From contig CBFFSA010000008.1 in assembly GCA_965644495.1 (NCBI GenBank), forward strand, positions 372,001-436,000: a stretch of 64,000 bases of DNA. The letters run 5' to 3'. Position numbers and translations under genes: made by a program. Below, piece after piece: positions 1 through 64,000 of the stretch (position 1 is the stretch's first letter; each line of letters starts with the position of its first letter). The notes beneath the pieces were generated by a model, which did not search any database, was not told the DNA's origin, and saw only the letters and a program-made list of their open reading frames with translations. The DNA comes from Perkinsela sp. CCAP 1560/9. Its lineage: Eukaryota; Protista; Euglenozoa: Kinetoplastea.

Positions 1-730
1 ACAGATTACGGGCAGGCATGGGACACATACATTCCCAAACCCTCTCATCACTACTGACCCTCTCCCATCTTCACCACACCTCCTTTCCCCCCCACACCGC
101 AGTAACCACTAGTCCGCTCTCCCTCCCCTGTGCACCACAGTAACCCCACTTTCTCTTTCTCCTCCACAATAACCATCAACGACTTCATTGATGCTCTTCA
201 ATCATCATGCTTTATTGTATCCATGTCATGTCCGCAGCAATTTCCCGGAGAAAACACGTGTGGACTTCATGTAGCAAACAACATGTATTGTGCTTTGTTT
301 CCTTATCTGGGTAGAGGTTACAAAGTGTTTCTATTTTGGCTGCGCCCAGCGACGCATACCCCCTAGTAATTTGTCATCCGCCCTACGCCCCTAGTTATTT
401 GTCACTGTTCTTCAAAAAAAAAATGCAAAGATTTCTGTTATAATAATTATTGACTGCCCCTATGGATTAAACGCGATTAAATATTCTGATGCTCCACCTG
501 ATAAAAAATATCTTGTGTTTTTCCTTGGTTTCTTCGAAAAAATCATATTTTCGATGCCATGGTGGTCTATTTGACGACAGATGTTCTTGAGCTGGTACCC
601 ACCCGGTCGCTGAATCATAAAAGCTACCGTAATTAAGCTTTAAGGTATCTACGGAAAATGATTCTAACTGTACCACGGCAATCCCTTGGGTTCGCATCAG
701 CATACTTTTTGTCAGGGTATCATGGCGAAA

Positions 731-1168
731 TCATGGTGCTTGCGTGGAAACTAACGTTGGATACATCTGATAAAACATTTGAAAGCCACCTGAAAGCACT
801 GATACGCTCGCAGTATCTTTTTCTGGAATGTTGATTTCCCTCATTACATCTACACAAAGGGCAGCTGCTGCGGGACCACGCTGTTGACTGAACATACAGT
901 GAAAAACAAGGGTACATTTGGAAATATTGGCCTCGTCGCGTAGAGTTTGCTTCTCAAAAAGACGTCTACGATCAGAAAACAATGTGTGGAGGAATTCCTG
1001 CATTTTTAAGCGGCATAATGATTTTGAAGGCAGATGCAAACTCTGCGGTATGTATCCCTCTGCCCGGTCCTCATCGCGCACATCTACAACAATTACTTCT
1101 TTCCGAAAAAGAGCCCCGCCCTTTATCACAGTGGCAAGCTCTGCGCTAGTTATTTTTCGTACGGACAT
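731..1168 (-). CDS. Cdc25-like rhodanese-fold phosphatase / ACR2-type arsenate reductase
   Basis: VDVRDEDRAEGYIPQSLHLPS, active-site loop VFHCMFSQQRGP (HCx5R) and C-terminal VLSGGF. The start is set at ATG 1168 (MSVRK); the longer ORF begins at a GTG inside the tandem repeat. Confidence 0.85.
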   Translation of the reverse strand: MSVRKITSAELATVIKGGALFRKEVIVVDVRDEDRAEGYIPQSLHLPSKSLCRLKMQEFLHTLFSDRRRLFEKQTLRDEANISKCTLVFHCMFSQQRGPAAAALCVDVMREINIPEKDTASVSVLSGGFQMFYQMYPTLVSTQAP

Positions 1169-1338
1169 GTTCATAAGAAATATTGGGTTTTGTAAACAAC
1201 AATTTTGTTGTACTACTTCTGGTATATTACATGCAGTATGAATATACAGTACTACAGTACGAATTTCAAAACGCAACCTACCATATCCCGTGACGGAAAC
1301 GTTCTGAGAAAATAGAGAACTGAAGAAGCGAAAAAGCG

Positions 1339-1519
1339 GAAACAAATACTGTTCTCTTATTAAGCTTTTCTCCACTATTGTTCACCCTGGTTTGTTTGAA
1401 ACAAATATTATTCTCTTATTAAGCTTTTCTCCACTATTGTTCACCCTGGTTTGTTTGAAACAAATATTATTCTCTTATTAAGCTTTTCTCCACTATTGTT
1501 CACCCTGGTTTGTTCGAAA
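1339..1519. repeat. Tandem repeat, 3 x 59 bp
   Basis: Unit gaaacaaatattattctcttattaagcttttctccactattgttcaccctggtttgttt at 1339, 1398 and 1457; near-identical, no spacers. Confidence 0.95.
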
Positions 1520-2025
1520 AGTGGATTTTCAAAATCGACATGAATTTTTCTTAATTTATTTATCTTATTTTTCGAATAATGTAGTTCATGACACAAGCAC
1601 ATACATTAGGAAAATAGATATTTCAGGTTACATTATCATTTCAGGTTCACTCAAACCCCTTTTCAAACATCTCCCTCTGTTACCCGCTTCACTGGTCTGG
1701 ACTGGTGACCCGCAAACGTGACGTTGAGGGGGCTTTCATTAAAACGGTATCGATGCTTCAAACTTCGACCCCATCTCTCTTGTATTTAATGGCTATGCAC
1801 GGCGATTTTCGGCAAAGGGCACAACCCGTCGAAATACTTATCCTTATAAAATTAATTAAGAAAAGACGCAGTACAGTGTAGTCTACTCGCAATTAATTTC
1901 TGATGTCTGTGCTTTTGCAGTAGGCAAAGACAGTTGTATTGGCCTTCCAAACATGAAAATGTTTTGCCCCAAAATTGTCAGCCATACTATCGTCGGCTAT
2001 ACCAACCATTGTGTATGAGTAATAC

Positions 2026-2409
2026 TCAAAAAGGATATGGTGGCAACGGACGTTGTCTCAGAATTCCACTTATTCGTTGTTGACACCATATTTTATGTTC
2101 TTCCTCTTTCTTCAAATAATCTTGCCTGAACAGCTTTGCTTCACGAAGAGAAAGCGTTCTAACAGCTCGATTGTAAGCTTTTATACCTTCAAGATCGGGC
2201 GATATATATTCTCTAATGAAAGTTGCCATTTGCAGGCCGATTCTATGCAAAGATTGGATGTCCTGCCGCGGTGTATCCTTGTGGTATTTGTATAATTCTA
2301 GCTTGATTTTATGTCGAGCCCAGAATAATTGTGCACGATCCTGAGGATAAGCATCACGAATAGCTTGACACAACTTACGGTAAAGATGCTGTGAAGAGTT
2401 CCAAGACAT
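2026..2409 (-). CDS. Small LYR-motif-like protein, probably mitochondrial
   Basis: N-terminal LYRKL followed by a helical segment with LFWARHKIKLEL; 127 aa with an ATG start. Confidence 0.6.
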   Translation of the reverse strand: MSWNSSQHLYRKLCQAIRDAYPQDRAQLFWARHKIKLELYKYHKDTPRQDIQSLHRIGLQMATFIREYISPDLEGIKAYNRAVRTLSLREAKLFRQDYLKKEEEHKIWCQQRISGILRQRPLPPYPF

Positions 2410-2697
2410 GGAATGCCAAACTGAGTAGAAGGAAAGCGAGAAATTAAAACGTAAATAAAGTTATAAAGTTCATCGCGGACACACCGAATTGTTGGAAACT
2501 ACTGTACATTACATCGCACTACAAGTCGTGAGCGATACAATCGAGTCCGTTTTCCTGTTTGTGTTAGAAACCAAGGATTCGAACTCTATTCGGCCTCAAA
2601 TCATCGATTGACACGATATGCGCTTAAATGTGAGTTTGATGCCCTTGAAGAGCGCAGGGATCACGATACATTAGAAATTTGAGCTATAAGATTTTGT

Positions 2698-3069
2698 CTA
2701 CTTGGAGACTATTGTATTGTTCGGGCTCTCTGGAGCCAAACATCCATAGTTCTCTGTTACAGACAGTCCTGTTGTACTAGATAAAGTAATAAGACGATCA
2801 CTGATGTGCAAAAGTTGGAGATTTCGCGATCTTCCCTTATTTTCCTTGTCACTATTCATAATGGCTGTTGCTGTTGTCCTATTAGACCGGGAACATCGAC
2901 TCTCAATATTATTCTCACAATTTGGTAATGTAACAAAGTCTTTTCCTAATCTACTGCCCAACACAGCACAAGCATGCAAGAAACTTTCCTCTTCGTGATA
3001 TATGCGACGCTCAATTTCAATTAATTGACATCCCACACGTTCTCTCGGGGCGTGCTCCAAAAATTCCAT
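2698..3069 (-). CDS. Hypothetical protein
   Basis: Open minus-strand frame co-oriented with the cluster; no recognisable motif. Confidence 0.3.
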   Translation of the reverse strand: MEFLEHAPRERVGCQLIEIERRIYHEEESFLHACAVLGSRLGKDFVTLPNCENNIESRCSRSNRTTATAIMNSDKENKGRSRNLQLLHISDRLITLSSTTGLSVTENYGCLAPESPNNTIVSK

Positions 3070-3736
3070 GATACTAAATCGCACTATACATGTATGTATG
3101 TAGTAAGCATGAACCGGATAAAGTCATTACTGTTCAAAAAGGAAGAACTTAACGAGACGCACAAAACTTGTACTGGCACTGAAAGCCTATTACAGTGTAT
3201 GTAACGTACATGTTTCTTATCATGTCCCACGCGAACTAGTGCCTCAGCTTTCTTAAGGAACCTCTGACTTCCGCGTTACATCCAAGCCAAAATTTTATCG
3301 CTAAAACTCATGGTACATTTTTTTTTGTTTTTTAATTAAAAGTTGTCAATTTTTGGCAAGAACCATTTTTCTATTTTATTTTTGTCAATTTCACATGAAG
3401 TCTGATGTTGGCAACCACCTTTTAGAGAAGAGTGCCATAGATTTCGCACAAACTCAAATTTCATCAATTTTTTGACCATCCTTGACAATCATCGAGTGAG
3501 ATTTCGGTTTCGACTACTGTGTATTCTAAGGTAACCGGGTGACACTCAGTGCGATTATAGAAGTATAAAGAGAACCCGCGGTAAACCTCGTAGCCACGAA
3601 CAGGCAAGCTGGACGACACAAAACGTCGTAAGGCTCTGTTGCCTTTTTAGATGATGAATCAATGGGACCTATAAGGATAATTTTATGTGAACTACTTAGC
3701 GAAAATCTTGACAAAATCGATATCGTAGAAGACGCA

Positions 3737-4026
3737 TCGTAGACCCCCCCAGTAACAAGGATTTGACCCTTTTTCGGCGGTCCCCCAGTAACAAGGATTT
3801 GGCTCGGGAGGGTGGTTGGAGGGAGGTGTTTGGGCGGGTGGGGGTTGCTGGGCGGGTGAGAGTAGTTGCGCGGGAGCGAATGGCGTAGTTGCGGGGGTGG
3901 CTGGACAAAAAAGCAACGCATTCATGAACAAAAAGGGTCTTTTCCCACCCAAAAGGCATACCCCCCAATAACAAGGATTTGGTCATTTCGGCCCAAAATC
4001 GATTCTATTACTGGGGGGGTCTACGG
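3737..4026. mobile_element. MITE-like element, Tc1/mariner/pogo-type termini (family A)
   Basis: Perfect 18-bp inverted repeat cgtagacccccccagtaa (3738-3755) / ttactgggggggtctacg (4008-4025). TA at 4027-4028, CA at the left flank. Internal repeats cccca(g/a)taacaaggatttg at about 3747, 3783 and 3963. Confidence 0.75.
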
Positions 4027-4166
4027 TATTAGAAATTGGTAGCATACTGAAAGGGGAAAGGGGACTATGTGGTGTGCGACGAGCAGCACTCATCGCATCT
4101 ACCGAACAAGTTTCATTTCTCCCATAAAAACAAAATTTGGACTGATATTTCCAATGCGAAGGTATC

Positions 4167-6983
4167 TTACGACATGAAGACATCCACGTCTGACTTGGCA
4201 GTTGGCTCTGTGCCCCGAAGAAAAGCGTGTTCTAAAAGTTGCTCTACTGTCGCCCTCTTTTCTGAATCTCTTTCAAAGCACTTTAAAAGAAAATCTGCAA
4301 GCAAAGGGTCTAATTCTGTTGGTAAGTTTGGTGGTAAGCCGGATGTTTCAGTAATTTGCTGCATTGCTTGATACAGTGTTGCTGCCTGTCTCCATGGTGG
4401 TCGACCTCCATTGAGCATTTCCACAATTGTACACCCGAAGGACCATACGTCTGAATTGTACGTCCACTTGACTCCATGAAATGCTTCGGGCGCCATCCAA
4501 AGAGGGGTTCCCGTAATCGTCGCAGTTTCGGAACCAGTGACCAATTTTTTGGCCGTTCCAAAATCAGCAACTTTCAGAACGCCTGTTTTGGAAATCAGTA
4601 CATTGTCTCCTTTGAGATCACGATGTACAATCTGATGATTATGAAGGTGCTTTAACGCACTCAATATCTGGGTAGCGTAGCTTTGTAACGTTACTTTACT
4701 GAGGCCACCACTTGGAAGTTTTCGGCACATTTGGCTAAGGCTTCCTCCTTCAGCGTACTCCATCGCAATGGTAATGTCACGTGTGTTGCGATTCAGCTGA
4801 CAACCGTAATACTTGATCAAATTCCTATGTTCGGGAAGTTCCCTCATTAGGTTAACTTCTCTCACAATACTCTGTGCTTCCTTGAGAGAAAGTCGGTCAC
4901 GATGCTTCCCTTTTAGAGGAATGACTTTCAATGCGACAACGGTTCCTGTATCTTCTCTAAACGCTTTGAATACTTTACCGTGAGCCCCACGTCCGATGAG
5001 ATGCCCGCGGGTAAACTTCAATGTTGGGCTACTATCTGCGGATTTCGCGGCGATATCCATAAAAATATAATCCGTTGCTGAACGGGAAGTATTGTCAGAG
5101 AATGGTGAAGGACTTGGTGCTGATGACGGACTTCCTTGTGGTGACTCTGTGTCAAGATCTGATGAAAACGAGAATGATTCCTGTTGAGTTGGTGTTGAAG
5201 GACTTGAGAGTGCTCCGTTGTTCACAGTATATGCGCTTTCTTCCTCCGGCGCTGGTAGCAGAGATTGCAATGCTGGAGGTTTTTCGGATCTTACGGAACC
5301 CATTGAAGAAATAATGTCTTCTGAAGATGTAGTGAATGCCTCACACTGGCTTGATTTTTTCTTACGATAAAGCAATATACTCATTAATGCAGCGTTCAGA
5401 AGAAAACAGACGCTTATCCATACAAGAAAAATACGTTTGTAATGATGCCTGTGAAGGAAAGGGGCCAATTGTCTTGCCGTCGGAGGTAATTCTATGCTAA
5501 AAATAAGGACCGATTCCGAAGGCTGTAGTTCCGTACTGCTATGAGCAAATAATTTGTTGCGACCCTTTTTGCTTACAGTCACCGTTGGCTGCTCAAAGAC
5601 ATCTGAAGATTCCTTTGAAACGCAGTGTTTACCCCCCACAACAGCAATAGTATATTCATTCAGTCGGGCATTCGGTAGATTTCCAGAGTATACCGCGTGC
5701 ATGGAAGAGCCCGCAAGCTGAAAATTATTACTCTCCAGTGATCCAAGTAAAAGATTCAAGTTCACAACTCGCCAACCACAGCTACGACAACTGAGGTCCA
5801 AAACCTCTGCAAAAGGAACTATATTGCCGTCTTCGCCGAACCCACCAAAAACAAACAAGTAATTTTTGCCCTTTGTTCCGTCACCAACTACTATAACAGA
5901 ATGGTGACTCCTTGCGTAATGAAGCGGAGCGTATGGCTTCCATCCTAATTGCTCCTTAAAAAACCAAACTTTGTTCGTAACTGCACCGTTTGATATGAGT
6001 TGACCCCCAATCACAAACAAGATCCGTAAGGCATACAATGCGATTCGATGTCCACGTAAGCTCTCTGGCAAAAGAGCAACGACCTTTTTCTGATAAAATA
6101 TTGGCCAATGAACAGTATCGTACTCAACAATTTCCCTGGAACAGTTCACACTATCCAATACTTCCCCTGAGAAACCTTGTCTTGGTGATAACACTGCAGG
6201 TTCAATAATTTTGCTATGCTTGCGAATCCGTGAAGAATCTTTACTTGTACTTATATCCTGCTGCCTTGAGTGTCCGACAGAATGTTGAGCATTTATTTCT
6301 TTGCGTACATTATGTATCCTCACGCCGCCTCCGACCCAGATATAATCCCCAAGTTGAACAATCGTACTTTCACTCACTGGTGGAACGTTCGTTCCCCACG
6401 GCTCTCCATGCTCAGGAGGGGCATACCAATGAGGTTCTAACCACTGCTCAGTGGCCAAATCGAACACATCCGTATGTTCTGGAATATGGCCTCGTGGACC
6501 CACGCCACCTAACAATATGGCTACGTGATTGTGTATAACTGCACCAGAAGCATTCACTCTAGGAGTATGATACAACCCGGTATGATCCCCTGGGAGAGAA
6601 AACCACTTACGTTTCTCCATATCATATTTGAAATTTCTGGTGGCCCAAGTGCCATTCGAATACGTACCCCCGAAAACATAAAGACCAGATGCATACAGAA
6701 GAGTTACTGAGCCCAATCGTGGACCGTCAGGAAGAGTTTCGGTATGCGGCTTTCCGACAAGTGCGATTGAGATGTTCAATTCGGTTAAAGAACACGAAAT
6801 ATTTTTTCTGACCATAGAGTCCGCTGAGTAAACTCTATGCATATTTTCTTGGCGGAAAAACGGATCCAAGTAGGTACGACCCAAAGTCAAACCCAATAAG
6901 ACGCTCCCCACGAGAGGCAGTAATATTGTTTGAAGACAATACTGACGTTCTGACAGAGTGCTGCATACTCTATTAACCGACAT
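4167..6983 (-). CDS. Receptor-like Ser/Thr kinase: N-terminal hydrophobic segment, Kelch repeats, TM helix, STE11/MAP3K-type kinase
   Basis: Kelch GG blades (LYVFGG, ILLGG, IWVGGG, LFVIGG, LFVFGG, IAVVGG). TM IFLVWISVCFLLNAALMSILLY followed by RKKK. Kinase motifs GRGAHG, VALK, HRDLKGDN, DFG, GTPLWMAPE, DVWSFGC. Confidence 0.9.
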   Translation of the reverse strand: MSVNRVCSTLSERQYCLQTILLPLVGSVLLGLTLGRTYLDPFFRQENMHRVYSADSMVRKNISCSLTELNISIALVGKPHTETLPDGPRLGSVTLLYASGLYVFGGTYSNGTWATRNFKYDMEKRKWFSLPGDHTGLYHTPRVNASGAVIHNHVAILLGGVGPRGHIPEHTDVFDLATEQWLEPHWYAPPEHGEPWGTNVPPVSESTIVQLGDYIWVGGGVRIHNVRKEINAQHSVGHSRQQDISTSKDSSRIRKHSKIIEPAVLSPRQGFSGEVLDSVNCSREIVEYDTVHWPIFYQKKVVALLPESLRGHRIALYALRILFVIGGQLISNGAVTNKVWFFKEQLGWKPYAPLHYARSHHSVIVVGDGTKGKNYLFVFGGFGEDGNIVPFAEVLDLSCRSCGWRVVNLNLLLGSLESNNFQLAGSSMHAVYSGNLPNARLNEYTIAVVGGKHCVSKESSDVFEQPTVTVSKKGRNKLFAHSSTELQPSESVLIFSIELPPTARQLAPFLHRHHYKRIFLVWISVCFLLNAALMSILLYRKKKSSQCEAFTTSSEDIISSMGSVRSEKPPALQSLLPAPEEESAYTVNNGALSSPSTPTQQESFSFSSDLDTESPQGSPSSAPSPSPFSDNTSRSATDYIFMDIAAKSADSSPTLKFTRGHLIGRGAHGKVFKAFREDTGTVVALKVIPLKGKHRDRLSLKEAQSIVREVNLMRELPEHRNLIKYYGCQLNRNTRDITIAMEYAEGGSLSQMCRKLPSGGLSKVTLQSYATQILSALKHLHNHQIVHRDLKGDNVLISKTGVLKVADFGTAKKLVTGSETATITGTPLWMAPEAFHGVKWTYNSDVWSFGCTIVEMLNGGRPPWRQAATLYQAMQQITETSGLPPNLPTELDPLLADFLLKCFERDSEKRATVEQLLEHAFLRGTEPTAKSDVDVFMS

Positions 6984-7325
6984 TTATGTACATAGAGACT
7001 AAAATTGAAGAGATTTCTTTAATCGTGGACAGCAAAAGTCACGAATAAAAGCTTGTCGCAAAGGGCTTTTTACATGCAGGGGGTGCACGAAAATATTGAG
7101 GATAAAATTCGTAAATGTTGGCCAATTTTGGAAGGTAGCATCGCATTCGAGAGCTCTCATAGAGTTACATGTGATATTATTACCTATCGCGCATTCTTGG
7201 GATTGTTTCCTAATTTTTTCCAATTGTTGAACCTGAATTCTGGTTGCCACAAAGTGCCATACACCCCTGTTCCACTTTTTTGCCCGCAATTGATTGAGCA
7301 CACCAGATGAGCTTTTCGAATTTTC

Positions 7326-7434
7326 TTTTTTAGGCTCTTCGTTATACGCGGTGGTCGCTTTCAACTTAGAAGTCACTCATGCTGCGCGCTTCGCGTTGAA
7401 AACTACCACCGCGTATGACGAAGAGCCTAAAAAA
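7326..7434. repeat. ~40-bp inverted repeat hairpin (mini foldback element); diverged third copy at about 8160-8210
   Basis: ttttttaggctcttcgttatacgcggtggtcgctttcaac (7326-7365) pairs with gttgaaaactaccaccgcgtatgacgaagagcctaaaaaa (7395-7434), 37/40 matches. Confidence 0.8.
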
Positions 7435-7835
7435 AAAATTGGCTTCGAAAGCAGGAGAAACCGGAAGGATTGGAGCCAAAATTAGCCAATTTTAGGGTAG
7501 AAATAGGGTTATTTTTGCGTATTTTTGTTCTCAGAGCACTAAATTCGACTTTTTTTAAATCACTCGTACGCATGAATGTAAGGCTACAGAACGTAATCGG
7601 TATAGAATTCGAGTCCAACGACACCATTCTTCCGGGACAAAAATACCCCTTTGGGACCGAAAAATACTTTTTGGCATTTTTTAGTCAAATTTGGGCCATT
7701 TTGGTAGGCGCACCACGGCTCATAGAAGGGGTATCTCGTGAAACCAACTGCGGAGAAAGCTAGTATATGTCCCGAACTCTCAAAATACAATAGGGGAAAC
7801 AGTTTTAAAAAAGTATTTTTTTTGCCATTTTTTTC

Positions 7836-8520
7836 GCCAAGTTGAATTTTTTTTGCAAAAGAATTTGGGTAACCGGCACTATAAATGTAGGTTAAAATCC
7901 ATTTTTTTCTGATGATTTTTTTCCGCTCGAAAAAACTTTTACATGACTTTTTAAAACGTTTCCACTCATACTCATGTCGTTCCAACTTATATTTCAATGC
8001 TTGGAATACTCAATGGACCGCCCAGGATATACTACATTGGCCTACTACATTGGTCTACTTGGTATTGGTGACCTGTAAAAAGGATAAGGTGCGCTCCCAG
8101 ACGCTCCCAGACACTCCCATCCAGTTTGAACCCTCTTGGAAGCCACCACGGCTACCCCCTTCGCGTTGAGAACTGCTTCCGCGTTTAACGCAAAGACTAA
8201 AAAGGAAAAAATTGCGAAACGATCCAGAATAATCCAACTTTTGGTACAAATACTCGATTCTCCCCATATTTCGTATTCTCCCCATATTTCGGACGTTTTT
8301 TGGGGTCTTACCATTAGAGGTAGGGGGCACATCTGATCGAAAAAACGTGTGGTCTGGTAAGTAAGCTAAAAAAATAAATAAGAAAAGAGATTAACGAAAG
8401 ATCAAAAACTTTTTCCTGAGTCCTTTTGGGCATGATTGTTCAAACAAATTTTACTTGTTTTCAACCTACATTTATAGTGCCGGTGAACCAAAAATTTTTC
8501 CGAAAAAATCCGAACTTGTC
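7836..8520. mobile_element. Pair of inverted ~60-bp transposon-end-like sequences (piggyBac-like TTAA|CCT termini)
   Basis: accggcactataaatgtaggtt (7872-7893) is the exact reverse complement of aacctacatttatagtgccggt (8463-8484), and similarity extends over about 60 bp. Ends read agg|TTAA and TCAA|cct. Confidence 0.5.
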
Positions 8521-8848
8521 GGACCCGTCCTGCGCATACGTGGGGGGGTCACCCCCGGGTAGGGGGGTGGAAAATACGTACCAGGACCCTGGCTACCCGT
8601 TCTGCGCTTTTGTTTCGAAAAATAATTTTTTCAAAAAAAAATTCGTGCGGTATGCCCCCCATGGACCCCCAAGGGTCCGATTTTTTTTTGAAATTTTTTG
8701 GACCACCGGAGCCCCTTTTATATATTTTTCTTCTATTATATTACTGTGTTCCTCTTATATTTTCACTGTTTTTGTTCACTTTTTTTTCAATAATCGAGGG
8801 TAAAGCGGTAGTTATACAACCACCGCAATTTTTTCAGCAAAGTACGTA

Positions 8849-9205
8849 CTGTCCCCCCCGTACGTAAGAGTCCGCCGATTTTAGGCAATTGGACTCCTAA
8901 GTGGGGGGGTCACAATTTTTCGGACTCTTAAGTGGGAGGGGGCCGCATTTTTTCCTAAAATTTCAATATGGCCGGTTCCGTTTTTTTTTCCTCTATTTTT
9001 TCTATTTTTGTACCATCAAGTACAAATCGCTTGGAAATATTAAAAACGCAATGGGCAGACAAAAAACAAAATCAAAGAAAATAGAAAAAAATCAAAGAAA
9101 AAAAAATCTGGCGGCGCTTCGCGCCGCAGGCAGCCCGAGGTTCCGTCAAAAAGGACTCTTAAGTAGGGGGAGTACCCCGCGGACTCTTAAGTAGGGGGGG
9201 GGCAG
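8849..9205. mobile_element. MITE, Tc1/mariner/pogo-type with TA target-site duplication (family B)
   Basis: TA|ctgtcccccccgtacgtaagagtccgc versus gcggactcttaagtagggggggggcag|TA, 26/29 inverted match. Internal ggactc(c/t)taagt repeats near 8891, 8923, 9153 and 9181. Hairpin gcggcgc-ttc-gcgccgc at 9111-9127. Confidence 0.85.
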
Positions 9206-9397
9206 TAAAAGATTCGCGAGATCGTGTAAAAAATGAGTTTTTCACCCCTTGTTTCAGCTGTGGTAGCTAAGCAAAAAAGGTTCGTTTTTTCCACGTTTTT
9301 CAGTAACAAATTGTGTTTTTTTGTGTTTTTTTAGGTTATTTTACCAGAATTTATGTATACTTCTATCTTCCATTTCTCTTTTGAAATGTCCTGATTA

Positions 9398-10066
9398 CTG
9401 TTACCCCCCCTTACTTAGCCCCCACTTTTTGGCCCAAAACCCATACTTTGTGGTGAAGTAAGGGGGGTGAATAAGCGACTCAAGGTTCGATCAATTTATA
9501 GTTCTCTCGGAAATCCTCAAATTATTGAAGTACACTATGCTATCGACATTGAGCATAATTCCCTTTTCTTGAGTGTGCAAGCCAGACTCTTCACAGCTAG
9601 ATTTGGAAGATTCGAGGCCGACGTCCTCTACCTGTTTTCGTTAGTACAAGACGGCATCAACGTGCTGCTACTAACCCGTTGTGTCGACGAATCGTACGGT
9701 GAACCCATGACAATCTTCAAAAGTCATCATTCCTGCAGCTACGTAGCCTTCCTGTAGCCGTTAACGTTCCCCCCGGAACGTTAAACCGGACTGTGGTTTA
9801 AAATCCCGGTATGACGGCGTCGTCACCAAGAAAGTTGCACCACAAACCTTTGTGCATCGATCTTTGTGTGCCATCTGTGTCCCCCCTTGAAGACCACTGG
9901 GCGTGGCTCTGCCTCGCCTTACAACGATGCAACGGTCGGTTGCAGTGCACCCCTCCGGCTGTGTAAAGAGGTGGTAAGTTGCCTGGAGAAAAATCTGACA
10001 CCCCCCCTTACTTCACCACACGTCCAGTGACTAACTGTGGTGAAGTAAGGGGGGAGGCGAAGTAAG
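9398..10066. mobile_element. Degenerate Tc1/mariner/pogo-type element (family C), right end truncated
   Basis: Left end TA|ctgttacccccccttactt. Motif tgtggtgaagtaagggggg at 9449 and 10036, and inverted at 10001-10020. A minus-strand interior frame reads RRGALQPTVASL*GEAEPRPVVFKGG, weakly like a pogo DDE_1 segment. Confidence 0.6.
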
Positions 10067-10187
10067 TAAGGTTCAAATTTACTTCAGTCTAACCGTTCAC
10101 GCATACCCAACGCTTGGCAGTGTCCTCGTGACACCCAAACGCCTTGGCGTCTGCAGGAAAAGAATCCGTTTCCTTAATCATAGTCTA

Positions 10188-10219
10188 ACTAGTATTTTAG
10201 TACGTACTAAAATACTAGT
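10188..10219. repeat. Perfect 32-bp palindrome
   Basis: actagtattttagtac|gtactaaaatactagt; a second palindrome atagtacgtactat lies at 10238-10251. Confidence 0.95.
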
Positions 10220-10836
10220 AATCGACTAGTACGTAATATAGTACGTACTATGAGATACTACTTTTTTGGAATGGAAGGATTTTTTTTCTCAGGTATTGCG
10301 GCACTCCTATTTGACAAAACAAATCGTTACTTTTGATCGAAACAGACGAGACAACCTATTTTGCATGGGCATAGTACAGTATAGAGGACTTTTGCGAGTA
10401 TTTTCACGGTCGACGCTCGGAGCTCTGCTTTTAGAGAGGGATGGGGATAACTTAAAGAGGAAAAACTGCTGCTTGAGAACTGCTGATGAGGGATTATAAC
10501 TGCTGATGATGAGGAACCATCGGAAAAATAATTAAGTTAATTATTTTTTACCAAAAGTATCCTACGAGAGGATCTCAGTTGCCCATGAGGTGCATAAATT
10601 AATCTAATTCGTTTCTGCACCTTTCGTTGTCAGAAAAAGCCCTCTTCTGGGGCATAGTGCTGTAGTAATGTCGAGCTAAATTCAGTCACTAAATTCACAA
10701 AAATAATCAGTTTTTTCTAAAACCCACAAATGTTTGCGTGTTAAAAAATCAAGTTCTTTTTCGAATTTTTGATACTTCCCTCAAAAGGGGCTGTGGGTAC
10801 TGTTTTTTCCCAAAAAATATTTTTCTTGTCATTTCC

Positions 10837-11938
10837 AGTGCACCACTTTTCTTAAAAACTGTATTCTCATATCCAATGCACCATCAATTATTTAAAGAAG
10901 TATTATTTTATAATATCCTTCGGATCTACACTACAAATCCGCCATTATTCAAGACTTAGTCTTTACGATCGTAATCGTATTCATGCACTCTTCGCATCTG
11001 GCGAGAGTCGGCGAAGCATAGCTCGCATAATTGGCAAAAGTCACAGCACTGTTTGTCGCGAGTTGGCGCGTAATGCAAGAAGGGGTCAGTGCTATGAGGG
11101 GATGAGGGCACATACGCCTCTTGTGTAAAAGGGTAAAGCCTCACAAGATACAAGACCTTTTGCAAGAGGAAGTCAGCTCTCGACTTCAAAAGAAGCACAG
11201 CCCGAAACAGATTGCAAATACGATCCGGAGCTGTCGTACCGCCTCGACTTCTACCATATATCGCCACATTCGTCGCAACGCGTCCTTGGGCGGCAAGTTG
11301 TACACCCATTTGCGGATCCGGCGAAAGAGGCCATACCGTCGTCGCGCTAGACCTGATCGCAGCGCGATTCCCAACCGAACGCCACTTGAAAATCGACCAG
11401 AAGTAGTCAATAAGCGTCGGCGCTACGGCGATTGGGAAGCAGACTTGGTCGACGGCCGAGGACATACCGGATATATTCTTACCCTGTGCGAGCGTAAGAG
11501 TCGCATCCTTGTTCTTCTCAAGTTGGAATCTAAGAACGCGAAGGAGGTAAGCAAACAAATTGTAGACGGGTTAAAGAACACAGGGTTCGGACGATCACAT
11601 ACGACAACGGAACAGAATTCTGACACCATGAAGAAGTAAACAAAGAATTATAATGCAAGTCTTTCTTTTGCGCTCCGTACTATTCGTGGGAGAAAGGGTC
11701 TGTGGAACATGCAAACGATTTGATCCGACAATTCCATCAGAAAACCGAATTTTTTGAGTATTTGAACCAAAGTGAATTAAACAAAACAGCATTGGAATTG
11801 AGCACTCGTCCTCGGAAATTATTAAAATATCGTTCTCCAATGGATTTTGTGAATGAACTCCTCTACATATGTGCATAAGGCCATAGTTCGTAAATCTTTC
11901 ATGGACTAGTGGTCCAGTTTTTAAAAAAGTGTAGCACT
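10837..11938 (+). mobile_element. IS30-family insertion sequence (~1.1 kb), degenerate
   Basis: Inverted repeats agtgcaccacttttcttaaaaactg (10837-10861) and cagtttttaaaaaagtgtagcact (11915-11938), 22/25 matches, flanking an IS30 transposase relic. Confidence 0.85.
10937..11878 (+). pseudogene. IS30-family DDE transposase pseudogene
   Basis: Three joined frames. HTH: HYSRLSLYDRNRIHALFASGESRRSIARIIGKSHSTVCRELARN. Middle: SPKQIA...STIYR...RPEVVNKRRRYGDWEADLV...LTLCERKSR. C-terminal: TITYDNGTEF*...CAPYYSWEKGSVEHANDLIRQF...RPRKLLKYRSP. Two frameshifts (about 11120 and 11580), two in-frame stops, and ATC where the start is expected. Confidence 0.92.
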
Positions 11939-11939
11939 T

Positions 11940-14900
11940 CTACAGATCATACACTGTGCAATCTAAGGTTGCGCTGTACTCCTGTACATCGCTTAGACTA
12001 GAGGAGGTAGGAGTGTGCACAATATGATTGCTGCTGTGTGTTATACTGTCTTGACTGTTTGTGTGAATTTTCGAAGCACTTCCACTGCCTCGCTCAAACT
12101 TTTTGTGACGTGTATGCTCTACAATTGAAGGTAGATTTGTTGACCTCTGTGGACTCCCAGATTCGGGGCGTATTTGAGTTACTGTCAAATCTTGAAAAAT
12201 GTTATATTTTTCAAGATGAGATGATTCTATCCTTTCTGACTTCGTTATGAAGGGATCCATTAAGAGATCATCGACGTCTGGGCGTCGCTCCGGATCACGT
12301 TCGAAACATTTCAAGAGGAAGTTATTCAAAATTGGGGGTAGTGATTTCGAACTAATCGTGGGCGGCAATCCAGTGCTCTGCGTTACCATTGTAATAAAGT
12401 TTGAGAGCGAGTCCGTCGAAGGCCATGGTGCCTCGCCGCTGTTCAACATTTCTACCACTGTGCATCCAACAGACCATACATCGACTTTCGCACTAAGATA
12501 ATCGTTCTTGTTAACGTCTTTTACATAATCTTGTTGCGTAGATTTTGTTGTGAAGTCATTAGTCGGAGTCAATCCCGCGTTCTCAACGACAGCTTTAAAT
12601 TCGGTCTGGTGAGAATATTCCACCATAGATGGATTTTTAGCCTTCAACTCGGAACAAGGCAATAGGTCTTTACCCTTCCACTGCACAAGGAGCTCGGGAG
12701 CAGTCCAAGGCAACGTACCGAAAGCATGCTTTGCAAAAGGATTCGTTGTGTGCTTTTCGTTATATGAACATAGCTGATTGTCCACGGTATGTGTTGCGAA
12801 AATCCTGGCATGGCCAAAATCGGCTAGTTTCAGGGTTCCTCTCGAGCTTAATAGTATATTATCCGCCTTGACATCGCAGTGTGACACCTGGTGCGCATGA
12901 AGGTGGGAAAGTCCCATCAACAGTTGCGTGGTAAATTTCTGTATGACACTAATGTCTAACTGTTGACGTCGGCATAGAGCGCCAAGTGTACCGCCTTCTG
13001 CGAATTCCATAACAATGTGTATCTCTGCTTTTTCGGGAAATATATTACAACCGTAGTATTGTACAATGTTTGGATGAGGTGGAAGCGATTTCATTAATTT
13101 TGTTTCTCTAGCAATTATTGCGATGTCTTCTTGCTGCATTGAATCGTATATAGGCAAGACTTTCATCGCCAAAAGCCCTCCACCGCGTTGGACTGCGGCA
13201 TAAACAATCCCATATGACCCTTGTCCAATTTCAGATGTCAATTTATACTGTAAAGTTGCTCGGTCAGACGTTGGGGTAAGAGGTGAATTTAGATCACCCA
13301 CGTGTTTTTCAAGCTGTTCTGTGAGCGATGCACTCGTATGACATGCAAACGTATCGCTATCGGCTTCGGGCCACGAGGGGCCGAAATTTGGCTCCAAATC
13401 ATGCCCCTCAAAGTTTAAATGAAGTAATGGGCGACGTACCTCCTCTTTTTTAACCTTTTCGGGTCCATTCTTTGTCATATAATGTATACGCAGACTTCTA
13501 TAGATTTCCAGGAAAACAAGACATAGCAATATGCAAATTATGAGACTTGTCCAAAAACGTGCACTTTCGACCAATGCGATCAAACGAAAGCTTTTCGATA
13601 GCCCTTGTGAGCTTATGTGCGTGATATTCGCCCGAAAAATAAGCAACTCTGATATGTACTCCGCCGGGCGGTATCCTCCACTGTATGCAAAATCAAATCT
13701 GCTATAGTTCCCAAAGTCTGTGACGAATGGTACCGTAACTGACGACCATGCTGCCATAAACAATCTTTGGAGTCGATTCCTTGTCTCATACACAGGAAAT
13801 AACTTCGCATTGTGCCTGTTTTTTCGCAAGCAGACAAGATCTATAAATCTCTGAGCTGACATTCTCTGCCATTGAGAAGTTGGTACGCGTAGGTCAAATG
13901 TCTCGATTCCTTCCGCTAGTTTGGGCCGCTCTATTTTCGCATCTTGAATGCCTCCTGCGACGAGAAGAAATTCAATTATTGTTCTCGGAGTTCCTAGTTT
14001 TACTGCTGTGAAGTAAGCTCGTGGTGAATGCATTGAATGCAAAGATACCCAATGCAGCAATGATTTATCGGCTGACAGAGTAGACGTACTTGTTTGCAAT
14101 GTCCTCCTCTGAACCTGAGCTCCGCGACCCACTCCCCCAATCGACAACAACGAGCAATTTGATCCACGAAGTAGTTGATGACCCGTAATTGGCAGTATGC
14201 TTCTTCTTCCGGCTGTTGTCCCGAAAACTCTTTCTTCAGAAAATGTGTCCAAATTAAACGAAAAGTACTTTTCGTCCACTATATTTCGATTATGATCTCC
14301 TCCTATTATGTACAACACCGACGAATTTCCTTTCTCGCTGCATTCCGGTGGAAGGATCACAGTCCCAGGAAAGCTTGGTGCCTTGAATGTACTGCCTCCT
14401 AGACTTCGCATTTTCCAGGAAACCGCAGCTAACCAGCGTAAACTTGGAATATGAAATACATCCACCACATGAACAGCAGGCTCTGAACCATCTCTAGGAT
14501 CGTACGAATGTCCACCTATTATAATAATAATATCGTCTTCGTATTCCTTTCCCAAGCTTCTAACAACGTTATTTCGAGAAGAATTGGTTGAATCTACTTT
14601 ACGTTTGAGTTCGGCTCTGCCATACACTCGGGGGGTGTAATATTGGCTTTCTTTCCTTAGAACTGTCCATTTCTTTGACGTTGTATTATATTGCAACGAT
14701 CGTGAGGAAGGTGCCTTGCTGCCTTGAGATCCTTCTCTTCCACCGAAAATAAACACGGAATCTCTATAATAAACGCTGGAATGTCCGTACCGTGGTCTAG
14801 GTAACGTAGTATATTCGAGAACTCCAATATCCAGTACTGAGCGTTCGGTAAAAAAAGCATTAGCGCACGTTTTATTATTCAATATTTGATTCAGATGGAT

Positions 14901-15080
14901 GCAACGTTTGTTGTCATACGCTATGTGATTTTCTTCAGTATTTAAGAAATTTTTGGTCGTGATATTCGTTGGCATGGTCTCGTTCGAAAACAGAAGCGTG
15001 CGTAATCCTTGATTGAAGGGGTGAAAAAAGGAACAATATAGCAAGACAATTACGGCGCGAAAATGCACGAAGAATGTCAT
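11940..15080 (-). CDS. Receptor-like kinase paralog: signal-like N-terminus, Kelch repeats, TM helix, non-RD STE-type kinase
   Basis: PRYGHSSVYYRDSVFIFGG, IIIIGG, LYIIGG, LLSIGG, LLVAGG. TM FWTSLIICILLCLVFLEIY. Kinase motifs GQGSYG, LAMK, HCDVKADN, DFG, GTLPWTAPE, long insert, DVWSVGC. Confidence 0.9.
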   Translation of the reverse strand: MTFFVHFRAVIVLLYCSFFHPFNQGLRTLLFSNETMPTNITTKNFLNTEENHIAYDNKRCIHLNQILNNKTCANAFFTERSVLDIGVLEYTTLPRPRYGHSSVYYRDSVFIFGGREGSQGSKAPSSRSLQYNTTSKKWTVLRKESQYYTPRVYGRAELKRKVDSTNSSRNNVVRSLGKEYEDDIIIIIGGHSYDPRDGSEPAVHVVDVFHIPSLRWLAAVSWKMRSLGGSTFKAPSFPGTVILPPECSEKGNSSVLYIIGGDHNRNIVDEKYFSFNLDTFSEERVFGTTAGRRSILPITGHQLLRGSNCSLLSIGGVGRGAQVQRRTLQTSTSTLSADKSLLHWVSLHSMHSPRAYFTAVKLGTPRTIIEFLLVAGGIQDAKIERPKLAEGIETFDLRVPTSQWQRMSAQRFIDLVCLRKNRHNAKLFPVYETRNRLQRLFMAAWSSVTVPFVTDFGNYSRFDFAYSGGYRPAEYISELLIFRANITHISSQGLSKSFRLIALVESARFWTSLIICILLCLVFLEIYRSLRIHYMTKNGPEKVKKEEVRRPLLHLNFEGHDLEPNFGPSWPEADSDTFACHTSASLTEQLEKHVGDLNSPLTPTSDRATLQYKLTSEIGQGSYGIVYAAVQRGGGLLAMKVLPIYDSMQQEDIAIIARETKLMKSLPPHPNIVQYYGCNIFPEKAEIHIVMEFAEGGTLGALCRRQQLDISVIQKFTTQLLMGLSHLHAHQVSHCDVKADNILLSSRGTLKLADFGHARIFATHTVDNQLCSYNEKHTTNPFAKHAFGTLPWTAPELLVQWKGKDLLPCSELKAKNPSMVEYSHQTEFKAVVENAGLTPTNDFTTKSTQQDYVKDVNKNDYLSAKVDVWSVGCTVVEMLNSGEAPWPSTDSLSNFITMVTQSTGLPPTISSKSLPPILNNFLLKCFERDPERRPDVDDLLMDPFITKSERIESSHLEKYNIFQDLTVTQIRPESGSPQRSTNLPSIVEHTRHKKFERGSGSASKIHTNSQDSITHSSNHIVHTPTSSSLSDVQEYSATLDCTVYDL

Positions 15081-15572
15081 AAGCTAGATATTCATTCACC
15101 AATGTTTCGTTAAAATTCAGGCGTTTGTTTGGGATAGCTGCTTCGAATCTTAACCCCTCTTAGAAAACGATATCTAAAGAATGCACACGAATTCAATTAA
15201 TAAGCAGTGCTGGCCACTCTTCAAATAGCCTCCGAACTGTGTAGCGGAATGTATCATGAACTAAGTTCTAATTCGAAAGGTGTTTTTTACTCCGAGTTTT
15301 TACCTATTAGGAAGAATTTCATACGATCCTTATCACGACAGATAAAAAGAACCTAATAAACTAGCTGAAGTTACATTAATTAATCAGTTTTCATGTACTG
15401 GTAAATTTGTTGCTCTTCGGGCTGACCTGCGTCAGTAAATGAGTAACCCAAATTGGTCACCCAAAAAAAGATTTCCTCAGTGAGAGAGATTTGATCCTTT
15501 AGCCTCAACCCGATTCTCTTACTGGGTGGTGTACGGTAATATGCCATATTGAGTAGAGACAAGACAAGGCTT

Positions 15573-16055
15573 CTAGCTTTCAAATGGCATCCCACATTTT
15601 TTCCTCAAGCTTGTAGCTTCGTTTTCCAAACGCTTCTTCTCCATTTCTAAGCGTGACATTCCAGATTCTAGTCTTATGATACGATTGTTCCTGTCCTGAA
15701 CACTACATGTTTCAAGCGATATCAGCTGTCGATTTTTTTCTTCTTTGCTCCGCTCTAATTCTATGAGTGCTGTCCTTTCAAAATTGATTTGACTAATCCT
15801 ATTTTCAATTCGCTCGGAATCTCGCACTGCATTTTCCACTTGTTTCGAGATTTCTTTGGCACGTATGCGCAAAAGGTCGTTTTGCCTGAGCAATTCCGCA
15901 TGAAAATGCATAAATTTTAAGCAAAAGCTGTGAGAGAATTCTCCCATCTGTCCAAGTTCCTGCGCAGAAAGTCTGTAAGTGTCTTGCAGGAGTTTAGTAA
16001 AGGAGAGGACTAAAGGGTCAAGCGTTTCATCGAAAGTAGTTAAGGTGCTTTGCAT
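15573..16055 (-). CDS. Hypothetical coiled-coil protein
   Basis: E/K/R/L-rich heptad pattern; start set at ATG 16055 (MQSTL). Confidence 0.55.
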   Translation of the reverse strand: MQSTLTTFDETLDPLVLSFTKLLQDTYRLSAQELGQMGEFSHSFCLKFMHFHAELLRQNDLLRIRAKEISKQVENAVRDSERIENRISQINFERTALIELERSKEEKNRQLISLETCSVQDRNNRIIRLESGMSRLEMEKKRLENEATSLRKKCGMPFES

Positions 16056-16610
16056 CAATCGTAAATAGTTAATGTACAATGCATTTAATGTGTGATTCGT
16101 CAGTGTAAATATACAATAATGTATAATTAGTGAAGTTATAGTCATGGACGCCACTCTTTTTTCAAAGTCAATATAAATAGAGAACAATGACTACACCGTC
16201 AAACTATGAGTTTGAATGTATGGAAAATAATAAGCATGAGAATTGCACATGAGAATTCTTTGATACAAGCATTTGTCCTGGGTACACCAAGATTGCACTA
16301 AGTGTGTAGGAAGATTTGCTCATCCGTCAATTTATTGAATGCCCATATGACAACTTCAGCATAACAATGAATACGTACGTGATCAGAAGACAGCATACGT
16401 CGATGAGCATATCTCTTAAAAAATCTGAACTGCGATTCAATTACAAGCGTCCCTTCAAAGCGCACGACTTCTGCCCATTAAGCACAATAAATCATGTTTA
16501 CCACATTACCTTGCGAGAGAATCTGTTCTCCGTTTACGCGAGGCACATTCTACACAAATACACTTGTAACAATATGATATGTCGTTAGAAGAGTGGAGTT
16601 GCTCATATTT

Positions 16611-18041
16611 CTATGCCTTCAATACGCGGTCGTAAAATTCGCCTTTCAGTTTGTTATCTATTTTGTTCAACATTTCTTTTGGAAACGTGCGAAGCAAAGA
16701 CCAGCATAAATCTAAACTCACAAAGATATCTCTCGTTTCATCGTATTCCTGGCGGAGGAACATGTTTTCGTATTTTTCAAGGAACTGAAGATGGAGGAGA
16801 TCCTCTGTGCTCAGCGCCTCTTCGCCAACTACAGCTTTCATAGCAAGAATATCCCTTGCGATGGCATAAGCCGCATACATTTGATTTGACACAGCACCGT
16901 GGTCTTTTCGTGTCACACCGTCCCCGATTGCGTGTTTCATCAAGCGTGACAAAGATGGCAGAATATTTATGGGGGGATATATCTGACGGTTGTGCAGCTG
17001 ACGATCGATATAAATCTGCCCTTCCGTGATATATCCCGTAAGATCGGGAATCGGATGCGTAATATCGTCATTGGGCATAGTTACAATTGGAATCTGCGTA
17101 ATCGAGCCTGGTTTCCCCGCTACCCGTCCCGCTCGCTCGTAGAGACTAGCGAGGTCGGTGTACATATACCCCGGATAACCACGTCGCCCTGGGACCTCTT
17201 CTCGCGCTGCGCTAATTTCCCGTAATGCATCGGCGTACGAGCTCATATCAGTAAGAATCACCAGCACGTGCTTGCCACAGTCGTAGGCCAGGTACTCTGC
17301 ACACGTTAAAGCGAGGCGTGGGGTGATAATACGCTCAATGGTGGGGTCATTGGCCAAGTTAAGAAATACAACTGTGCGTTCCATTGCACCGTTCTCTTCG
17401 AATTCGCGCCGAAAAAATCGTGCGGCCTCTGCCGTGACACCCATGGCGGCGAATACGATACAGAAACTCGAACTGTTGTCAGCAGCTCCTCCCCTCCTTA
17501 CCAACCCGGCCTGTCGTACGATCTGTGCGGCCAGTTCGTTATGAGGCAATCCAGCACCACTAAACAGGGGAATCTTCTGTCCACGAGAAACGGATGTCAT
17601 GACGTCAATGGAGCTGATACCAGTTTGAATCATTTCTTCGGGATACACACGCGCACTTGGGTTAATGGGCATCCCTGTAATATCCCGATAAAACTCGGGG
17701 AGAACAGGGGGTCCGTCATCGATAGGAATTCCTGAGCCATTGAAGATACGACCCAACATGTCTTCAGTGACCCCGAACTCCATAATTTTCCCGGTAAACT
17801 CGCATGTACTGTCTCGTGCATCAATACCTGCCGTTCCCTCAAATACTTGCACAACCGCTTTGCTGCCGTCAACCTCAAGTACTTGTCCACGACGAGTTGA
17901 ACCATCGGCGAGACGTAAATTCACGATCTCAGCATAGCACGGGCTTCGTACCTTTTCGAGAATAACTAAGGGCCCATTCACGGCGTTTATAGTCCTGTAC
18001 TCCAGCCGAGGCTCTGGAGTCTCCGCCTTCGTGGATGTCAT
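16611..18041 (-). CDS. VMA2: V-type H+-ATPase subunit B
   Basis: [65 protein letters not shown]. Confidence 0.98.
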
Positions 18042-18243
18042 GCGCAGAAACGATAATCAAAAAATAAAAATTTAAACGTGTGGAAATAGTTGCTAGTACT
18101 AAGACGAGATGATACTTGGGAAGAGAATTTGGATACGGAAAACTGAGCCCACAGAATTATTGCATTATGAACTCATACAAATATAGAAGTATAGAACATT
18201 ACGTACAGATATTGAATGGATGCAGGTTCGTAACCTATGGGAG

Positions 18244-19536
18244 CTACACTCCCGTTGTGGCGCTTGCTTTTGATATTGTCGATATACATTGTGTAATCAG
18301 CTCAGCACATTGCGCACCGTATTTCGGACTTTTTTCTACTCTTGAAAGCTCCTTTAACGCATCATTATACTTACCGAACTGAATAAGAAGTCTCGCAGCG
18401 CATAATGTAGAGGCATACGACTCATCATGATCACCACCGTGTAGAAGAGTCGTCATTTTTCTGTGACGAAAAGCGAAGTGCAATGCTTTTTCACATTCAT
18501 TCCTTTTTTCGTAATGGGCCCGAAGCAGTGCAAGTGTTATGCGCACATTCTCATCACCTTTCTCTAAACGATTCTCTAGGAAATTTACAGCTTCCTTCAT
18601 GAAACGAAGGGCGGCGTCCTCACGCCCGCAGCGCAGCAAGGCCAAACCTAACAGGTTCTTAGCATTTGCTGTAATCACATCTTCGTGACCCATAATGCGA
18701 ATACCCTCACGAACAGCCTGTTGTAAGACAGAAACAGCTTTCTCACTGTTGTCCAATTCAAGCAGGGTCGCGCCCCACAATTGCAAATTCTTTATTCTCA
18801 GACACGTCCATCCATGTTCATCAAGATCCAGGCTCTCTGGGTCTTTGGCCGCTGCTTTTAGCTCCATTTGTATTTCATTTTCATTCAGATCTTTGTAAGA
18901 TTCACATACAGAAGCAATAATGGGCTCGGCTTTGTCATGCTCTCCTAGCATGGAGTAGGCTTCAGCTAGCCACGAGGCAACTTGGTCCGCGTACACTGGG
19001 TGACTTTTAGGGACTTTCTCTAGTACAAGTCGAGTGCGGGTGTAATCCCCGTTAAGAGCAAAAATGGTCCCTAAATTCGCTAAGCCAACGGGATCCGTGG
19101 CAAACATAGGGTATCTCTTCAACATTCTTATAGCAATCCTCATCGCCTCATTTCCTTTGCGTTGCTTACAACTCAAAACCATTTCCAATAGTAGTTGTCG
19201 TTGCATCGAAGGATCTGCTCCTGCACATGTTCGTGCAGCTTCTAGCGCGCGTTCGGCCTCGCTCAGCCAGTAGCCTTTAAGACGATACTGAGCCTCGTCT
19301 AACCATTGAAGTTGCGAGTACTCAGATGAAATTATGCCAGTGCGTGGGGGAGATATTCGTTGAAGGTGATCCGTACTCGACCAATCCGGTTGCAGCATGT
19401 ATGGTACTTCATCCGGTGTCTGCGAGCACTCACAGCGTCGATGTGTATTGAGTAGAGCATTGCTAGACAACGACGCCGTCAAACGATTTCGCATAACACG
19501 GGAAACGCGCGAAGGCAGAAGAGCCAATTTATTCAT
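18244..19536 (-). CDS. TPR-repeat protein, probable mitochondrial presequence
   Basis: R/S/L-rich N-terminus; TPR-like units (NLGTIFALNGDY, LAEAYSMLGEHDKA, NLLGLALLRCG). Confidence 0.75.
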   Translation of the reverse strand: MNKLALLPSRVSRVMRNRLTASLSSNALLNTHRRCECSQTPDEVPYMLQPDWSSTDHLQRISPPRTGIISSEYSQLQWLDEAQYRLKGYWLSEAERALEAARTCAGADPSMQRQLLLEMVLSCKQRKGNEAMRIAIRMLKRYPMFATDPVGLANLGTIFALNGDYTRTRLVLEKVPKSHPVYADQVASWLAEAYSMLGEHDKAEPIIASVCESYKDLNENEIQMELKAAAKDPESLDLDEHGWTCLRIKNLQLWGATLLELDNSEKAVSVLQQAVREGIRIMGHEDVITANAKNLLGLALLRCGREDAALRFMKEAVNFLENRLEKGDENVRITLALLRAHYEKRNECEKALHFAFRHRKMTTLLHGGDHDESYASTLCAARLLIQFGKYNDALKELSRVEKSPKYGAQCAELITQCISTISKASATTGV

Positions 19537-19828
19537 AGCGTATAGAAGTTATGTGAACTATGTTATTAGGTTACTATAGCTTATGGATTTTTTTTAGGAT
19601 TTGCAGGAGCGTCTTTTTAGGTGGAATGTACGTGCTGACTGTTTAATCTCCTTTCAGTAATTATTCGGATACTTTCAATAATGACACACATGATATTCCT
19701 AAGAACTAAATATCATCGGTTAGTAACTTAACTTATCTTGTGAGCGTTCAAGAGTCTATGACTACTAGAAGAGTCTCATGAACGAATTTATTTTGTTCTG
19801 ATAAGAACGATGATGGATGAGCCCAAAG

Positions 19829-20731
19829 TCAAAAAGATCTAACCGGGGTTTTCGCCAATGCTGATGGTCTTTCTACAATTTTAGGGTTACCACTGGATAC
19901 AGCTCGCTCGTTAGATGGTGTGTGTAAATATCTTTTTGAGAATGCGTTGAAGACGCATTGTACACATTCAGAAGACAACCGTAGCGTGGCCTGTATTATA
20001 GATATTAGTACGACAAAAAGTTCTTTAACTACTTCACAGAATGGTGATAAAAAGGTGCGACTGTGCGGAACCCAAGTTCTGTTACGCTCGCTTGAAGCGT
20101 TCCTTTCTTCAATGTGCCTTGTTTTGTATGCAAAGTCGGGAGTTGATGATTCATACGATGTGCGTTCTCTATTTTTTTCAACAAATATCATGTCCGCGCA
20201 AGGAACAATATTTACAAACTTTACACTGCCTTTAAGCGGTATGTACCCAGTAGCATCAATGGCACTAGCTGCGTGAAAATGAGTAGGAAAACGAATATGC
20301 ATAACATTCGACATGCTAGTGTGCAAAATGACCTCTTGAATTCTTCCGTATTCCGCCAGATGCGTAAGTACCATTGATGCGTCGTCCTGTTCTACACCAA
20401 AGACAGTGACCCACGAGGAGGCCTTCGCCAATTCTGGCGGAGTTTGTGAAGACACAAATCCACTTCGTTCCTCTACTAATTCAACGTCCCTTGGTCTGAG
20501 TGTCGTAGCATCATCGACACGAAACTGGCTTGTATGATAGTCATCATGGGGTTTGAGCTCCACGCCCCATCGTCGATGAGCCGTTCGCATAACGGATGCG
20601 GCGGGAGTCGATTGCTGCGTAACGGTTCGCAAAGGTTCGGCCGATGTTTCTTGTGTTTGCGAAATAGTTTCAGAGAAAAATTTGTTGCTGGACTTCCACT
20701 CGTTTCCCGCAGTGTAGTCGAACACTCCCAT
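19829..20731 (-). CDS. Nup35/Nup53-type RRM nucleoporin with C-terminal hydrophobic helix
   Basis: MPPN-type RRM signature WVTVFGV...LAEYGRI...SNVMHIRF...A, and C-terminal VVKELFVVLISIIQATL. Confidence 0.75.
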   Translation of the reverse strand: MGVFDYTAGNEWKSSNKFFSETISQTQETSAEPLRTVTQQSTPAASVMRTAHRRWGVELKPHDDYHTSQFRVDDATTLRPRDVELVEERSGFVSSQTPPELAKASSWVTVFGVEQDDASMVLTHLAEYGRIQEVILHTSMSNVMHIRFPTHFHAASAIDATGYIPLKGSVKFVNIVPCADMIFVEKNRERTSYESSTPDFAYKTRHIEERNASSERNRTWVPHSRTFLSPFCEVVKELFVVLISIIQATLRLSSECVQCVFNAFSKRYLHTPSNERAVSSGNPKIVERPSALAKTPVRSF

Positions 20732-21122
20732 TTTTGTTAGGAAAAGGTCTAAAAAAGTCAAAGTATACTACATCTAAGTTTATGTAAAAGTTTCGGTCTT
20801 TGGGTTAATATTAATGCGAACTGCCTTTGTACATGGCAATCAACTTTTAACTTTTTTTTATAATACATTAGTAGTTCATTCTACATGGCAACAACATTTG
20901 CGATAATTTTCAATTAAACATTTCGTTTATGTAGTTTATGATTCGGGCTATTTCAGAAAGGGGACACGACATTCCCTTTCTTGTAGAGTATTAAAGAAAA
21001 AGCTACTAAACGTTCAAAACAAACTTGCATTGCAGTAGAATATTGCGGGATGCTGCGTAATATCGAGGCGTTTCTACTCACGTTTGACCTCATTGTAGTG
21101 CATTCGACATTCCTCTATACAC

Positions 21123-21983
21123 TTAGGCCACTGGTTGCACTGCCTCTTCCACAACGAGACATCGAACATCTTCCCTTAGGACTGTTGTTGTTCCTGGGGT
21201 AAATTCTATGTGTCGTGCTGGCTCGTACATCTTCTTGTTAAAGTCCTTCACATTTCGCAACGTCACAACGGTACCATCGACACGTAACACACAAAGGTCG
21301 ATACAACTTCCCGATCCCAAATCATTGAATATCCCTGCCGCCACGGCATCGCCCACTAACGCTTTACATTTCTCTTCATCCATACCATCCTCATAACGGT
21401 TTTCCAACACAGCCATCGCCGCCAGACATCCGGAGCCCATACTCACGAACGGCAGTCGATCCGTGCTCCCATGCGGGGCTACCGTCCCTAAGTAAGGCCC
21501 CCGAACATCACACCCACCCAGCACCAGGGCCGCGCTCACATGTCCCTGGTACCGATACAAGTGGTTCTTTAGCCGATTCAGGCACGACAACACGCGACTT
21601 TGTCGTCCGCTCGACAAGCGCTGCAGCGTGAGCTTCGCAGCGACCAGCGCGGTGACCTTCTCCGTGTCCGCGGCAGTGCCTGCGCCACAGCACATAATGT
21701 TAGGGGCGATAAAGTGAATCTTCTCACAGTTCTTGTCAGCAACCAGCGGGCCGTTCGTGGCCCGGGTGTCGGCGCCGAGTACCACACCACCGGAGTAGAC
21801 TGCCCCGACGATGGTGGTTCCGGTTTTAGTAAATTTGGTGGCTAGGGAGGACGGGGAGATACCGGATCCCAGGGCTTCCTTTTTTAACAGTCGAGTGTTA
21901 CGTCGGGCGTTCTCGAAATTAAACGCATCCCACGTGGAGCGAGGTGTACGAGAAGACTTTTCCGCTGCGCTGTCGTGCAACAT
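21123..21983 (-). CDS. PSMB7: 20S proteasome subunit beta 2
   Basis: Propeptide then TKTG|TTIVG, GADTRAT, DKNCEKIH, GAGTAADTE, MGSG, GIFNDLGSGS. Confidence 0.96.
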   Translation of the reverse strand: MLHDSAAEKSSRTPRSTWDAFNFENARRNTRLLKKEALGSGISPSSLATKFTKTGTTIVGAVYSGGVVLGADTRATNGPLVADKNCEKIHFIAPNIMCCGAGTAADTEKVTALVAAKLTLQRLSSGRQSRVLSCLNRLKNHLYRYQGHVSAALVLGGCDVRGPYLGTVAPHGSTDRLPFVSMGSGCLAAMAVLENRYEDGMDEEKCKALVGDAVAAGIFNDLGSGSCIDLCVLRVDGTVVTLRNVKDFNKKMYEPARHIEFTPGTTTVLREDVRCLVVEEAVQPVA

Positions 21984-22114
21984 TGAAGTATAAGAAATAA
22001 AAAGAAAAGGAATCTATCTAAAAAGGGTCGCATGAAGCTCAGGTATTTGAATGTTGATTGCTTCGAAAATTTTATTTCCATTTCCCCCACCCCTCTATAA
22101 ACAAGGAATATACA

Positions 22115-22669
22115 CTATTTAAGAAACATATACCGAGGGAGTTTACCGGGTACATGGACTAGCACCTGTCCTTTTCTTGCCGCAACATACGCCTTGATGC
22201 GCATTGGAACAATACTCTCGTCTCGGCCGTCCCTTATTTCGAGTGACGCAACTGGAGAACTGATTCTGTTTGGAAACACAATTGGGAAGTGATCGCCTTC
22301 TGCGTAAACTTCAAGTGTCCAGGTACCACAGGAAAGTTCGCGATCCTTCAAATGGCTTCCGGCGACGTGGACAGATTCCCTCTGCCGTCTTGAGCTATAA
22401 AATTCGTACAATTGCACTTTGTGCTGCTTTAGGCCCAAAGCGGTATATTGAGCGGTTAGCAACACATCACCTGAAACAACGTAGGGGGGAATCGAGTTCG
22501 TCTTCGAGTTCTGATGGGTACTCGTATTAGAAAGTTTGTTGTAAAGGTATTGAGCATGTTGTGTAGTTGGTTTGTGGAGCGTGTTTAGCTTGTTTGCGTT
22601 AGAAACAAAAGAGTTCCAGTGATTTCCGTAGTTTACGTGAACAACTCCTGTAAGACGGAGACTCCTCAT
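22115..22669 (-). CDS. Hypothetical protein, possibly mitochondrial
   Basis: 184-aa ORF with ATG start, co-oriented with the cluster; N-terminus MRSLRLT. Confidence 0.6.
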   Translation of the reverse strand: MRSLRLTGVVHVNYGNHWNSFVSNANKLNTLHKPTTQHAQYLYNKLSNTSTHQNSKTNSIPPYVVSGDVLLTAQYTALGLKQHKVQLYEFYSSRRQRESVHVAGSHLKDRELSCGTWTLEVYAEGDHFPIVFPNRISSPVASLEIRDGRDESIVPMRIKAYVAARKGQVLVHVPGKLPRYMFLK

Positions 22670-22910
22670 AGACGTTACGACTCCAATACGTCAGTTTTGA
22701 AGTGAAGTTTACATGTGTTATAACAAAGAAATACCCAAGGAGCAATCAACCAATTTACATGAAAATGTAAATCGCCTAATATGCTTGAACAAAAGCTTAG
22801 TCTGGTATTAGGGTAATCTAGTTTTTTCTCAATTCTTCCCATTTTTAGTCTATCATGATACTCGCAGAATAAAATTTGTGTACTACGATCAGAATGATGC
22901 ACGTTCCGTT

Positions 22911-23828
22911 TCAAACTAGTCTAACAATCTCTTGGTCAGTTTCTGGACAATACACTTCGCATGCCAGATGACCAGACATGTTCTTGATGGTCGGACCCTG
23001 ATTCCCCGACTTAGTCATTTCTTGCTCTAATTTTGCCCGAAAGACATCCTTAAGGTAACCTCGCTCACTGGTGCCATGCTCCACAAGAACAACCGTAGTG
23101 CCTTGCTGTTGCATTGTCAACATGTTGTGATGAGACATCTCGCCCGTAATCACGCATGTTGCTTTTCCGGCAACAGCTTGTAGTACGGAATATCCACTTC
23201 CGGCACATATTCCGATTTTTCTCACAGAAGACTCTAAACTATGCTTGGGGGCAAGACATAGGCGAATGTTTTGGATTCCAAAGTGACGTTTAACAGCGAG
23301 TATTACAGCATGCAAAGAAATTTTTTTTTTCGAAAGTTTATTGGTGTAGCCAGTATGTTCTTGGGGTAACGTTAAAAGCATGCCTTGGCTAGGTTCGACC
23401 ACTATGGGTTCGTACACTGGCTTGCTTGACGACTCCGGGAGGGCAGCAGCAATGCCATGTGCGATCCACTCATTAATTCCTCCTGGTGCATTATCCAACG
23501 CGGTGTGTGGGGAGTAGATTGCAATGCCTTCTCGAGCGGCTCGTAATAAGGCTTCTTGCTTGGGGTCAACAGTCCGAATGCTTCGAAGCGGTGCGAAGAT
23601 AACTGGGTGGTAGCACACCAGAAAGTGTGTTTGTCGTCGCACACACTCCTCTACCACTTCACTGGTGAGATCTAGCACTATCGCGATTCGGTAGGGACGC
23701 GAAGAGGGAATGGATGTGCTGTCCAGTAGTAGTCCTACATTGTCCCACGTGGTATCGGCATAACGAAGTGGGGCAATCGTCTCCACGGCACGTACAACAT
23801 TTTGAATAAACGGATATGTGAGGTTCAT
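22911..23828 (-). CDS. NIF3: NIF3 / DUF34 family (GTP cyclohydrolase I type 2 homologue)
   Basis: WDNVGLL, CYHPVIF, IYSPHTALD, GICAGSG, ITGEMSHH, EHGTSER. Confidence 0.93.
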   Translation of the reverse strand: MNLTYPFIQNVVRAVETIAPLRYADTTWDNVGLLLDSTSIPSSRPYRIAIVLDLTSEVVEECVRRQTHFLVCYHPVIFAPLRSIRTVDPKQEALLRAAREGIAIYSPHTALDNAPGGINEWIAHGIAAALPESSSKPVYEPIVVEPSQGMLLTLPQEHTGYTNKLSKKKISLHAVILAVKRHFGIQNIRLCLAPKHSLESSVRKIGICAGSGYSVLQAVAGKATCVITGEMSHHNMLTMQQQGTTVVLVEHGTSERGYLKDVFRAKLEQEMTKSGNQGPTIKNMSGHLACEVYCPETDQEIVRLV

Positions 23829-24128
23829 TGGTTATGCAGAACTAACAAAACAGCGTTATGCAAATGATTGATATTCGAAATGGCAATTTTCAAAATTGAA
23901 TTTTCTTAAAATAGTAATGAACAATGCTTAAAATACATGTGTACGCTCGCTGGCACCCGAGGTCGTATCGAACTCCGCGTTGTCGATTTCCCTCTCTTTT
24001 ACTTTCTAAGCAATAACCCTCTCTCTAATAGGCCCATTTTAATAAATCTTCTAATAATCCCATTTTCTTCCTTTGTGCTAAATGCCCATAATATCAAAAG
24101 GATTTTATAGAGTGTGATTAAGAAAATT

Positions 24129-25961
24129 TTACCAAGGGATTTCCTTGTAATCCTTCCAAAATTTTCCATTCTCTGTGCTTTCTGTATAAACAAGATCCAG
24201 ACATCTCGCGGCTGCGTCAATTTCATCCAGCGGACATAACATATTTTCTCGAAGCCGATGCGCCCTTTTCTGTATAGGCGATTCATCAGTAATCCAACCT
24301 GTATCTATGCTATTCATATAAATATTGTCGTGGGCGTAATCTGCAGCCGATGTTCTGGTCATCATATTTAAGGCGGCTTTAGCCATATTCGTATGAGGAT
24401 GAGTTGTGAGCTTATGGCGATAAAACATGCCCTCCATAGCAGACACATTCACAATGTAGCGTTTTCCCTTTCCCCGTAAAAGTGATGGTTTTAACTTGGA
24501 GTTGATGATAAATGGAGCCAAGGCGTTAATTGCCATCACTTCCGCTGCCTCAGAACCCTTTACTTGATTTAATTTCAGGGTCCAAGAATTTTCCTTTCGT
24601 ACGTCAGTATATTCTTGAAATGCATCATACTGATCAAATTTAGGCTGGTTCTCATCAGAGTTTGATGCTCGAGTTATACAAGTGGAAGTTCCGCTACCGC
24701 CGGATACCAGAACCTCTGTGTCCGTTGTTGCATGCTGCTGAAGCAATGGCCATGAATCCTTTATTTCTCGCGTGCAGTCCTCAAGTCGTGCAATAGAATC
24801 TGAGGAATTCTCTTGGTAAAAACGATACCATTCTAAAACTCCCTTTCCTTGAAGTCGTCCATAAATAGTATCAAATATTTGATGCTCTTGGCTACGAAGA
24901 CCTTGTGAATACTGAGCTGGTCGCTGTATAGTTTGTGCAGCGTTGTTCATAATCAAATAAATTTCTGGAAATCGGTCTGTGATAAAAGAACAGAACTGTG
25001 TTACCATCCATAAATCTCGCATGTCAAGACAGAATAAATGCAGTCGGTCTTTCCATTCACTGTAGTCAGGCTCACTGGAAAATCTTATGTAGCTATCTGC
25101 CACGAAACGCGTTGTGCCTATGACTTCCGCCCCGTTCCGCAACAAGGAAAGAACAATTGCGTATCCTATCTTGATTCGACATCCTGTGACGAGACAAACT
25201 TTTTGACTCATGTCCCTCTGTTGAACTCTTTTTGCATAGTTGAATTCGGCACATGAGGGGCACAGACTATAGTAGAAATGGTGTAAGGTAGTATAGCGCT
25301 GCTTGCATATATGACACTTCTGCCAGCGATTCATTTCCCAGCTGCCATCTACTTCATCTCCAGCGTCCCCTTTCGGATTGTGTTCTTCGTTTTGAGTAGT
25401 TTCCAAATCATCCATTGGTTTACGCACATCCGGGGCAAGACTCGCTGCGCTTTCTAAAAGTTTAGTGTGATCTCCGACTTCCTCGAGCACAAGAGGATTT
25501 GCTGTCGAAAGCAGTTCTCTAAGAGCTTTATCCCTTTCTTGTTTCATTCCTGCGCGTTGAATACGTTGCCTGTCTTCTGCAAGCATTTGTCGCGCTTTTG
25601 CCTTTCGTTCCTGCTTCGTAAGTTTTGTCCATATAGAAAAATGTTTTCGCGAGCTTACTGTATCTCTGCTGATCATGGTATAGAGCCGTGTTTGGGCCAA
25701 ATATTGATCTCCTACGTACAATTCAGGATGCTCAGAAAGTATCCGCACTACTTTGCTCGTAATTTCAAGTTCAGAAAAAGTAAAACCCCATCTTTTTTCC
25801 CTTTCTTCCATCGTCATGGTTGATTGCTCTTGAAGCGTTGAGTCATCAAGCACCACAGGGCCACCATTTTGAATTCGCTTTTCCTTCAAGGTCTGTTTCG
25901 CATCGTAATTCGCACACAGCTCATTCAGATCTTCTTCAGAAATGCTAGGAAGTTCGTTCAT
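24129..25961 (-). CDS. Short-chain dehydrogenase/reductase with N-terminal Cys4 zinc-binding module
   Basis: CHICKQRYTTLHHFYYSLCPSC, VTGCRIKIG, NNAAQT, NVSAMEG, HPHTNMAKAALNMMTRT, DTGW. Confidence 0.88.
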   Translation of the reverse strand: MNELPSISEEDLNELCANYDAKQTLKEKRIQNGGPVVLDDSTLQEQSTMTMEEREKRWGFTFSELEITSKVVRILSEHPELYVGDQYLAQTRLYTMISRDTVSSRKHFSIWTKLTKQERKAKARQMLAEDRQRIQRAGMKQERDKALRELLSTANPLVLEEVGDHTKLLESAASLAPDVRKPMDDLETTQNEEHNPKGDAGDEVDGSWEMNRWQKCHICKQRYTTLHHFYYSLCPSCAEFNYAKRVQQRDMSQKVCLVTGCRIKIGYAIVLSLLRNGAEVIGTTRFVADSYIRFSSEPDYSEWKDRLHLFCLDMRDLWMVTQFCSFITDRFPEIYLIMNNAAQTIQRPAQYSQGLRSQEHQIFDTIYGRLQGKGVLEWYRFYQENSSDSIARLEDCTREIKDSWPLLQQHATTDTEVLVSGGSGTSTCITRASNSDENQPKFDQYDAFQEYTDVRKENSWTLKLNQVKGSEAAEVMAINALAPFIINSKLKPSLLRGKGKRYIVNVSAMEGMFYRHKLTTHPHTNMAKAALNMMTRTSAADYAHDNIYMNSIDTGWITDESPIQKRAHRLRENMLCPLDEIDAAARCLDLVYTESTENGKFWKDYKEIPW

Positions 25962-26250
25962 TTCACATGTGGAGCCTTTACTTCGAAAATATGATAAAGA
26001 AGAGAAGACAACACCACTGGCAATGGGCGATAGACGTGCTTTAAAGTAATTTCCCAAGCGATACAGCCAAACGTGAAAAATTGCCAGTGTTTCCTAAATA
26101 AACCCCCCACCCCCAATAGGATAGGGGGTACAAGCAAGGTCGTACGGTGGTGTGCGAAACAAAAATACATACGTGTAAATTTATGATGCCTACATAATAT
26201 CTTGTTGGTAGGCACCCAAAAATAGAATAGCAAACCCACACGAATGCAAA

Positions 26251-27426
26251 CTATTCTTTAGGATAGTAAACGTCCCAAAGCGTAAGCCCATGCGCTGGTG
26301 CCGGTTCTGGGCGAATTCGGTTTTGTTCTCTACCTGGTTGAAAACCTTTGCTAAGAAAGTACTCGATTTCAGTCAAACTCCAAGCTCCGTTCCCCACCAT
26401 CACCAAAGCGGCAACCATGTTTCTTAGTTGGCTCCTTAGAAATGACTTCCCGCTGATCCATATCAGAACCTCGTCTCCTTGTTTTGTCACTCTTATTTTT
26501 TCTACTGCTTTCACAGTATAAACTGTACCATGTCGGCGCAAACATCTCGTCACACGGTGATCCGCAAATCCACCAAAATCATGTTCGCCTTCCATCAGCA
26601 GGGCGGCTTTTTGCATTAGGGGAACGTCCAGCGCGCGGTCGACGTGCCACTGCATATTACCGTCGTCGAGGAGTGGGTAGGCTATACGATTCAGAATGCG
26701 ATACACGTATGTCCGCCTTAACACACTCCTGGCAGCGTGAAATCCTTCTTCGGCAGGAGAGAAGGATAAAATCGCAATCTCGTCCTCCCGTTTCTTTAAC
26801 CATGCTCGGCATCTTTGTAGGAAATTTCGAGGCGCAGGAAGGATGTGGTCAGCTGGAATATCGACATGACAGGTAAGCGAACGGCAGTGAATGCCCTGTT
26901 CCGGCACCGCTGAAGCCATTACGTCCACAGGCCCCAAGTCGCATGCAATACTAACTGTGTCCTCCACCGCTTCTTGGACCGTAGGAAGGGATGACTTAAG
27001 TTGTCGCCGTAGCCACCCATAGTATTTCGTACCTTTGTACTGAATCTCGAGCTTGTGTCGCGCATACCCCTCGGCAGGCTGTTGAGTTCCGGGGATAACA
27101 GGAACAATCTCTGGTGTGCTGCGAAGCAGAGGAAATACGTGAAAGGCGTCATCCACCACTAAGTCAGTAGCAGATATTGATGTTTCGGACGGCTGTGTAG
27201 GATGTTCTTCCTCTTTAAGGAGCTCTGATTCTTTTTGAGTATCCACGATACATGGAGCAGTATTTCTTGACGGCTTGTTAAAGAGTTTTTCAAGTCGAGT
27301 AGAGTTCTCTTCGTCTAGGTCATTCTTTGTTGCAATTTTGCCACCTTTCGACCCCTTAGTGCTGTATCTGCGGCAGAATTTGTTGTTGAAAGAGGTATTA
27401 AAAACTCTGCCACTCCCCGTTCTCAT
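26251..27426 (-). CDS. TruA-family pseudouridine synthase homologue, catalytic Asp apparently lost
   Basis: LEIQYKGTKYYGW, PTVQ, FHAARS...RTYVYRI, GEHDFGGF, GKSFLRSQLRNMV, APAHGLTL. The expected GRTDxGVH is replaced by SAVPEQGIH. Confidence 0.85.
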   Translation of the reverse strand: MRTGSGRVFNTSFNNKFCRRYSTKGSKGGKIATKNDLDEENSTRLEKLFNKPSRNTAPCIVDTQKESELLKEEEHPTQPSETSISATDLVVDDAFHVFPLLRSTPEIVPVIPGTQQPAEGYARHKLEIQYKGTKYYGWLRRQLKSSLPTVQEAVEDTVSIACDLGPVDVMASAVPEQGIHCRSLTCHVDIPADHILPAPRNFLQRCRAWLKKREDEIAILSFSPAEEGFHAARSVLRRTYVYRILNRIAYPLLDDGNMQWHVDRALDVPLMQKAALLMEGEHDFGGFADHRVTRCLRRHGTVYTVKAVEKIRVTKQGDEVLIWISGKSFLRSQLRNMVAALVMVGNGAWSLTEIEYFLSKGFQPGREQNRIRPEPAPAHGLTLWDVYYPKE

Positions 27427-28067
27427 AAAGTACCTCAAGCTGTCGGAGAATACATTGTACATGCAGGTAATGCAGATAGCAATAAGAATGCTTACCCAAT
27501 AAAGCAATAAGAATCCTTGCTTTACCAGACTAAAATTCTCTTCTCTTGTTATGATTTGTCTACAAAGTACGTAAAACTATTTCATATATCATGTAAATCT
27601 TTTATATTTATACGCTTCACGAATAATCTTCGCTAAAAGAATTGGCTTCCTCGTATACGCTTACCCTATGAGCGCATCCAAGAGAATAAATATAAATACA
27701 CAAAGACATAATTTACATATTTAAATCATAAATTAAGAGTGTCGCCTATGATAGTCGATACAAGATACCCATCACTCTAATCGCGTTCCACACTTTCTGT
27801 CAGTTTAACAGACACTTAATTTATAAATGCACATGTGTTTGGCCAACGAAAAGTCGGGTCTAAACGTGCAAGGCACAATGTATAGAAAGAAAACGTCAGT
27901 CACATAACTTCAGTATAGTCGAAAATCAAGCAAAACGTACACGCATCCGCACGGTACGTCTTGTGTGACGCAGGGAGAAGGAAAAATGTTTTTACACGAC
28001 AAAAACGCTAACGTGTATTTGGCGTCCATTTAAATCATTTATACATCCTACAAATCATTTGTGCATC

Positions 28068-28823
28068 CTACGCATCTGGAGCCTGTGAGCAAAAAAAGCT
28101 CTTTATGATATCGAGGACCTCATCTGCACATCGAGATTGAGACGCATCTTTTGGGTCACGTCGTGCCGCAAAGAAGCCGTGGTGCATCGTGTCAAACCGC
28201 TTCCAAATATTTTTCGATGAAAAGGGTTTTTTGGATAATATATCTTGAATATCTTTCATGGACGGCTCGTCCTTCGAGGTCAGCACACACAAAGGGGCGT
28301 TGCAAGTACGCGCATCGGTGACATCCAAAAATGACGGGTGCACGGCGGCGCATCCATGAAGAAAGCCGTCTCGCTGAGCACCCATCATTACTTTCGCTCC
28401 CCAACACATACCCAAGCCATACACAGTGCTTTCTCGTACACTATGCCTCTCACAATAATCCACCGCAGCAATGTACTTCGGCTTTGCATGCTCATACTTT
28501 CCGTTTTCCTCTATCCAATTCAAAAGAGGTTTAAAGTCTTCCAAAGGCCACGGTTCCATTGGCCAAGACTTTCCTTCAAAAAAATCAGGAACAACAACAG
28601 TGTAATTTGTGCATTGAGACAACCTGTCACATATTTGCAGCGTACAAGGATGATAGCCGAATATGTCGTATGTAACAACTATGGCCGCACTGCGCCCTTC
28701 TCCCGTCACATACATTTTTACCTCGTTGAATGTGATGAATTCACCAGCTAGTGCGTGGTCAGATTTCGAAACTGGAATCGGGCTAACATTCGTAGGACAA
28801 CATGGGTTTCCAGTGCCTGTCAT
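28068..28823 (-). CDS. Dienelactone hydrolase family protein
   Basis: YDIFG, VVPDFF, nucleophile elbow GMCWG, HPSF, HHGF. Confidence 0.92.
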   Translation of the reverse strand: MTGTGNPCCPTNVSPIPVSKSDHALAGEFITFNEVKMYVTGEGRSAAIVVTYDIFGYHPCTLQICDRLSQCTNYTVVVPDFFEGKSWPMEPWPLEDFKPLLNWIEENGKYEHAKPKYIAAVDYCERHSVRESTVYGLGMCWGAKVMMGAQRDGFLHGCAAVHPSFLDVTDARTCNAPLCVLTSKDEPSMKDIQDILSKKPFSSKNIWKRFDTMHHGFFAARRDPKDASQSRCADEVLDIIKSFFCSQAPDA

Positions 28824-29124
28824 TTTGCAAATATTGGTAAGTCTGCAGGAGATAATAATTACATGTATTAAAAATATATTTTGTGCGGCAGAATAAGCCT
28901 AGTCCAAGTTAATCATATAGTCCATCATATACGTATATTCCAAGTATAGTCCACGTATAGATTCGCACAGTACAAGTCTGACAAGATCCGATACCCTAGA
29001 ACGCAAGGCATTCATGACGTAGGAAAACAGCGTAAACAGTTCGTGCTTCGTAGCAATTATTTCATATCAATTAATCACAATACGAATGTTGTGAACCAAC
29101 AATATCCATGAATGGCCCATGCGC

Positions 29125-30234
29125 CTAACGCTGTTTATTATCATAGCCATCTCCAGTGACGACATTCCCAACCTCAATCGGCTGAGTAACAATAACTCTG
29201 CCACCGTCGACAGCTGCGTTTGGAGAATGATTTCTATCCATAAGTGATCTACGGGGAAACACACATAAGCCTTTCAAAATGCGCATTTCATTAGAGGCGA
29301 TTAGAGTGTACAGCCCCATGAAATCTTCCAAAAAGAATGTTGGTTGTCGGAGAGCCGCCGAGAGCTGGAGGGCAAGGGAGGATACCTCGTTAAAAGCTGT
29401 AACCGACTCGTATCGGAGTTTTCCATATAGCGGGGCTATTTCTGGAAGTGTCAGGGGATGACGCTCTCGAACCGTTGCTTGAGCGCAAATTCTTCCTAAA
29501 ATAAGGCATCGAAGGGCTACTGAAGAGTTCAAAAATGGGGCAACATTCGACTTCAGGTCCTGGGTGTTCGATGATATTGACGAAGGGTTTTGCATTCCGG
29601 CTATGCATTTCTCAACATAGGCCTCGTAGGGTTTATTTCCGCAAATAGGACCGTGATAGGTATTCTCCGCACTTTCGCGACAACTTGGAGAGCAGTAACG
29701 ATCCGAACATTCTGCTGGATTTCTCCGACAGCGGAGCACAGAGCCAGTACGGACTTGACGTGCGCAATTAGCACAAATCTGGTCTGATAAGGTAACTACA
29801 ATAGGATTTTCATGCCACAATACTTCGCCCGCTGCCCAGTATCGGGTGGCTACCCAACGAAGAGCACCGGAAGAACCTCTTTTTAGTTCAATTCCAGGTG
29901 GAAAATCAATGGATGTCGTATCCCCGAAGCAAGTAAGCTCTTCCTTACCATCCTTTGACTCAGGTAGAGTCGGAGGGCGTAAGGTCATGTTATTTCTTCG
30001 AAGGTATTCTACACTAGGATCAGCCAATTCCGGTAATTTCAAAAGGTTGCCTATGGCCACTGTTAGTTGCAGAAGTTCGGTCTCTTTGTGATTAATCGCG
30101 AGTCCCCTCATACAGTAGTCTGCAGCTAGAGAAGGATACCCTTTTGATGATAAGGTTTTAGCTCTTTGCACGCAGTGTTGCAGCCAATTTTGCTTGGCGA
30201 CTTGTCGTGCCGCGTTTAACTTAATTCTGACCAT
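29125..30234 (-). CDS. SMYD-like TPR/SET/MYND protein, divergent
   Basis: VATRYWAAGEVLWHENP, MYND-like CANC...C..C...YCSPSCR...H...C, degenerate DRNHSPNA. Confidence 0.7.
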   Translation of the reverse strand: MVRIKLNAARQVAKQNWLQHCVQRAKTLSSKGYPSLAADYCMRGLAINHKETELLQLTVAIGNLLKLPELADPSVEYLRRNNMTLRPPTLPESKDGKEELTCFGDTTSIDFPPGIELKRGSSGALRWVATRYWAAGEVLWHENPIVVTLSDQICANCARQVRTGSVLRCRRNPAECSDRYCSPSCRESAENTYHGPICGNKPYEAYVEKCIAGMQNPSSISSNTQDLKSNVAPFLNSSVALRCLILGRICAQATVRERHPLTLPEIAPLYGKLRYESVTAFNEVSSLALQLSAALRQPTFFLEDFMGLYTLIASNEMRILKGLCVFPRRSLMDRNHSPNAAVDGGRVIVTQPIEVGNVVTGDGYDNKQR

Positions 30235-30497
30235 AAAAGAGCCCTAGTTCGATATAAATAGTAGATAGAAAACTAGAAACCTTAGAATTCGAACTGTTTC
30301 CATGACGTATTCTAGAAAAATATATACAGTATAACTGTAAATGGGGTACGCGGAGTAAATATAATGTTACATTATCATCAGAGAAACGTATCTTCGGGAG
30401 TACCACTAGGCAATGAATCCACTCGTCTTGATTCTAAAATATGTGGGAAATATCAAACGAAGTCGACGCCTCTCCAAGCACTTTGACAAGAACAGAT

Positions 30498-31997
30498 CTA
30501 GAACTGCATAGAAGTTGAAGCCTTTTTGAGACTATCTACCTTTGAACGTCCCGGAAGTGCGGCAGTCTTCTTCACTGGGCCGCTCGACGTACCAACTTGA
30601 GATGAAGCAGGAATAGTACCAACTTGCGATTTCTCTTCAGTAGGCACACGTAACGGTTGTGGTAGTGAAGTGGTAGCGTGAGATACGGCTCGCCCTGGAT
30701 CCCAACCTGCCATGTGTTGTGCACTAACACTTGGACTCCACGGCGTTGGCATCGGCGCGGGCAAATGACTCGGAACCCTCACCGCATCCGCCTTCCTCAC
30801 ACCCCCCTCCCCTGCGGGAATCCCCTTTGAGGCATCACTCACAACCACACACTGTGTCTCCGGCATCCCCCTCCGCCCACCGCCGGCTCGCGCGCCTTCT
30901 CCTGTTCCGACCTCCTCCTTTCCCCGTGCCCCCCAACGCCACTCCGCTAACGCCATCTCCGCCTGCCGCGGCCCCGCAGTAAGCACATCCCCCCACTTCC
31001 CCTTCGGGTGGATCGCATCTGTCGGGGGTCGACCCCACTGCCCGCGGTCATGCCCCCAACTCGTCCCCGGCGGCAGCGGCGCATTCACCCCCGGGAGCAA
31101 CAACGAGGGATACCCCGGCGGGGGGCCATGGACCTGCATGTGCACCAGCCACGGAGGGGGATACGGCGTCGACACCCCCGCCGGCATCCCCAGTGCCACC
31201 CGCAGCCGGCTCGAGAGGAACCCGGGCTGCACATCACGATGGCCCGGGGCCCGACGCTCCCCCTCGGTGTACAGCACCCCGAGCTCCGCACACACCCCGC
31301 TCGAGACTTTGGTGAAACAGTCACGTAGGGCGTCGTAGTCGGGTCGTGGGGCAACGAGTGCGTTACTCCCCTTGGATGCGGCCGTGCCGTGGTGCTGGCT
31401 GGCGCGTGCCTTGTCGACGTAGTACTTGCGTATCGTAGCGACTCGAGTCCCCGCGACATCCGCGGGTAACTCGTACCGCAGATTCGAGGAGCGCTGGGAG
31501 AGGTATTTCCGACGGTGACTCCAGTGTTGGGGGACGGGGACGTAGTTGCGGTAGGTACGGAGGTGGACCGCGGCGATGGGGTCATTGGCGTTGATGTCAT
31601 GGAGATCTACGGCCTCGGGGCGGTATACCGCGAGTTTGAGACGGCCAACCGTCCAGGGGTCCGTCTTCCGTTTCTGACGTAGAGTTGTGGGAGGATTAGG
31701 TACCGCATTTCCGGCGGCAGCCTTTTCTGTAGTCGAGGTTGTCATGTCATGCTCTTCTTCGTCATGCTCTTCTTTGGTTTCGTCTGCTTCTATAGATGAT
31801 TCGTTTTTTCGAGAGTGAAAGCGAGTGATCATTTCTTGAATTTCAGGATCATACTCGTCGATCGCCCTTGGGACGATCGGGACCACACGTGCAGCTTTGC
31901 CCTTAGAGCCAGCTTTTCCTTTTGCTTGCCTTCTTTTGGATGTTGAATTGGCAGTTTGCGGCTCAAATTTTATGAATTTCCGAGGTTTGGCTGTCAT
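30498..31997 (-). CDS. SF3B2: Splicing factor 3B subunit 2 (SAP145/Cus1)
   Basis: RPEAVDLHDINANDP, RNYVPVPQHWSHRRKYL, PGFLSSRLRVALGM, PPPWLVHMQVHGPPPGYP...PGVNAPLPPG. Confidence 0.9.
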   Translation of the reverse strand: MTAKPRKFIKFEPQTANSTSKRRQAKGKAGSKGKAARVVPIVPRAIDEYDPEIQEMITRFHSRKNESSIEADETKEEHDEEEHDMTTSTTEKAAAGNAVPNPPTTLRQKRKTDPWTVGRLKLAVYRPEAVDLHDINANDPIAAVHLRTYRNYVPVPQHWSHRRKYLSQRSSNLRYELPADVAGTRVATIRKYYVDKARASQHHGTAASKGSNALVAPRPDYDALRDCFTKVSSGVCAELGVLYTEGERRAPGHRDVQPGFLSSRLRVALGMPAGVSTPYPPPWLVHMQVHGPPPGYPSLLLPGVNAPLPPGTSWGHDRGQWGRPPTDAIHPKGKWGDVLTAGPRQAEMALAEWRWGARGKEEVGTGEGARAGGGRRGMPETQCVVVSDASKGIPAGEGGVRKADAVRVPSHLPAPMPTPWSPSVSAQHMAGWDPGRAVSHATTSLPQPLRVPTEEKSQVGTIPASSQVGTSSGPVKKTAALPGRSKVDSLKKASTSMQF

Positions 31998-32225
31998 AAC
32001 GAACGTTAGTATCAAAAAGGAAAGAACTTATAAGACTTGGAAAGCATATATAAAAAGATTTAACTTGAAAAAATATTCATTCAACGTAAAAACTGATTTT
32101 GCGCTTAAAGGATCGTAATTTTATATTCACTCACATTTTACAATTGTACGTTTACCTGTGTCACGTGTAATTCTTAATGTATTCAACTTTTTGTGATGCA
32201 GGAATATTCACTCGTCCTCGTTTTC

Positions 32226-32789
32226 CTAGTCGTGCGGAGACCGCTTCGGTGAATCTAGTACAACAGTTATGGGACCTTCATTGCACAGGCTCACATGTGA
32301 AAATGCACCAAAGGCACCCGTGTGTACGCGCGCCGGAACATATTTTTTACGAACAAGCTCTGCAAAAGAGTCAAACATGTCCCGGGCTTTTTCGCTGGAC
32401 ATCGCTTTTCGAAAATCTGGCTTGTGACCCTTTAATTGCTGGCAAAGCGTGAATTGGGAAACGAGCATGATATCACCAGCAATTGCTGTTACGGATTTAC
32501 TCCATCGCCCACTTTCAGGACGCGTTTCCTGAACGGCAATCTCAGACTCATTTGAAGCCTCGCCACTTTTTAGAGATCCGCTTCTGTCTCGGACTTTATT
32601 TTTCAAAGAATCGGTCAACGAGAATAATCGAATATTAAGAATTTTATTTGCCATCCATTCCATGTCATTCACTGTGTCATCGTGGAATATACCAACTAGA
32701 ATGCAAAGTCCGGGACCGGAGATTGAGCTTATGAGCCGCTCCTCCACTTTAACACTTGCACTTATTATGCGTTGAACAACGCACCTCAT
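32226..32789 (-). CDS. DTD1: D-aminoacyl-tRNA deacylase
   Basis: MRCVVQR, ILNIRLF, VSQFTL, TGAFG, NEGPIT. Confidence 0.95.
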   Translation of the reverse strand: MRCVVQRIISASVKVEERLISSISGPGLCILVGIFHDDTVNDMEWMANKILNIRLFSLTDSLKNKVRDRSGSLKSGEASNESEIAVQETRPESGRWSKSVTAIAGDIMLVSQFTLCQQLKGHKPDFRKAMSSEKARDMFDSFAELVRKKYVPARVHTGAFGAFSHVSLCNEGPITVVLDSPKRSPHD

Positions 32790-32920
32790 CTATAAGTTGG
32801 AGTGGTAAAATATACTGCAACACATTATTTGAATATCAAACTGGACCCCAAAGAAAGGTCTTTAAAAGAGCAGGTACATTTCTCTTACCATTTCATGAAT
32901 GTACATGTGAATAAACATTG

Positions 32921-33961
32921 TCAATCTGTAAACGAGGCATCCATGTTGGAAAGAAATTCCATTTCTTTCTCTATATTCTTACGGCTGAATCTGTCCCGAG
33001 ACGCTGATGAGGAGAAGAGAGGTCGAGTGTAGAGACCATCACCTTTCGTTTCTTCCCGAGCCACCTCGGCAAGTCGTTGATCATACAACGCTTCGTGAGA
33101 TGCAGGCAATTCCCGATTCTCACCATCCCCAAGTGCCAATATTTCCGTAAGATCCCTCTGGAACTCTACATCCACCCCCGTACGCCGCCGAATGCCCTCC
33201 ATCCTCAACTGTTGCCGGTGAACCTCCCTTCGTTGTTCCCCCAACACCTTCTCCCGTTCCCTGCGATCCCTACGCTCGTCCTCACTCTCCCGCCCCCGCG
33301 CCGCCCTCAGTTCTTTCTCATACCGCTGCGCGTCGCGCTCGGCCAGCGCTCGCAGCTCGGCCTCCTCCCTCGCGGCCACCGCCTCCGCCAGGCGCCGTTC
33401 CTCCCCCGCCCGTCGCTCCATCTCGTTCCGGGTCTTCGCCTCGATCCGGCTCGCATGGGCGCGCAGCTTGGTGTGCCTCTCCCCGGGTTGGATCAAACCC
33501 TCCGCGGGGTTTTGCAGCGCCCGTACCTCCAGCGGGATCACATGGCCCAGCGGGTTCACGTAGTTCGACACGCAGGAGGGGATGTTCCACTCCGCGCGCT
33601 CCGCAGGGGTGAGCGCACGCGGGGGGGAGCGCTCGGACCGGCCAGGGGGGCTGGACGCACGAACCGGGAGAGCGGCATGGGGAGCGGAGGCTCCTTTGTG
33701 GGAGGCTCGCTTCCTCGGGCGCAGCGGGTCGTTGTGCTGTTCCGCAATCTCAAGGACATGGGAGGAGGGGGAGGGGGAGGGGGCATTGTGGTGAGTGTAT
33801 TGGAGTAACTTGGGGGTTGTGGAGGAGGGGGTGGGGGTGGTGGAGTTTGGGTCCTCGATACCGAGCTCACGGTATCGAGCTTGGAGGGCGAGGCGCGTGA
33901 GATGGAGATTGTGCTCAATTTCGGCGTTGGAGGGTCTGGGGGGTAGGTGTACCGCGCTCAT
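32921..33961 (-). CDS. PRP45: SKIP/SNW1/Prp45 splicing factor, divergent
   Basis: DPLRPRK, SPPRALT...EWNIPSCVSNYVNPLGHVIPLEVR, coiled coil, RDLTEILALG, ALYDQRL. Confidence 0.88.
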   Translation of the reverse strand: MSAVHLPPRPSNAEIEHNLHLTRLALQARYRELGIEDPNSTTPTPSSTTPKLLQYTHHNAPSPSPSSHVLEIAEQHNDPLRPRKRASHKGASAPHAALPVRASSPPGRSERSPPRALTPAERAEWNIPSCVSNYVNPLGHVIPLEVRALQNPAEGLIQPGERHTKLRAHASRIEAKTRNEMERRAGEERRLAEAVAAREEAELRALAERDAQRYEKELRAARGRESEDERRDRREREKVLGEQRREVHRQQLRMEGIRRRTGVDVEFQRDLTEILALGDGENRELPASHEALYDQRLAEVAREETKGDGLYTRPLFSSSASRDRFSRKNIEKEMEFLSNMDASFTD

Positions 33962-34249
33962 GGTTGTGGAGAGGAATGAGGCAGTAGTTATGAAAGAGTT
34001 TAAAAATTAAGACAAAAGTACGATTAAAGGGAAGTGCACGAAGACGCTTGAATACTACATGCATACATGTTTATATGTTTGAATGTGTATATGAGGGACC
34101 GTATCATGTGCTTCTGGAATAGAAAATCGCAGTGCCGTTTGAGTGGGATCCACTTATCCGAGGTTATGTAGGGGGCTTACATGGTTGTCTTACATGATTA
34201 TTAGCGAACTCGATCAAGCACATCATAGCTCATGCATTCACGCTAGTTT

Positions 34250-35368
34250 TCAAGTACAGAAAGAACTCAAGCATCGCACAAACGTTTGCACTCTATCTTC
34301 GATACCGCGCTGCCGAGATATCCTTCGAGATTTTATGAGAGGAAAATGATCGAGATTATTGCGTTCTTTGGATAGTTTGACAGATTTTTTTCGTGGTGAG
34401 AGAAGAACATGTTGTCGTTCACCCTCCTTCCCCGAAAGGCGTTCCCCTTTTATGGTAATCGCAGGAACATCATCGGGAATAACAAATTTGTAAAGGTTGT
34501 AGAAGTTGCAATATTTCACAAGGTGAGGCGGCAATTCCTTGCGATCAATATACGACGAATATGGAAGATAACGCACACCATTGCGTGCATATTTTCTTAA
34601 TAGATTAATGATGCTATTTGACTCCATTCTGTCATTCATATGGCCTGTTCGCGCGTAGGAATCAAGCAGATCCTTTGTCTCTTTGCGGGTCTGAGTTATG
34701 CGACGCATTCGGTTGTGCGCAGTTTTTGCAAGAATGCAAGACGTGGGAGCTAGCACTCCGAAACGCACGAGAGGAGCTACAATGCTTCCAATATGGTGTA
34801 ACCCGGCATAATGTTGAACGGCAAGACATGTGAGCTCCTTGTTTGGCGAATTTGAGTCAAGCGCCGCTAGTAGGTCTAGATTATTCGTTTCTCTTAATGC
34901 TAAACCTAGAAGAAGTAAGCGGCACATAAATGATTTTCGATAGTCAGTCAAAGGCATCATGGGCAGGAGACGGCGTACCAATGTGTTAAAAGAAATCGAA
35001 TGCCGAGCGTTACATTCGCGTGCTAGGTTGGTACAGTGTTTCATGCATAAAAGTGAAGGTAGCGGTATATTTATATCTTCACGTGACTTACAGTTTTGCA
35101 AGCAGTCATGAACGTAAACAAAAGCGTGCTCTCCCGAAGCATCCGTAATCTTAGTGGAGGCGTTGCCCTCATTGCGCTTGTTCCTTGAACGTGAAGGACG
35201 TGTGTTTATTCCGTTATATGTGTTTGCTAGTGGATAAAAAATATCAAAGAGGCCATTCGGGTATTTTCTACGGAACGTAGTTGAGGAGGGTAATTCTGAT
35301 CTAGCATGAAATCGAGGGTTATGTGAGATAGCGTCCGAGACCTCTTTTGATATGGATACAACCTCCAT
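34250..35368 (-). CDS. Hypothetical basic protein
   Basis: 372-aa ORF with ATG start, co-oriented; no confident motif. Confidence 0.6.
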   Translation of the reverse strand: MEVVSISKEVSDAISHNPRFHARSELPSSTTFRRKYPNGLFDIFYPLANTYNGINTRPSRSRNKRNEGNASTKITDASGEHAFVYVHDCLQNCKSREDINIPLPSLLCMKHCTNLARECNARHSISFNTLVRRLLPMMPLTDYRKSFMCRLLLLGLALRETNNLDLLAALDSNSPNKELTCLAVQHYAGLHHIGSIVAPLVRFGVLAPTSCILAKTAHNRMRRITQTRKETKDLLDSYARTGHMNDRMESNSIINLLRKYARNGVRYLPYSSYIDRKELPPHLVKYCNFYNLYKFVIPDDVPAITIKGERLSGKEGERQHVLLSPRKKSVKLSKERNNLDHFPLIKSRRISRQRGIEDRVQTFVRCLSSFCT

Positions 35369-35568
35369 GAACGCATGAGTATTACAGTGTAGGGGACCGG
35401 TGTTTCATACTATACTTTACTTTAACGTTTACAGAATAGTTTTTCATTATGATTTAGTTATTTGTTCGGTTATTTTACATGTATATTCATCTGAATGACG
35501 TAAATATCGCACGTACAACATGAATTTAATGTTAAATTCATTACAAGAGAAAACCATTGATGCATCAT

Positions 35569-37935
35569 TCATTCATTAACCAGGTGAGCGCGTGTGCTTA
35601 TGTCCGGTATGTATCCTGTCGTCTCACGGCGTCCTACAATTGGTGCAGTAGGTTCTAATGCACCAAGGGATCTGAGTTCTTCTAAACTGTACAGCGATTT
35701 TCCGATATCCTTGGAGGTGTCTCTACTTTGTGCCATTTCGCGAAAAAAGCGTTCTACTAGGCAAATGCAGGCATCGGCACTGACATTCGTATTTTCGCCC
35801 AGACAATTCGCGATCCAGAGGGGTAACTTTGCTACCTTTTCTTGCAATGCGTACCTCCTGTCCGCTAATATCATCACGCCATAGTCAGCCTTGTTGCGTA
35901 GAACACGACCAACGCATTGTGCAGATTGCCTCATGGCATCGAATGTGACATACTCGGTTTCGGATATGTTGAGACTTTCTTCCATCCATCGCTTTCGTTC
36001 GTTTAGAGCTCTCTCTTCAGGTGGTAGAAAAGGAACACCAATCATAATCACACAGCGACCATATTGAGAGTCAAAGTCAATCCCTTCAGAAATTTTACCT
36101 CTAGCTATGCTAAAAAATACAGCGCCACGTCCAATGTCACACGCACGGCGATAGTTAGCAAGAGCAAGAGCAGTCTCCTCAACATCCTGGCTTTCAATAA
36201 ACACCAATTTGTGCTTTGTTATTTCGGAGACAAGGCCCGATGTCATCCATGCATGAAGTACCTTTCCCATGTACATGTACCCAGGAAAGAAACAAACCAT
36301 TCCATCAGGAACTACAGCTGCAAGCGAACTAACCAATTTTCCATAATTTGATACCACCGCAGGTTGTACTGAATCGTTTTGTCGTGTTTTGTAACTAGTG
36401 TTTAGTTCAACAAGTTCTGTGGACATTGACATTTGATCTGCCCCGCGAGTAACGACAATGGGAGCAATGCACCTCCTCGTGAGTGTCATTTCAAATGTTT
36501 TCGCGATCATTGGAGTGAAGCCTAATATCTTGGGAAAAATGTGCAGCGGACTGAGCGTACCACTCGTTAAGATTACATTGTTGTAGGACGAGAAAACGGG
36601 GCGCATTGCCACCGCAGCATCAAGACAACATAATTGAAGTACTGGATCGGGAGTACGTTGAATGTTCGTTGGGTCGAAAGGCTCGTAAACAACAGAAAAC
36701 CCATCGTTTTGATAAACGGCTAAAAGGGTTGCGAAGTCTGCCACTAGGCTTAGATGCCGATATGCATACGCATCTGAAATTTCTAGTGTGTTCATGAGAA
36801 GTCGCAATCTTTCAGAAAAAAACTTAAGCTGTGCGGTGTCAAGACCGATTTCTTGCTTCAATTTTTCCAGAAAGAGGGGAGGCTTGCATACATACACAGT
36901 ACTCATAGTAAATACGTATTTATGGAGAAATCCGATCAGCTTGCGCATCATGTGTATAAAATGATCGGCTCGCCTCATCCTACCAGAAACCGCTTCTCTT
37001 TCCATGTCTTGAAGCAACTGAGGTGGGTCCAGTATGCGATCCGTGTCTTGCATACCACTCAATGCGAAACCTTCAACCAATTTCTTGTATTCGTCACGCA
37101 GTCGATCGACGTTGTCCTTTTCAATTTCCGAGTATTTATTCCGAAGACCATCAATATTTGCTCGCTGTGCGATTTCAATATCGCGCTGTGTGAGAGTGAT
37201 GCTAAGCGCTTCAATACACACATCGTCCACGTTATGTCCTTCGTCAAGAATTACGATGCTGTTGGATGACAGACGCGACTGGACTACGGCGCTCAACTTC
37301 GGATCAACTAAATAAGTGTAACTATGCACCAGAAAATCAGCATATTCAACCGCGTGGCGCGCCATCCAATATGGGCAGTGCCCTCTTGCCCGTCCAAGAC
37401 GTCGTAAATCTTCCAAAGCATATACCCCTGTAGGCAGAACGCATTGTCCCACCCCTGCGGCCTCTTCTACATCATTAAAATAGCCACACGCTGTGCGACC
37501 TGAATCACGCAGCCACGATGCAGTCAAACGACGGCATGCAGAGTCTACTTGGGCACCATATCCTTGCGTGTACACGTCCTCATGAATGCACATGTTCTTC
37601 CGAGCAGAGAGACCAATTGCAAGTAATGGTTTCAAGGGCGTCCCACTCTTTTCCCAATATTGAATCAGCCTTCTGAGCTCTTCAAGCACTTTACTCATTT
37701 CGACTACGGTTCGAGTGCAGTATACGATTTTTCCGACGTCAATTTTATACTTGTTCCAGTAGGCAACCAACAAAGACAGAAGAGATATCGTCTTGCCAGT
37801 GCCACTGGGCATTTCCAATAATAAGTGCCCTTTGCGATCGAGGCCATGCTTCAATTCCTGCATGTATTTAAACTGCTCGGGGTAAATGTAGTCATACGGA
37901 AAAAGCACCTCCAGCTCCTCGATGTAGAAACGCAT
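35569..37935 (-). CDS. ERCC2: TFIIH helicase XPD/Rad3
   Basis: FPYDYIYPEQ, EMPSGTGKT, Fe-S cysteines, DEGHN, TSGTLSP, RGKISEGIDF, QCVGRVLRNK. Confidence 0.97.
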   Translation of the reverse strand: MRFYIEELEVLFPYDYIYPEQFKYMQELKHGLDRKGHLLLEMPSGTGKTISLLSLLVAYWNKYKIDVGKIVYCTRTVVEMSKVLEELRRLIQYWEKSGTPLKPLLAIGLSARKNMCIHEDVYTQGYGAQVDSACRRLTASWLRDSGRTACGYFNDVEEAAGVGQCVLPTGVYALEDLRRLGRARGHCPYWMARHAVEYADFLVHSYTYLVDPKLSAVVQSRLSSNSIVILDEGHNVDDVCIEALSITLTQRDIEIAQRANIDGLRNKYSEIEKDNVDRLRDEYKKLVEGFALSGMQDTDRILDPPQLLQDMEREAVSGRMRRADHFIHMMRKLIGFLHKYVFTMSTVYVCKPPLFLEKLKQEIGLDTAQLKFFSERLRLLMNTLEISDAYAYRHLSLVADFATLLAVYQNDGFSVVYEPFDPTNIQRTPDPVLQLCCLDAAVAMRPVFSSYNNVILTSGTLSPLHIFPKILGFTPMIAKTFEMTLTRRCIAPIVVTRGADQMSMSTELVELNTSYKTRQNDSVQPAVVSNYGKLVSSLAAVVPDGMVCFFPGYMYMGKVLHAWMTSGLVSEITKHKLVFIESQDVEETALALANYRRACDIGRGAVFFSIARGKISEGIDFDSQYGRCVIMIGVPFLPPEERALNERKRWMEESLNISETEYVTFDAMRQSAQCVGRVLRNKADYGVMILADRRYALQEKVAKLPLWIANCLGENTNVSADACICLVERFFREMAQSRDTSKDIGKSLYSLEELRSLGALEPTAPIVGRRETTGYIPDISTRAHLVNE

Positions 37936-38254
37936 CCTTCAGGTACTCGCCACTTAGCACAAAGTCTATGCAAGTTATATGCAAGTTAATTCATGTAATT
38001 GATACGAAAATAGTCAATCTAAGTAAGATTTTTCAAAGAATATCAAATTTTTTAAAGTGCGTTTCCAGACGAGGAAGTGAAATACACTTACAACGTGTTA
38101 TCCTTTTTAAAATCGTATCAATAAAGTAATAAAGTGCACCTCCCATATGATGAGCAACCAATATCTCACAGCAGGCTGGATACATTTTGTGTCGCATAGC
38201 TGAGCGTAGCCTAGAATTCTATTCTACTTCACCCAAGTAAAAAAGCTGCACCTA

Positions 38255-38800
38255 TCAAGGTGCTGGGAGAGATTTAAACTCCTCTTGAAGCTGCTTCATA
38301 CGCTGATCGTGCTCCTGTTCTAGCTGCTCCTTCTCCTTCTCATCGGCATTTTGTAGAAGCTGTTGGTACATGTCAAGAGCCGCCTTGGTAACTTTCTCTG
38401 CATCTTCGTAATCATCAGCATAATACGTCGTTCCAGAACTCTCCCGGGAATCCTCGATCGCGGCTCTGGCCTCTTCGAAGGCAGCGTTCAGACTACGAAT
38501 ATCTGTAAAAAATTTATCGTGGTTTCCGTTCGAATAATCACGTCTGGTTACCATCGTAAGCGCACATCTTTGCAGTTGGCATGAACGCATGTTTCCCAAT
38601 GACCGAGAGACTGCACTGCGGGAATAAAAACGACAGTTCGAATTGAAGTCCATGTCATTTTTCCTTAAACATTGACCTCTTACGCTTGAAAACGTTTCTG
38701 TGAGTGTAGCAACCGTAACAGCTGATAAGTGAGATGTGTTCCGGGCGGTTGTCAAGCTCGCGAGCGAGCGACCAAGATAAATTTTATGGGTTAGCGACAT
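38255..38800 (-). CDS. Hypothetical protein, probably mitochondrial
   Basis: Basic, S/T-rich N-terminus and acidic helical C-terminal domain. Confidence 0.65.
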   Translation of the reverse strand: MSLTHKIYLGRSLASLTTARNTSHLSAVTVATLTETFSSVRGQCLRKNDMDFNSNCRFYSRSAVSRSLGNMRSCQLQRCALTMVTRRDYSNGNHDKFFTDIRSLNAAFEEARAAIEDSRESSGTTYYADDYEDAEKVTKAALDMYQQLLQNADEKEKEQLEQEHDQRMKQLQEEFKSLPAP

Positions 38801-39260
38801 GCGAGAAAGTAACGAGCAAAAAAAATAATTACGGTTATACTAAGACACTTAATAGATTCATAAGGAGGAAATAGTTATAGTGTAACAAATTATGCTATGG
38901 CACACCGCCTTTGTTGCACTCTGTTTTAGTATCACTTTTTAAAAAGTATTGTGATCCATCACTCAAATAATATATCATAATATGCGCTCATCTGAACTTA
39001 TAGTATTCCTTACTTTTTGCTGCAGAATTCGAGCAATCTTTCTTTATGAGAAAAATCAAGCCTTGTCCTCATAAGTTTCAAATATAAAATCGTCATATTT
39101 CGAACCGTCTACCGATTTTCAAGCCGCCCAAAACAAAACAATTTTTATACTTTTCCAGTCATCCATTACATATCAAACCTATTTTTTATGTCTTAACATT
39201 TAAACCTTCAAATCAAAACCTTCTCCCCCCCCCACCCTGACCCCCCACCCCCTCTCCCTC

Positions 39261-40775
39261 TCACGACCGCCCGTGGCCGTACGGCCCCGACATCGTCCCA
39301 AACGCACCATACCCCGGGTACACCCCCCCGGGCATCGGCACACCCACCCCATACGGCTGCGCGGGGTTCGCGGGGCCTCCCCCCGCGCCCTCCTGGGGGG
39401 GCTGCAACGGGGGGCCGTACCCCCCCGCCCCGACCCCGTACCCCCCCGCGAGCCCCGCGCTGGGCTCCGTGCCGTAGGGGTAGTACCCGAACCCCGGGGG
39501 GTAGCGCCCGGAGGGGGGCTCGGGGGCGACGACGTGGTGGGGGTACCCGGGCTGCCCGGGGTAGGGGCTGAGGGGTCCCGGACGGGCCCCGGTGGGGAGC
39601 ACGCCGCTGCCGGGGTAGGGCACGTTCAACGGGGAGGGGGAAGCGGCGGTGGCTGGGGGGGTGCCGCCTAGGGGAGCGGGGTAGCCGCGGGGTGCGAGAG
39701 CTGAGGGGTAGGCGGGGGTGCCGGGATGGAGGGAGGAGGGGGGGAGGGTGACGTAGCGGGGGGAGGCGGGGGTGGCGGAGGGGGGGACGACGCCGGGGAG
39801 GGGGTAGCCCGGTACCCGGGGAGAGGCGGAGGTGGGGGAGGAGGAGGAGGGGTAGGCGGAGGAGGGAGCGTAGGGCATGGGGAGGGCGCCACGGTGGGGG
39901 TGGGGGACTGCCGCGGTGTTCCACACCCCCGGGTGGTGGGTTGAGGGGGTGGGAGCGGGAGCGGAGGCTGTGAGGGTGTCGGAGGATAGGGCGGCGTAGC
40001 TACGTGGGGGGACGTACTTCCCTCGGGCGCTGTCGGTGGTGGATGCGGGGATGGGCTGCGGGGTGGGGTGAGATGGCACTTCGTCCTTGGCGAGAACGGG
40101 AGGAGCGGTGTAGGGTACGTGACCGCGGGTCGCGGTTTCTGCATCCGTTTTGAGGTCCGGTGTTCCAAGGGGCGAGGTTGTGTGGAAATCTTGCGAGAAA
40201 GTCGTCAAGGGGGCCGTGACGGCGTCCGGGGCAAAAGCCGCGGTGATGCGTTCCGAGTGCGTTTCCTCACTTTGGAGAGGAATGGCTGTCTCCATGAAAG
40301 TACCGAAGCTGTACGTTCCAGAGACCTGACGCTCCGCTAAGGGTTCTAAGACCAACGGGGAAATTTGATGGCTGTAAGCAACGTGTCTGGGTAACGGGGA
40401 GGGTACAATTTGGATCGTGTTTTCTTCAGCCGATCCGACGCGCCGTTCTACTGCGTCTTTTCCTTGAGCTTCCTGCAATACATCAGTTTTTGCGATATGC
40501 TCCACGATTGGTATGGTTTTCAGTGCGGGGACACTGACCTGCGATGCAGTTGGGGGACGTACGGCTTTTTCATCCTGTGCAGGACCTTTGGGTGGCGAGG
40601 ACGGCTTGATTATAGTGTTGTCTTGAATTTTACTCGTCGGAGCTGATTCAGTGGAAGCCGTTTTCACAATTGAACATTTCGCGCGGACACGTTCCGAAAA
40701 TGACATGCCATCTTGGACCCTAGAAAAAGAACCACCCCAAGCTCCAAAAGCTTTAGTAGTTGCAGTTGGCGTCAT
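39261..40775 (-). CDS. Low-complexity Pro/Gly/Tyr-rich protein
   Basis: 504-aa ORF with ATG start and PGY/PYP/YG repeats in the C-terminal half. Confidence 0.65.
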   Translation of the reverse strand: MTPTATTKAFGAWGGSFSRVQDGMSFSERVRAKCSIVKTASTESAPTSKIQDNTIIKPSSPPKGPAQDEKAVRPPTASQVSVPALKTIPIVEHIAKTDVLQEAQGKDAVERRVGSAEENTIQIVPSPLPRHVAYSHQISPLVLEPLAERQVSGTYSFGTFMETAIPLQSEETHSERITAAFAPDAVTAPLTTFSQDFHTTSPLGTPDLKTDAETATRGHVPYTAPPVLAKDEVPSHPTPQPIPASTTDSARGKYVPPRSYAALSSDTLTASAPAPTPSTHHPGVWNTAAVPHPHRGALPMPYAPSSAYPSSSSPTSASPRVPGYPLPGVVPPSATPASPRYVTLPPSSLHPGTPAYPSALAPRGYPAPLGGTPPATAASPSPLNVPYPGSGVLPTGARPGPLSPYPGQPGYPHHVVAPEPPSGRYPPGFGYYPYGTEPSAGLAGGYGVGAGGYGPPLQPPQEGAGGGPANPAQPYGVGVPMPGGVYPGYGAFGTMSGPYGHGRS

Positions 40776-41232
40776 GGCAGTTTGTTGGCCAAGCGCAGAG
40801 GGTGGTAAGCTAATTCTGGAACACTTTTGGTAACAGAAAATACAAAATAAACTCTTCAGCTAGATAATAGAGTGGAGTAAACTGCTCGTCAATGCTAGTA
40901 ACAAATATTTTGCTGAGCGTAAATTATTTTACTGTTGAACCTATTCAATACAGCGCTGTGCAACGTGGCGCACATCTCGAAAAAACGTCTTTCTAAAATA
41001 GCTCATTTTATTATAGTTATCATAAAGTGTAGTCTACAATTGTGAGCCATCATAATTGTTGAGCCCAACCGTAACTTTTATCTATTTGATCTTTCGATAT
41101 TTAAGAATTGGATTCCCTAGAATAGATTACTTTTTCATGCTATACTGTATATTGAAGGTTCTGGTAAAATATTTTCGGACGCTCATTGAACTATGGATGG
41201 TGAAGCTGGGGCATTTTCGTTTTACAGTAAGG

Positions 41233-42291
41233 CTACTGTTGTTTGCATTCCTTTTCGGGAGCTCCTTCTTTGTCGTTTGAAGTGTCTTTACTCGGGTCGA
41301 ATTTCGGTAGGCTAGTTGCATCATCAGGTCGAAAAATAACAGTGCCATCACCAGTGAACTGGCATCGACGCCCAGTAAAGTAATCCACCGCATGCGGTAT
41401 AATGTTGTTTTTGATTTCGCTACCAAGATCATAATCGTAATCAATTTCCGTTTCAAGTTGCTCGTATTCATCGTCTGAAATGTCTTCATCGCTGTCGATC
41501 ATGTCATCTTCTTGCGGTATGCGTGGCGGGTCAAAAAAGTTGAAAAAGGAATCGCACTTTTCTTCTTTTTCAACAACACGCGTCGTTTTCTTCGTCTTGT
41601 GTCTCTGCGTTTTCTTCTTTATTTGGACAGTGAGATTAGTAGAGCGATCAAGCCAGTCGATCTTTGTTCCTTTAGAGTTCGAAAGCACGCTCTCTCCATC
41701 TTCCAATTCCTTGTAATACGTCTTTGTTAACTTAACATTCTTAAAAAAAGGATTTGGCCGAAAGCCAAAATGCAGCTCGAAACCCTTTTCCGGGTTTTTC
41801 TCCAGGTAACAAACTGAAACATTTTCTAAATATTCCAATGCTGGTTTATCTTTGTCTTGAATATACTCGCGTAGCACATCACTTGATATCAGAGCATTGA
41901 TCCAAAAATTAGGGATCCCCTTCGCAACGCTAGTATCCTCTTGCGCGGTATTTTCTTCGACGGATTCATCGACTTCTAACAAAGCCTTTCCGCGGAGGAT
42001 TAGATCATCTGAAGGTTTCTCGTCACCCATGACAATGCGCCCTCGTTCTTCGTATGGTGCACGACAACATTCATCACATTTCATCTCAATTTCTCGTATT
42101 TTTCTATTGTATTCGTTCCGGAGATCCTGTATAGCTTTGTAGTTAGCTTTTAATGCATAGACAGTCCGCCGTTGAGGTATCGTCAATTGAGTGAGAATAG
42201 TCATTGTGTCTTCCCCTTCGCTCATCATTTCATCCATTTCATCGTACTCTTCAGAGCTGCTGCTGGTCTCCTCTCTAATTCGCATCGGCAT
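41233..42291 (-). CDS. NAP1: Nucleosome assembly protein 1
   Basis: KGIPNFW, FRPNPFFKNVKLTKTY, IDW, SFFNFFDPP, IIPHAVDYFTG, C-terminal ECKQQ. Confidence 0.95.
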   Translation of the reverse strand: MPMRIREETSSSSEEYDEMDEMMSEGEDTMTILTQLTIPQRRTVYALKANYKAIQDLRNEYNRKIREIEMKCDECCRAPYEERGRIVMGDEKPSDDLILRGKALLEVDESVEENTAQEDTSVAKGIPNFWINALISSDVLREYIQDKDKPALEYLENVSVCYLEKNPEKGFELHFGFRPNPFFKNVKLTKTYYKELEDGESVLSNSKGTKIDWLDRSTNLTVQIKKKTQRHKTKKTTRVVEKEEKCDSFFNFFDPPRIPQEDDMIDSDEDISDDEYEQLETEIDYDYDLGSEIKNNIIPHAVDYFTGRRCQFTGDGTVIFRPDDATSLPKFDPSKDTSNDKEGAPEKECKQQ

Positions 42292-42618
42292 TGCGTTGAT
42301 GTTAGGATGATACTATATATATTGCTAAATCGAAAATTTTAATACTACTGCAGCATAAATGAGGTATCCATGAATGTGCACAAGCTTGCGCATGTACAGT
42401 ACGCTAAAAAGAAAAACCAATTTGAAACAAGTGTCAAACTTCACCTAAATCGCTTGCATATAAGATTTCTGATAAAACACCCTTGAAAGCACAAATTGCA
42501 ACTACCCCAGAGATAAACGCATTTAATATCTGAAACTCCTTTACTTAAAGATTTCAATGTCATGGAAAAACGTCAAGAAATTTGCTGAATTTGTTACTTG
42601 TTAAGACCGAACCAGTTA

Positions 42619-44235
42619 TTACTGGGAAGCGCCGCGGCGACCTGCCTTCATAATCTCATCGACTAACAAAAGCTGCGAAGTTATTACCGCAGCTGCGTTT
42701 ACGAGTGCTCCTTTCACCGCAACATTGTCCCATATTCCTGCTTCCGTCGGATTAATAATGTTCCCACTGTTTACGTCCAACCCCACATACGTACTCTTCT
42801 CATTGGTTTCGAAGTCTCTAGCGTGCGCACTTTGCAATTCTATGAGGCTACCTTGGGCATCCAGTCCACTATTCTCTGCCAAAACCTTGGGAATAACTAA
42901 AAGGGCATCTGCAAAGGCACGTACACCAATCTTCTTCTTCCCATGCACGTTATCTGCTAGCTTCGTTAAGTGATGGTGACATGCAATTTCGAATGCCCCT
43001 GCTCCCGGAATGAGCGATTCGTCTTCAAGAGTATTCTTTAAACTCCGCAGACCGTCGCGAAGTGCATCCTTGACCTGTTCAATCGTATGATTGTTCGGAC
43101 CCTTCACTAGCAATGTGCCGGAGCGACACGACCGGACATCTTCCACGAATGTGTACTTTTCCTCGCCAAGAGTTTGCTCATGCACAAGCCCTGCGTAGCC
43201 CAAGACATCGGTAGTAAGGTTATCAAGTCCGCTAATTGCTTCACCACCGCAGGCACGCACGAGTCGCTCCATGTTACGCCTCTTTGCCCGGCGCAATGCC
43301 AGAATATTTTCCCCTGCCAGCATGTCGAGCGAAGGTGGATCAATGCCTTTCTGGTTAATTACAACCAAGTTTTTACCACACTTTCGTTTTAAGTCAATAA
43401 TTTGCTGAACCCTGTCATCAACAACCTTGCGCTCCGCTTTAGCCAGTGTTTCCTTCTTTAAAGGATCATCGTAATAGAAGTTCGCTCCCAGCTCAGAATT
43501 TTCATACTCAAGAGATACATTACATATTAAAATGTAAGTGTCCTCTACGCGCTTGGGCATGGCTTCGTGGCGGGCTCCGTGATCCAGCACAAGTCCATGA
43601 ATAAAAGACGTGTCCGTGGCCATTCGATGTTTCATGTGCATAATTTCAATCATATTCAAATCAATTTCACCGCCCTCTTCCCTGATTGTCTCTACCGCAT
43701 CGACCAATGCAACCGAGAGCTGTTGCGCAAATGCTTTACCGATTTTGGTACCAAGAGAGGTAAGCGCCACGTGGTGCATGATTTCTCTAGTCTTCGATGA
43801 TTCCTTTAGAAAAACCTCAACACTAAACTCCTTTATAAATTCTGTGGCAGCCTGTCGGGCGATGTCAATGCCCTCAGTAAGGATTCTGGGGTGCATCCCT
43901 TCCTGGAGGAATCTTTCGCACTGTCGGAGAAGTTCACCGATTAGAAGCACTGTACTTGTAGTCCCATCCCCCGTAATGTCGTCATTCGCAGTTGCTGCAC
44001 GCGCAATCATAATGGCGGTTGGATGTTGGATTTGCATCTCGGTCAGGAGAACATTTCCGTCCTTCGTAAGCTTTATTTGACCAGCTCCTCCGACCAGCAT
44101 TTTGAGAGTTCCCTTCGGCCCGAGGTTGCTCTTTAATACTTCATACAGTCCTCGAGCCGCAGATAAGTTGATTGCTAGGGCAGAAGCCTTGTTTGCGGCG
44201 ACCCCACCTTGATTTAAATATGACAAGCTTTGCAT
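42619..44235 (-). CDS. CCT6: T-complex protein 1 subunit zeta
   Basis: NLGPKGTLKMLV, TKDGNVLL, GDGTTS, LDHGARH, RRAKRRNMERL. Confidence 0.97.
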   Translation of the reverse strand: MQSLSYLNQGGVAANKASALAINLSAARGLYEVLKSNLGPKGTLKMLVGGAGQIKLTKDGNVLLTEMQIQHPTAIMIARAATANDDITGDGTTSTVLLIGELLRQCERFLQEGMHPRILTEGIDIARQAATEFIKEFSVEVFLKESSKTREIMHHVALTSLGTKIGKAFAQQLSVALVDAVETIREEGGEIDLNMIEIMHMKHRMATDTSFIHGLVLDHGARHEAMPKRVEDTYILICNVSLEYENSELGANFYYDDPLKKETLAKAERKVVDDRVQQIIDLKRKCGKNLVVINQKGIDPPSLDMLAGENILALRRAKRRNMERLVRACGGEAISGLDNLTTDVLGYAGLVHEQTLGEEKYTFVEDVRSCRSGTLLVKGPNNHTIEQVKDALRDGLRSLKNTLEDESLIPGAGAFEIACHHHLTKLADNVHGKKKIGVRAFADALLVIPKVLAENSGLDAQGSLIELQSAHARDFETNEKSTYVGLDVNSGNIINPTEAGIWDNVAVKGALVNAAAVITSQLLLVDEIMKAGRRGASQ

Positions 44236-44386
44236 TTAATAAATTTACAATAGTAGGAAATGATACATGCAAAAAGTGATGAAACGATAGTTAAAAGTGA
44301 CACAGAGAATGATAAACGCTAGAAACTACATACTACATAGACGTAATACACGTAGACTGTAAAAACAAGATAATAACAAACATGGG

Positions 44387-44851
44387 TCAGACGCTTTCCG
44401 ACTTCTCGTTGAACACATGAAATAGATCATGTAAATCTTGATCATTTAAAGGAGCATGCCTAACTTTCTCCAATAAATGAAGTATTCGAACTAACCACCT
44501 TTGTCGTATTTCAAAGTCTCTATCTTCATTACGTCGATGTTCTTCTTGCCGTTGCGCATAGGGTTTGAGAAAATAATTTATTTCGTAATGAAGTCTCAAG
44601 TTGTAAAGAGTAAGTGCTGTAAAAGCCGCAATCCACAAAATAAATCTAAACTTCGTATATCGGCGTTGGTACTCTATGTCTACCTCACGTAGCAAATAAG
44701 GTGCAAGTTGTGGGTCTCGTCGGGCAAACACGTCTAGCTGACGACCGATAACGCCTTCCTTCGTAGATGTATTAAGAAACGGGCGTCGGGCAGCACTCAG
44801 TACTGCGACGCTGCCTATTCGCCAAGGCAGTATTCTTTTCCGAACAATCAT
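44387..44851 (-). CDS. Hypothetical single-TM protein, probably mitochondrial
   Basis: Basic N-terminus and TM FILWIAAFTALTLY. Confidence 0.65.
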   Translation of the reverse strand: MIVRKRILPWRIGSVAVLSAARRPFLNTSTKEGVIGRQLDVFARRDPQLAPYLLREVDIEYQRRYTKFRFILWIAAFTALTLYNLRLHYEINYFLKPYAQRQEEHRRNEDRDFEIRQRWLVRILHLLEKVRHAPLNDQDLHDLFHVFNEKSESV

Positions 44852-45699
44852 GCAAGCGCCAAGGAAACTTGAATATCTAAAGTGTTCTAATTTTGATGAA
44901 AAGTAGGCAGAAATGTTTTACACGTAAAAAAATGGTAGAATTGTGTAGGTAATTTTTTCTTCGTACGTCAAAGAACTTACATAATTTCATGAACAATAAG
45001 AGGTATGGGAGTGACGTGTACAGCATTGATAAAGTGTGATCTAAAGTCGGCGATCTAGTCATTTACCGAACCATCTGCATTATATTCAAGCTTATTCTCA
45101 ATGTAAGAGTTCCGAATTCGTGATCTTTCTTGCAAGGTCTCGTATTGCGCCCTAGTGCCTTCTGTGTTTCCTATTTTCTCGATGAATTAACTCATTCCGC
45201 ACAATGTGAAAAACAGCTGTGAGCGTAATCCCGGCGAATACAAGATCTCTTCCTCGTGACTGAATGAAGTTTTGCAGTCGATTCCTAACTTGCTGAAACA
45301 TGAAAATATGCCAAAAAGGATGAAAAACTAGTTTGAGTGTCAGGATATTGGAGATTTTTTGAAGATTTGCGCCTTCATGAACGCCGGTCTATGTGTGTAC
45401 CTTGTATAGATTGTGTAATGTGTGAATAATAAAATAATCTTTCTGTATCACCACTACGTTTAGGACTTTAGAAGTATGTTTGATTACATTGTTTGTTCAC
45501 ACAAATCACCGGAGCCTGCGCAGAGAGTATGCTACTTCAAAACGGCTGTCCGATTTGCTTGGAAAGAGGAACCCTGTACTGTACTCTTTAGAATTTTTGA
45601 TATTCACAGATGTATGGTACGATGTACAATGTATGTATAAAACAACTACACCTATATCTAGCACACATTCAGCATGACAAAGACAAGAACCTTTCATTT

Positions 45700-46881
45700 T
45701 CAAAGCACCTTATCACTGGTGACCCCTTGCTCGTTGTTCTGAACCCCACCGTAGTCGACGTAAAACCACGTCTTCGGGGTGTGACTCGTTACCTTACCGT
45801 ATTTATCCAACTGTCCAGCGGCAATCAGCTTTCGCTTCTCCAGCGCCTGAGGCCCGAGACCCCAGCGTCGGGGATACACATTGCGATCCATAATCACTCG
45901 TTTCAACACGGCAACAATCCCATACTCCGCGGAAGCCACTTGCGAGGCAGTCATTTGCGCCACCCCCAAAGCAACGGCCTCTCCTTTTGACGTCAACAGC
46001 ACGATCACCTGGGAGACATCAATCCCGTTGTCATAGCGCAACACGCCCTGGACCATCAGCTTAGCGCCGTAGCACAGCGCGTTAACTGTCGTGTCCTTCA
46101 CCACGACCCGTTTATGCCGCGTAAGTATGGACTCGCACGGGGAGATCACCTGCCGCAGATACCACTCCTCGGCCTTCGTGTGGTACAGCCAGGCAGCGTC
46201 CATCACGTCATGCATTGTCACCAGATTGTCCTGCTCCGTTACGCTGCCGGTCCGGGAGCGCCGCAGCTCCTCCATGTGGGCCCCCACCCCGAGCAGCAGG
46301 CCGAGATGGACACACAGCGTCCGCACGTACGTCCCCGCCTCGCAGTCCACACGAAAGATGGCAAGATTTCGCTTCTTGTCGTACTCAATAAGTTGATTTT
46401 CGTATATCGTTCGGATACGAAGTTGCCTTTTCACGGCAGACTGTACGGGAGGGCGTTGGAAAAGTGCCCCGGTGAGTGTGTCGAGGGCGTGGAGCAACGA
46501 TCGTTTCCCACCGGGCAGGGCTCCGTGAAGTTTGAGTACAGCCATGTATTCTTTGCCCGCATTTTGTTGCGACTTCACTAAACGAGTGGCGCGATTCAAA
46601 CACACAATCAGATTTCCTGTAACTTTGGGGTCCAGTGTGCCACTGTGTCCCGTTTTTTCACACCGCAGGATGCGTTTAATCCAACTCACGACCTCATGGC
46701 TGCTGGGGTTGGAAGGTTTGTCGAGGTTTAGCATGCCGTAGTTGATGTACTCGCGGATAGGACGTGTTTCTGGGGTCCAGCCTGCTTCAATGGCGACGAA
46801 ATTTCTAGCTTTCACATTCATCGACTCATAATCGTACAAGAGGCGGGAGGAAAATTTCACCTCCTCAGGCGTGTCAGACAT
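45700..46881 (-). CDS. CBF5: H/ACA RNP pseudouridine synthase Cbf5/dyskerin
   Basis: [39 protein letters not shown] domain, YPRRWGLGP. Confidence 0.97.
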
Positions 46882-47036
46882 TTTTAGAAGAACAGTATGT
46901 CTTATCTCTAGTCAGTAGCTTACTGATCGAAATATTTACTAAACCTGGGACGACGATGCCAGAAAAGATTATTGTTGCATGTTGATAACCAATAACATTG
47001 TTTACAAGTTTAATGACAAGAGGATACCTTTCGTCT

Positions 47037-48869
47037 TCATTTTAGTTTATTAGAATTTAGACCATGCGTAATTTTCTTAGTCCATTTAAGGTGTCGTTTA
47101 GATGCGTCTTTGCAAAATTTCGACTCGGAACGTAAACTGGACGAAAGCAAGACATCCGCATCTTGCAATTTCTCGCGTAATTTTTGAAGCTTTTGAATAT
47201 CCGACTGAATATCTTCCATGTATTTGCGCAATCCTGAAATAGAATTATTCTTCAAACGTTCGCGTACATCAAAATTCTTTACTTTAGACTCAAATTTCTC
47301 AAGCATTGAAAGAATATCTTGTCTCTTTCGCTCTACACTATTTTGCTTGAGTGCTGTTTCGTCCAAGTCGGAAGATAATAGTTGCTGCAGCTTCTGTAAT
47401 CGACCGTTCTCTTCTTCAACGCGTGATGATATAGAGTTGATATGATTCTGAACTTTTTCGCATTTAGCAAGATAATTCCTCTTCTGCTTACGTTCAAACT
47501 TTATCTGATCTAGTAATTTCGAAGTACGGCTCAATGCATCAGATTCTGTAGTCGAACAATCATGTTTCACAGAATTAAAAGTCTTTCTTAGGTATTCGTT
47601 GTTATGCCGACGCTCACGAATTGCGTTTTCTAGATCATGAAGCTTTAATCCAACGAACTCATTCTCTTTTTCAAAGCTTTTACTTGCCTCATCCTTCGCA
47701 CCACTTTCCAGCATTAGTTGTTCGTAAACACGCTTTTCTTCTTTCTCTGCAAGTAAGTATTCAAGCAAAGCTTCTTCACTGACAGCCTGGCGTGACTCTA
47801 CAGTGCGTGCAAGGTTTAAGGCCTCGTCCTTGTGAACTTCATGAAACAAATAAAGCTCCTTCTTTAGCTCTTTAGTATCGCGCTGAAGCAAAGCGATCTC
47901 CAGGTTTAGATCTGTTGTTATGAATCCTGTAACAGGGGTAGCTCGTGCCAAATTCGTCGCGCATAAGACACGGTACACATTCTCCTCGTTTCCTGTAGCG
48001 TTTACTTTTATATGAAGAAATGTGTCAGAACCATAAAGAGAACCTGAAGAATCCGTATTTGTGTAACTCGATTTTAGGTACTTGGTAACGCCGCGCTTCC
48101 GAAAAGGGAGCCGAAGCCGATGACAATATATGGCAGTAAGAAGAGCGAAAACAGAGGAAAGTGATTGTTCGGCTCTATGGTACTTGTAGCTATCTTGTAT
48201 GTTGAGTCCACATAGTGGAGGACGTGCACGCATCCCTAGAATAATTACGTCCATCTTGATATTTCTACGGTCAGGAGTAAACAGTTGACACTCTATCGCA
48301 AAGTCAATGCAGTCCTTTCTTCCACGAGAGTCTGCGGACTCTGTTGTCGAAATTACATGTTCAGTACGTTCACCAATTTCTTTGATGAGCTCATCAGCTA
48401 CTTCGTCGATGTCCATACTTGAACGAACCGTAAGAACTCCTGAAGATGCTCTTCTAAAGTATGGAATCTCGTGGAGCCGTTCGTCACTGGAAGATGGAAT
48501 AATGTAATGCTCGTTTTCCTCCCTATCGTACCCTGTACAGGTCAATTCCAAACGATAATTTTGTCCGTCTAAAACCTTTGAAAAAGCATCTCGCAACAGA
48601 GCACAGAAAGTATTCTTTGTTATCTTTTCTTCATCGCTATGCATGAAAACAACTGCGTTTCTTCCACGGGATAGAGCATGCTCTATACGGGATGTAAAGT
48701 CTCTGAGCTTTGAACTCTGTGCACCACTTGAAACACTGTTAGAAGGGAAAAAAGCCCTCGTGCGTAGCTCATCACGACCTGTGAACGCAACTCCACCCTC
48801 TACTTCCTCCACGAAGAGATCTGCTGCAGACGTGGGGAGATGTTCAATTTGTACATGAGTATGTAACAT
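47037..48869 (-). CDS. Highly divergent kinesin-like protein with coiled-coil tail
   Basis: EQSLSSVFALLTAI, RLPFRKRGVTKYLKSS and ENVYRVLCATNLAR align with kinesin alpha4, L12/alpha5 and alpha6. No P-loop, SSRSH or DLAG. Confidence 0.6.
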   Translation of the reverse strand: MLHTHVQIEHLPTSAADLFVEEVEGGVAFTGRDELRTRAFFPSNSVSSGAQSSKLRDFTSRIEHALSRGRNAVVFMHSDEEKITKNTFCALLRDAFSKVLDGQNYRLELTCTGYDREENEHYIIPSSSDERLHEIPYFRRASSGVLTVRSSMDIDEVADELIKEIGERTEHVISTTESADSRGRKDCIDFAIECQLFTPDRRNIKMDVIILGMRARPPLCGLNIQDSYKYHRAEQSLSSVFALLTAIYCHRLRLPFRKRGVTKYLKSSYTNTDSSGSLYGSDTFLHIKVNATGNEENVYRVLCATNLARATPVTGFITTDLNLEIALLQRDTKELKKELYLFHEVHKDEALNLARTVESRQAVSEEALLEYLLAEKEEKRVYEQLMLESGAKDEASKSFEKENEFVGLKLHDLENAIRERRHNNEYLRKTFNSVKHDCSTTESDALSRTSKLLDQIKFERKQKRNYLAKCEKVQNHINSISSRVEEENGRLQKLQQLLSSDLDETALKQNSVERKRQDILSMLEKFESKVKNFDVRERLKNNSISGLRKYMEDIQSDIQKLQKLREKLQDADVLLSSSLRSESKFCKDASKRHLKWTKKITHGLNSNKLK

Positions 48870-49196
48870 TAAGGTAGTTAACAAATTCTTTGGTGACTTT
48901 TTGTACTTTTGAAAACTACTGTAGATGTCTTTGGGAAATGTTCTCGCAAACCTACTTCAATAATTAAATACTTGGTCTCTCGCATAAACAATTTTCGGAG
49001 GAACATTAAGCAGTGCAGTAGTTGTGCTACACTGTTGTCAAGCATTCTGGTGAGTCATTTATCTAATTCCGGAGTGTTTGTCCGTATGTCAAGCAGCACG
49101 TAGTTTCTGCCGAAACTCGCTTAGCTAAAGCGTACGAACGCGTACGGTAAAATATTCCTCTATTTTTGTAGCATTACATTCCACAAACGCTTTTCA

Positions 49197-49958
49197 TTAT
49201 TTTTTACATTCCCTGATGCACTCATCAATGATCCACGAGGAAACGTTGCCATTGCAATACGTGTCAAGCACAGTTACACCTCTTTTATTTTTTATAAACG
49301 CAACAGAAATTGTGGCATAGCAATCAGTAAGATCATAAGCGGTGGGATTACGAATTATGACCGAATTAGACGCTTCAGGGCGGGTTTTTAGTGTATTCAA
49401 AAAGTTATCGGTACCGATCTCTTCCTTTCTTCGAACACCAAAACAATTACATTGAGCAAACCTTTCCTTTCTCACCCAGTTCAGAGCCTTTCCTGTTTTA
49501 CTGAACGGCAGTCCTGCGCTTTCTTCACTTAGTTCAAGCTCGGGAACACTTGCATTAGCTAACAAACTCGTCAAGGCATCCAAACAGACGGGTAATATGT
49601 TCCCATCGGCGTTTATTACAGTAAGTTCTATATGTAGTAAATAGACTGCTTCTCCATCAGCGACGCTTAGTTTATCTAATTCCAGTGCATCACTGGAGCG
49701 AAGGACATTCTCAAGCCTTAGAGCCAGTGCCGCATGTGAAACGCGAAGCTTATTGGCACTCGTATGCTCTGCAAAGTCGAATGGTGCAAAGACTCGAACG
49801 GTATAGAATCCGTCGTTGGGTCGCTTGGGTAGAGGAGGGCTCAACTGCCCGTAAAGTACGGCGGTGACGACTGTATTGCCTCTCTTTGAGACTGCGTTGC
49901 CGTATGTGCTACTTGGAAAAAGATTTTGTTGAACCTGGACAGGACTATGGCTGCACAT
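49197..49958 (-). CDS. Exosome RNase PH-like subunit (Rrp42/43/45 group)
   Basis: GNAVSKRGNTVVTAV, P..G, L..LSV..GEAVY.LHIELTVINADGNI. Confidence 0.85.
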   Translation of the reverse strand: MCSHSPVQVQQNLFPSSTYGNAVSKRGNTVVTAVLYGQLSPPLPKRPNDGFYTVRVFAPFDFAEHTSANKLRVSHAALALRLENVLRSSDALELDKLSVADGEAVYLLHIELTVINADGNILPVCLDALTSLLANASVPELELSEESAGLPFSKTGKALNWVRKERFAQCNCFGVRRKEEIGTDNFLNTLKTRPEASNSVIIRNPTAYDLTDCYATISVAFIKNKRGVTVLDTYCNGNVSSWIIDECIRECKK

Positions 49959-50312
49959 TAGCAAGAAACAAATCTAGAAAAAATAATCAGTTAAAAATTC
50001 ATGTAGAATTTGTACGAAACGGGAATATTAAGCCTTGTTTTGGCTTTTACACAATAAGACTATACAGTGAGTCGCCAAATGGAAGCATAGTTTTACCCGA
50101 GTTTTACCCTGTACAATATTTCGAACGACAAAAAGCGTTCATGTTCGACGCATAATTTATGAATCACGTACGAGTTTCATTATCATTGTTTACATCAGTT
50201 GCGTAGGGCTGTGTTAATGCACGATTGTACAGCACTGTATTGCATTTCAAGATCGTGGATAAATTGTTGTGTGCATTGCCTGGAATGTGGATTTTACACT
50301 AAGGTTGACGAT

Positions 50313-51074
50313 CTATTTTCTTTTTCTTGAAAGCTTCTTGTTTCGTTTGGAGCAACGCCCATGGGCCTTTAATCTTTTTAATCTTGTTAATTCAGATTGC
50401 ACATATTTTTTATTTGAGAAACTGTTCGCTTTGTCTTTGCGATTTGTCTGATACTGTCTTTTACCTCGAAAGCTATTCAACGTGTGACCTGTTGACTCAA
50501 TGTAGTCAGCTTTCATGTTATCTTCTATTAGCTTCGGTCGCGAAACAAAAGTATCAATATCGATCGATTTTGTAGACACAACAACAGTGCCGAATCTTTG
50601 TTCTGAAAGGAACTCATCTCCATCTTCTTGAGGCGCACTTGATGTTTGCTCTCCTGTAGAAATAATTCTCCCGTTGCACACTAGAGCACTGCTACCCACA
50701 AGGAATTTTGAATGCTCTACTTCACCTGAAGGTTGAAAGGTAAAATCGGGTTTAATTGGATGTTGCATCATCTCATTGTACTGCTGTCTTGCTGCTTCAC
50801 GTCTATCTTTCCGCTCTGTGCGGATTTTTTTGGTATGAGACCGACGCTTCTGCATTGATGCGTTCACACGCCTTTCGTTTTTTCGTCTATGAAATCCCGT
50901 AAGAAATTCCTCTCGAGAACTACTATCAAAGCTGATCTCCTTGGGCTGAATTGCATTCTTCTTCGACTTGCGCGTTCCTCGTGTTTCTAAGTATTTCGCA
51001 TTTCTGTCCGAGCGGAATCCTTTGCGCTTTGAATAAACTTTCTCTTCCCGAACGCCGCTTCCTATTTTCACCAT
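50313..51074 (-). CDS. Nucleolar protein Nop25/Rrp17 family
   Basis: EISFDSSSREEFLTGFHRRKNERR; highly basic protein. Confidence 0.85.
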   Translation of the reverse strand: MVKIGSGVREEKVYSKRKGFRSDRNAKYLETRGTRKSKKNAIQPKEISFDSSSREEFLTGFHRRKNERRVNASMQKRRSHTKKIRTERKDRREAARQQYNEMMQHPIKPDFTFQPSGEVEHSKFLVGSSALVCNGRIISTGEQTSSAPQEDGDEFLSEQRFGTVVVSTKSIDIDTFVSRPKLIEDNMKADYIESTGHTLNSFRGKRQYQTNRKDKANSFSNKKYVQSELTRLKRLKAHGRCSKRNKKLSRKRK

Positions 51075-51459
51075 AGTGCGGATATTACTTTCCTCATAAA
51101 TACCCAAGAAAACCAATCACTCACAAAGAATACATACACGACATAAATAAGGCGCACTTAGCTTTGTGAAAACTGGGTTTGGAAGTAACCTAAATAAATA
51201 TTATCTCAGCTCTAATGTTCTCTAATGTTCAGTATGAGTACCCAAAATAATTCATCACACAAATATAAAAGGAGTGAAATATAAAAGTAGTAACAACATA
51301 AACACTGTTGTAATGAGACAGTATGACTGCACAAAATGGTAAACTGTTATTCTTTGCACAAAAACCGCACTCGTAGTAAATTCCCCCGACAAGGATAACT
51401 ACATTTCAACAATTCCGTGTCTTAAACCAATATACGAAACTGCTATTGTTGTATACGTT

Positions 51460-52893
51460 TTATGGCATCTCCTTTCGCGCGCCCCACACAAGCGCCCCGA
51501 CCGCATTGATTGCTGTGGTGCTCGCTGCACGGTGCTCCTTCTTGAACAACAAAGCGTGGAGCAGCGATCGTCCGATTCCTAAGGTTAGAGAAATACGGCT
51601 GGGTAGCTCGACCAGGGGAGGTTGCTGTAGGCACCACACGAGTCGTAGCATATGCCGCAGCTGAACGTTGAGGGAGGCCTCTGAATAGTGTTCCGAGATA
51701 CGATCCACAAGCCGTGTTACGAGGGGAATGTCAAAGACGGGTGCCTCGGTGTGAGAGACGGGTTGTTTCTCCGTCTTCTCGGTGGCCGGGGGTATCTTCT
51801 GGGGCATTTTCACTTCCCCTTCGTAGGCCACCGACAAGAGGGCGTCAAGTATCAGCACGCAACCCTCTACAGAGATGAGGTGAAAGTCTACACGGGCTTT
51901 TTCGTTGAGCTGACGTAGAAGCTCGTCGTCTCGAATGCCTGTGACGTGGATCACGGAGTAGACCCGATGTAGATGAGATGTGTTCGCCAAAGATAAGGTC
52001 TCCTTCAGACGGGAAAGAATGGAACAAAACAGCTCATAGTTTTCATACCCTGTGCAGGCAATGGCATACTCCCACAGAGCAAGGGCACAAATAAATGGAA
52101 ACTCTGGTAGTCTTTTGAGTAGTTGGGGAGTGATAGTGTTCAGATAACAGCGGTCATACTCGCGTGATACCTGGAGCAATCGCAAAGTCTCAGTTAGGGC
52201 TCGGGTTGGTAAATCAGCAAGTGAGCGTTTTTTCAGTTCACACATTAAGATACTCATAGCCCGATTGTCCCATAATGAACAGTCACAAACATTGACAAAT
52301 TGCGTGACAAATGAGGTATAGTCGAGATCATCCATATTTGGTATCAGCTGGGCAAGCTCATAAAGTGGGTCTTCGGAGCGAATAGATATTTCTTTAGATT
52401 GTTTCGGCGTCATTCCAAGCTTTTCTACTTTCGTCTTTGCCTTTAACATTGAAAGATTTTCTACGCTCTTTTCCATATCCGCTTGCAGGGGGGAAGCTTC
52501 AACATTTACCTTCTCACTCAGACGTTCTGGTATCATAGACTGTGCGTCAAGTATGTTATAGATTTCAATCAAACCCTTAATTTCTACAGGATTTTCAGCT
52601 TTCTGAACAAAGCTGTTCAATTGTGAAAGGGCCCGAAATTTTGACTCCTCAGTTTTCTCCCTTAAGTACATTGTCACAAATGAGCGAATCCGTGCGTACT
52701 CACCGTTCAATGATAAAATTCGTGGCAGAGAAATCTTCGCTCGAGCATTTTCCGGAGGAGCCGGTGCATGCACGGAAGACAACACATCTGCTGCGCTGGA
52801 GGTTACTTGCACCATACCTCCAATGCGTTCTCCTCGTTGTGCGGTAGCTGCAGTAGCCGCAATGCGCTTGACATACAGACTTTTACACAACAT
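51460..52893 (-). CDS. Hypothetical helical-repeat protein, probably mitochondrial
   Basis: Presequence-like MLCKSLYVKRIAATAA and Leu-rich helical repeats in the C-terminal half. Confidence 0.65.
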   Translation of the reverse strand: MLCKSLYVKRIAATAATAQRGERIGGMVQVTSSAADVLSSVHAPAPPENARAKISLPRILSLNGEYARIRSFVTMYLREKTEESKFRALSQLNSFVQKAENPVEIKGLIEIYNILDAQSMIPERLSEKVNVEASPLQADMEKSVENLSMLKAKTKVEKLGMTPKQSKEISIRSEDPLYELAQLIPNMDDLDYTSFVTQFVNVCDCSLWDNRAMSILMCELKKRSLADLPTRALTETLRLLQVSREYDRCYLNTITPQLLKRLPEFPFICALALWEYAIACTGYENYELFCSILSRLKETLSLANTSHLHRVYSVIHVTGIRDDELLRQLNEKARVDFHLISVEGCVLILDALLSVAYEGEVKMPQKIPPATEKTEKQPVSHTEAPVFDIPLVTRLVDRISEHYSEASLNVQLRHMLRLVWCLQQPPLVELPSRISLTLGIGRSLLHALLFKKEHRAASTTAINAVGALVWGARKEMP

Positions 52894-53336
52894 TGCACCC
52901 GACGTGAAAGGCGTAGGAGTAGAATGGTCAAAGCTGTTCTGTTTAACAATTAAATAGAAAAAATTAGACAACAAAGAATATGGCTTGAAATCTCTGTAAA
53001 CATTGTATGGTATTGCTGAGTACATGATATCGCTGTGTACATTGTATGATGTTGCGTTGTATTAGAAGGTATTATCATTTGACTATTAGTATGTGGGAAT
53101 ACAAGTACTTACACAACATGTTAAGTACAAGTAATACTTAAGGACCTACATAACTTCAGTGCTCGAATGCGAATAAGTTTCAAATCGGTGATTTACACTG
53201 CGTATGAATATTATCCATTGGATAGTATAATGCTACAAAAATTCGGGAATGGGATGTAATATGGGGGAACAGTCTACAAAAAAGTTTATTTTTCATTTTA
53301 TGTCATGCAAGGAATTGATATATGTTTACAATGCTA

Positions 53337-56300
53337 TCACGATGCAGTGCTGTAAGCCTGTTCGTCGCCCATATCCAAGCTGCCGATTGAAGAAGACGTT
53401 GTCGACATGTCGCTTTCATCATCACTTGTGGATAAAATCGTACTTATGTATTCATCCTCGTGACTCGACATGTAATCATCTGCATCCGCGAAAAGTCCTT
53501 CGTAGGAGTCTAGAGCACCACTTCCGATATCTGACTCCCACGTTGATGCTTCGGAAGTAGAGTCAGAAAGCTGGGAATCCGAAAAACGAGTATTGCTGGT
53601 ATTTTCAATAGTGCTCTGAGTTCTCGTCGGCCCATAATTCGTATCCACTGCCCCCATTGTGTATCTGTCATATTCATTTGGCTGAAGCATGCTGGGCGCA
53701 GAACCGGCATGCAAGAAAGTAGTAAAAGTACTTTCGTTAGAAGAGTGGTCGATTCTGTCCAATTCATCCATGTGAGAACCCCCAGTATTCCATACAATAG
53801 CCCCTATACTGGACGCGTCCCGGCCCGCGATTGATACAACCCCTATAATTCTTGAGCGCTCGTTATGATAATCCAAAATGACGTTTTCATGCGCATAGGT
53901 CTTTGAGTTGTAAGCACTTAATTGCAAGGAACTGTATGCGAGCAGAACACTAGAGTCAGGGCTCATTAGCGTTTCACACCTACTAAAGGCGGGGACAGTT
54001 TGTAATAATGATCCTGTCCTTAGATCCCAGATTCCAGTATCAACTATAACATGACTGCCGTTACGGTGAAATAGGCAAGAGCCCTCGTCTATTCGGTCAA
54101 AGAGATGCACTGGTGGTTTTCGTGCACTTCGTCGAGTATCCCATAGAGTTCCGCCGCAGAGTAGTAACTGGTCGTTCATGCTTAGACACGATTCTCTAAC
54201 TTCCTCTAACTTCCACACGGAAGAGTATGTCGGATCTTTCATTTGGCACACTGGAAACGAAGAATAGGTAGATATGATATTTTCTTGCTCAAAATCTACT
54301 AGAGCGTAGGTCGGTGGCGCATTTTCCCATCGGCTCGAACTGTATTTCGTTACTAAAAGAAGGGCATCTTGAACATTGCCAAATTGAGGTTGCCATGAGG
54401 ATCCTATAGTAAATTGGTTCGTTGCTTCGAATGGATATCGTTTAACTATAACCGCTTCACTGACTGCAAAAGAAGTTATGGGAAGCCTACAGTGAGTCTG
54501 AATTTCATCTACTGTATGATTAGTTCTTGCTGTTGTCCTCTCCGACGCGGAAAAATCAAATGTGGAAGATTGTGCATTAATTAAATCTCTAACAACAGTA
54601 TCAGCTGTATAGGAACGACCCTCTTCATAGGTTTCAACAATTTCTAGTAGAAGATCACGTCCGTATGCAACTACGCTGCCAGAGGAAGTGCCAATAAAAG
54701 TGGTGTGATTATTGCTGCTCCTTAATACGTGTGCAACATCGGATTCCCAGTTTGCGAAAGCTAGCGAAATAGCTTTTACCTCTGAATATTGAAAGATGTT
54801 ATGATATGTACTGGTCTTATTAAGTTTAGAGTCCGAAATGTACCGTGGTTGCATTGTACATGTTGTTGCTCTTGAGGTGCCGTGCATGCTTCGGTCCATC
54901 TGCATATGATATGGTACTTTGTCAATGTTAGATAAATTAGAATCGAAACTTCTAGCATCGAAATGTTCACGAGTTTCAATCAATGGGAAAGTGGATGAAT
55001 GCGCACACAAATTTAGTTCCTGGCGCAGCGTTTGAGCGGTCTGCAATAAACCGCTGTCAGTTAAGATCTTGTCAAGTAATGCCAACTGTCTATTGTTACC
55101 AATATTTCTAGCTTCCGTAGTGCTCCCTAATTCGTTCCGACGTGTCCGAAATTTCTTTTTTAATAGAGTGCTCTCGAGCGGTATAGGACGGGGAATGAAG
55201 TGTTCGTATCGTTGTAACGCTTTCTTACAGTTTAAAAAAATCAAATTTCGAGTGTACGGCTGAAGCAATTCGTGCAATGCAGTGAGAGTTCCCAACCTCA
55301 AAAGTACATCTCGAATTTCATTAATTTCAATGAGTTCCATAACAAGTGCTGTAATTCCAATGAGCAGTTGACTTTCCCAGGAGTCTGTGATCCAGGAAAA
55401 GCCTTCCTGTTTGGAGACAAGAGATTTTATGCGAGTAAAAGAATCCACGACTTTAGCCACAGCATTTACTCCTGCTGCGTAGCGAAAAATATCAAAGATA
55501 TTTTTGGTATCAAGTGAGATATTTTCTCTGGATAACGAAGTCGAACTCGGAAATCGCTTTCGAGACTTCTCTTTCGGGGAACTTTGGTTTACGTTCCTGC
55601 TACATGATCCACGAATCAATAAAGACAGAAACCTAAAAATCAACCCTGTCACATGAAAATAATACATTCCCTGAGTCTTGTCTTGCTTCTCTAAAGGAAA
55701 GTCCGGAAGTTTTGATATTATTTCAGATAGCGCATATACCTTCAGCGCCGAACGACCAACTCGGTAGGGCGTCAATCCTAGAGCAGAACGCATGGCAGGA
55801 AACCAAGCCATCCATCTTAAACATGAAAAAATGGTGATCTCTGTCGACTTTCGCTGGCGATTTCGCGCGGAGGATATGTACTGTAGCATTTTGATATGGA
55901 TATCAGCTCTCTTCAATTCGCGAATTAGGTCGGAGCGCACGTTCATCAAAGTCAAGTCCAACGTGGCCCGTTCTTCGGCAGTCCCACTAAGAACACACAA
56001 CGCACTCTTACTTTTCAGCAATGGTAACCAGCGTTTTCGAGGTATGTGTGTGTTTGCTTTTTTAAGCACACCCTTACAAGAGAGCAATAATTGTGCCACC
56101 ACCATATTTTCGATGCACTCAACAAACATTAACATGCTATCGTGATCGGTATCATCATTCGGTACGGCGCTCATACAGTGGCTAATGGATTGAACGAGTT
56201 GAGCACATCCAGGATCCGTAGGCCACTGCTTTGAATCGATCGTGTCCTTGAACAAATTTGATTCAAAAAGACTCGTTACTTCATAGCATTCGAATTCTTG

Positions 56301-58712
56301 CGGAAGAGCGTTTGAAGCAGACTGTTGTGTCTTTCGATTTTTAGCTTCTTTTCCTGTCTTTTTGATCCGACATTCCGAGCGTTTATTGTGTCGAGGTACT
56401 TCCAATGAGCTATTCATTTCTTTCGTACAAAGCTTCTCTTTTTTATGGTTTCTGGTAGAAGAGTATGCATGTAATTCTGATTTGTTTGGAGGAAGAACAC
56501 CTAGAAGAGATAGCACACAAGGATATTCCACAGCTAATTTGAGCACTGACGCAGCACGATTTCGCAAATGTAGGGGAAAATCAGTTGCACCAATACTGTG
56601 ACACGAAATATATGTGATCAGTTGAAGGTAATCTTCTCCCCAAAGTAATGCACTACGAATTTCGTTCCGTAGGAAAAGCACATGAACGATGTTAATTGCT
56701 TCATATCGCATGCAGGCAGAAGAACAGGTCAGAAGGTTTGCGATGCTGCAAGGTTTCATGTACTTCACTATCGTTGTAATATTTTTCGAATTAGCGCACA
56801 ATCTCCAAAACATTTGCAAAACCAAGCACACGAACCTCATGTAAAGACGACTGGTAATAAACGTTGGACTATCATCTATTCGGTCGGCAATTCCAAAAAC
56901 GGATGACCGCGATCGTTTTTGACTCAGCAAAACTTCAGCTCCCTCTGATAGCCTATCCGTTGGATAGTGGTTTGATCCGTCAATTTTGTCATTTAAGCAG
57001 CGAGAAATGAAGGGCGACCCCAAATTTAAAGTAGAAAACCAAGATTCGGGTTTTTCCAAATAATTGGATAAACACGACAATAATTCATGTACCGAGCTAG
57101 GGACAACTGAGGAATCGAGGAAATTGTCCTGTTTTCCCAAAATTTCTATCAGAGTGCTAAATTCGAGAAAACTGGTATTAAATACGCAATGAAGAACATC
57201 CGTAGATGTGCCTTTTACTTGTGCATGTTCATGAGGTTCCGTATGACTTTTCTCAACTGGCTTCAAAAGTCTATGTAGGTGATGAGGTTGCGGTGGCAGG
57301 CGCAATGTGCGACATCCATATGGTACTACGTCTCGTCCTAACACATAGGGAGAGTAACCCTGCTTTCCCTTTAAGTGACCCCATTGATTATTAGAAAATA
57401 ACCTCCACATGACCTTAACTTTCAATGTCTCGGGGTCCCAGGAATCCACGATCCCAAGAATGTCCTCATTATCGCATTCCGGAGGAAAGTAAGGAGGTTC
57501 TCCTCCTGAAAGTGAAGGAAGTGGAGTCCATTCCCCTTTGATAGGTTTGTTCGGCACAACGTATTTCACGTCCAGGAATGAAATAGTGGAGCACGGCCAT
57601 GGTATTTGATGAACTTCCTTCTGGCGATTTTCTTCTCCGCATATCTTTGCATTGCGTATGACATCGGTCATCTTTTTACATGCACCGCGATCATCCATCA
57701 GTAAAAAAAGGAGCCTCCGTACAACGAAGTCTGTAAATTTAGAATTTATTGCGATTTCTCCCTGTTTATACACATTACCTAATATGCACAGTTTCAGTTG
57801 CAAGCGATGCAAAAGTGTGGGGTAGTGCACTTCATATTCAACGTACATGCCGCACTGAAGCACGACAGAGTGCTTACAAACTGCGCAAGAACAGGTTTTT
57901 GAGACTTGTTCTTCCGGGAAAAAGTTTTCGAGACTCTCCTGACGTTGTTGCTCTTCGATAGACTTATGTAAATCCCAAACATCCACTTCTAATAAAATAC
58001 AATTCAGATAGGCATCGTAATCATGGAGGTAAGGACGGAAGCCAAATTTGGTCATAATGTAAAGAATGTAGTGTAACCAAAAACTTTCTTCCTCCCACCG
58101 GAATTTGCAATCGAATTCGTCATGAGGCTTTGTACTAAGAAACTCGCTTTCCACCATGTCATACATATCGCTGCCAGAAACAATATCGCAAACTTCGTTA
58201 GCCAATTCGTTCCAAGTTCCACTCTTGAGGTACATGCGGCGTTCTCGAGATGAAACTGTTGAAACATTTTGAAGAATCGCTACTATACTTCGCAAAACAT
58301 CAAGCCGTGTCTTTGATCGAATTAAGTCTCGTTTCGTTATTTCTGTAGAACTCCCAGGGTGAGAACCGGAACTTGTTTTTGAGCGTTGGGGGATTTCATA
58401 CGCAAAATTCCTTTCAGAGGAGAGTTCCGGATCCTCGAATATATCTCTCAAATTTGTATCTTCGTTCACGCTAATAGACTCTGTTCGCGAACTACTCAGA
58501 ACTTGTACTGCTGGCTCGGAATCATTTTCATGTGTTCGCGGTGCTCTTGGATTCGGCTCCTTGTGCAGGCGAACGTAATACCGCACCAGTCGGCGCATAT
58601 GGGCAAGCAATTTCTCACGGCGGACAGCATCGGGTTGTGATGGAAAGTGAATTGGTTCCCGCATTGTGTACCATGGCATGTTGGATTCGTTCTGCGTATG
58701 GGAGGATGTCAT
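53337..58712 (-). CDS. DCAF1: DCAF1/VprBP homologue (ARM-like region, LisH, WD40, acidic tail)
   Basis: LisH LLDKILTDSGLLQTAQTLRQE. WDxR motifs GTLWDTRR...VHLFDR and FHRNGSHVIVDTGIWDLRTGSLLQTVP. D/E/S-rich tail. Confidence 0.85.
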   Translation of the reverse strand: MTSSHTQNESNMPWYTMREPIHFPSQPDAVRREKLLAHMRRLVRYYVRLHKEPNPRAPRTHENDSEPAVQVLSSSRTESISVNEDTNLRDIFEDPELSSERNFAYEIPQRSKTSSGSHPGSSTEITKRDLIRSKTRLDVLRSIVAILQNVSTVSSRERRMYLKSGTWNELANEVCDIVSGSDMYDMVESEFLSTKPHDEFDCKFRWEEESFWLHYILYIMTKFGFRPYLHDYDAYLNCILLEVDVWDLHKSIEEQQRQESLENFFPEEQVSKTCSCAVCKHSVVLQCGMYVEYEVHYPTLLHRLQLKLCILGNVYKQGEIAINSKFTDFVVRRLLFLLMDDRGACKKMTDVIRNAKICGEENRQKEVHQIPWPCSTISFLDVKYVVPNKPIKGEWTPLPSLSGGEPPYFPPECDNEDILGIVDSWDPETLKVKVMWRLFSNNQWGHLKGKQGYSPYVLGRDVVPYGCRTLRLPPQPHHLHRLLKPVEKSHTEPHEHAQVKGTSTDVLHCVFNTSFLEFSTLIEILGKQDNFLDSSVVPSSVHELLSCLSNYLEKPESWFSTLNLGSPFISRCLNDKIDGSNHYPTDRLSEGAEVLLSQKRSRSSVFGIADRIDDSPTFITSRLYMRFVCLVLQMFWRLCANSKNITTIVKYMKPCSIANLLTCSSACMRYEAINIVHVLFLRNEIRSALLWGEDYLQLITYISCHSIGATDFPLHLRNRAASVLKLAVEYPCVLSLLGVLPPNKSELHAYSSTRNHKKEKLCTKEMNSSLEVPRHNKRSECRIKKTGKEAKNRKTQQSASNALPQEFECYEVTSLFESNLFKDTIDSKQWPTDPGCAQLVQSISHCMSAVPNDDTDHDSMLMFVECIENMVVAQLLLSCKGVLKKANTHIPRKRWLPLLKSKSALCVLSGTAEERATLDLTLMNVRSDLIRELKRADIHIKMLQYISSARNRQRKSTEITIFSCLRWMAWFPAMRSALGLTPYRVGRSALKVYALSEIISKLPDFPLEKQDKTQGMYYFHVTGLIFRFLSLLIRGSCSRNVNQSSPKEKSRKRFPSSTSLSRENISLDTKNIFDIFRYAAGVNAVAKVVDSFTRIKSLVSKQEGFSWITDSWESQLLIGITALVMELIEINEIRDVLLRLGTLTALHELLQPYTRNLIFLNCKKALQRYEHFIPRPIPLESTLLKKKFRTRRNELGSTTEARNIGNNRQLALLDKILTDSGLLQTAQTLRQELNLCAHSSTFPLIETREHFDARSFDSNLSNIDKVPYHMQMDRSMHGTSRATTCTMQPRYISDSKLNKTSTYHNIFQYSEVKAISLAFANWESDVAHVLRSSNNHTTFIGTSSGSVVAYGRDLLLEIVETYEEGRSYTADTVVRDLINAQSSTFDFSASERTTARTNHTVDEIQTHCRLPITSFAVSEAVIVKRYPFEATNQFTIGSSWQPQFGNVQDALLLVTKYSSSRWENAPPTYALVDFEQENIISTYSSFPVCQMKDPTYSSVWKLEEVRESCLSMNDQLLLCGGTLWDTRRSARKPPVHLFDRIDEGSCLFHRNGSHVIVDTGIWDLRTGSLLQTVPAFSRCETLMSPDSSVLLAYSSLQLSAYNSKTYAHENVILDYHNERSRIIGVVSIAGRDASSIGAIVWNTGGSHMDELDRIDHSSNESTFTTFLHAGSAPSMLQPNEYDRYTMGAVDTNYGPTRTQSTIENTSNTRFSDSQLSDSTSEASTWESDIGSGALDSYEGLFADADDYMSSHEDEYISTILSTSDDESDMSTTSSSIGSLDMGDEQAYSTAS

Positions 58713-58828
58713 TGGAAAAAGAAGAGATAAGGAAACGGGCGTAAATAATTTTGAAGTGGAGTTACTTTAACTATGTTAGATCACTGAGTTATCTACAAAA
58801 ATGCGAGCATACTACAGGGGCTGCGGGT

Positions 58829-58872
58829 GCTGTTTCAGCGCGGTTTCGGCACGGTTTCAACGCGGTTTCGCG
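58829..58872. repeat. Short tandem repeat, 4 x 11 bp
   Basis: gctgtttcagc gcggtttcggc acggtttcaac gcggtttcgcg. Confidence 0.7.
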
Positions 58873-59235
58873 GGACACTAGAAACATGCATTATTACATC
58901 GTAATTTGTGGGTGATTCTTTGGACACTCAACATTTGAGCAATTCGTTCAAAAAAAAGGAAGTCGGGATTACTTACAAGTCCTTTTCCCAGTATGTAGTT
59001 CAATATTGTACTGGACTACAATTGCGAAAGCATGTGAAGTATCCAAAGATCGGGCACGTTCGTCTATTGACGATGTTTGCTTCTTACCAGGACTTGACAG
59101 CATGCATACGTTTGAAAGCTCTAGTAGACTTCACGGCGTGTAAACTCCCATCACAATCTGGTGAAAGCGAATTTCATTGGGACATCCAAAGTCAGTGGAC
59201 CAATGCACGCAATATAGCAATGCGCAGCTGTGGTC

Positions 59236-61005
59236 CTACGAAGTAAACAAATGATAAAGCGTGCTACTGATTGAGTCAGAACATATTCTTAACGATTGAG
59301 TTCGACTTTCCGAAATGCAATCACTTTGCATTGGCTGTGTGTTGTCGGGCATCAAATCTTTGTCTAAGAATGTCAGAGCGAATTCAGCACTAAGGCGATC
59401 CCTTTTTGACTCAACATTCTTAAAATAGCGTTTTAATTCTAAAGGGGAACGGAAAAAAGTGGCTATAGAGTTCGCGGTTTCGGCGCCCACCTGTGGAACA
59501 TGACATAGCATGCGGTAAAAACTCTGCACACGTTTATCGGTATTTCTCATATTATTTACGTGCTGCGTCCATTTCTCTCGGCTACCCGTAAAGACAGATT
59601 CGCCTCTATGTTCGCTTCCAGGTAGAATATCCGTCTCTTCTCCTGGACACGTGGTATCAGCAGGTAAACATATTTCTATATTAGGTTTACCGGAAGAAAT
59701 TCTAGAACGTTTCATAGTATGGTGAAACACAGCAGCCTTATCTACTCTACGTGCTGCTAGCGTGTTTCTCATGGCGGCACTAATTTTTGAGGAAAGTTCG
59801 AGGAGAGTTCTAGCGGATTCCTCCATATTTTGTGTGCATATTACAGTGAAACCATCTCTAAGTAGAAGCGAATGAATGGAGGCATTTAGAGTAGACTCAC
59901 TCAAGATTGAATAACGTCCTTTGTGACTTTTTTCTATATTTCCTTCAATGAGGTACATTACGAAAGGTATGCAGCAGCGCAATAGGCCGACTCTTTGGTC
60001 ATAAAAACGACCGTCAATTATGCTTGCAGAAAGATCCTGGATGGTTTTCCTTTCTATTATATACGGCAACATTCGATTTATTCTATTATAATTTGATGTT
60101 TCCGAATATGTCCACACTATGTCTCCTATGGGTAGTTGCTCTAGTTGAATAAATTGATCATGCTCACTCACACGTGCTATTTCGGATTGATCGTTCAATA
60201 ATAGCTCTAGGACCTCATCTGTCGGTGAGCTGCGTCCTTTATAAACACCAGGTGCTTTTGCAAGCTTACCTTGAGTTGGCCTACCCATCGTAATTTTACG
60301 ATTCCCTTGGAAGACTTGGCGTAGATTTTCAACTAAGGCTTTTAAGTTCGGGTCCTCGCGACGGTCGAATATAATGCTTAAATTCCGAAAAGATGTGCAA
60401 ACATTTGATAATGGAATCTTTTTTGTGAACATGTTGAATCGTATTTTGTGACTCGACGAATCGAAATAACTAAGGTTCACGTGTGGAGCTGGACTATGTA
60501 ACTTATTAAATAGATCGCCACGGGCTATGGTTATATGGCTTCTTTCCTCACACAATCCAGCGTCGAAATCTTGATCCAAACGGTTATGCTGTATTTCATT
60601 TCTGTTATGCGTTGCAATATAATGGATATCAAGATTCTGTTTTCCAGTCTCAGAAGAGAGTGTTGTGTCATCCAGTATTGTAGGACACTTTCTATAACTT
60701 TCTATAACTCTTCTGTGGGATGATGCATTTTGTCGATCCCACTCGGCTTTAAGGGCCTCCAAAACGTTTCCTTGTACGCCGTTAATTTCCGCTAATTCCT
60801 TGTAAGGACTTTCTATTTCAAGGGGATATCTACTCAATCCTACGTAGGCAGCTTTCAAGTGTTGGCTTTTTCGCTCAGGGGTAAGATTTTCTAGCAAGCT
60901 TTCGGGACTATCATGAGATGTGGCAGATTTCTGAACTTTCAGATCGCATTTTTCCATAGCTTCCTCCAGAAGGCGGAGAAGACTTTCATTAGCGCGTTGC
61001 GACAT
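59236..61005 (-). CDS. MUS81: Crossover junction endonuclease MUS81
   Basis: N-terminal HhH (LSRYPLEIES), ERCC4 motif LPIGDIVW...IIERKTIQDLSASIIDGRFYDQR...YLIEG, C-terminal HhH VPQVGAETA. Confidence 0.92.
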   Translation of the reverse strand: MSQRANESLLRLLEEAMEKCDLKVQKSATSHDSPESLLENLTPERKSQHLKAAYVGLSRYPLEIESPYKELAEINGVQGNVLEALKAEWDRQNASSHRRVIESYRKCPTILDDTTLSSETGKQNLDIHYIATHNRNEIQHNRLDQDFDAGLCEERSHITIARGDLFNKLHSPAPHVNLSYFDSSSHKIRFNMFTKKIPLSNVCTSFRNLSIIFDRREDPNLKALVENLRQVFQGNRKITMGRPTQGKLAKAPGVYKGRSSPTDEVLELLLNDQSEIARVSEHDQFIQLEQLPIGDIVWTYSETSNYNRINRMLPYIIERKTIQDLSASIIDGRFYDQRVGLLRCCIPFVMYLIEGNIEKSHKGRYSILSESTLNASIHSLLLRDGFTVICTQNMEESARTLLELSSKISAAMRNTLAARRVDKAAVFHHTMKRSRISSGKPNIEICLPADTTCPGEETDILPGSEHRGESVFTGSREKWTQHVNNMRNTDKRVQSFYRMLCHVPQVGAETANSIATFFRSPLELKRYFKNVESKRDRLSAEFALTFLDKDLMPDNTQPMQSDCISESRTQSLRICSDSISSTLYHLFTS

Positions 61006-61138
61006 TACATGTAGTAAAAACAGCCTACACTTGAAATCAATAAAAATCATTATAAATTATTATAAAGGGTCCTTTTCGGGAAAAATATTGGAAGCAATAA
61101 ATACACAAGAAAGAGTATGAGTCACGTTTGGATGACTA

Positions 61139-63058
61139 TTAAGACGAAAAATAGCCATTGGAATGCGCGTATGACACAAGTCTTTCCAATAAAACAGAGC
61201 TGTGCATGGGAATCGTTGAAGCAAGGAATCTTCCGTATGCTGGAGCACTGTTTGCGTTTCCTGCAGTATAGAAGGGCGCGGGTCCATCGCAGACTGCAAA
61301 CTGTATGAGTCTTTTATCGCGTGCCTTGGTCTCATGTTTGGTTTCAGTGAAATTAGTGGTTTCCTCAGTGCGACATTTCTTCGACACAGGTTCTAACCTT
61401 TGTACGATAAAATGGGTCATATGTTGATTGACAACTGGACGCACGCCAGACAACCCAGTGCGGAATGCACTACTAATTTTCATGCAATTCTCTGCATTGA
61501 TCCCAGATACCAGACCATCATCATTTACGCCCATGAATAAGATACCTCCGTAGGTGTTCAGAAAAGATGTTGCATACGTACATGCTCGTTGAACATGTAC
61601 TCTTAGGATCTTTGAGGTACATGTATCATCAATGGAAGGTGATTTTTCGCGAGTACCCGCGTCGGTTTTATGAAGCTCGTTTTCATTGGAGGCACTGCTA
61701 GATTTAAATTCCCGAAAAGACGTTTCGAAAGACTGGTTACCGTTGAGCTGGTCACCTACTCTGAGTACAGTCGTCTGCCGCGAGACCAGTTTCAGTAATT
61801 TTTGCTTGCAAAGTTTACCTGAAACAGAAAAAGCTGTGCGCGTCCGATTATTCATATTGCTAACAATGCCTGCTATGCATTTAGTAATGTCCATATTTTG
61901 TGGAAGTCCGCTAGTTTTTTCGCGTATCGAAGATGAGGAAGTTGCATTTATTGGCAGGGTATTCTCGGTCTCACCAATTCGGCTCATGTTGTTTAACATC
62001 GCAAGTTTTTGTATCTGTCTCAGTGTAGAAGACAGAGAAGGGGGCGTGTACAATACATGTAATTGGAGTTCGTGCAACCGTATACAGACGTTCGGGAGGA
62101 CACATTCGCTTTCTTTGCGAGCAGCGTCGTTCGATGTAAAATTTAATGCATCTAGAGGAGTTTCCTGTTGAAAGTTCGAAAAAGCGCCTATTCCGCATTC
62201 TACAACTACGTTGTAAAGTGGACAACGCGGTTTCTTCGTAGTGTTTTTCCAATTGCACGCATAAGCTGCTTGCAATGCCCGGCTTCCCCCTACCCGAATC
62301 AGTGAAGTTGTATCCAAGTGATAGCTCATTTGGCTGAAAGTGCTGTATTCAAGATTTGTGTAGATTTCCGAAGCGAGCTTGTGGTTTTTTGCGGGAGTTC
62401 GTATGTAGCCGACAGTCACAAGACTTTTTTGTTTTCTGTTCCGGACAGCTAAAAACCAGCGATACATTTTACACGGTGAGTACGTTGTGCATCCTTCGTC
62501 GGGACAGATGGCAACAACGGTTAGGCACAACAGCACATAATTTCCCCACTGAGATTCGCGACCAAGAAACTGTTTACCGGGATGCATAAGAGTCCGAAGT
62601 ACTGGAATGGCAAACAGTTGGAGTATTCTACCAAATTGCGCGCTCCTGGTACAATTTACATCCGCAGAATCCAATGTATTGAGTCTATGCTCGTTGTCTA
62701 TAGTATAAATTATCCTATCAAACGCGCTACATCGCATCAGATTCGGATAATATTCAGCTAATGAATTCTGTATGCGAAGCCGAAGAATAATTTCGTATCC
62801 TTCCGTCTTCCTTTCATAGTCTTCTGGAAAAATCTCCTGAATATTTCTGGGATCTGTAGGAGGCACGATTTGCTCTGTGAGCAAAGCATCAATGTAGATA
62901 CAATAACTATCCCGCAGTGCACGCCAATCCGGAGAGGTGTACGAACTAATACGAATTATGTCTAGGACGCCTCCGTTCGGTGTGTTTAGCAAAGCGCATA
63001 TGTATGCAGTAGTTTGACGAATATTTTCCGCTTCGACCAAAAAATGCGATCGAGACAT
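61139..63058 (-). CDS. Protein with two Schlafen/AlbA_2-like domains
   Basis: C-terminal FETSFREFKS...YATSFLNTYGGILFMGVNDDGLVSGI...PFY; N-terminal degenerate copy YICALLNTPNGGVL...IVPP. Confidence 0.8.
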   Translation of the reverse strand: MSRSHFLVEAENIRQTTAYICALLNTPNGGVLDIIRISSYTSPDWRALRDSYCIYIDALLTEQIVPPTDPRNIQEIFPEDYERKTEGYEIILRLRIQNSLAEYYPNLMRCSAFDRIIYTIDNEHRLNTLDSADVNCTRSAQFGRILQLFAIPVLRTLMHPGKQFLGRESQWGNYVLLCLTVVAICPDEGCTTYSPCKMYRWFLAVRNRKQKSLVTVGYIRTPAKNHKLASEIYTNLEYSTFSQMSYHLDTTSLIRVGGSRALQAAYACNWKNTTKKPRCPLYNVVVECGIGAFSNFQQETPLDALNFTSNDAARKESECVLPNVCIRLHELQLHVLYTPPSLSSTLRQIQKLAMLNNMSRIGETENTLPINATSSSSIREKTSGLPQNMDITKCIAGIVSNMNNRTRTAFSVSGKLCKQKLLKLVSRQTTVLRVGDQLNGNQSFETSFREFKSSSASNENELHKTDAGTREKSPSIDDTCTSKILRVHVQRACTYATSFLNTYGGILFMGVNDDGLVSGINAENCMKISSAFRTGLSGVRPVVNQHMTHFIVQRLEPVSKKCRTEETTNFTETKHETKARDKRLIQFAVCDGPAPFYTAGNANSAPAYGRFLASTIPMHSSVLLERLVSYAHSNGYFSS

Positions 63059-63653
63059 TTCTCAGTAATCGTTACCTCTTTAATCAGAGAGCGCTAGTGA
63101 GCTTTGCGTCTTAAGCCAATGTTGCGTCACAAATCATCCGAGGATAAACGGTGTCACGTAAAAAAATTCATTAAAAAAATATCCATTATTCATTCAAAAA
63201 AATATCCATTATGATCTACAAAGCATGTTTATGTGAAATTTCTATGCGAAACACCAGCACAATACATAAAAATGATGCGACTAAAGTAATGTAGTAATGC
63301 CATGAAGTATTTCTGAGAAATACAAGAAATTTTATTCCGAGAAAGATCTTCCCGGACGAAATGTTCAACGGTTTTTAAAACTACTGACATTTAGAGCTAC
63401 TGTATATCGCCTATTCCTCTAAAGCACCATATACATGATGCACATGTTCGCAAAAAAGAGAATTTTGTACAAAACAAAGAGTAACAAATTCTTCATAAAG
63501 CAGCAACGCCCAATTATCGCCGTTGGCTTGCTAATCAATCTAAAGCAACAATGATTTTGGTGTCCCCTTTTTCTGTAACAATCTTTTCTGTAGCAAATAC
63601 GTCGCCCACGTATTACACAACCATGCAAGAGCCCAATAATTAAGCAAGTACTC

Positions 63654-64000
63654 TTACTCAACAGGTGAAGATCGGGGCTCAAGAGGGGGGGACCATGCAG
63701 GTGTCCGCCGATTCATAATTTGGCTTTCACCAGGGCTGTTGCTCCCAGGCGTGGTCATACCTCCTCGCGTTATTACGCCAGTCAAATGTCCTTCAAGAGT
63801 CGACGTAACAAACTGAAAAGCCTCTTCTACACTGTCCGTAAAGCAAATGTCGTCAATGTCGTCCTGTGAAATGGTTCCAAGATCTGCAAGCGCTTGCCAA
63901 TTCAACACTGTCTTCCAGTAGGACGCCCCAAAAAGAACAATGGGCATTCTCTTTACCTTCCCTGTCTGCTTTAACGTTAGCATTTCGAAGAGCTCATCAA
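63654..64000 (-). CDS. LOG/SLOG family (lysine decarboxylase-like nucleotide phosphoribohydrolase), 5' part outside the window
   Basis: DELFEMLTLKQTGKVKRMPIVLFGASYW...GTISQDD...TDSVEEAF, the segment that follows PGGxGT in LOG proteins. Confidence 0.88.
   Translation of the reverse strand, partial: DELFEMLTLKQTGKVKRMPIVLFGASYWKTVLNWQALADLGTISQDDIDDICFTDSVEEAFQFVTSTLEGHLTGVITRGGMTTPGSNSPGESQIMNRRTPAWSPPLEPRSSPVE

What the first reader, a model, noticed from the sequence alone, without database searches (positions are those of the whole stretch)
4167..15080. Paralogous pair of Kelch-ectodomain, transmembrane MAP3K-type receptor-like kinases
Seen: both genes (4167-6983 and 11940-15080) have an N-terminal hydrophobic segment, five to six Kelch GG blades, one internal TM helix followed by basic residues, a Ser-rich linker and an STE11/MEKK-like kinase. 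The Kelch regions carry many NxS/T sequons (NIS, NGT, NAS, NCS; NET, NIT, NKT, NTT, NSS, NYS). Known: Kelch propellers are usually cytosolic, MAP3Ks are usually soluble, and kinetoplastids lack receptor tyrosine kinases, though some TM-bearing STE kinases exist. Inference: a direct ligand-sensing receptor/MAP3K fusion, possibly an undescribed signalling family for sensing environment or host.
Basis: partly seen in the sequence, partly recalled or inferred. Interest (0 to 1): 0.8.

Follow-up and report, generated by a model that had tools for sequence, protein, structure and literature searches.

The report
Kelch-ectodomain membrane MAP3K-like kinase pair
Two neighbouring genes of a Perkinsela-related kinetoplastid encode single-pass membrane kinases with a Kelch-repeat outer domain and a MAP3K-type inner kinase, a real and conserved but only moderately new variant of membrane kinases already catalogued in trypanosomes.

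Summary
Two intact minus-strand ORFs, P1 (4167-6983, 938 aa) and P2 (11940-15080, 1046 aa), each have an N-terminal hydrophobic signal-like segment, a Kelch-repeat region with six hydrophobic-strand+GG motifs, one internal TM helix and a C-terminal kinase. The closest solved relatives of both kinases are MAP3K2 and MAP3K5.

P1 has all catalytic motifs. P2 is non-RD (HCD), with a 70-aa insert and a long activation loop. No other protein in this 21-Mb genome combines Kelch and kinase.

The family is not unique to this organism. Perkinsela KNH00558.1 ("protein kinase") and two unnamed ENA assembly proteins share the architecture, and in the kinase tree they group with P1 and P2 (support 99/89).

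The receptor reading is only partly supported. Kelch and kinase must lie on opposite sides of a membrane, but which membrane, and any ligand, are unknown. AlphaFold models were poor (pLDDT about 41-42).

Kinetoplastid kinome papers already list a signal-peptide + Kelch + TM kinase, T. brucei Tb927.5.3150, which localised to the ER, and a TM-bearing STE11 kinase, MEKK1. I could not test homology to Tb927.5.3150.

The scan noted this pair before: in other readings of this window, and once on "another piece" of this genome. My genome search finds one locus.

Verdict: new variant of a known kind, moderate interest.

The parts
4167..6983 (-). P1, 938-aa Kelch-TM-kinase gene, the conserved copy (orthologue of Perkinsela KNH00558.1)
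   Evidence: ORF. Pfam Kelch + Pkinase. Groups with the Perkinsela-type proteins at 96/88. Kinase 45-47% identical to them.
6882..6938 (-). P1 N-terminal hydrophobic segment (aa 16-34), a signal peptide or signal anchor
   Evidence: Kyte-Doolittle 19-aa window 1.98. Orthologues also begin with short hydrophobic N-termini.
5754..6731 (-). P1 Kelch-repeat region (aa 85-410), blades 1-5. A sixth GG motif lies at aa 450.
   Evidence: Pfam. Family blade HMM. GG motifs at aa 105, 159, 218, 326, 380, 450. Profile against PDB: LZTR1 Kelch 1e-17. Foldseek of the weak model hits six-bladed Kelch, TM-score by target about 0.6.
5370..5426 (-). P1 transmembrane helix (aa 520-538), followed by YRKKK
   Evidence: Hydropathy 2.37. 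Flanking charges.
5013..5369 (-). P1 Ser/Pro-rich juxtamembrane linker (aa 539-657)
   Evidence: 24% Ser and 10% Pro, against 10% and 5.5% in the whole protein.
4218..5012 (-). P1 kinase domain (aa 658-922), STE11/MAP3K-like, RD type, all catalytic motifs present
   Evidence: Pkinase 8.8e-63. Gly-loop, VALK, HRDLKGDN, DFG, APE, DVWSFG. PDB best hit MAP3K2 4.1e-48.
11940..15080 (-). P2, 1046-aa divergent paralogue
   Evidence: ORF. Same clade as P1 at 99/89, with a long branch of 0.87. Ectodomain 23% identical to P1 in a collinear alignment.
15024..15080 (-). P2 N-terminal signal-like hydrophobic segment (aa 1-19)
   Evidence: Hydropathy 1.81.
13851..14804 (-). P2 Kelch-repeat region (aa 93-410). 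A further GG motif lies at aa 468.
   Evidence: Pfam Kelch_6/4/3 on blade 1. Blades 2, 4 and 5, and weakly 3, by the family blade HMM. GG motifs.
13500..13556 (-). P2 transmembrane helix (aa 509-527)
   Evidence: Hydropathy 2.35.
12246..13247 (-). P2 kinase domain (aa 612-945): non-RD (HCD), catalytic Lys/Asp/DFG/APE kept, 43-aa DFG-to-APE segment
   Evidence: Pfam Pkinase in two stretches. Motifs. PDB best hit MAP3K2 4.4e-31.
12483..12692 (-). P2 insert of about 70 aa between kinase subdomains VIII and IX (aa 797-866)
   Evidence: Gap in the P1/P2 BLAST alignment. APE at aa 794, DVWSVG at aa 867.
6984..11939 (.). 5-kb spacer between the two genes with no long ORF. It holds an IS30-like transposase relic at 11121-11639 (+).
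   Evidence: ORF list. NCBIfam transpos_IS30 1.3e-34, profile positions 34-195 of 267.

Best explanation
P1 and P2 are two paralogous single-pass (type I) membrane Ser/Thr kinases of one family.

Architecture:
- A signal-like N-terminus directs insertion into the ER membrane.
- A Kelch-repeat domain of about 470 aa, probably a six-bladed beta-propeller, faces the lumenal or extracellular side.
- One TM helix follows.
- An STE11/MAP3K-class kinase faces the cytosol.

Roles of the two copies:
- P1 is the conserved, catalytically canonical copy, orthologous to a Perkinsela protein.
- P2 is a fast-evolving non-RD copy with an insert and an extended activation loop.

Most likely mechanism (inferred, not shown): a partner or ligand binds the propeller face and changes the oligomeric state of the receptor. 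This activates the cytosolic MAP3K-like domain, which phosphorylates downstream kinases. P2 may act as a differently regulated partner of P1.

Shown: gene integrity, domain order, membership of the kinase in the STE11-like group, family conservation, and opposite-side topology as a consequence of a single TM.

Inferred: signal-peptide function, propeller closure, the membrane where the proteins reside (surface or ER/endosome), ligand sensing, the MAPK cascade output, and any P1-P2 partnership.
For: - Intact ORFs at the given coordinates.
- Kelch + Pkinase in both.
- One strong internal hydrophobic helix plus an N-terminal hydrophobic segment in both, and also in the Perkinsela-type homologues P0085, P0125 and P0128.
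- The five ectodomains align collinearly, with 27 invariant columns that include Kelch-type GG, W and R positions.
- A profile of that alignment hits solved Kelch propellers: LZTR1 1e-17, KLHL20, KLHDC2.
- Six strand+GG motifs per ectodomain.
- The Foldseek matches listed for the P1 model are Kelch-repeat beta-propellers (designed SAKe6 proteins, KEAP1, KLHL and KLHDC2 domains); the best are six-bladed, with TM-score by target 0.60-0.63.
- Language-model neighbours are all Kelch propellers.
- Sequons are enriched in the P2 ectodomain and absent from its cytosolic half.
- Kinase tree: P1, P2 and the three Perkinsela-type proteins form a clade at 99/89 inside a MAP3K-like assemblage.
- The best solved relatives of both kinases are MAP3K2, then MAP3K5.
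- P1 has all catalytic motifs. P2 keeps Lys, Asp, DFG and APE.
- Only these two genes in the genome combine Kelch and kinase.
Against: - AlphaFold models of both ectodomains are of low confidence (mean pLDDT 42.1 and 40.6), so propeller closure is not demonstrated.
- Only four blades per protein are supported by HMMs.
- Signal peptide and topology rest on hydropathy only. No SignalP or DeepTMHMM was available.
- Basic residues flank the TM on both sides in P1 and P2.
- Sequon asymmetry is not significant for P1.
- The only experimentally studied kinetoplastid Kelch-TM kinase was seen in the ER, not at the surface.
- Perkinsela, an intracellular symbiont, keeps the gene, which does not favour sensing of an outside environment.
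Confidence: 0.55

Rival explanations
1. The proteins are endomembrane (ER or endosome) residents whose Kelch domain sits in the lumen. They would act as an organelle-to-cytosol sensor or scaffold, in the manner of IRE1/PERK-type lumenal sensors, rather than as a cell-surface receptor for environmental or host ligands.
For: - The T. brucei kinase with the same domain order (Tb927.5.3150) colocalised with BiP, with extra puncta near the endosomal region (PMC8519429).
- Five of the seven tagged T. brucei TM kinases were in the ER.
- The family is kept in the reduced genome of the intracellular symbiont Perkinsela.
Against: - The T. brucei localisation used over-expressed, C-terminally tagged protein, and the authors say ER signal does not exclude a later destination.
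- Homology of Tb927.5.3150 to P1/P2 was not tested here.
- No ER-retention motif was looked for or seen.
Confidence: 0.3
2. P2 is a decaying or regulatory pseudo-receptor. It arose as a recent tandem duplicate of P1 that lost normal regulation (non-RD, insert, long branch) and has no independent sensing role.
For: - Long branch of 0.87 against 0.38 for P1.
- HCD instead of HRD, a 70-aa insert and a 43-aa DFG-to-APE segment.
- Only one Kelch blade reaches Pfam significance.
- P1+P2 as sisters is not rejected (AU p = 0.32).
- The Perkinsela-type loci carry a single copy, with no P2-like neighbour.
- Transposon relics lie between the genes.
Against: - The 1046-aa frame is fully open.
- The catalytic Lys, Asp, DFG and APE are kept.
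- Sequons are significantly concentrated in the ectodomain, as expected for a protein still made and glycosylated.
- The best tree places P2 outside P1 plus the Perkinsela proteins at 96/88, which fits an older duplication.
Confidence: 0.2
3. The Kelch region is cytosolic, like most Kelch propellers, and the hydrophobic segments are not a signal plus a TM. The protein would then be a soluble or peripherally attached MAP3K with a Kelch protein-interaction domain.
For: - Most Kelch propellers are cytosolic (general knowledge).
- A soluble Kelch+PB1+kinase protein exists among the nearest kinases (P0133, no hydrophobic segment).
- Basic residues lie on both sides of the TM in P1 and P2.
Against: - The internal segment scores 2.35-2.37 over 19 residues in both proteins. 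It is conserved in position in all five family members, just before the kinase.
- N-terminal hydrophobic segments are also conserved.
- P2 shows sequon asymmetry.
- P0133 lies in a different kinase clade.
Confidence: 0.07

Closest known systems
Perkinsela sp. CCAP 1560/4 protein KNH00558.1 ('protein kinase', 912 aa), with unnamed ENA assembly proteins P0078/P0125 and P0128
   Same: - Short hydrophobic N-terminus, Kelch repeats, a TM followed by basic residues, and a C-terminal STE11-like kinase.
- Kinase 45-47% identical to P1.
- Collinear ectodomain similarity.
- Same tree clade.
   Different: - A single copy at its locus, with no P2-like neighbour.
- Different flanking genes.
- Longer inserts in blade 5 and in the kinase.
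- The two ENA proteins have a second, weaker hydrophobic segment in the ectodomain.
- Never described functionally, as far as the paper library shows.
Trypanosoma brucei Tb927.5.3150 (Kelch-bearing transmembrane kinase; Jensen et al. 2021, PMC8519429)
   Same: - Signal peptide, Kelch domains in the N-terminal 440 aa or so, TM domain(s), then a kinase.
- A kinetoplastid protein.
- By gene numbering it also has a neighbouring kinase gene, Tb927.5.3160.
   Different: - 178 kDa (about 1650 aa).
- Two predicted TMDs after the signal peptide (442-464 and 607-629).
- Kinase classed as orphan/unique, not STE.
- Seen in the ER.
- No trypanosomatid protein was retrieved by the exhaustive ectodomain search at E <= 0.001 or appeared as a Kelch-bearing hit in the kinase word search.
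- Sequence homology could not be tested directly.
Trypanosoma brucei MEKK1 (Tb927.2.2720), a membrane-bound STE11-like kinase of the quorum-sensing pathway
   Same: A STE11/MAP3K-like kinase domain tethered to a membrane in a kinetoplastid, proposed to act early in a signalling pathway.
   Different: - A hairpin of two TMDs, so both ends are predicted on the same side.
- No Kelch ectodomain.
[quoted passage not shown]
- Its relation to the P1/P2 clade was not tested.
Receptor-like kinases with Kelch-repeat ectodomains in green algae (PMC12757656), and extracellular Kelch proteins such as attractin and galactose oxidase
   Same: - Kelch repeats outside the cytosol, joined to a TM and a kinase: 4 of 36 chlorophyte RLKs.
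- The Pfam Attractin/LZTR1 beta-propeller model matches P1 and P2.
   Different: - Plant and algal RLKs carry Pelle/TKL-type kinases, not STE11 (general knowledge).
- No sequence relationship beyond the generic Kelch repeat.
Non-RD receptor kinases of plant innate immunity (for example the XA21 and FLS2 class; from general knowledge)
   Same: P2 lacks the Arg before the catalytic Asp (HCD), as do many pattern-recognition receptor kinases.
   Different: A different kinase group. This is a resemblance only and nothing was tested.

Membership tests
STE11 / MAP3K-like protein kinases (STE group) | The kinase domain is most similar to MAP3Ks and clusters with them | tested here: met
   The best solved relatives of both P1 and P2 are MAP3K2, then MAP3K5, ahead of the STE20 kinases. 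In the tree the clade sits among plant MAP3Ks, ASK, yeast MAP3Ks and kinetoplastid MORN-kinases, with only moderate deep support of 80-86.
STE11 / MAP3K-like protein kinases (STE group) | Complete catalytic apparatus (Gly-loop, beta3 Lys, HRD Asp, DFG, APE) | tested here: met
   P1 has every motif. P2 has every motif except that HRD reads HCD, making it non-RD.
STE11 / MAP3K-like protein kinases (STE group) | Phosphorylates a MAP2K (STE7) in a three-tier cascade | not testable with these tools
   Needs biochemistry or genetics.
Kelch-repeat beta-propeller | Significant matches to Kelch repeat models | tested here: met
   P1: Kelch_4 40.7 bits (cut-off 21.6), and KLHDC2/KLHL20 domain 63.5 bits (cut-off 50). 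P2: Kelch_6 30.4, Kelch_4 30.2 and Kelch_3 30.3 bits, all above their cut-offs. The family profile hits LZTR1 Kelch at 1e-17.
Kelch-repeat beta-propeller | Five to seven blades that close into a ring | tested here: inconclusive
   There are six strand+GG motifs per protein, but only four blades are supported by HMMs. The AlphaFold models have pLDDT 42 and 41. The P1 model still superposes on whole six-bladed Kelch domains, with TM-score by target about 0.6.
Type I receptor-like protein kinase | A cleavable signal peptide or N-terminal anchor, plus one TM helix between ectodomain and kinase | tested here: inconclusive
   Hydropathy finds exactly these two segments in P1 and P2, and equivalents in the homologues. 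No dedicated predictor was available, and the translation start is not mapped.
Type I receptor-like protein kinase | The ectodomain is exposed to the secretory pathway (N-glycosylation sites) | tested here: inconclusive
   P2: 9 sequons in the ectodomain against 4.2 expected (p about 0.014), and 0 in the cytosolic part against 3.8 expected (p about 0.016). P1 and the homologues are not significant.
Type I receptor-like protein kinase | Cell-surface location and ligand-dependent activation | not testable with these tools
   Needs localisation and ligand experiments.
Tb927.5.3150-type Kelch transmembrane kinase of trypanosomatids | Signal peptide + Kelch + TMD + kinase domain order | tested here: met
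   The order is the same, by comparison with the published description.
Tb927.5.3150-type Kelch transmembrane kinase of trypanosomatids | Sequence orthology (ectodomain and kinase) | tested here: inconclusive
   The T. brucei sequence could not be fetched. The exhaustive ectodomain search returned no trypanosomatid protein at E <= 0.001. The kinase word search returned trypanosomatid MORN-kinases but no Kelch kinase. Published class is orphan/unique, against STE11-like here.
Perkinsela KNH00558.1-type Kelch-TM-STE11 kinases | Shared full-length architecture and monophyly of the kinase domains | tested here: met
   Clade at 99/89, with P1 inside it at 96/88. Collinear ectodomain alignment. Same hydrophobic segments.

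The most novel reading that the evidence does not exclude
The pair belongs to a lineage-restricted family (Prokinetoplastina, or ancestral to kinetoplastids and lost or diverged beyond recognition in trypanosomatids) of true receptor MAP3Ks. In this reading a glycosylated Kelch propeller at the cell surface binds an external or host-derived ligand and feeds directly into a MAPK cascade with no intermediate adaptor. The canonical P1 and the non-RD P2 would work as a heteromeric receptor.
Probability: 0.2. Interest if true: 0.65.

Novelty: new variant of a known kind. Interest (0 to 1): 0.42.

Why it matters
Kinetoplastids lack receptor tyrosine kinases and have very few membrane kinases. How they sense their surroundings, including hosts, is still largely open.

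This family has one ectodomain, one TM helix and one MAP3K-type kinase. That is a simpler topology than the multi-pass T. brucei membrane kinases, so it would be an easier system for testing whether any kinetoplastid kinase acts as a true receptor.

The family is kept in the reduced genome of the amoeba symbiont Perkinsela, which suggests a core function.

The gain is incremental. Kelch-bearing TM kinases and TM-bearing STE11 kinases are already catalogued in trypanosomes, and nothing here shows ligand binding or surface exposure.

Tried and rejected
1. Word-index protein searches found no full-length relative. I ran one with whole P1 and one with its ectodomain. The first drew its words only from the first 500 residues, so its hits were unrelated kinases.
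2. The exhaustive HMMER search of the P1 ectodomain gave only generic Kelch hits, plus two proteins of the same architecture.
3. AlphaFold on a five-sequence alignment gave poor models for both ectodomains. I therefore treat the Foldseek result as suggestive only.
There is no expression or trans-splice-site evidence, and read laying was not used.
5. The metagenome scan was empty. The ectodomain alignment had no stretch conserved enough to search with. The full-length alignment gave 157 pattern matches, none confirmed.
6. I looked for a P2-like neighbour beside the Perkinsela-type genes. The flanking 570-aa and roughly 1500-aa genes have no Pfam domain, and the 570-aa one shows no similarity to P2.
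7. The Leishmaniinae kinases nearest in the tree (Lotmaria, Porcisia; about 1500 aa) have neither Kelch nor a hydrophobic segment. They are not orthologues in architecture.
8. P0058 (kinase + TM + C-terminal Kelch) has the opposite domain order and matched only weakly (E 2.5e-7, 18% of the query), so I rejected it as a relative.
9. P0133 (Kelch + PB1 + kinase, no TM) falls in another kinase clade.
10. Recent tandem duplication against an old duplication is unresolved. The best tree puts P2 outside, but the AU test does not reject P1+P2 as sisters (p = 0.32).
11. Homology to Tb927.5.3150 could not be tested.

Full report
**What is there.** The window is a minus-strand gene array at about 43% G+C. 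It is contig C8:372001-436000 of a 21-Mb, 110-contig assembly. Each begins at the first codon of its maximal open frame (open frames 938 and 1047 aa), so no upstream extension is possible.

Pfam finds Kelch families in the N-terminal half and Pkinase in the C-terminal part of both proteins.
- P1: Pkinase 8.8e-63, Kelch_4 40.7 bits, KLHDC2/KLHL20 Kelch domain 63.5 bits.
- P2: Pkinase 1.6e-49 split into two stretches; Kelch_6, Kelch_4 and Kelch_3 about 30 bits.

**Membrane segments and topology.** A Kyte-Doolittle scan finds two strong hydrophobic segments in each protein.
- One lies at the N-terminus: P1 aa 16-34, P2 aa 1-19.
- The other lies between the Kelch region and the kinase: P1 aa 520-538 followed by YRKKK, and P2 aa 509-527 followed by RSLR.
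- A weaker peak at P1 aa 314-332 is a Kelch strand that precedes a GG motif, not a TM.

With one internal TM, the Kelch region and the kinase must lie on opposite sides of a membrane. Because a kinase needs cytosolic ATP, the Kelch region is lumenal or extracellular. This is inference from hydropathy, since no dedicated topology predictor was available. Basic residues occur on both sides of the TM in P1 and P2.

Sequons give modest support. In P2 all nine lie in the ectodomain (9 against 4.2 expected by shuffling, p about 0.014), and none lie in the 519-aa cytosolic part (3.8 expected, p about 0.016). In P1 the 5:1 split is not significant.

The Ser-rich linker is real for P1 (24% Ser) but not for P2, whose C-terminal tail is the Ser-rich part.

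**The Kelch region.** Each ectodomain holds six hydrophobic-strand+GG motifs, at P1 aa 105, 159, 218, 326, 380 and 450, and at P2 aa 113, 189, 260, 315, 376 and 468. Support for individual blades is uneven.
- Scanned one at a time, P1 blades 1, 2, 4 and 5 match Kelch models, while blades 3 and 6 do not.
- The later P2 blades do not match on their own.
- A blade HMM built from the family recovers four blades in every member, and a weak fifth in P2.
- A profile of the five aligned ectodomains hits solved Kelch propellers: LZTR1 1e-17, then KLHL20, KLHDC2 and others.
- The ESM Atlas feature neighbours are all Kelch propellers, at scores below 0.9, so these are leads only.

AlphaFold2 on the five-sequence alignments gave poor models, with mean pLDDT 42.1 and 40.6. 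Even so, the Foldseek matches listed for the P1 model are Kelch-repeat beta-propellers. The best are six-bladed, at TM-score by target 0.60-0.63 over about 330 columns. I read this as "probably a six-bladed propeller, not demonstrated".

**The kinases.**
- P1 has the Gly-loop, VALK, HRDLKGDN, DFG, GTPLWMAPE and DVWSFG.
- P2 keeps the Gly-loop, the beta3 Lys (LAMK), the catalytic Asp, DFG and APE, but reads HCD, so it is non-RD.
- P2 also has a 43-aa DFG-to-APE segment and an insert of about 70 aa between APE (aa 794) and DVWSVG (aa 867).
- The best solved relatives of both are MAP3K2 (4.1e-48 and 4.4e-31), then MAP3K5/ASK1, ahead of the STE20 kinases.

This confirms the STE11/MAP3K-like class.

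**Paralogy and relatives.** P1 and P2 are 35-44% identical in the kinase and 23% in a collinear ectodomain alignment. In their own genome neither ectodomain has another copy. The other Kelch genes are not kinases, and the nearest kinase paralogues carry MORN repeats or no known domain.

The exhaustive HMMER search of the P1 ectodomain against 1.84 billion representatives gave 50 hits at E <= 0.001. Nearly all were generic single-blade matches. Two of them, P0078 and P0085, have the same Kelch-then-kinase order. P0085 is Perkinsela sp. CCAP 1560/4 KNH00558.1, named only "protein kinase". A kinase-region search added P0128. All three, and the longer P0125, have a short hydrophobic N-terminus and a TM followed by basic residues just before the kinase.

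A careful maximum-likelihood tree was built from 49 kinase domains: own-genome paralogues, these homologues and named MAP3Ks.
- P1, P2 and the three Perkinsela-type proteins form one clade at 99/89.
- P1 joins the Perkinsela-type proteins at 96/88, and P2 lies outside on a long branch.
- An AU test does not reject P1+P2 as sisters (p = 0.32), so the age of the duplication is open.
- In Perkinsela and the two ENA assemblies the gene is single at its locus, and its neighbours are not P2-like.

I did not identify the species.

**What is already known.** The 2005 TriTryp kinome paper lists Kelch as an accessory domain of one "unique" kinase, and ten T. brucei kinases with TM domains, several of them STE (PMC1266030).

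Jensen et al. 2021 describe Tb927.5.3150 as follows (PMC8519429):
- 178 kDa, with a signal peptide at aa 1-22, Kelch domains, and TMDs at 442-464 and 607-629;
- conserved in T. cruzi;
- colocalising with the ER marker BiP, with extra puncta near the endosomal region.

The kinome-wide RNAi study classes Tb927.5.3150 as an orphan kinase with no loss-of-fitness phenotype. It also lists a neighbouring orphan kinase, Tb927.5.3160 (PMC3894213). T. brucei MEKK1 is a TM-bearing STE11-like kinase of the quorum-sensing pathway. Kelch-repeat ectodomains occur in 4 of 36 chlorophyte receptor-like kinases (PMC12757656). No paper in the library mentions Perkinsela together with Kelch. A cross-kingdom survey of protist TM kinases does not mention kinetoplastids or propellers.

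So the two ingredients, and even the domain order, have precedents in kinetoplastids. I found no description of the single-pass Kelch + STE11 version conserved in the Perkinsela lineage. No trypanosomatid Kelch kinase surfaced, and the published kinase class differs.

**Mechanism.** Most likely these are type I membrane kinases whose Kelch propeller binds a partner or ligand on the non-cytosolic side and thereby controls a cytosolic MAP3K-like domain. P1 is the conserved, canonical enzyme. P2 is a divergent non-RD paralogue that may be regulated differently or act together with P1.

The main rival concerns place rather than architecture: an ER or endosomal lumenal sensor rather than a surface receptor. 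It is favoured by the T. brucei localisation and by retention of the family in an intracellular symbiont. A cytosolic Kelch domain is unlikely, given the conserved internal TM.

**Verdict.** This is a new variant of a known kind, of moderate interest.

Noticed in passing
window 11121-11639 (+), about 300 bp from the P2 stop codon: An ORF of 172 aa matches the bacterial IS30-family transposase model (NF033563, E 1.3e-34, 120 bits against a cut-off of 80). It covers only profile positions 34-195 of 267, so it is a truncated relic inside a eukaryotic chromosome. Other first-stage notes flag the same element.
   Followed up: partly
window 6984-11939: The two kinase genes are separated by about 5 kb with no ORF over 200 aa apart from the overlapping pair at the IS30 relic, which is unusual in this otherwise dense gene array. 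The spacer contains inverted repeats (7322-7365 / 7395-7438 at 91%; 7835-7897 / 8459-8521 at 79%).
   Followed up: partly
window 1339-1519: Three tandem copies, 59 nt start to start (the 63-nt units as reported overlap by 4 nt), 95-100% identical, lie in the 2.8-kb stretch with no long ORF downstream of P1.
   Followed up: no
proteins P0136, P0137, P0140 (EukProt transcriptomes): One of the three groups nearest the Kelch-TM-kinase clade consists of MAP3K-like kinases with a TM helix close to the N-terminus and almost no ectodomain. Membrane-tethered STE11-like kinases may therefore be more widespread in related protists.
   Followed up: partly
proteins P0078 aa 383-401 and P0125 aa 409-427: The two ENA homologues have a second, weaker hydrophobic segment between the Kelch blades and the main TM. 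This recalls the two TMDs reported for Tb927.5.3150. P1 and P2 have a GG-blade motif at the aligned place instead.
   Followed up: no
literature: T. brucei chromosome 5: Tb927.5.3150 (the Kelch TM kinase) and Tb927.5.3160 are both listed as orphan kinases and have consecutive gene numbers, so T. brucei may also have a tandem kinase pair at this locus. Whether this mirrors the P2-P1 pair is untested.
   Followed up: no
window 3745-3988 and 15473-15500: A short motif of 28 nt recurs three times downstream of P1 and once upstream of P2, at 71-86% identity. It may be a chance match or an intergenic processing signal.
   Followed up: no
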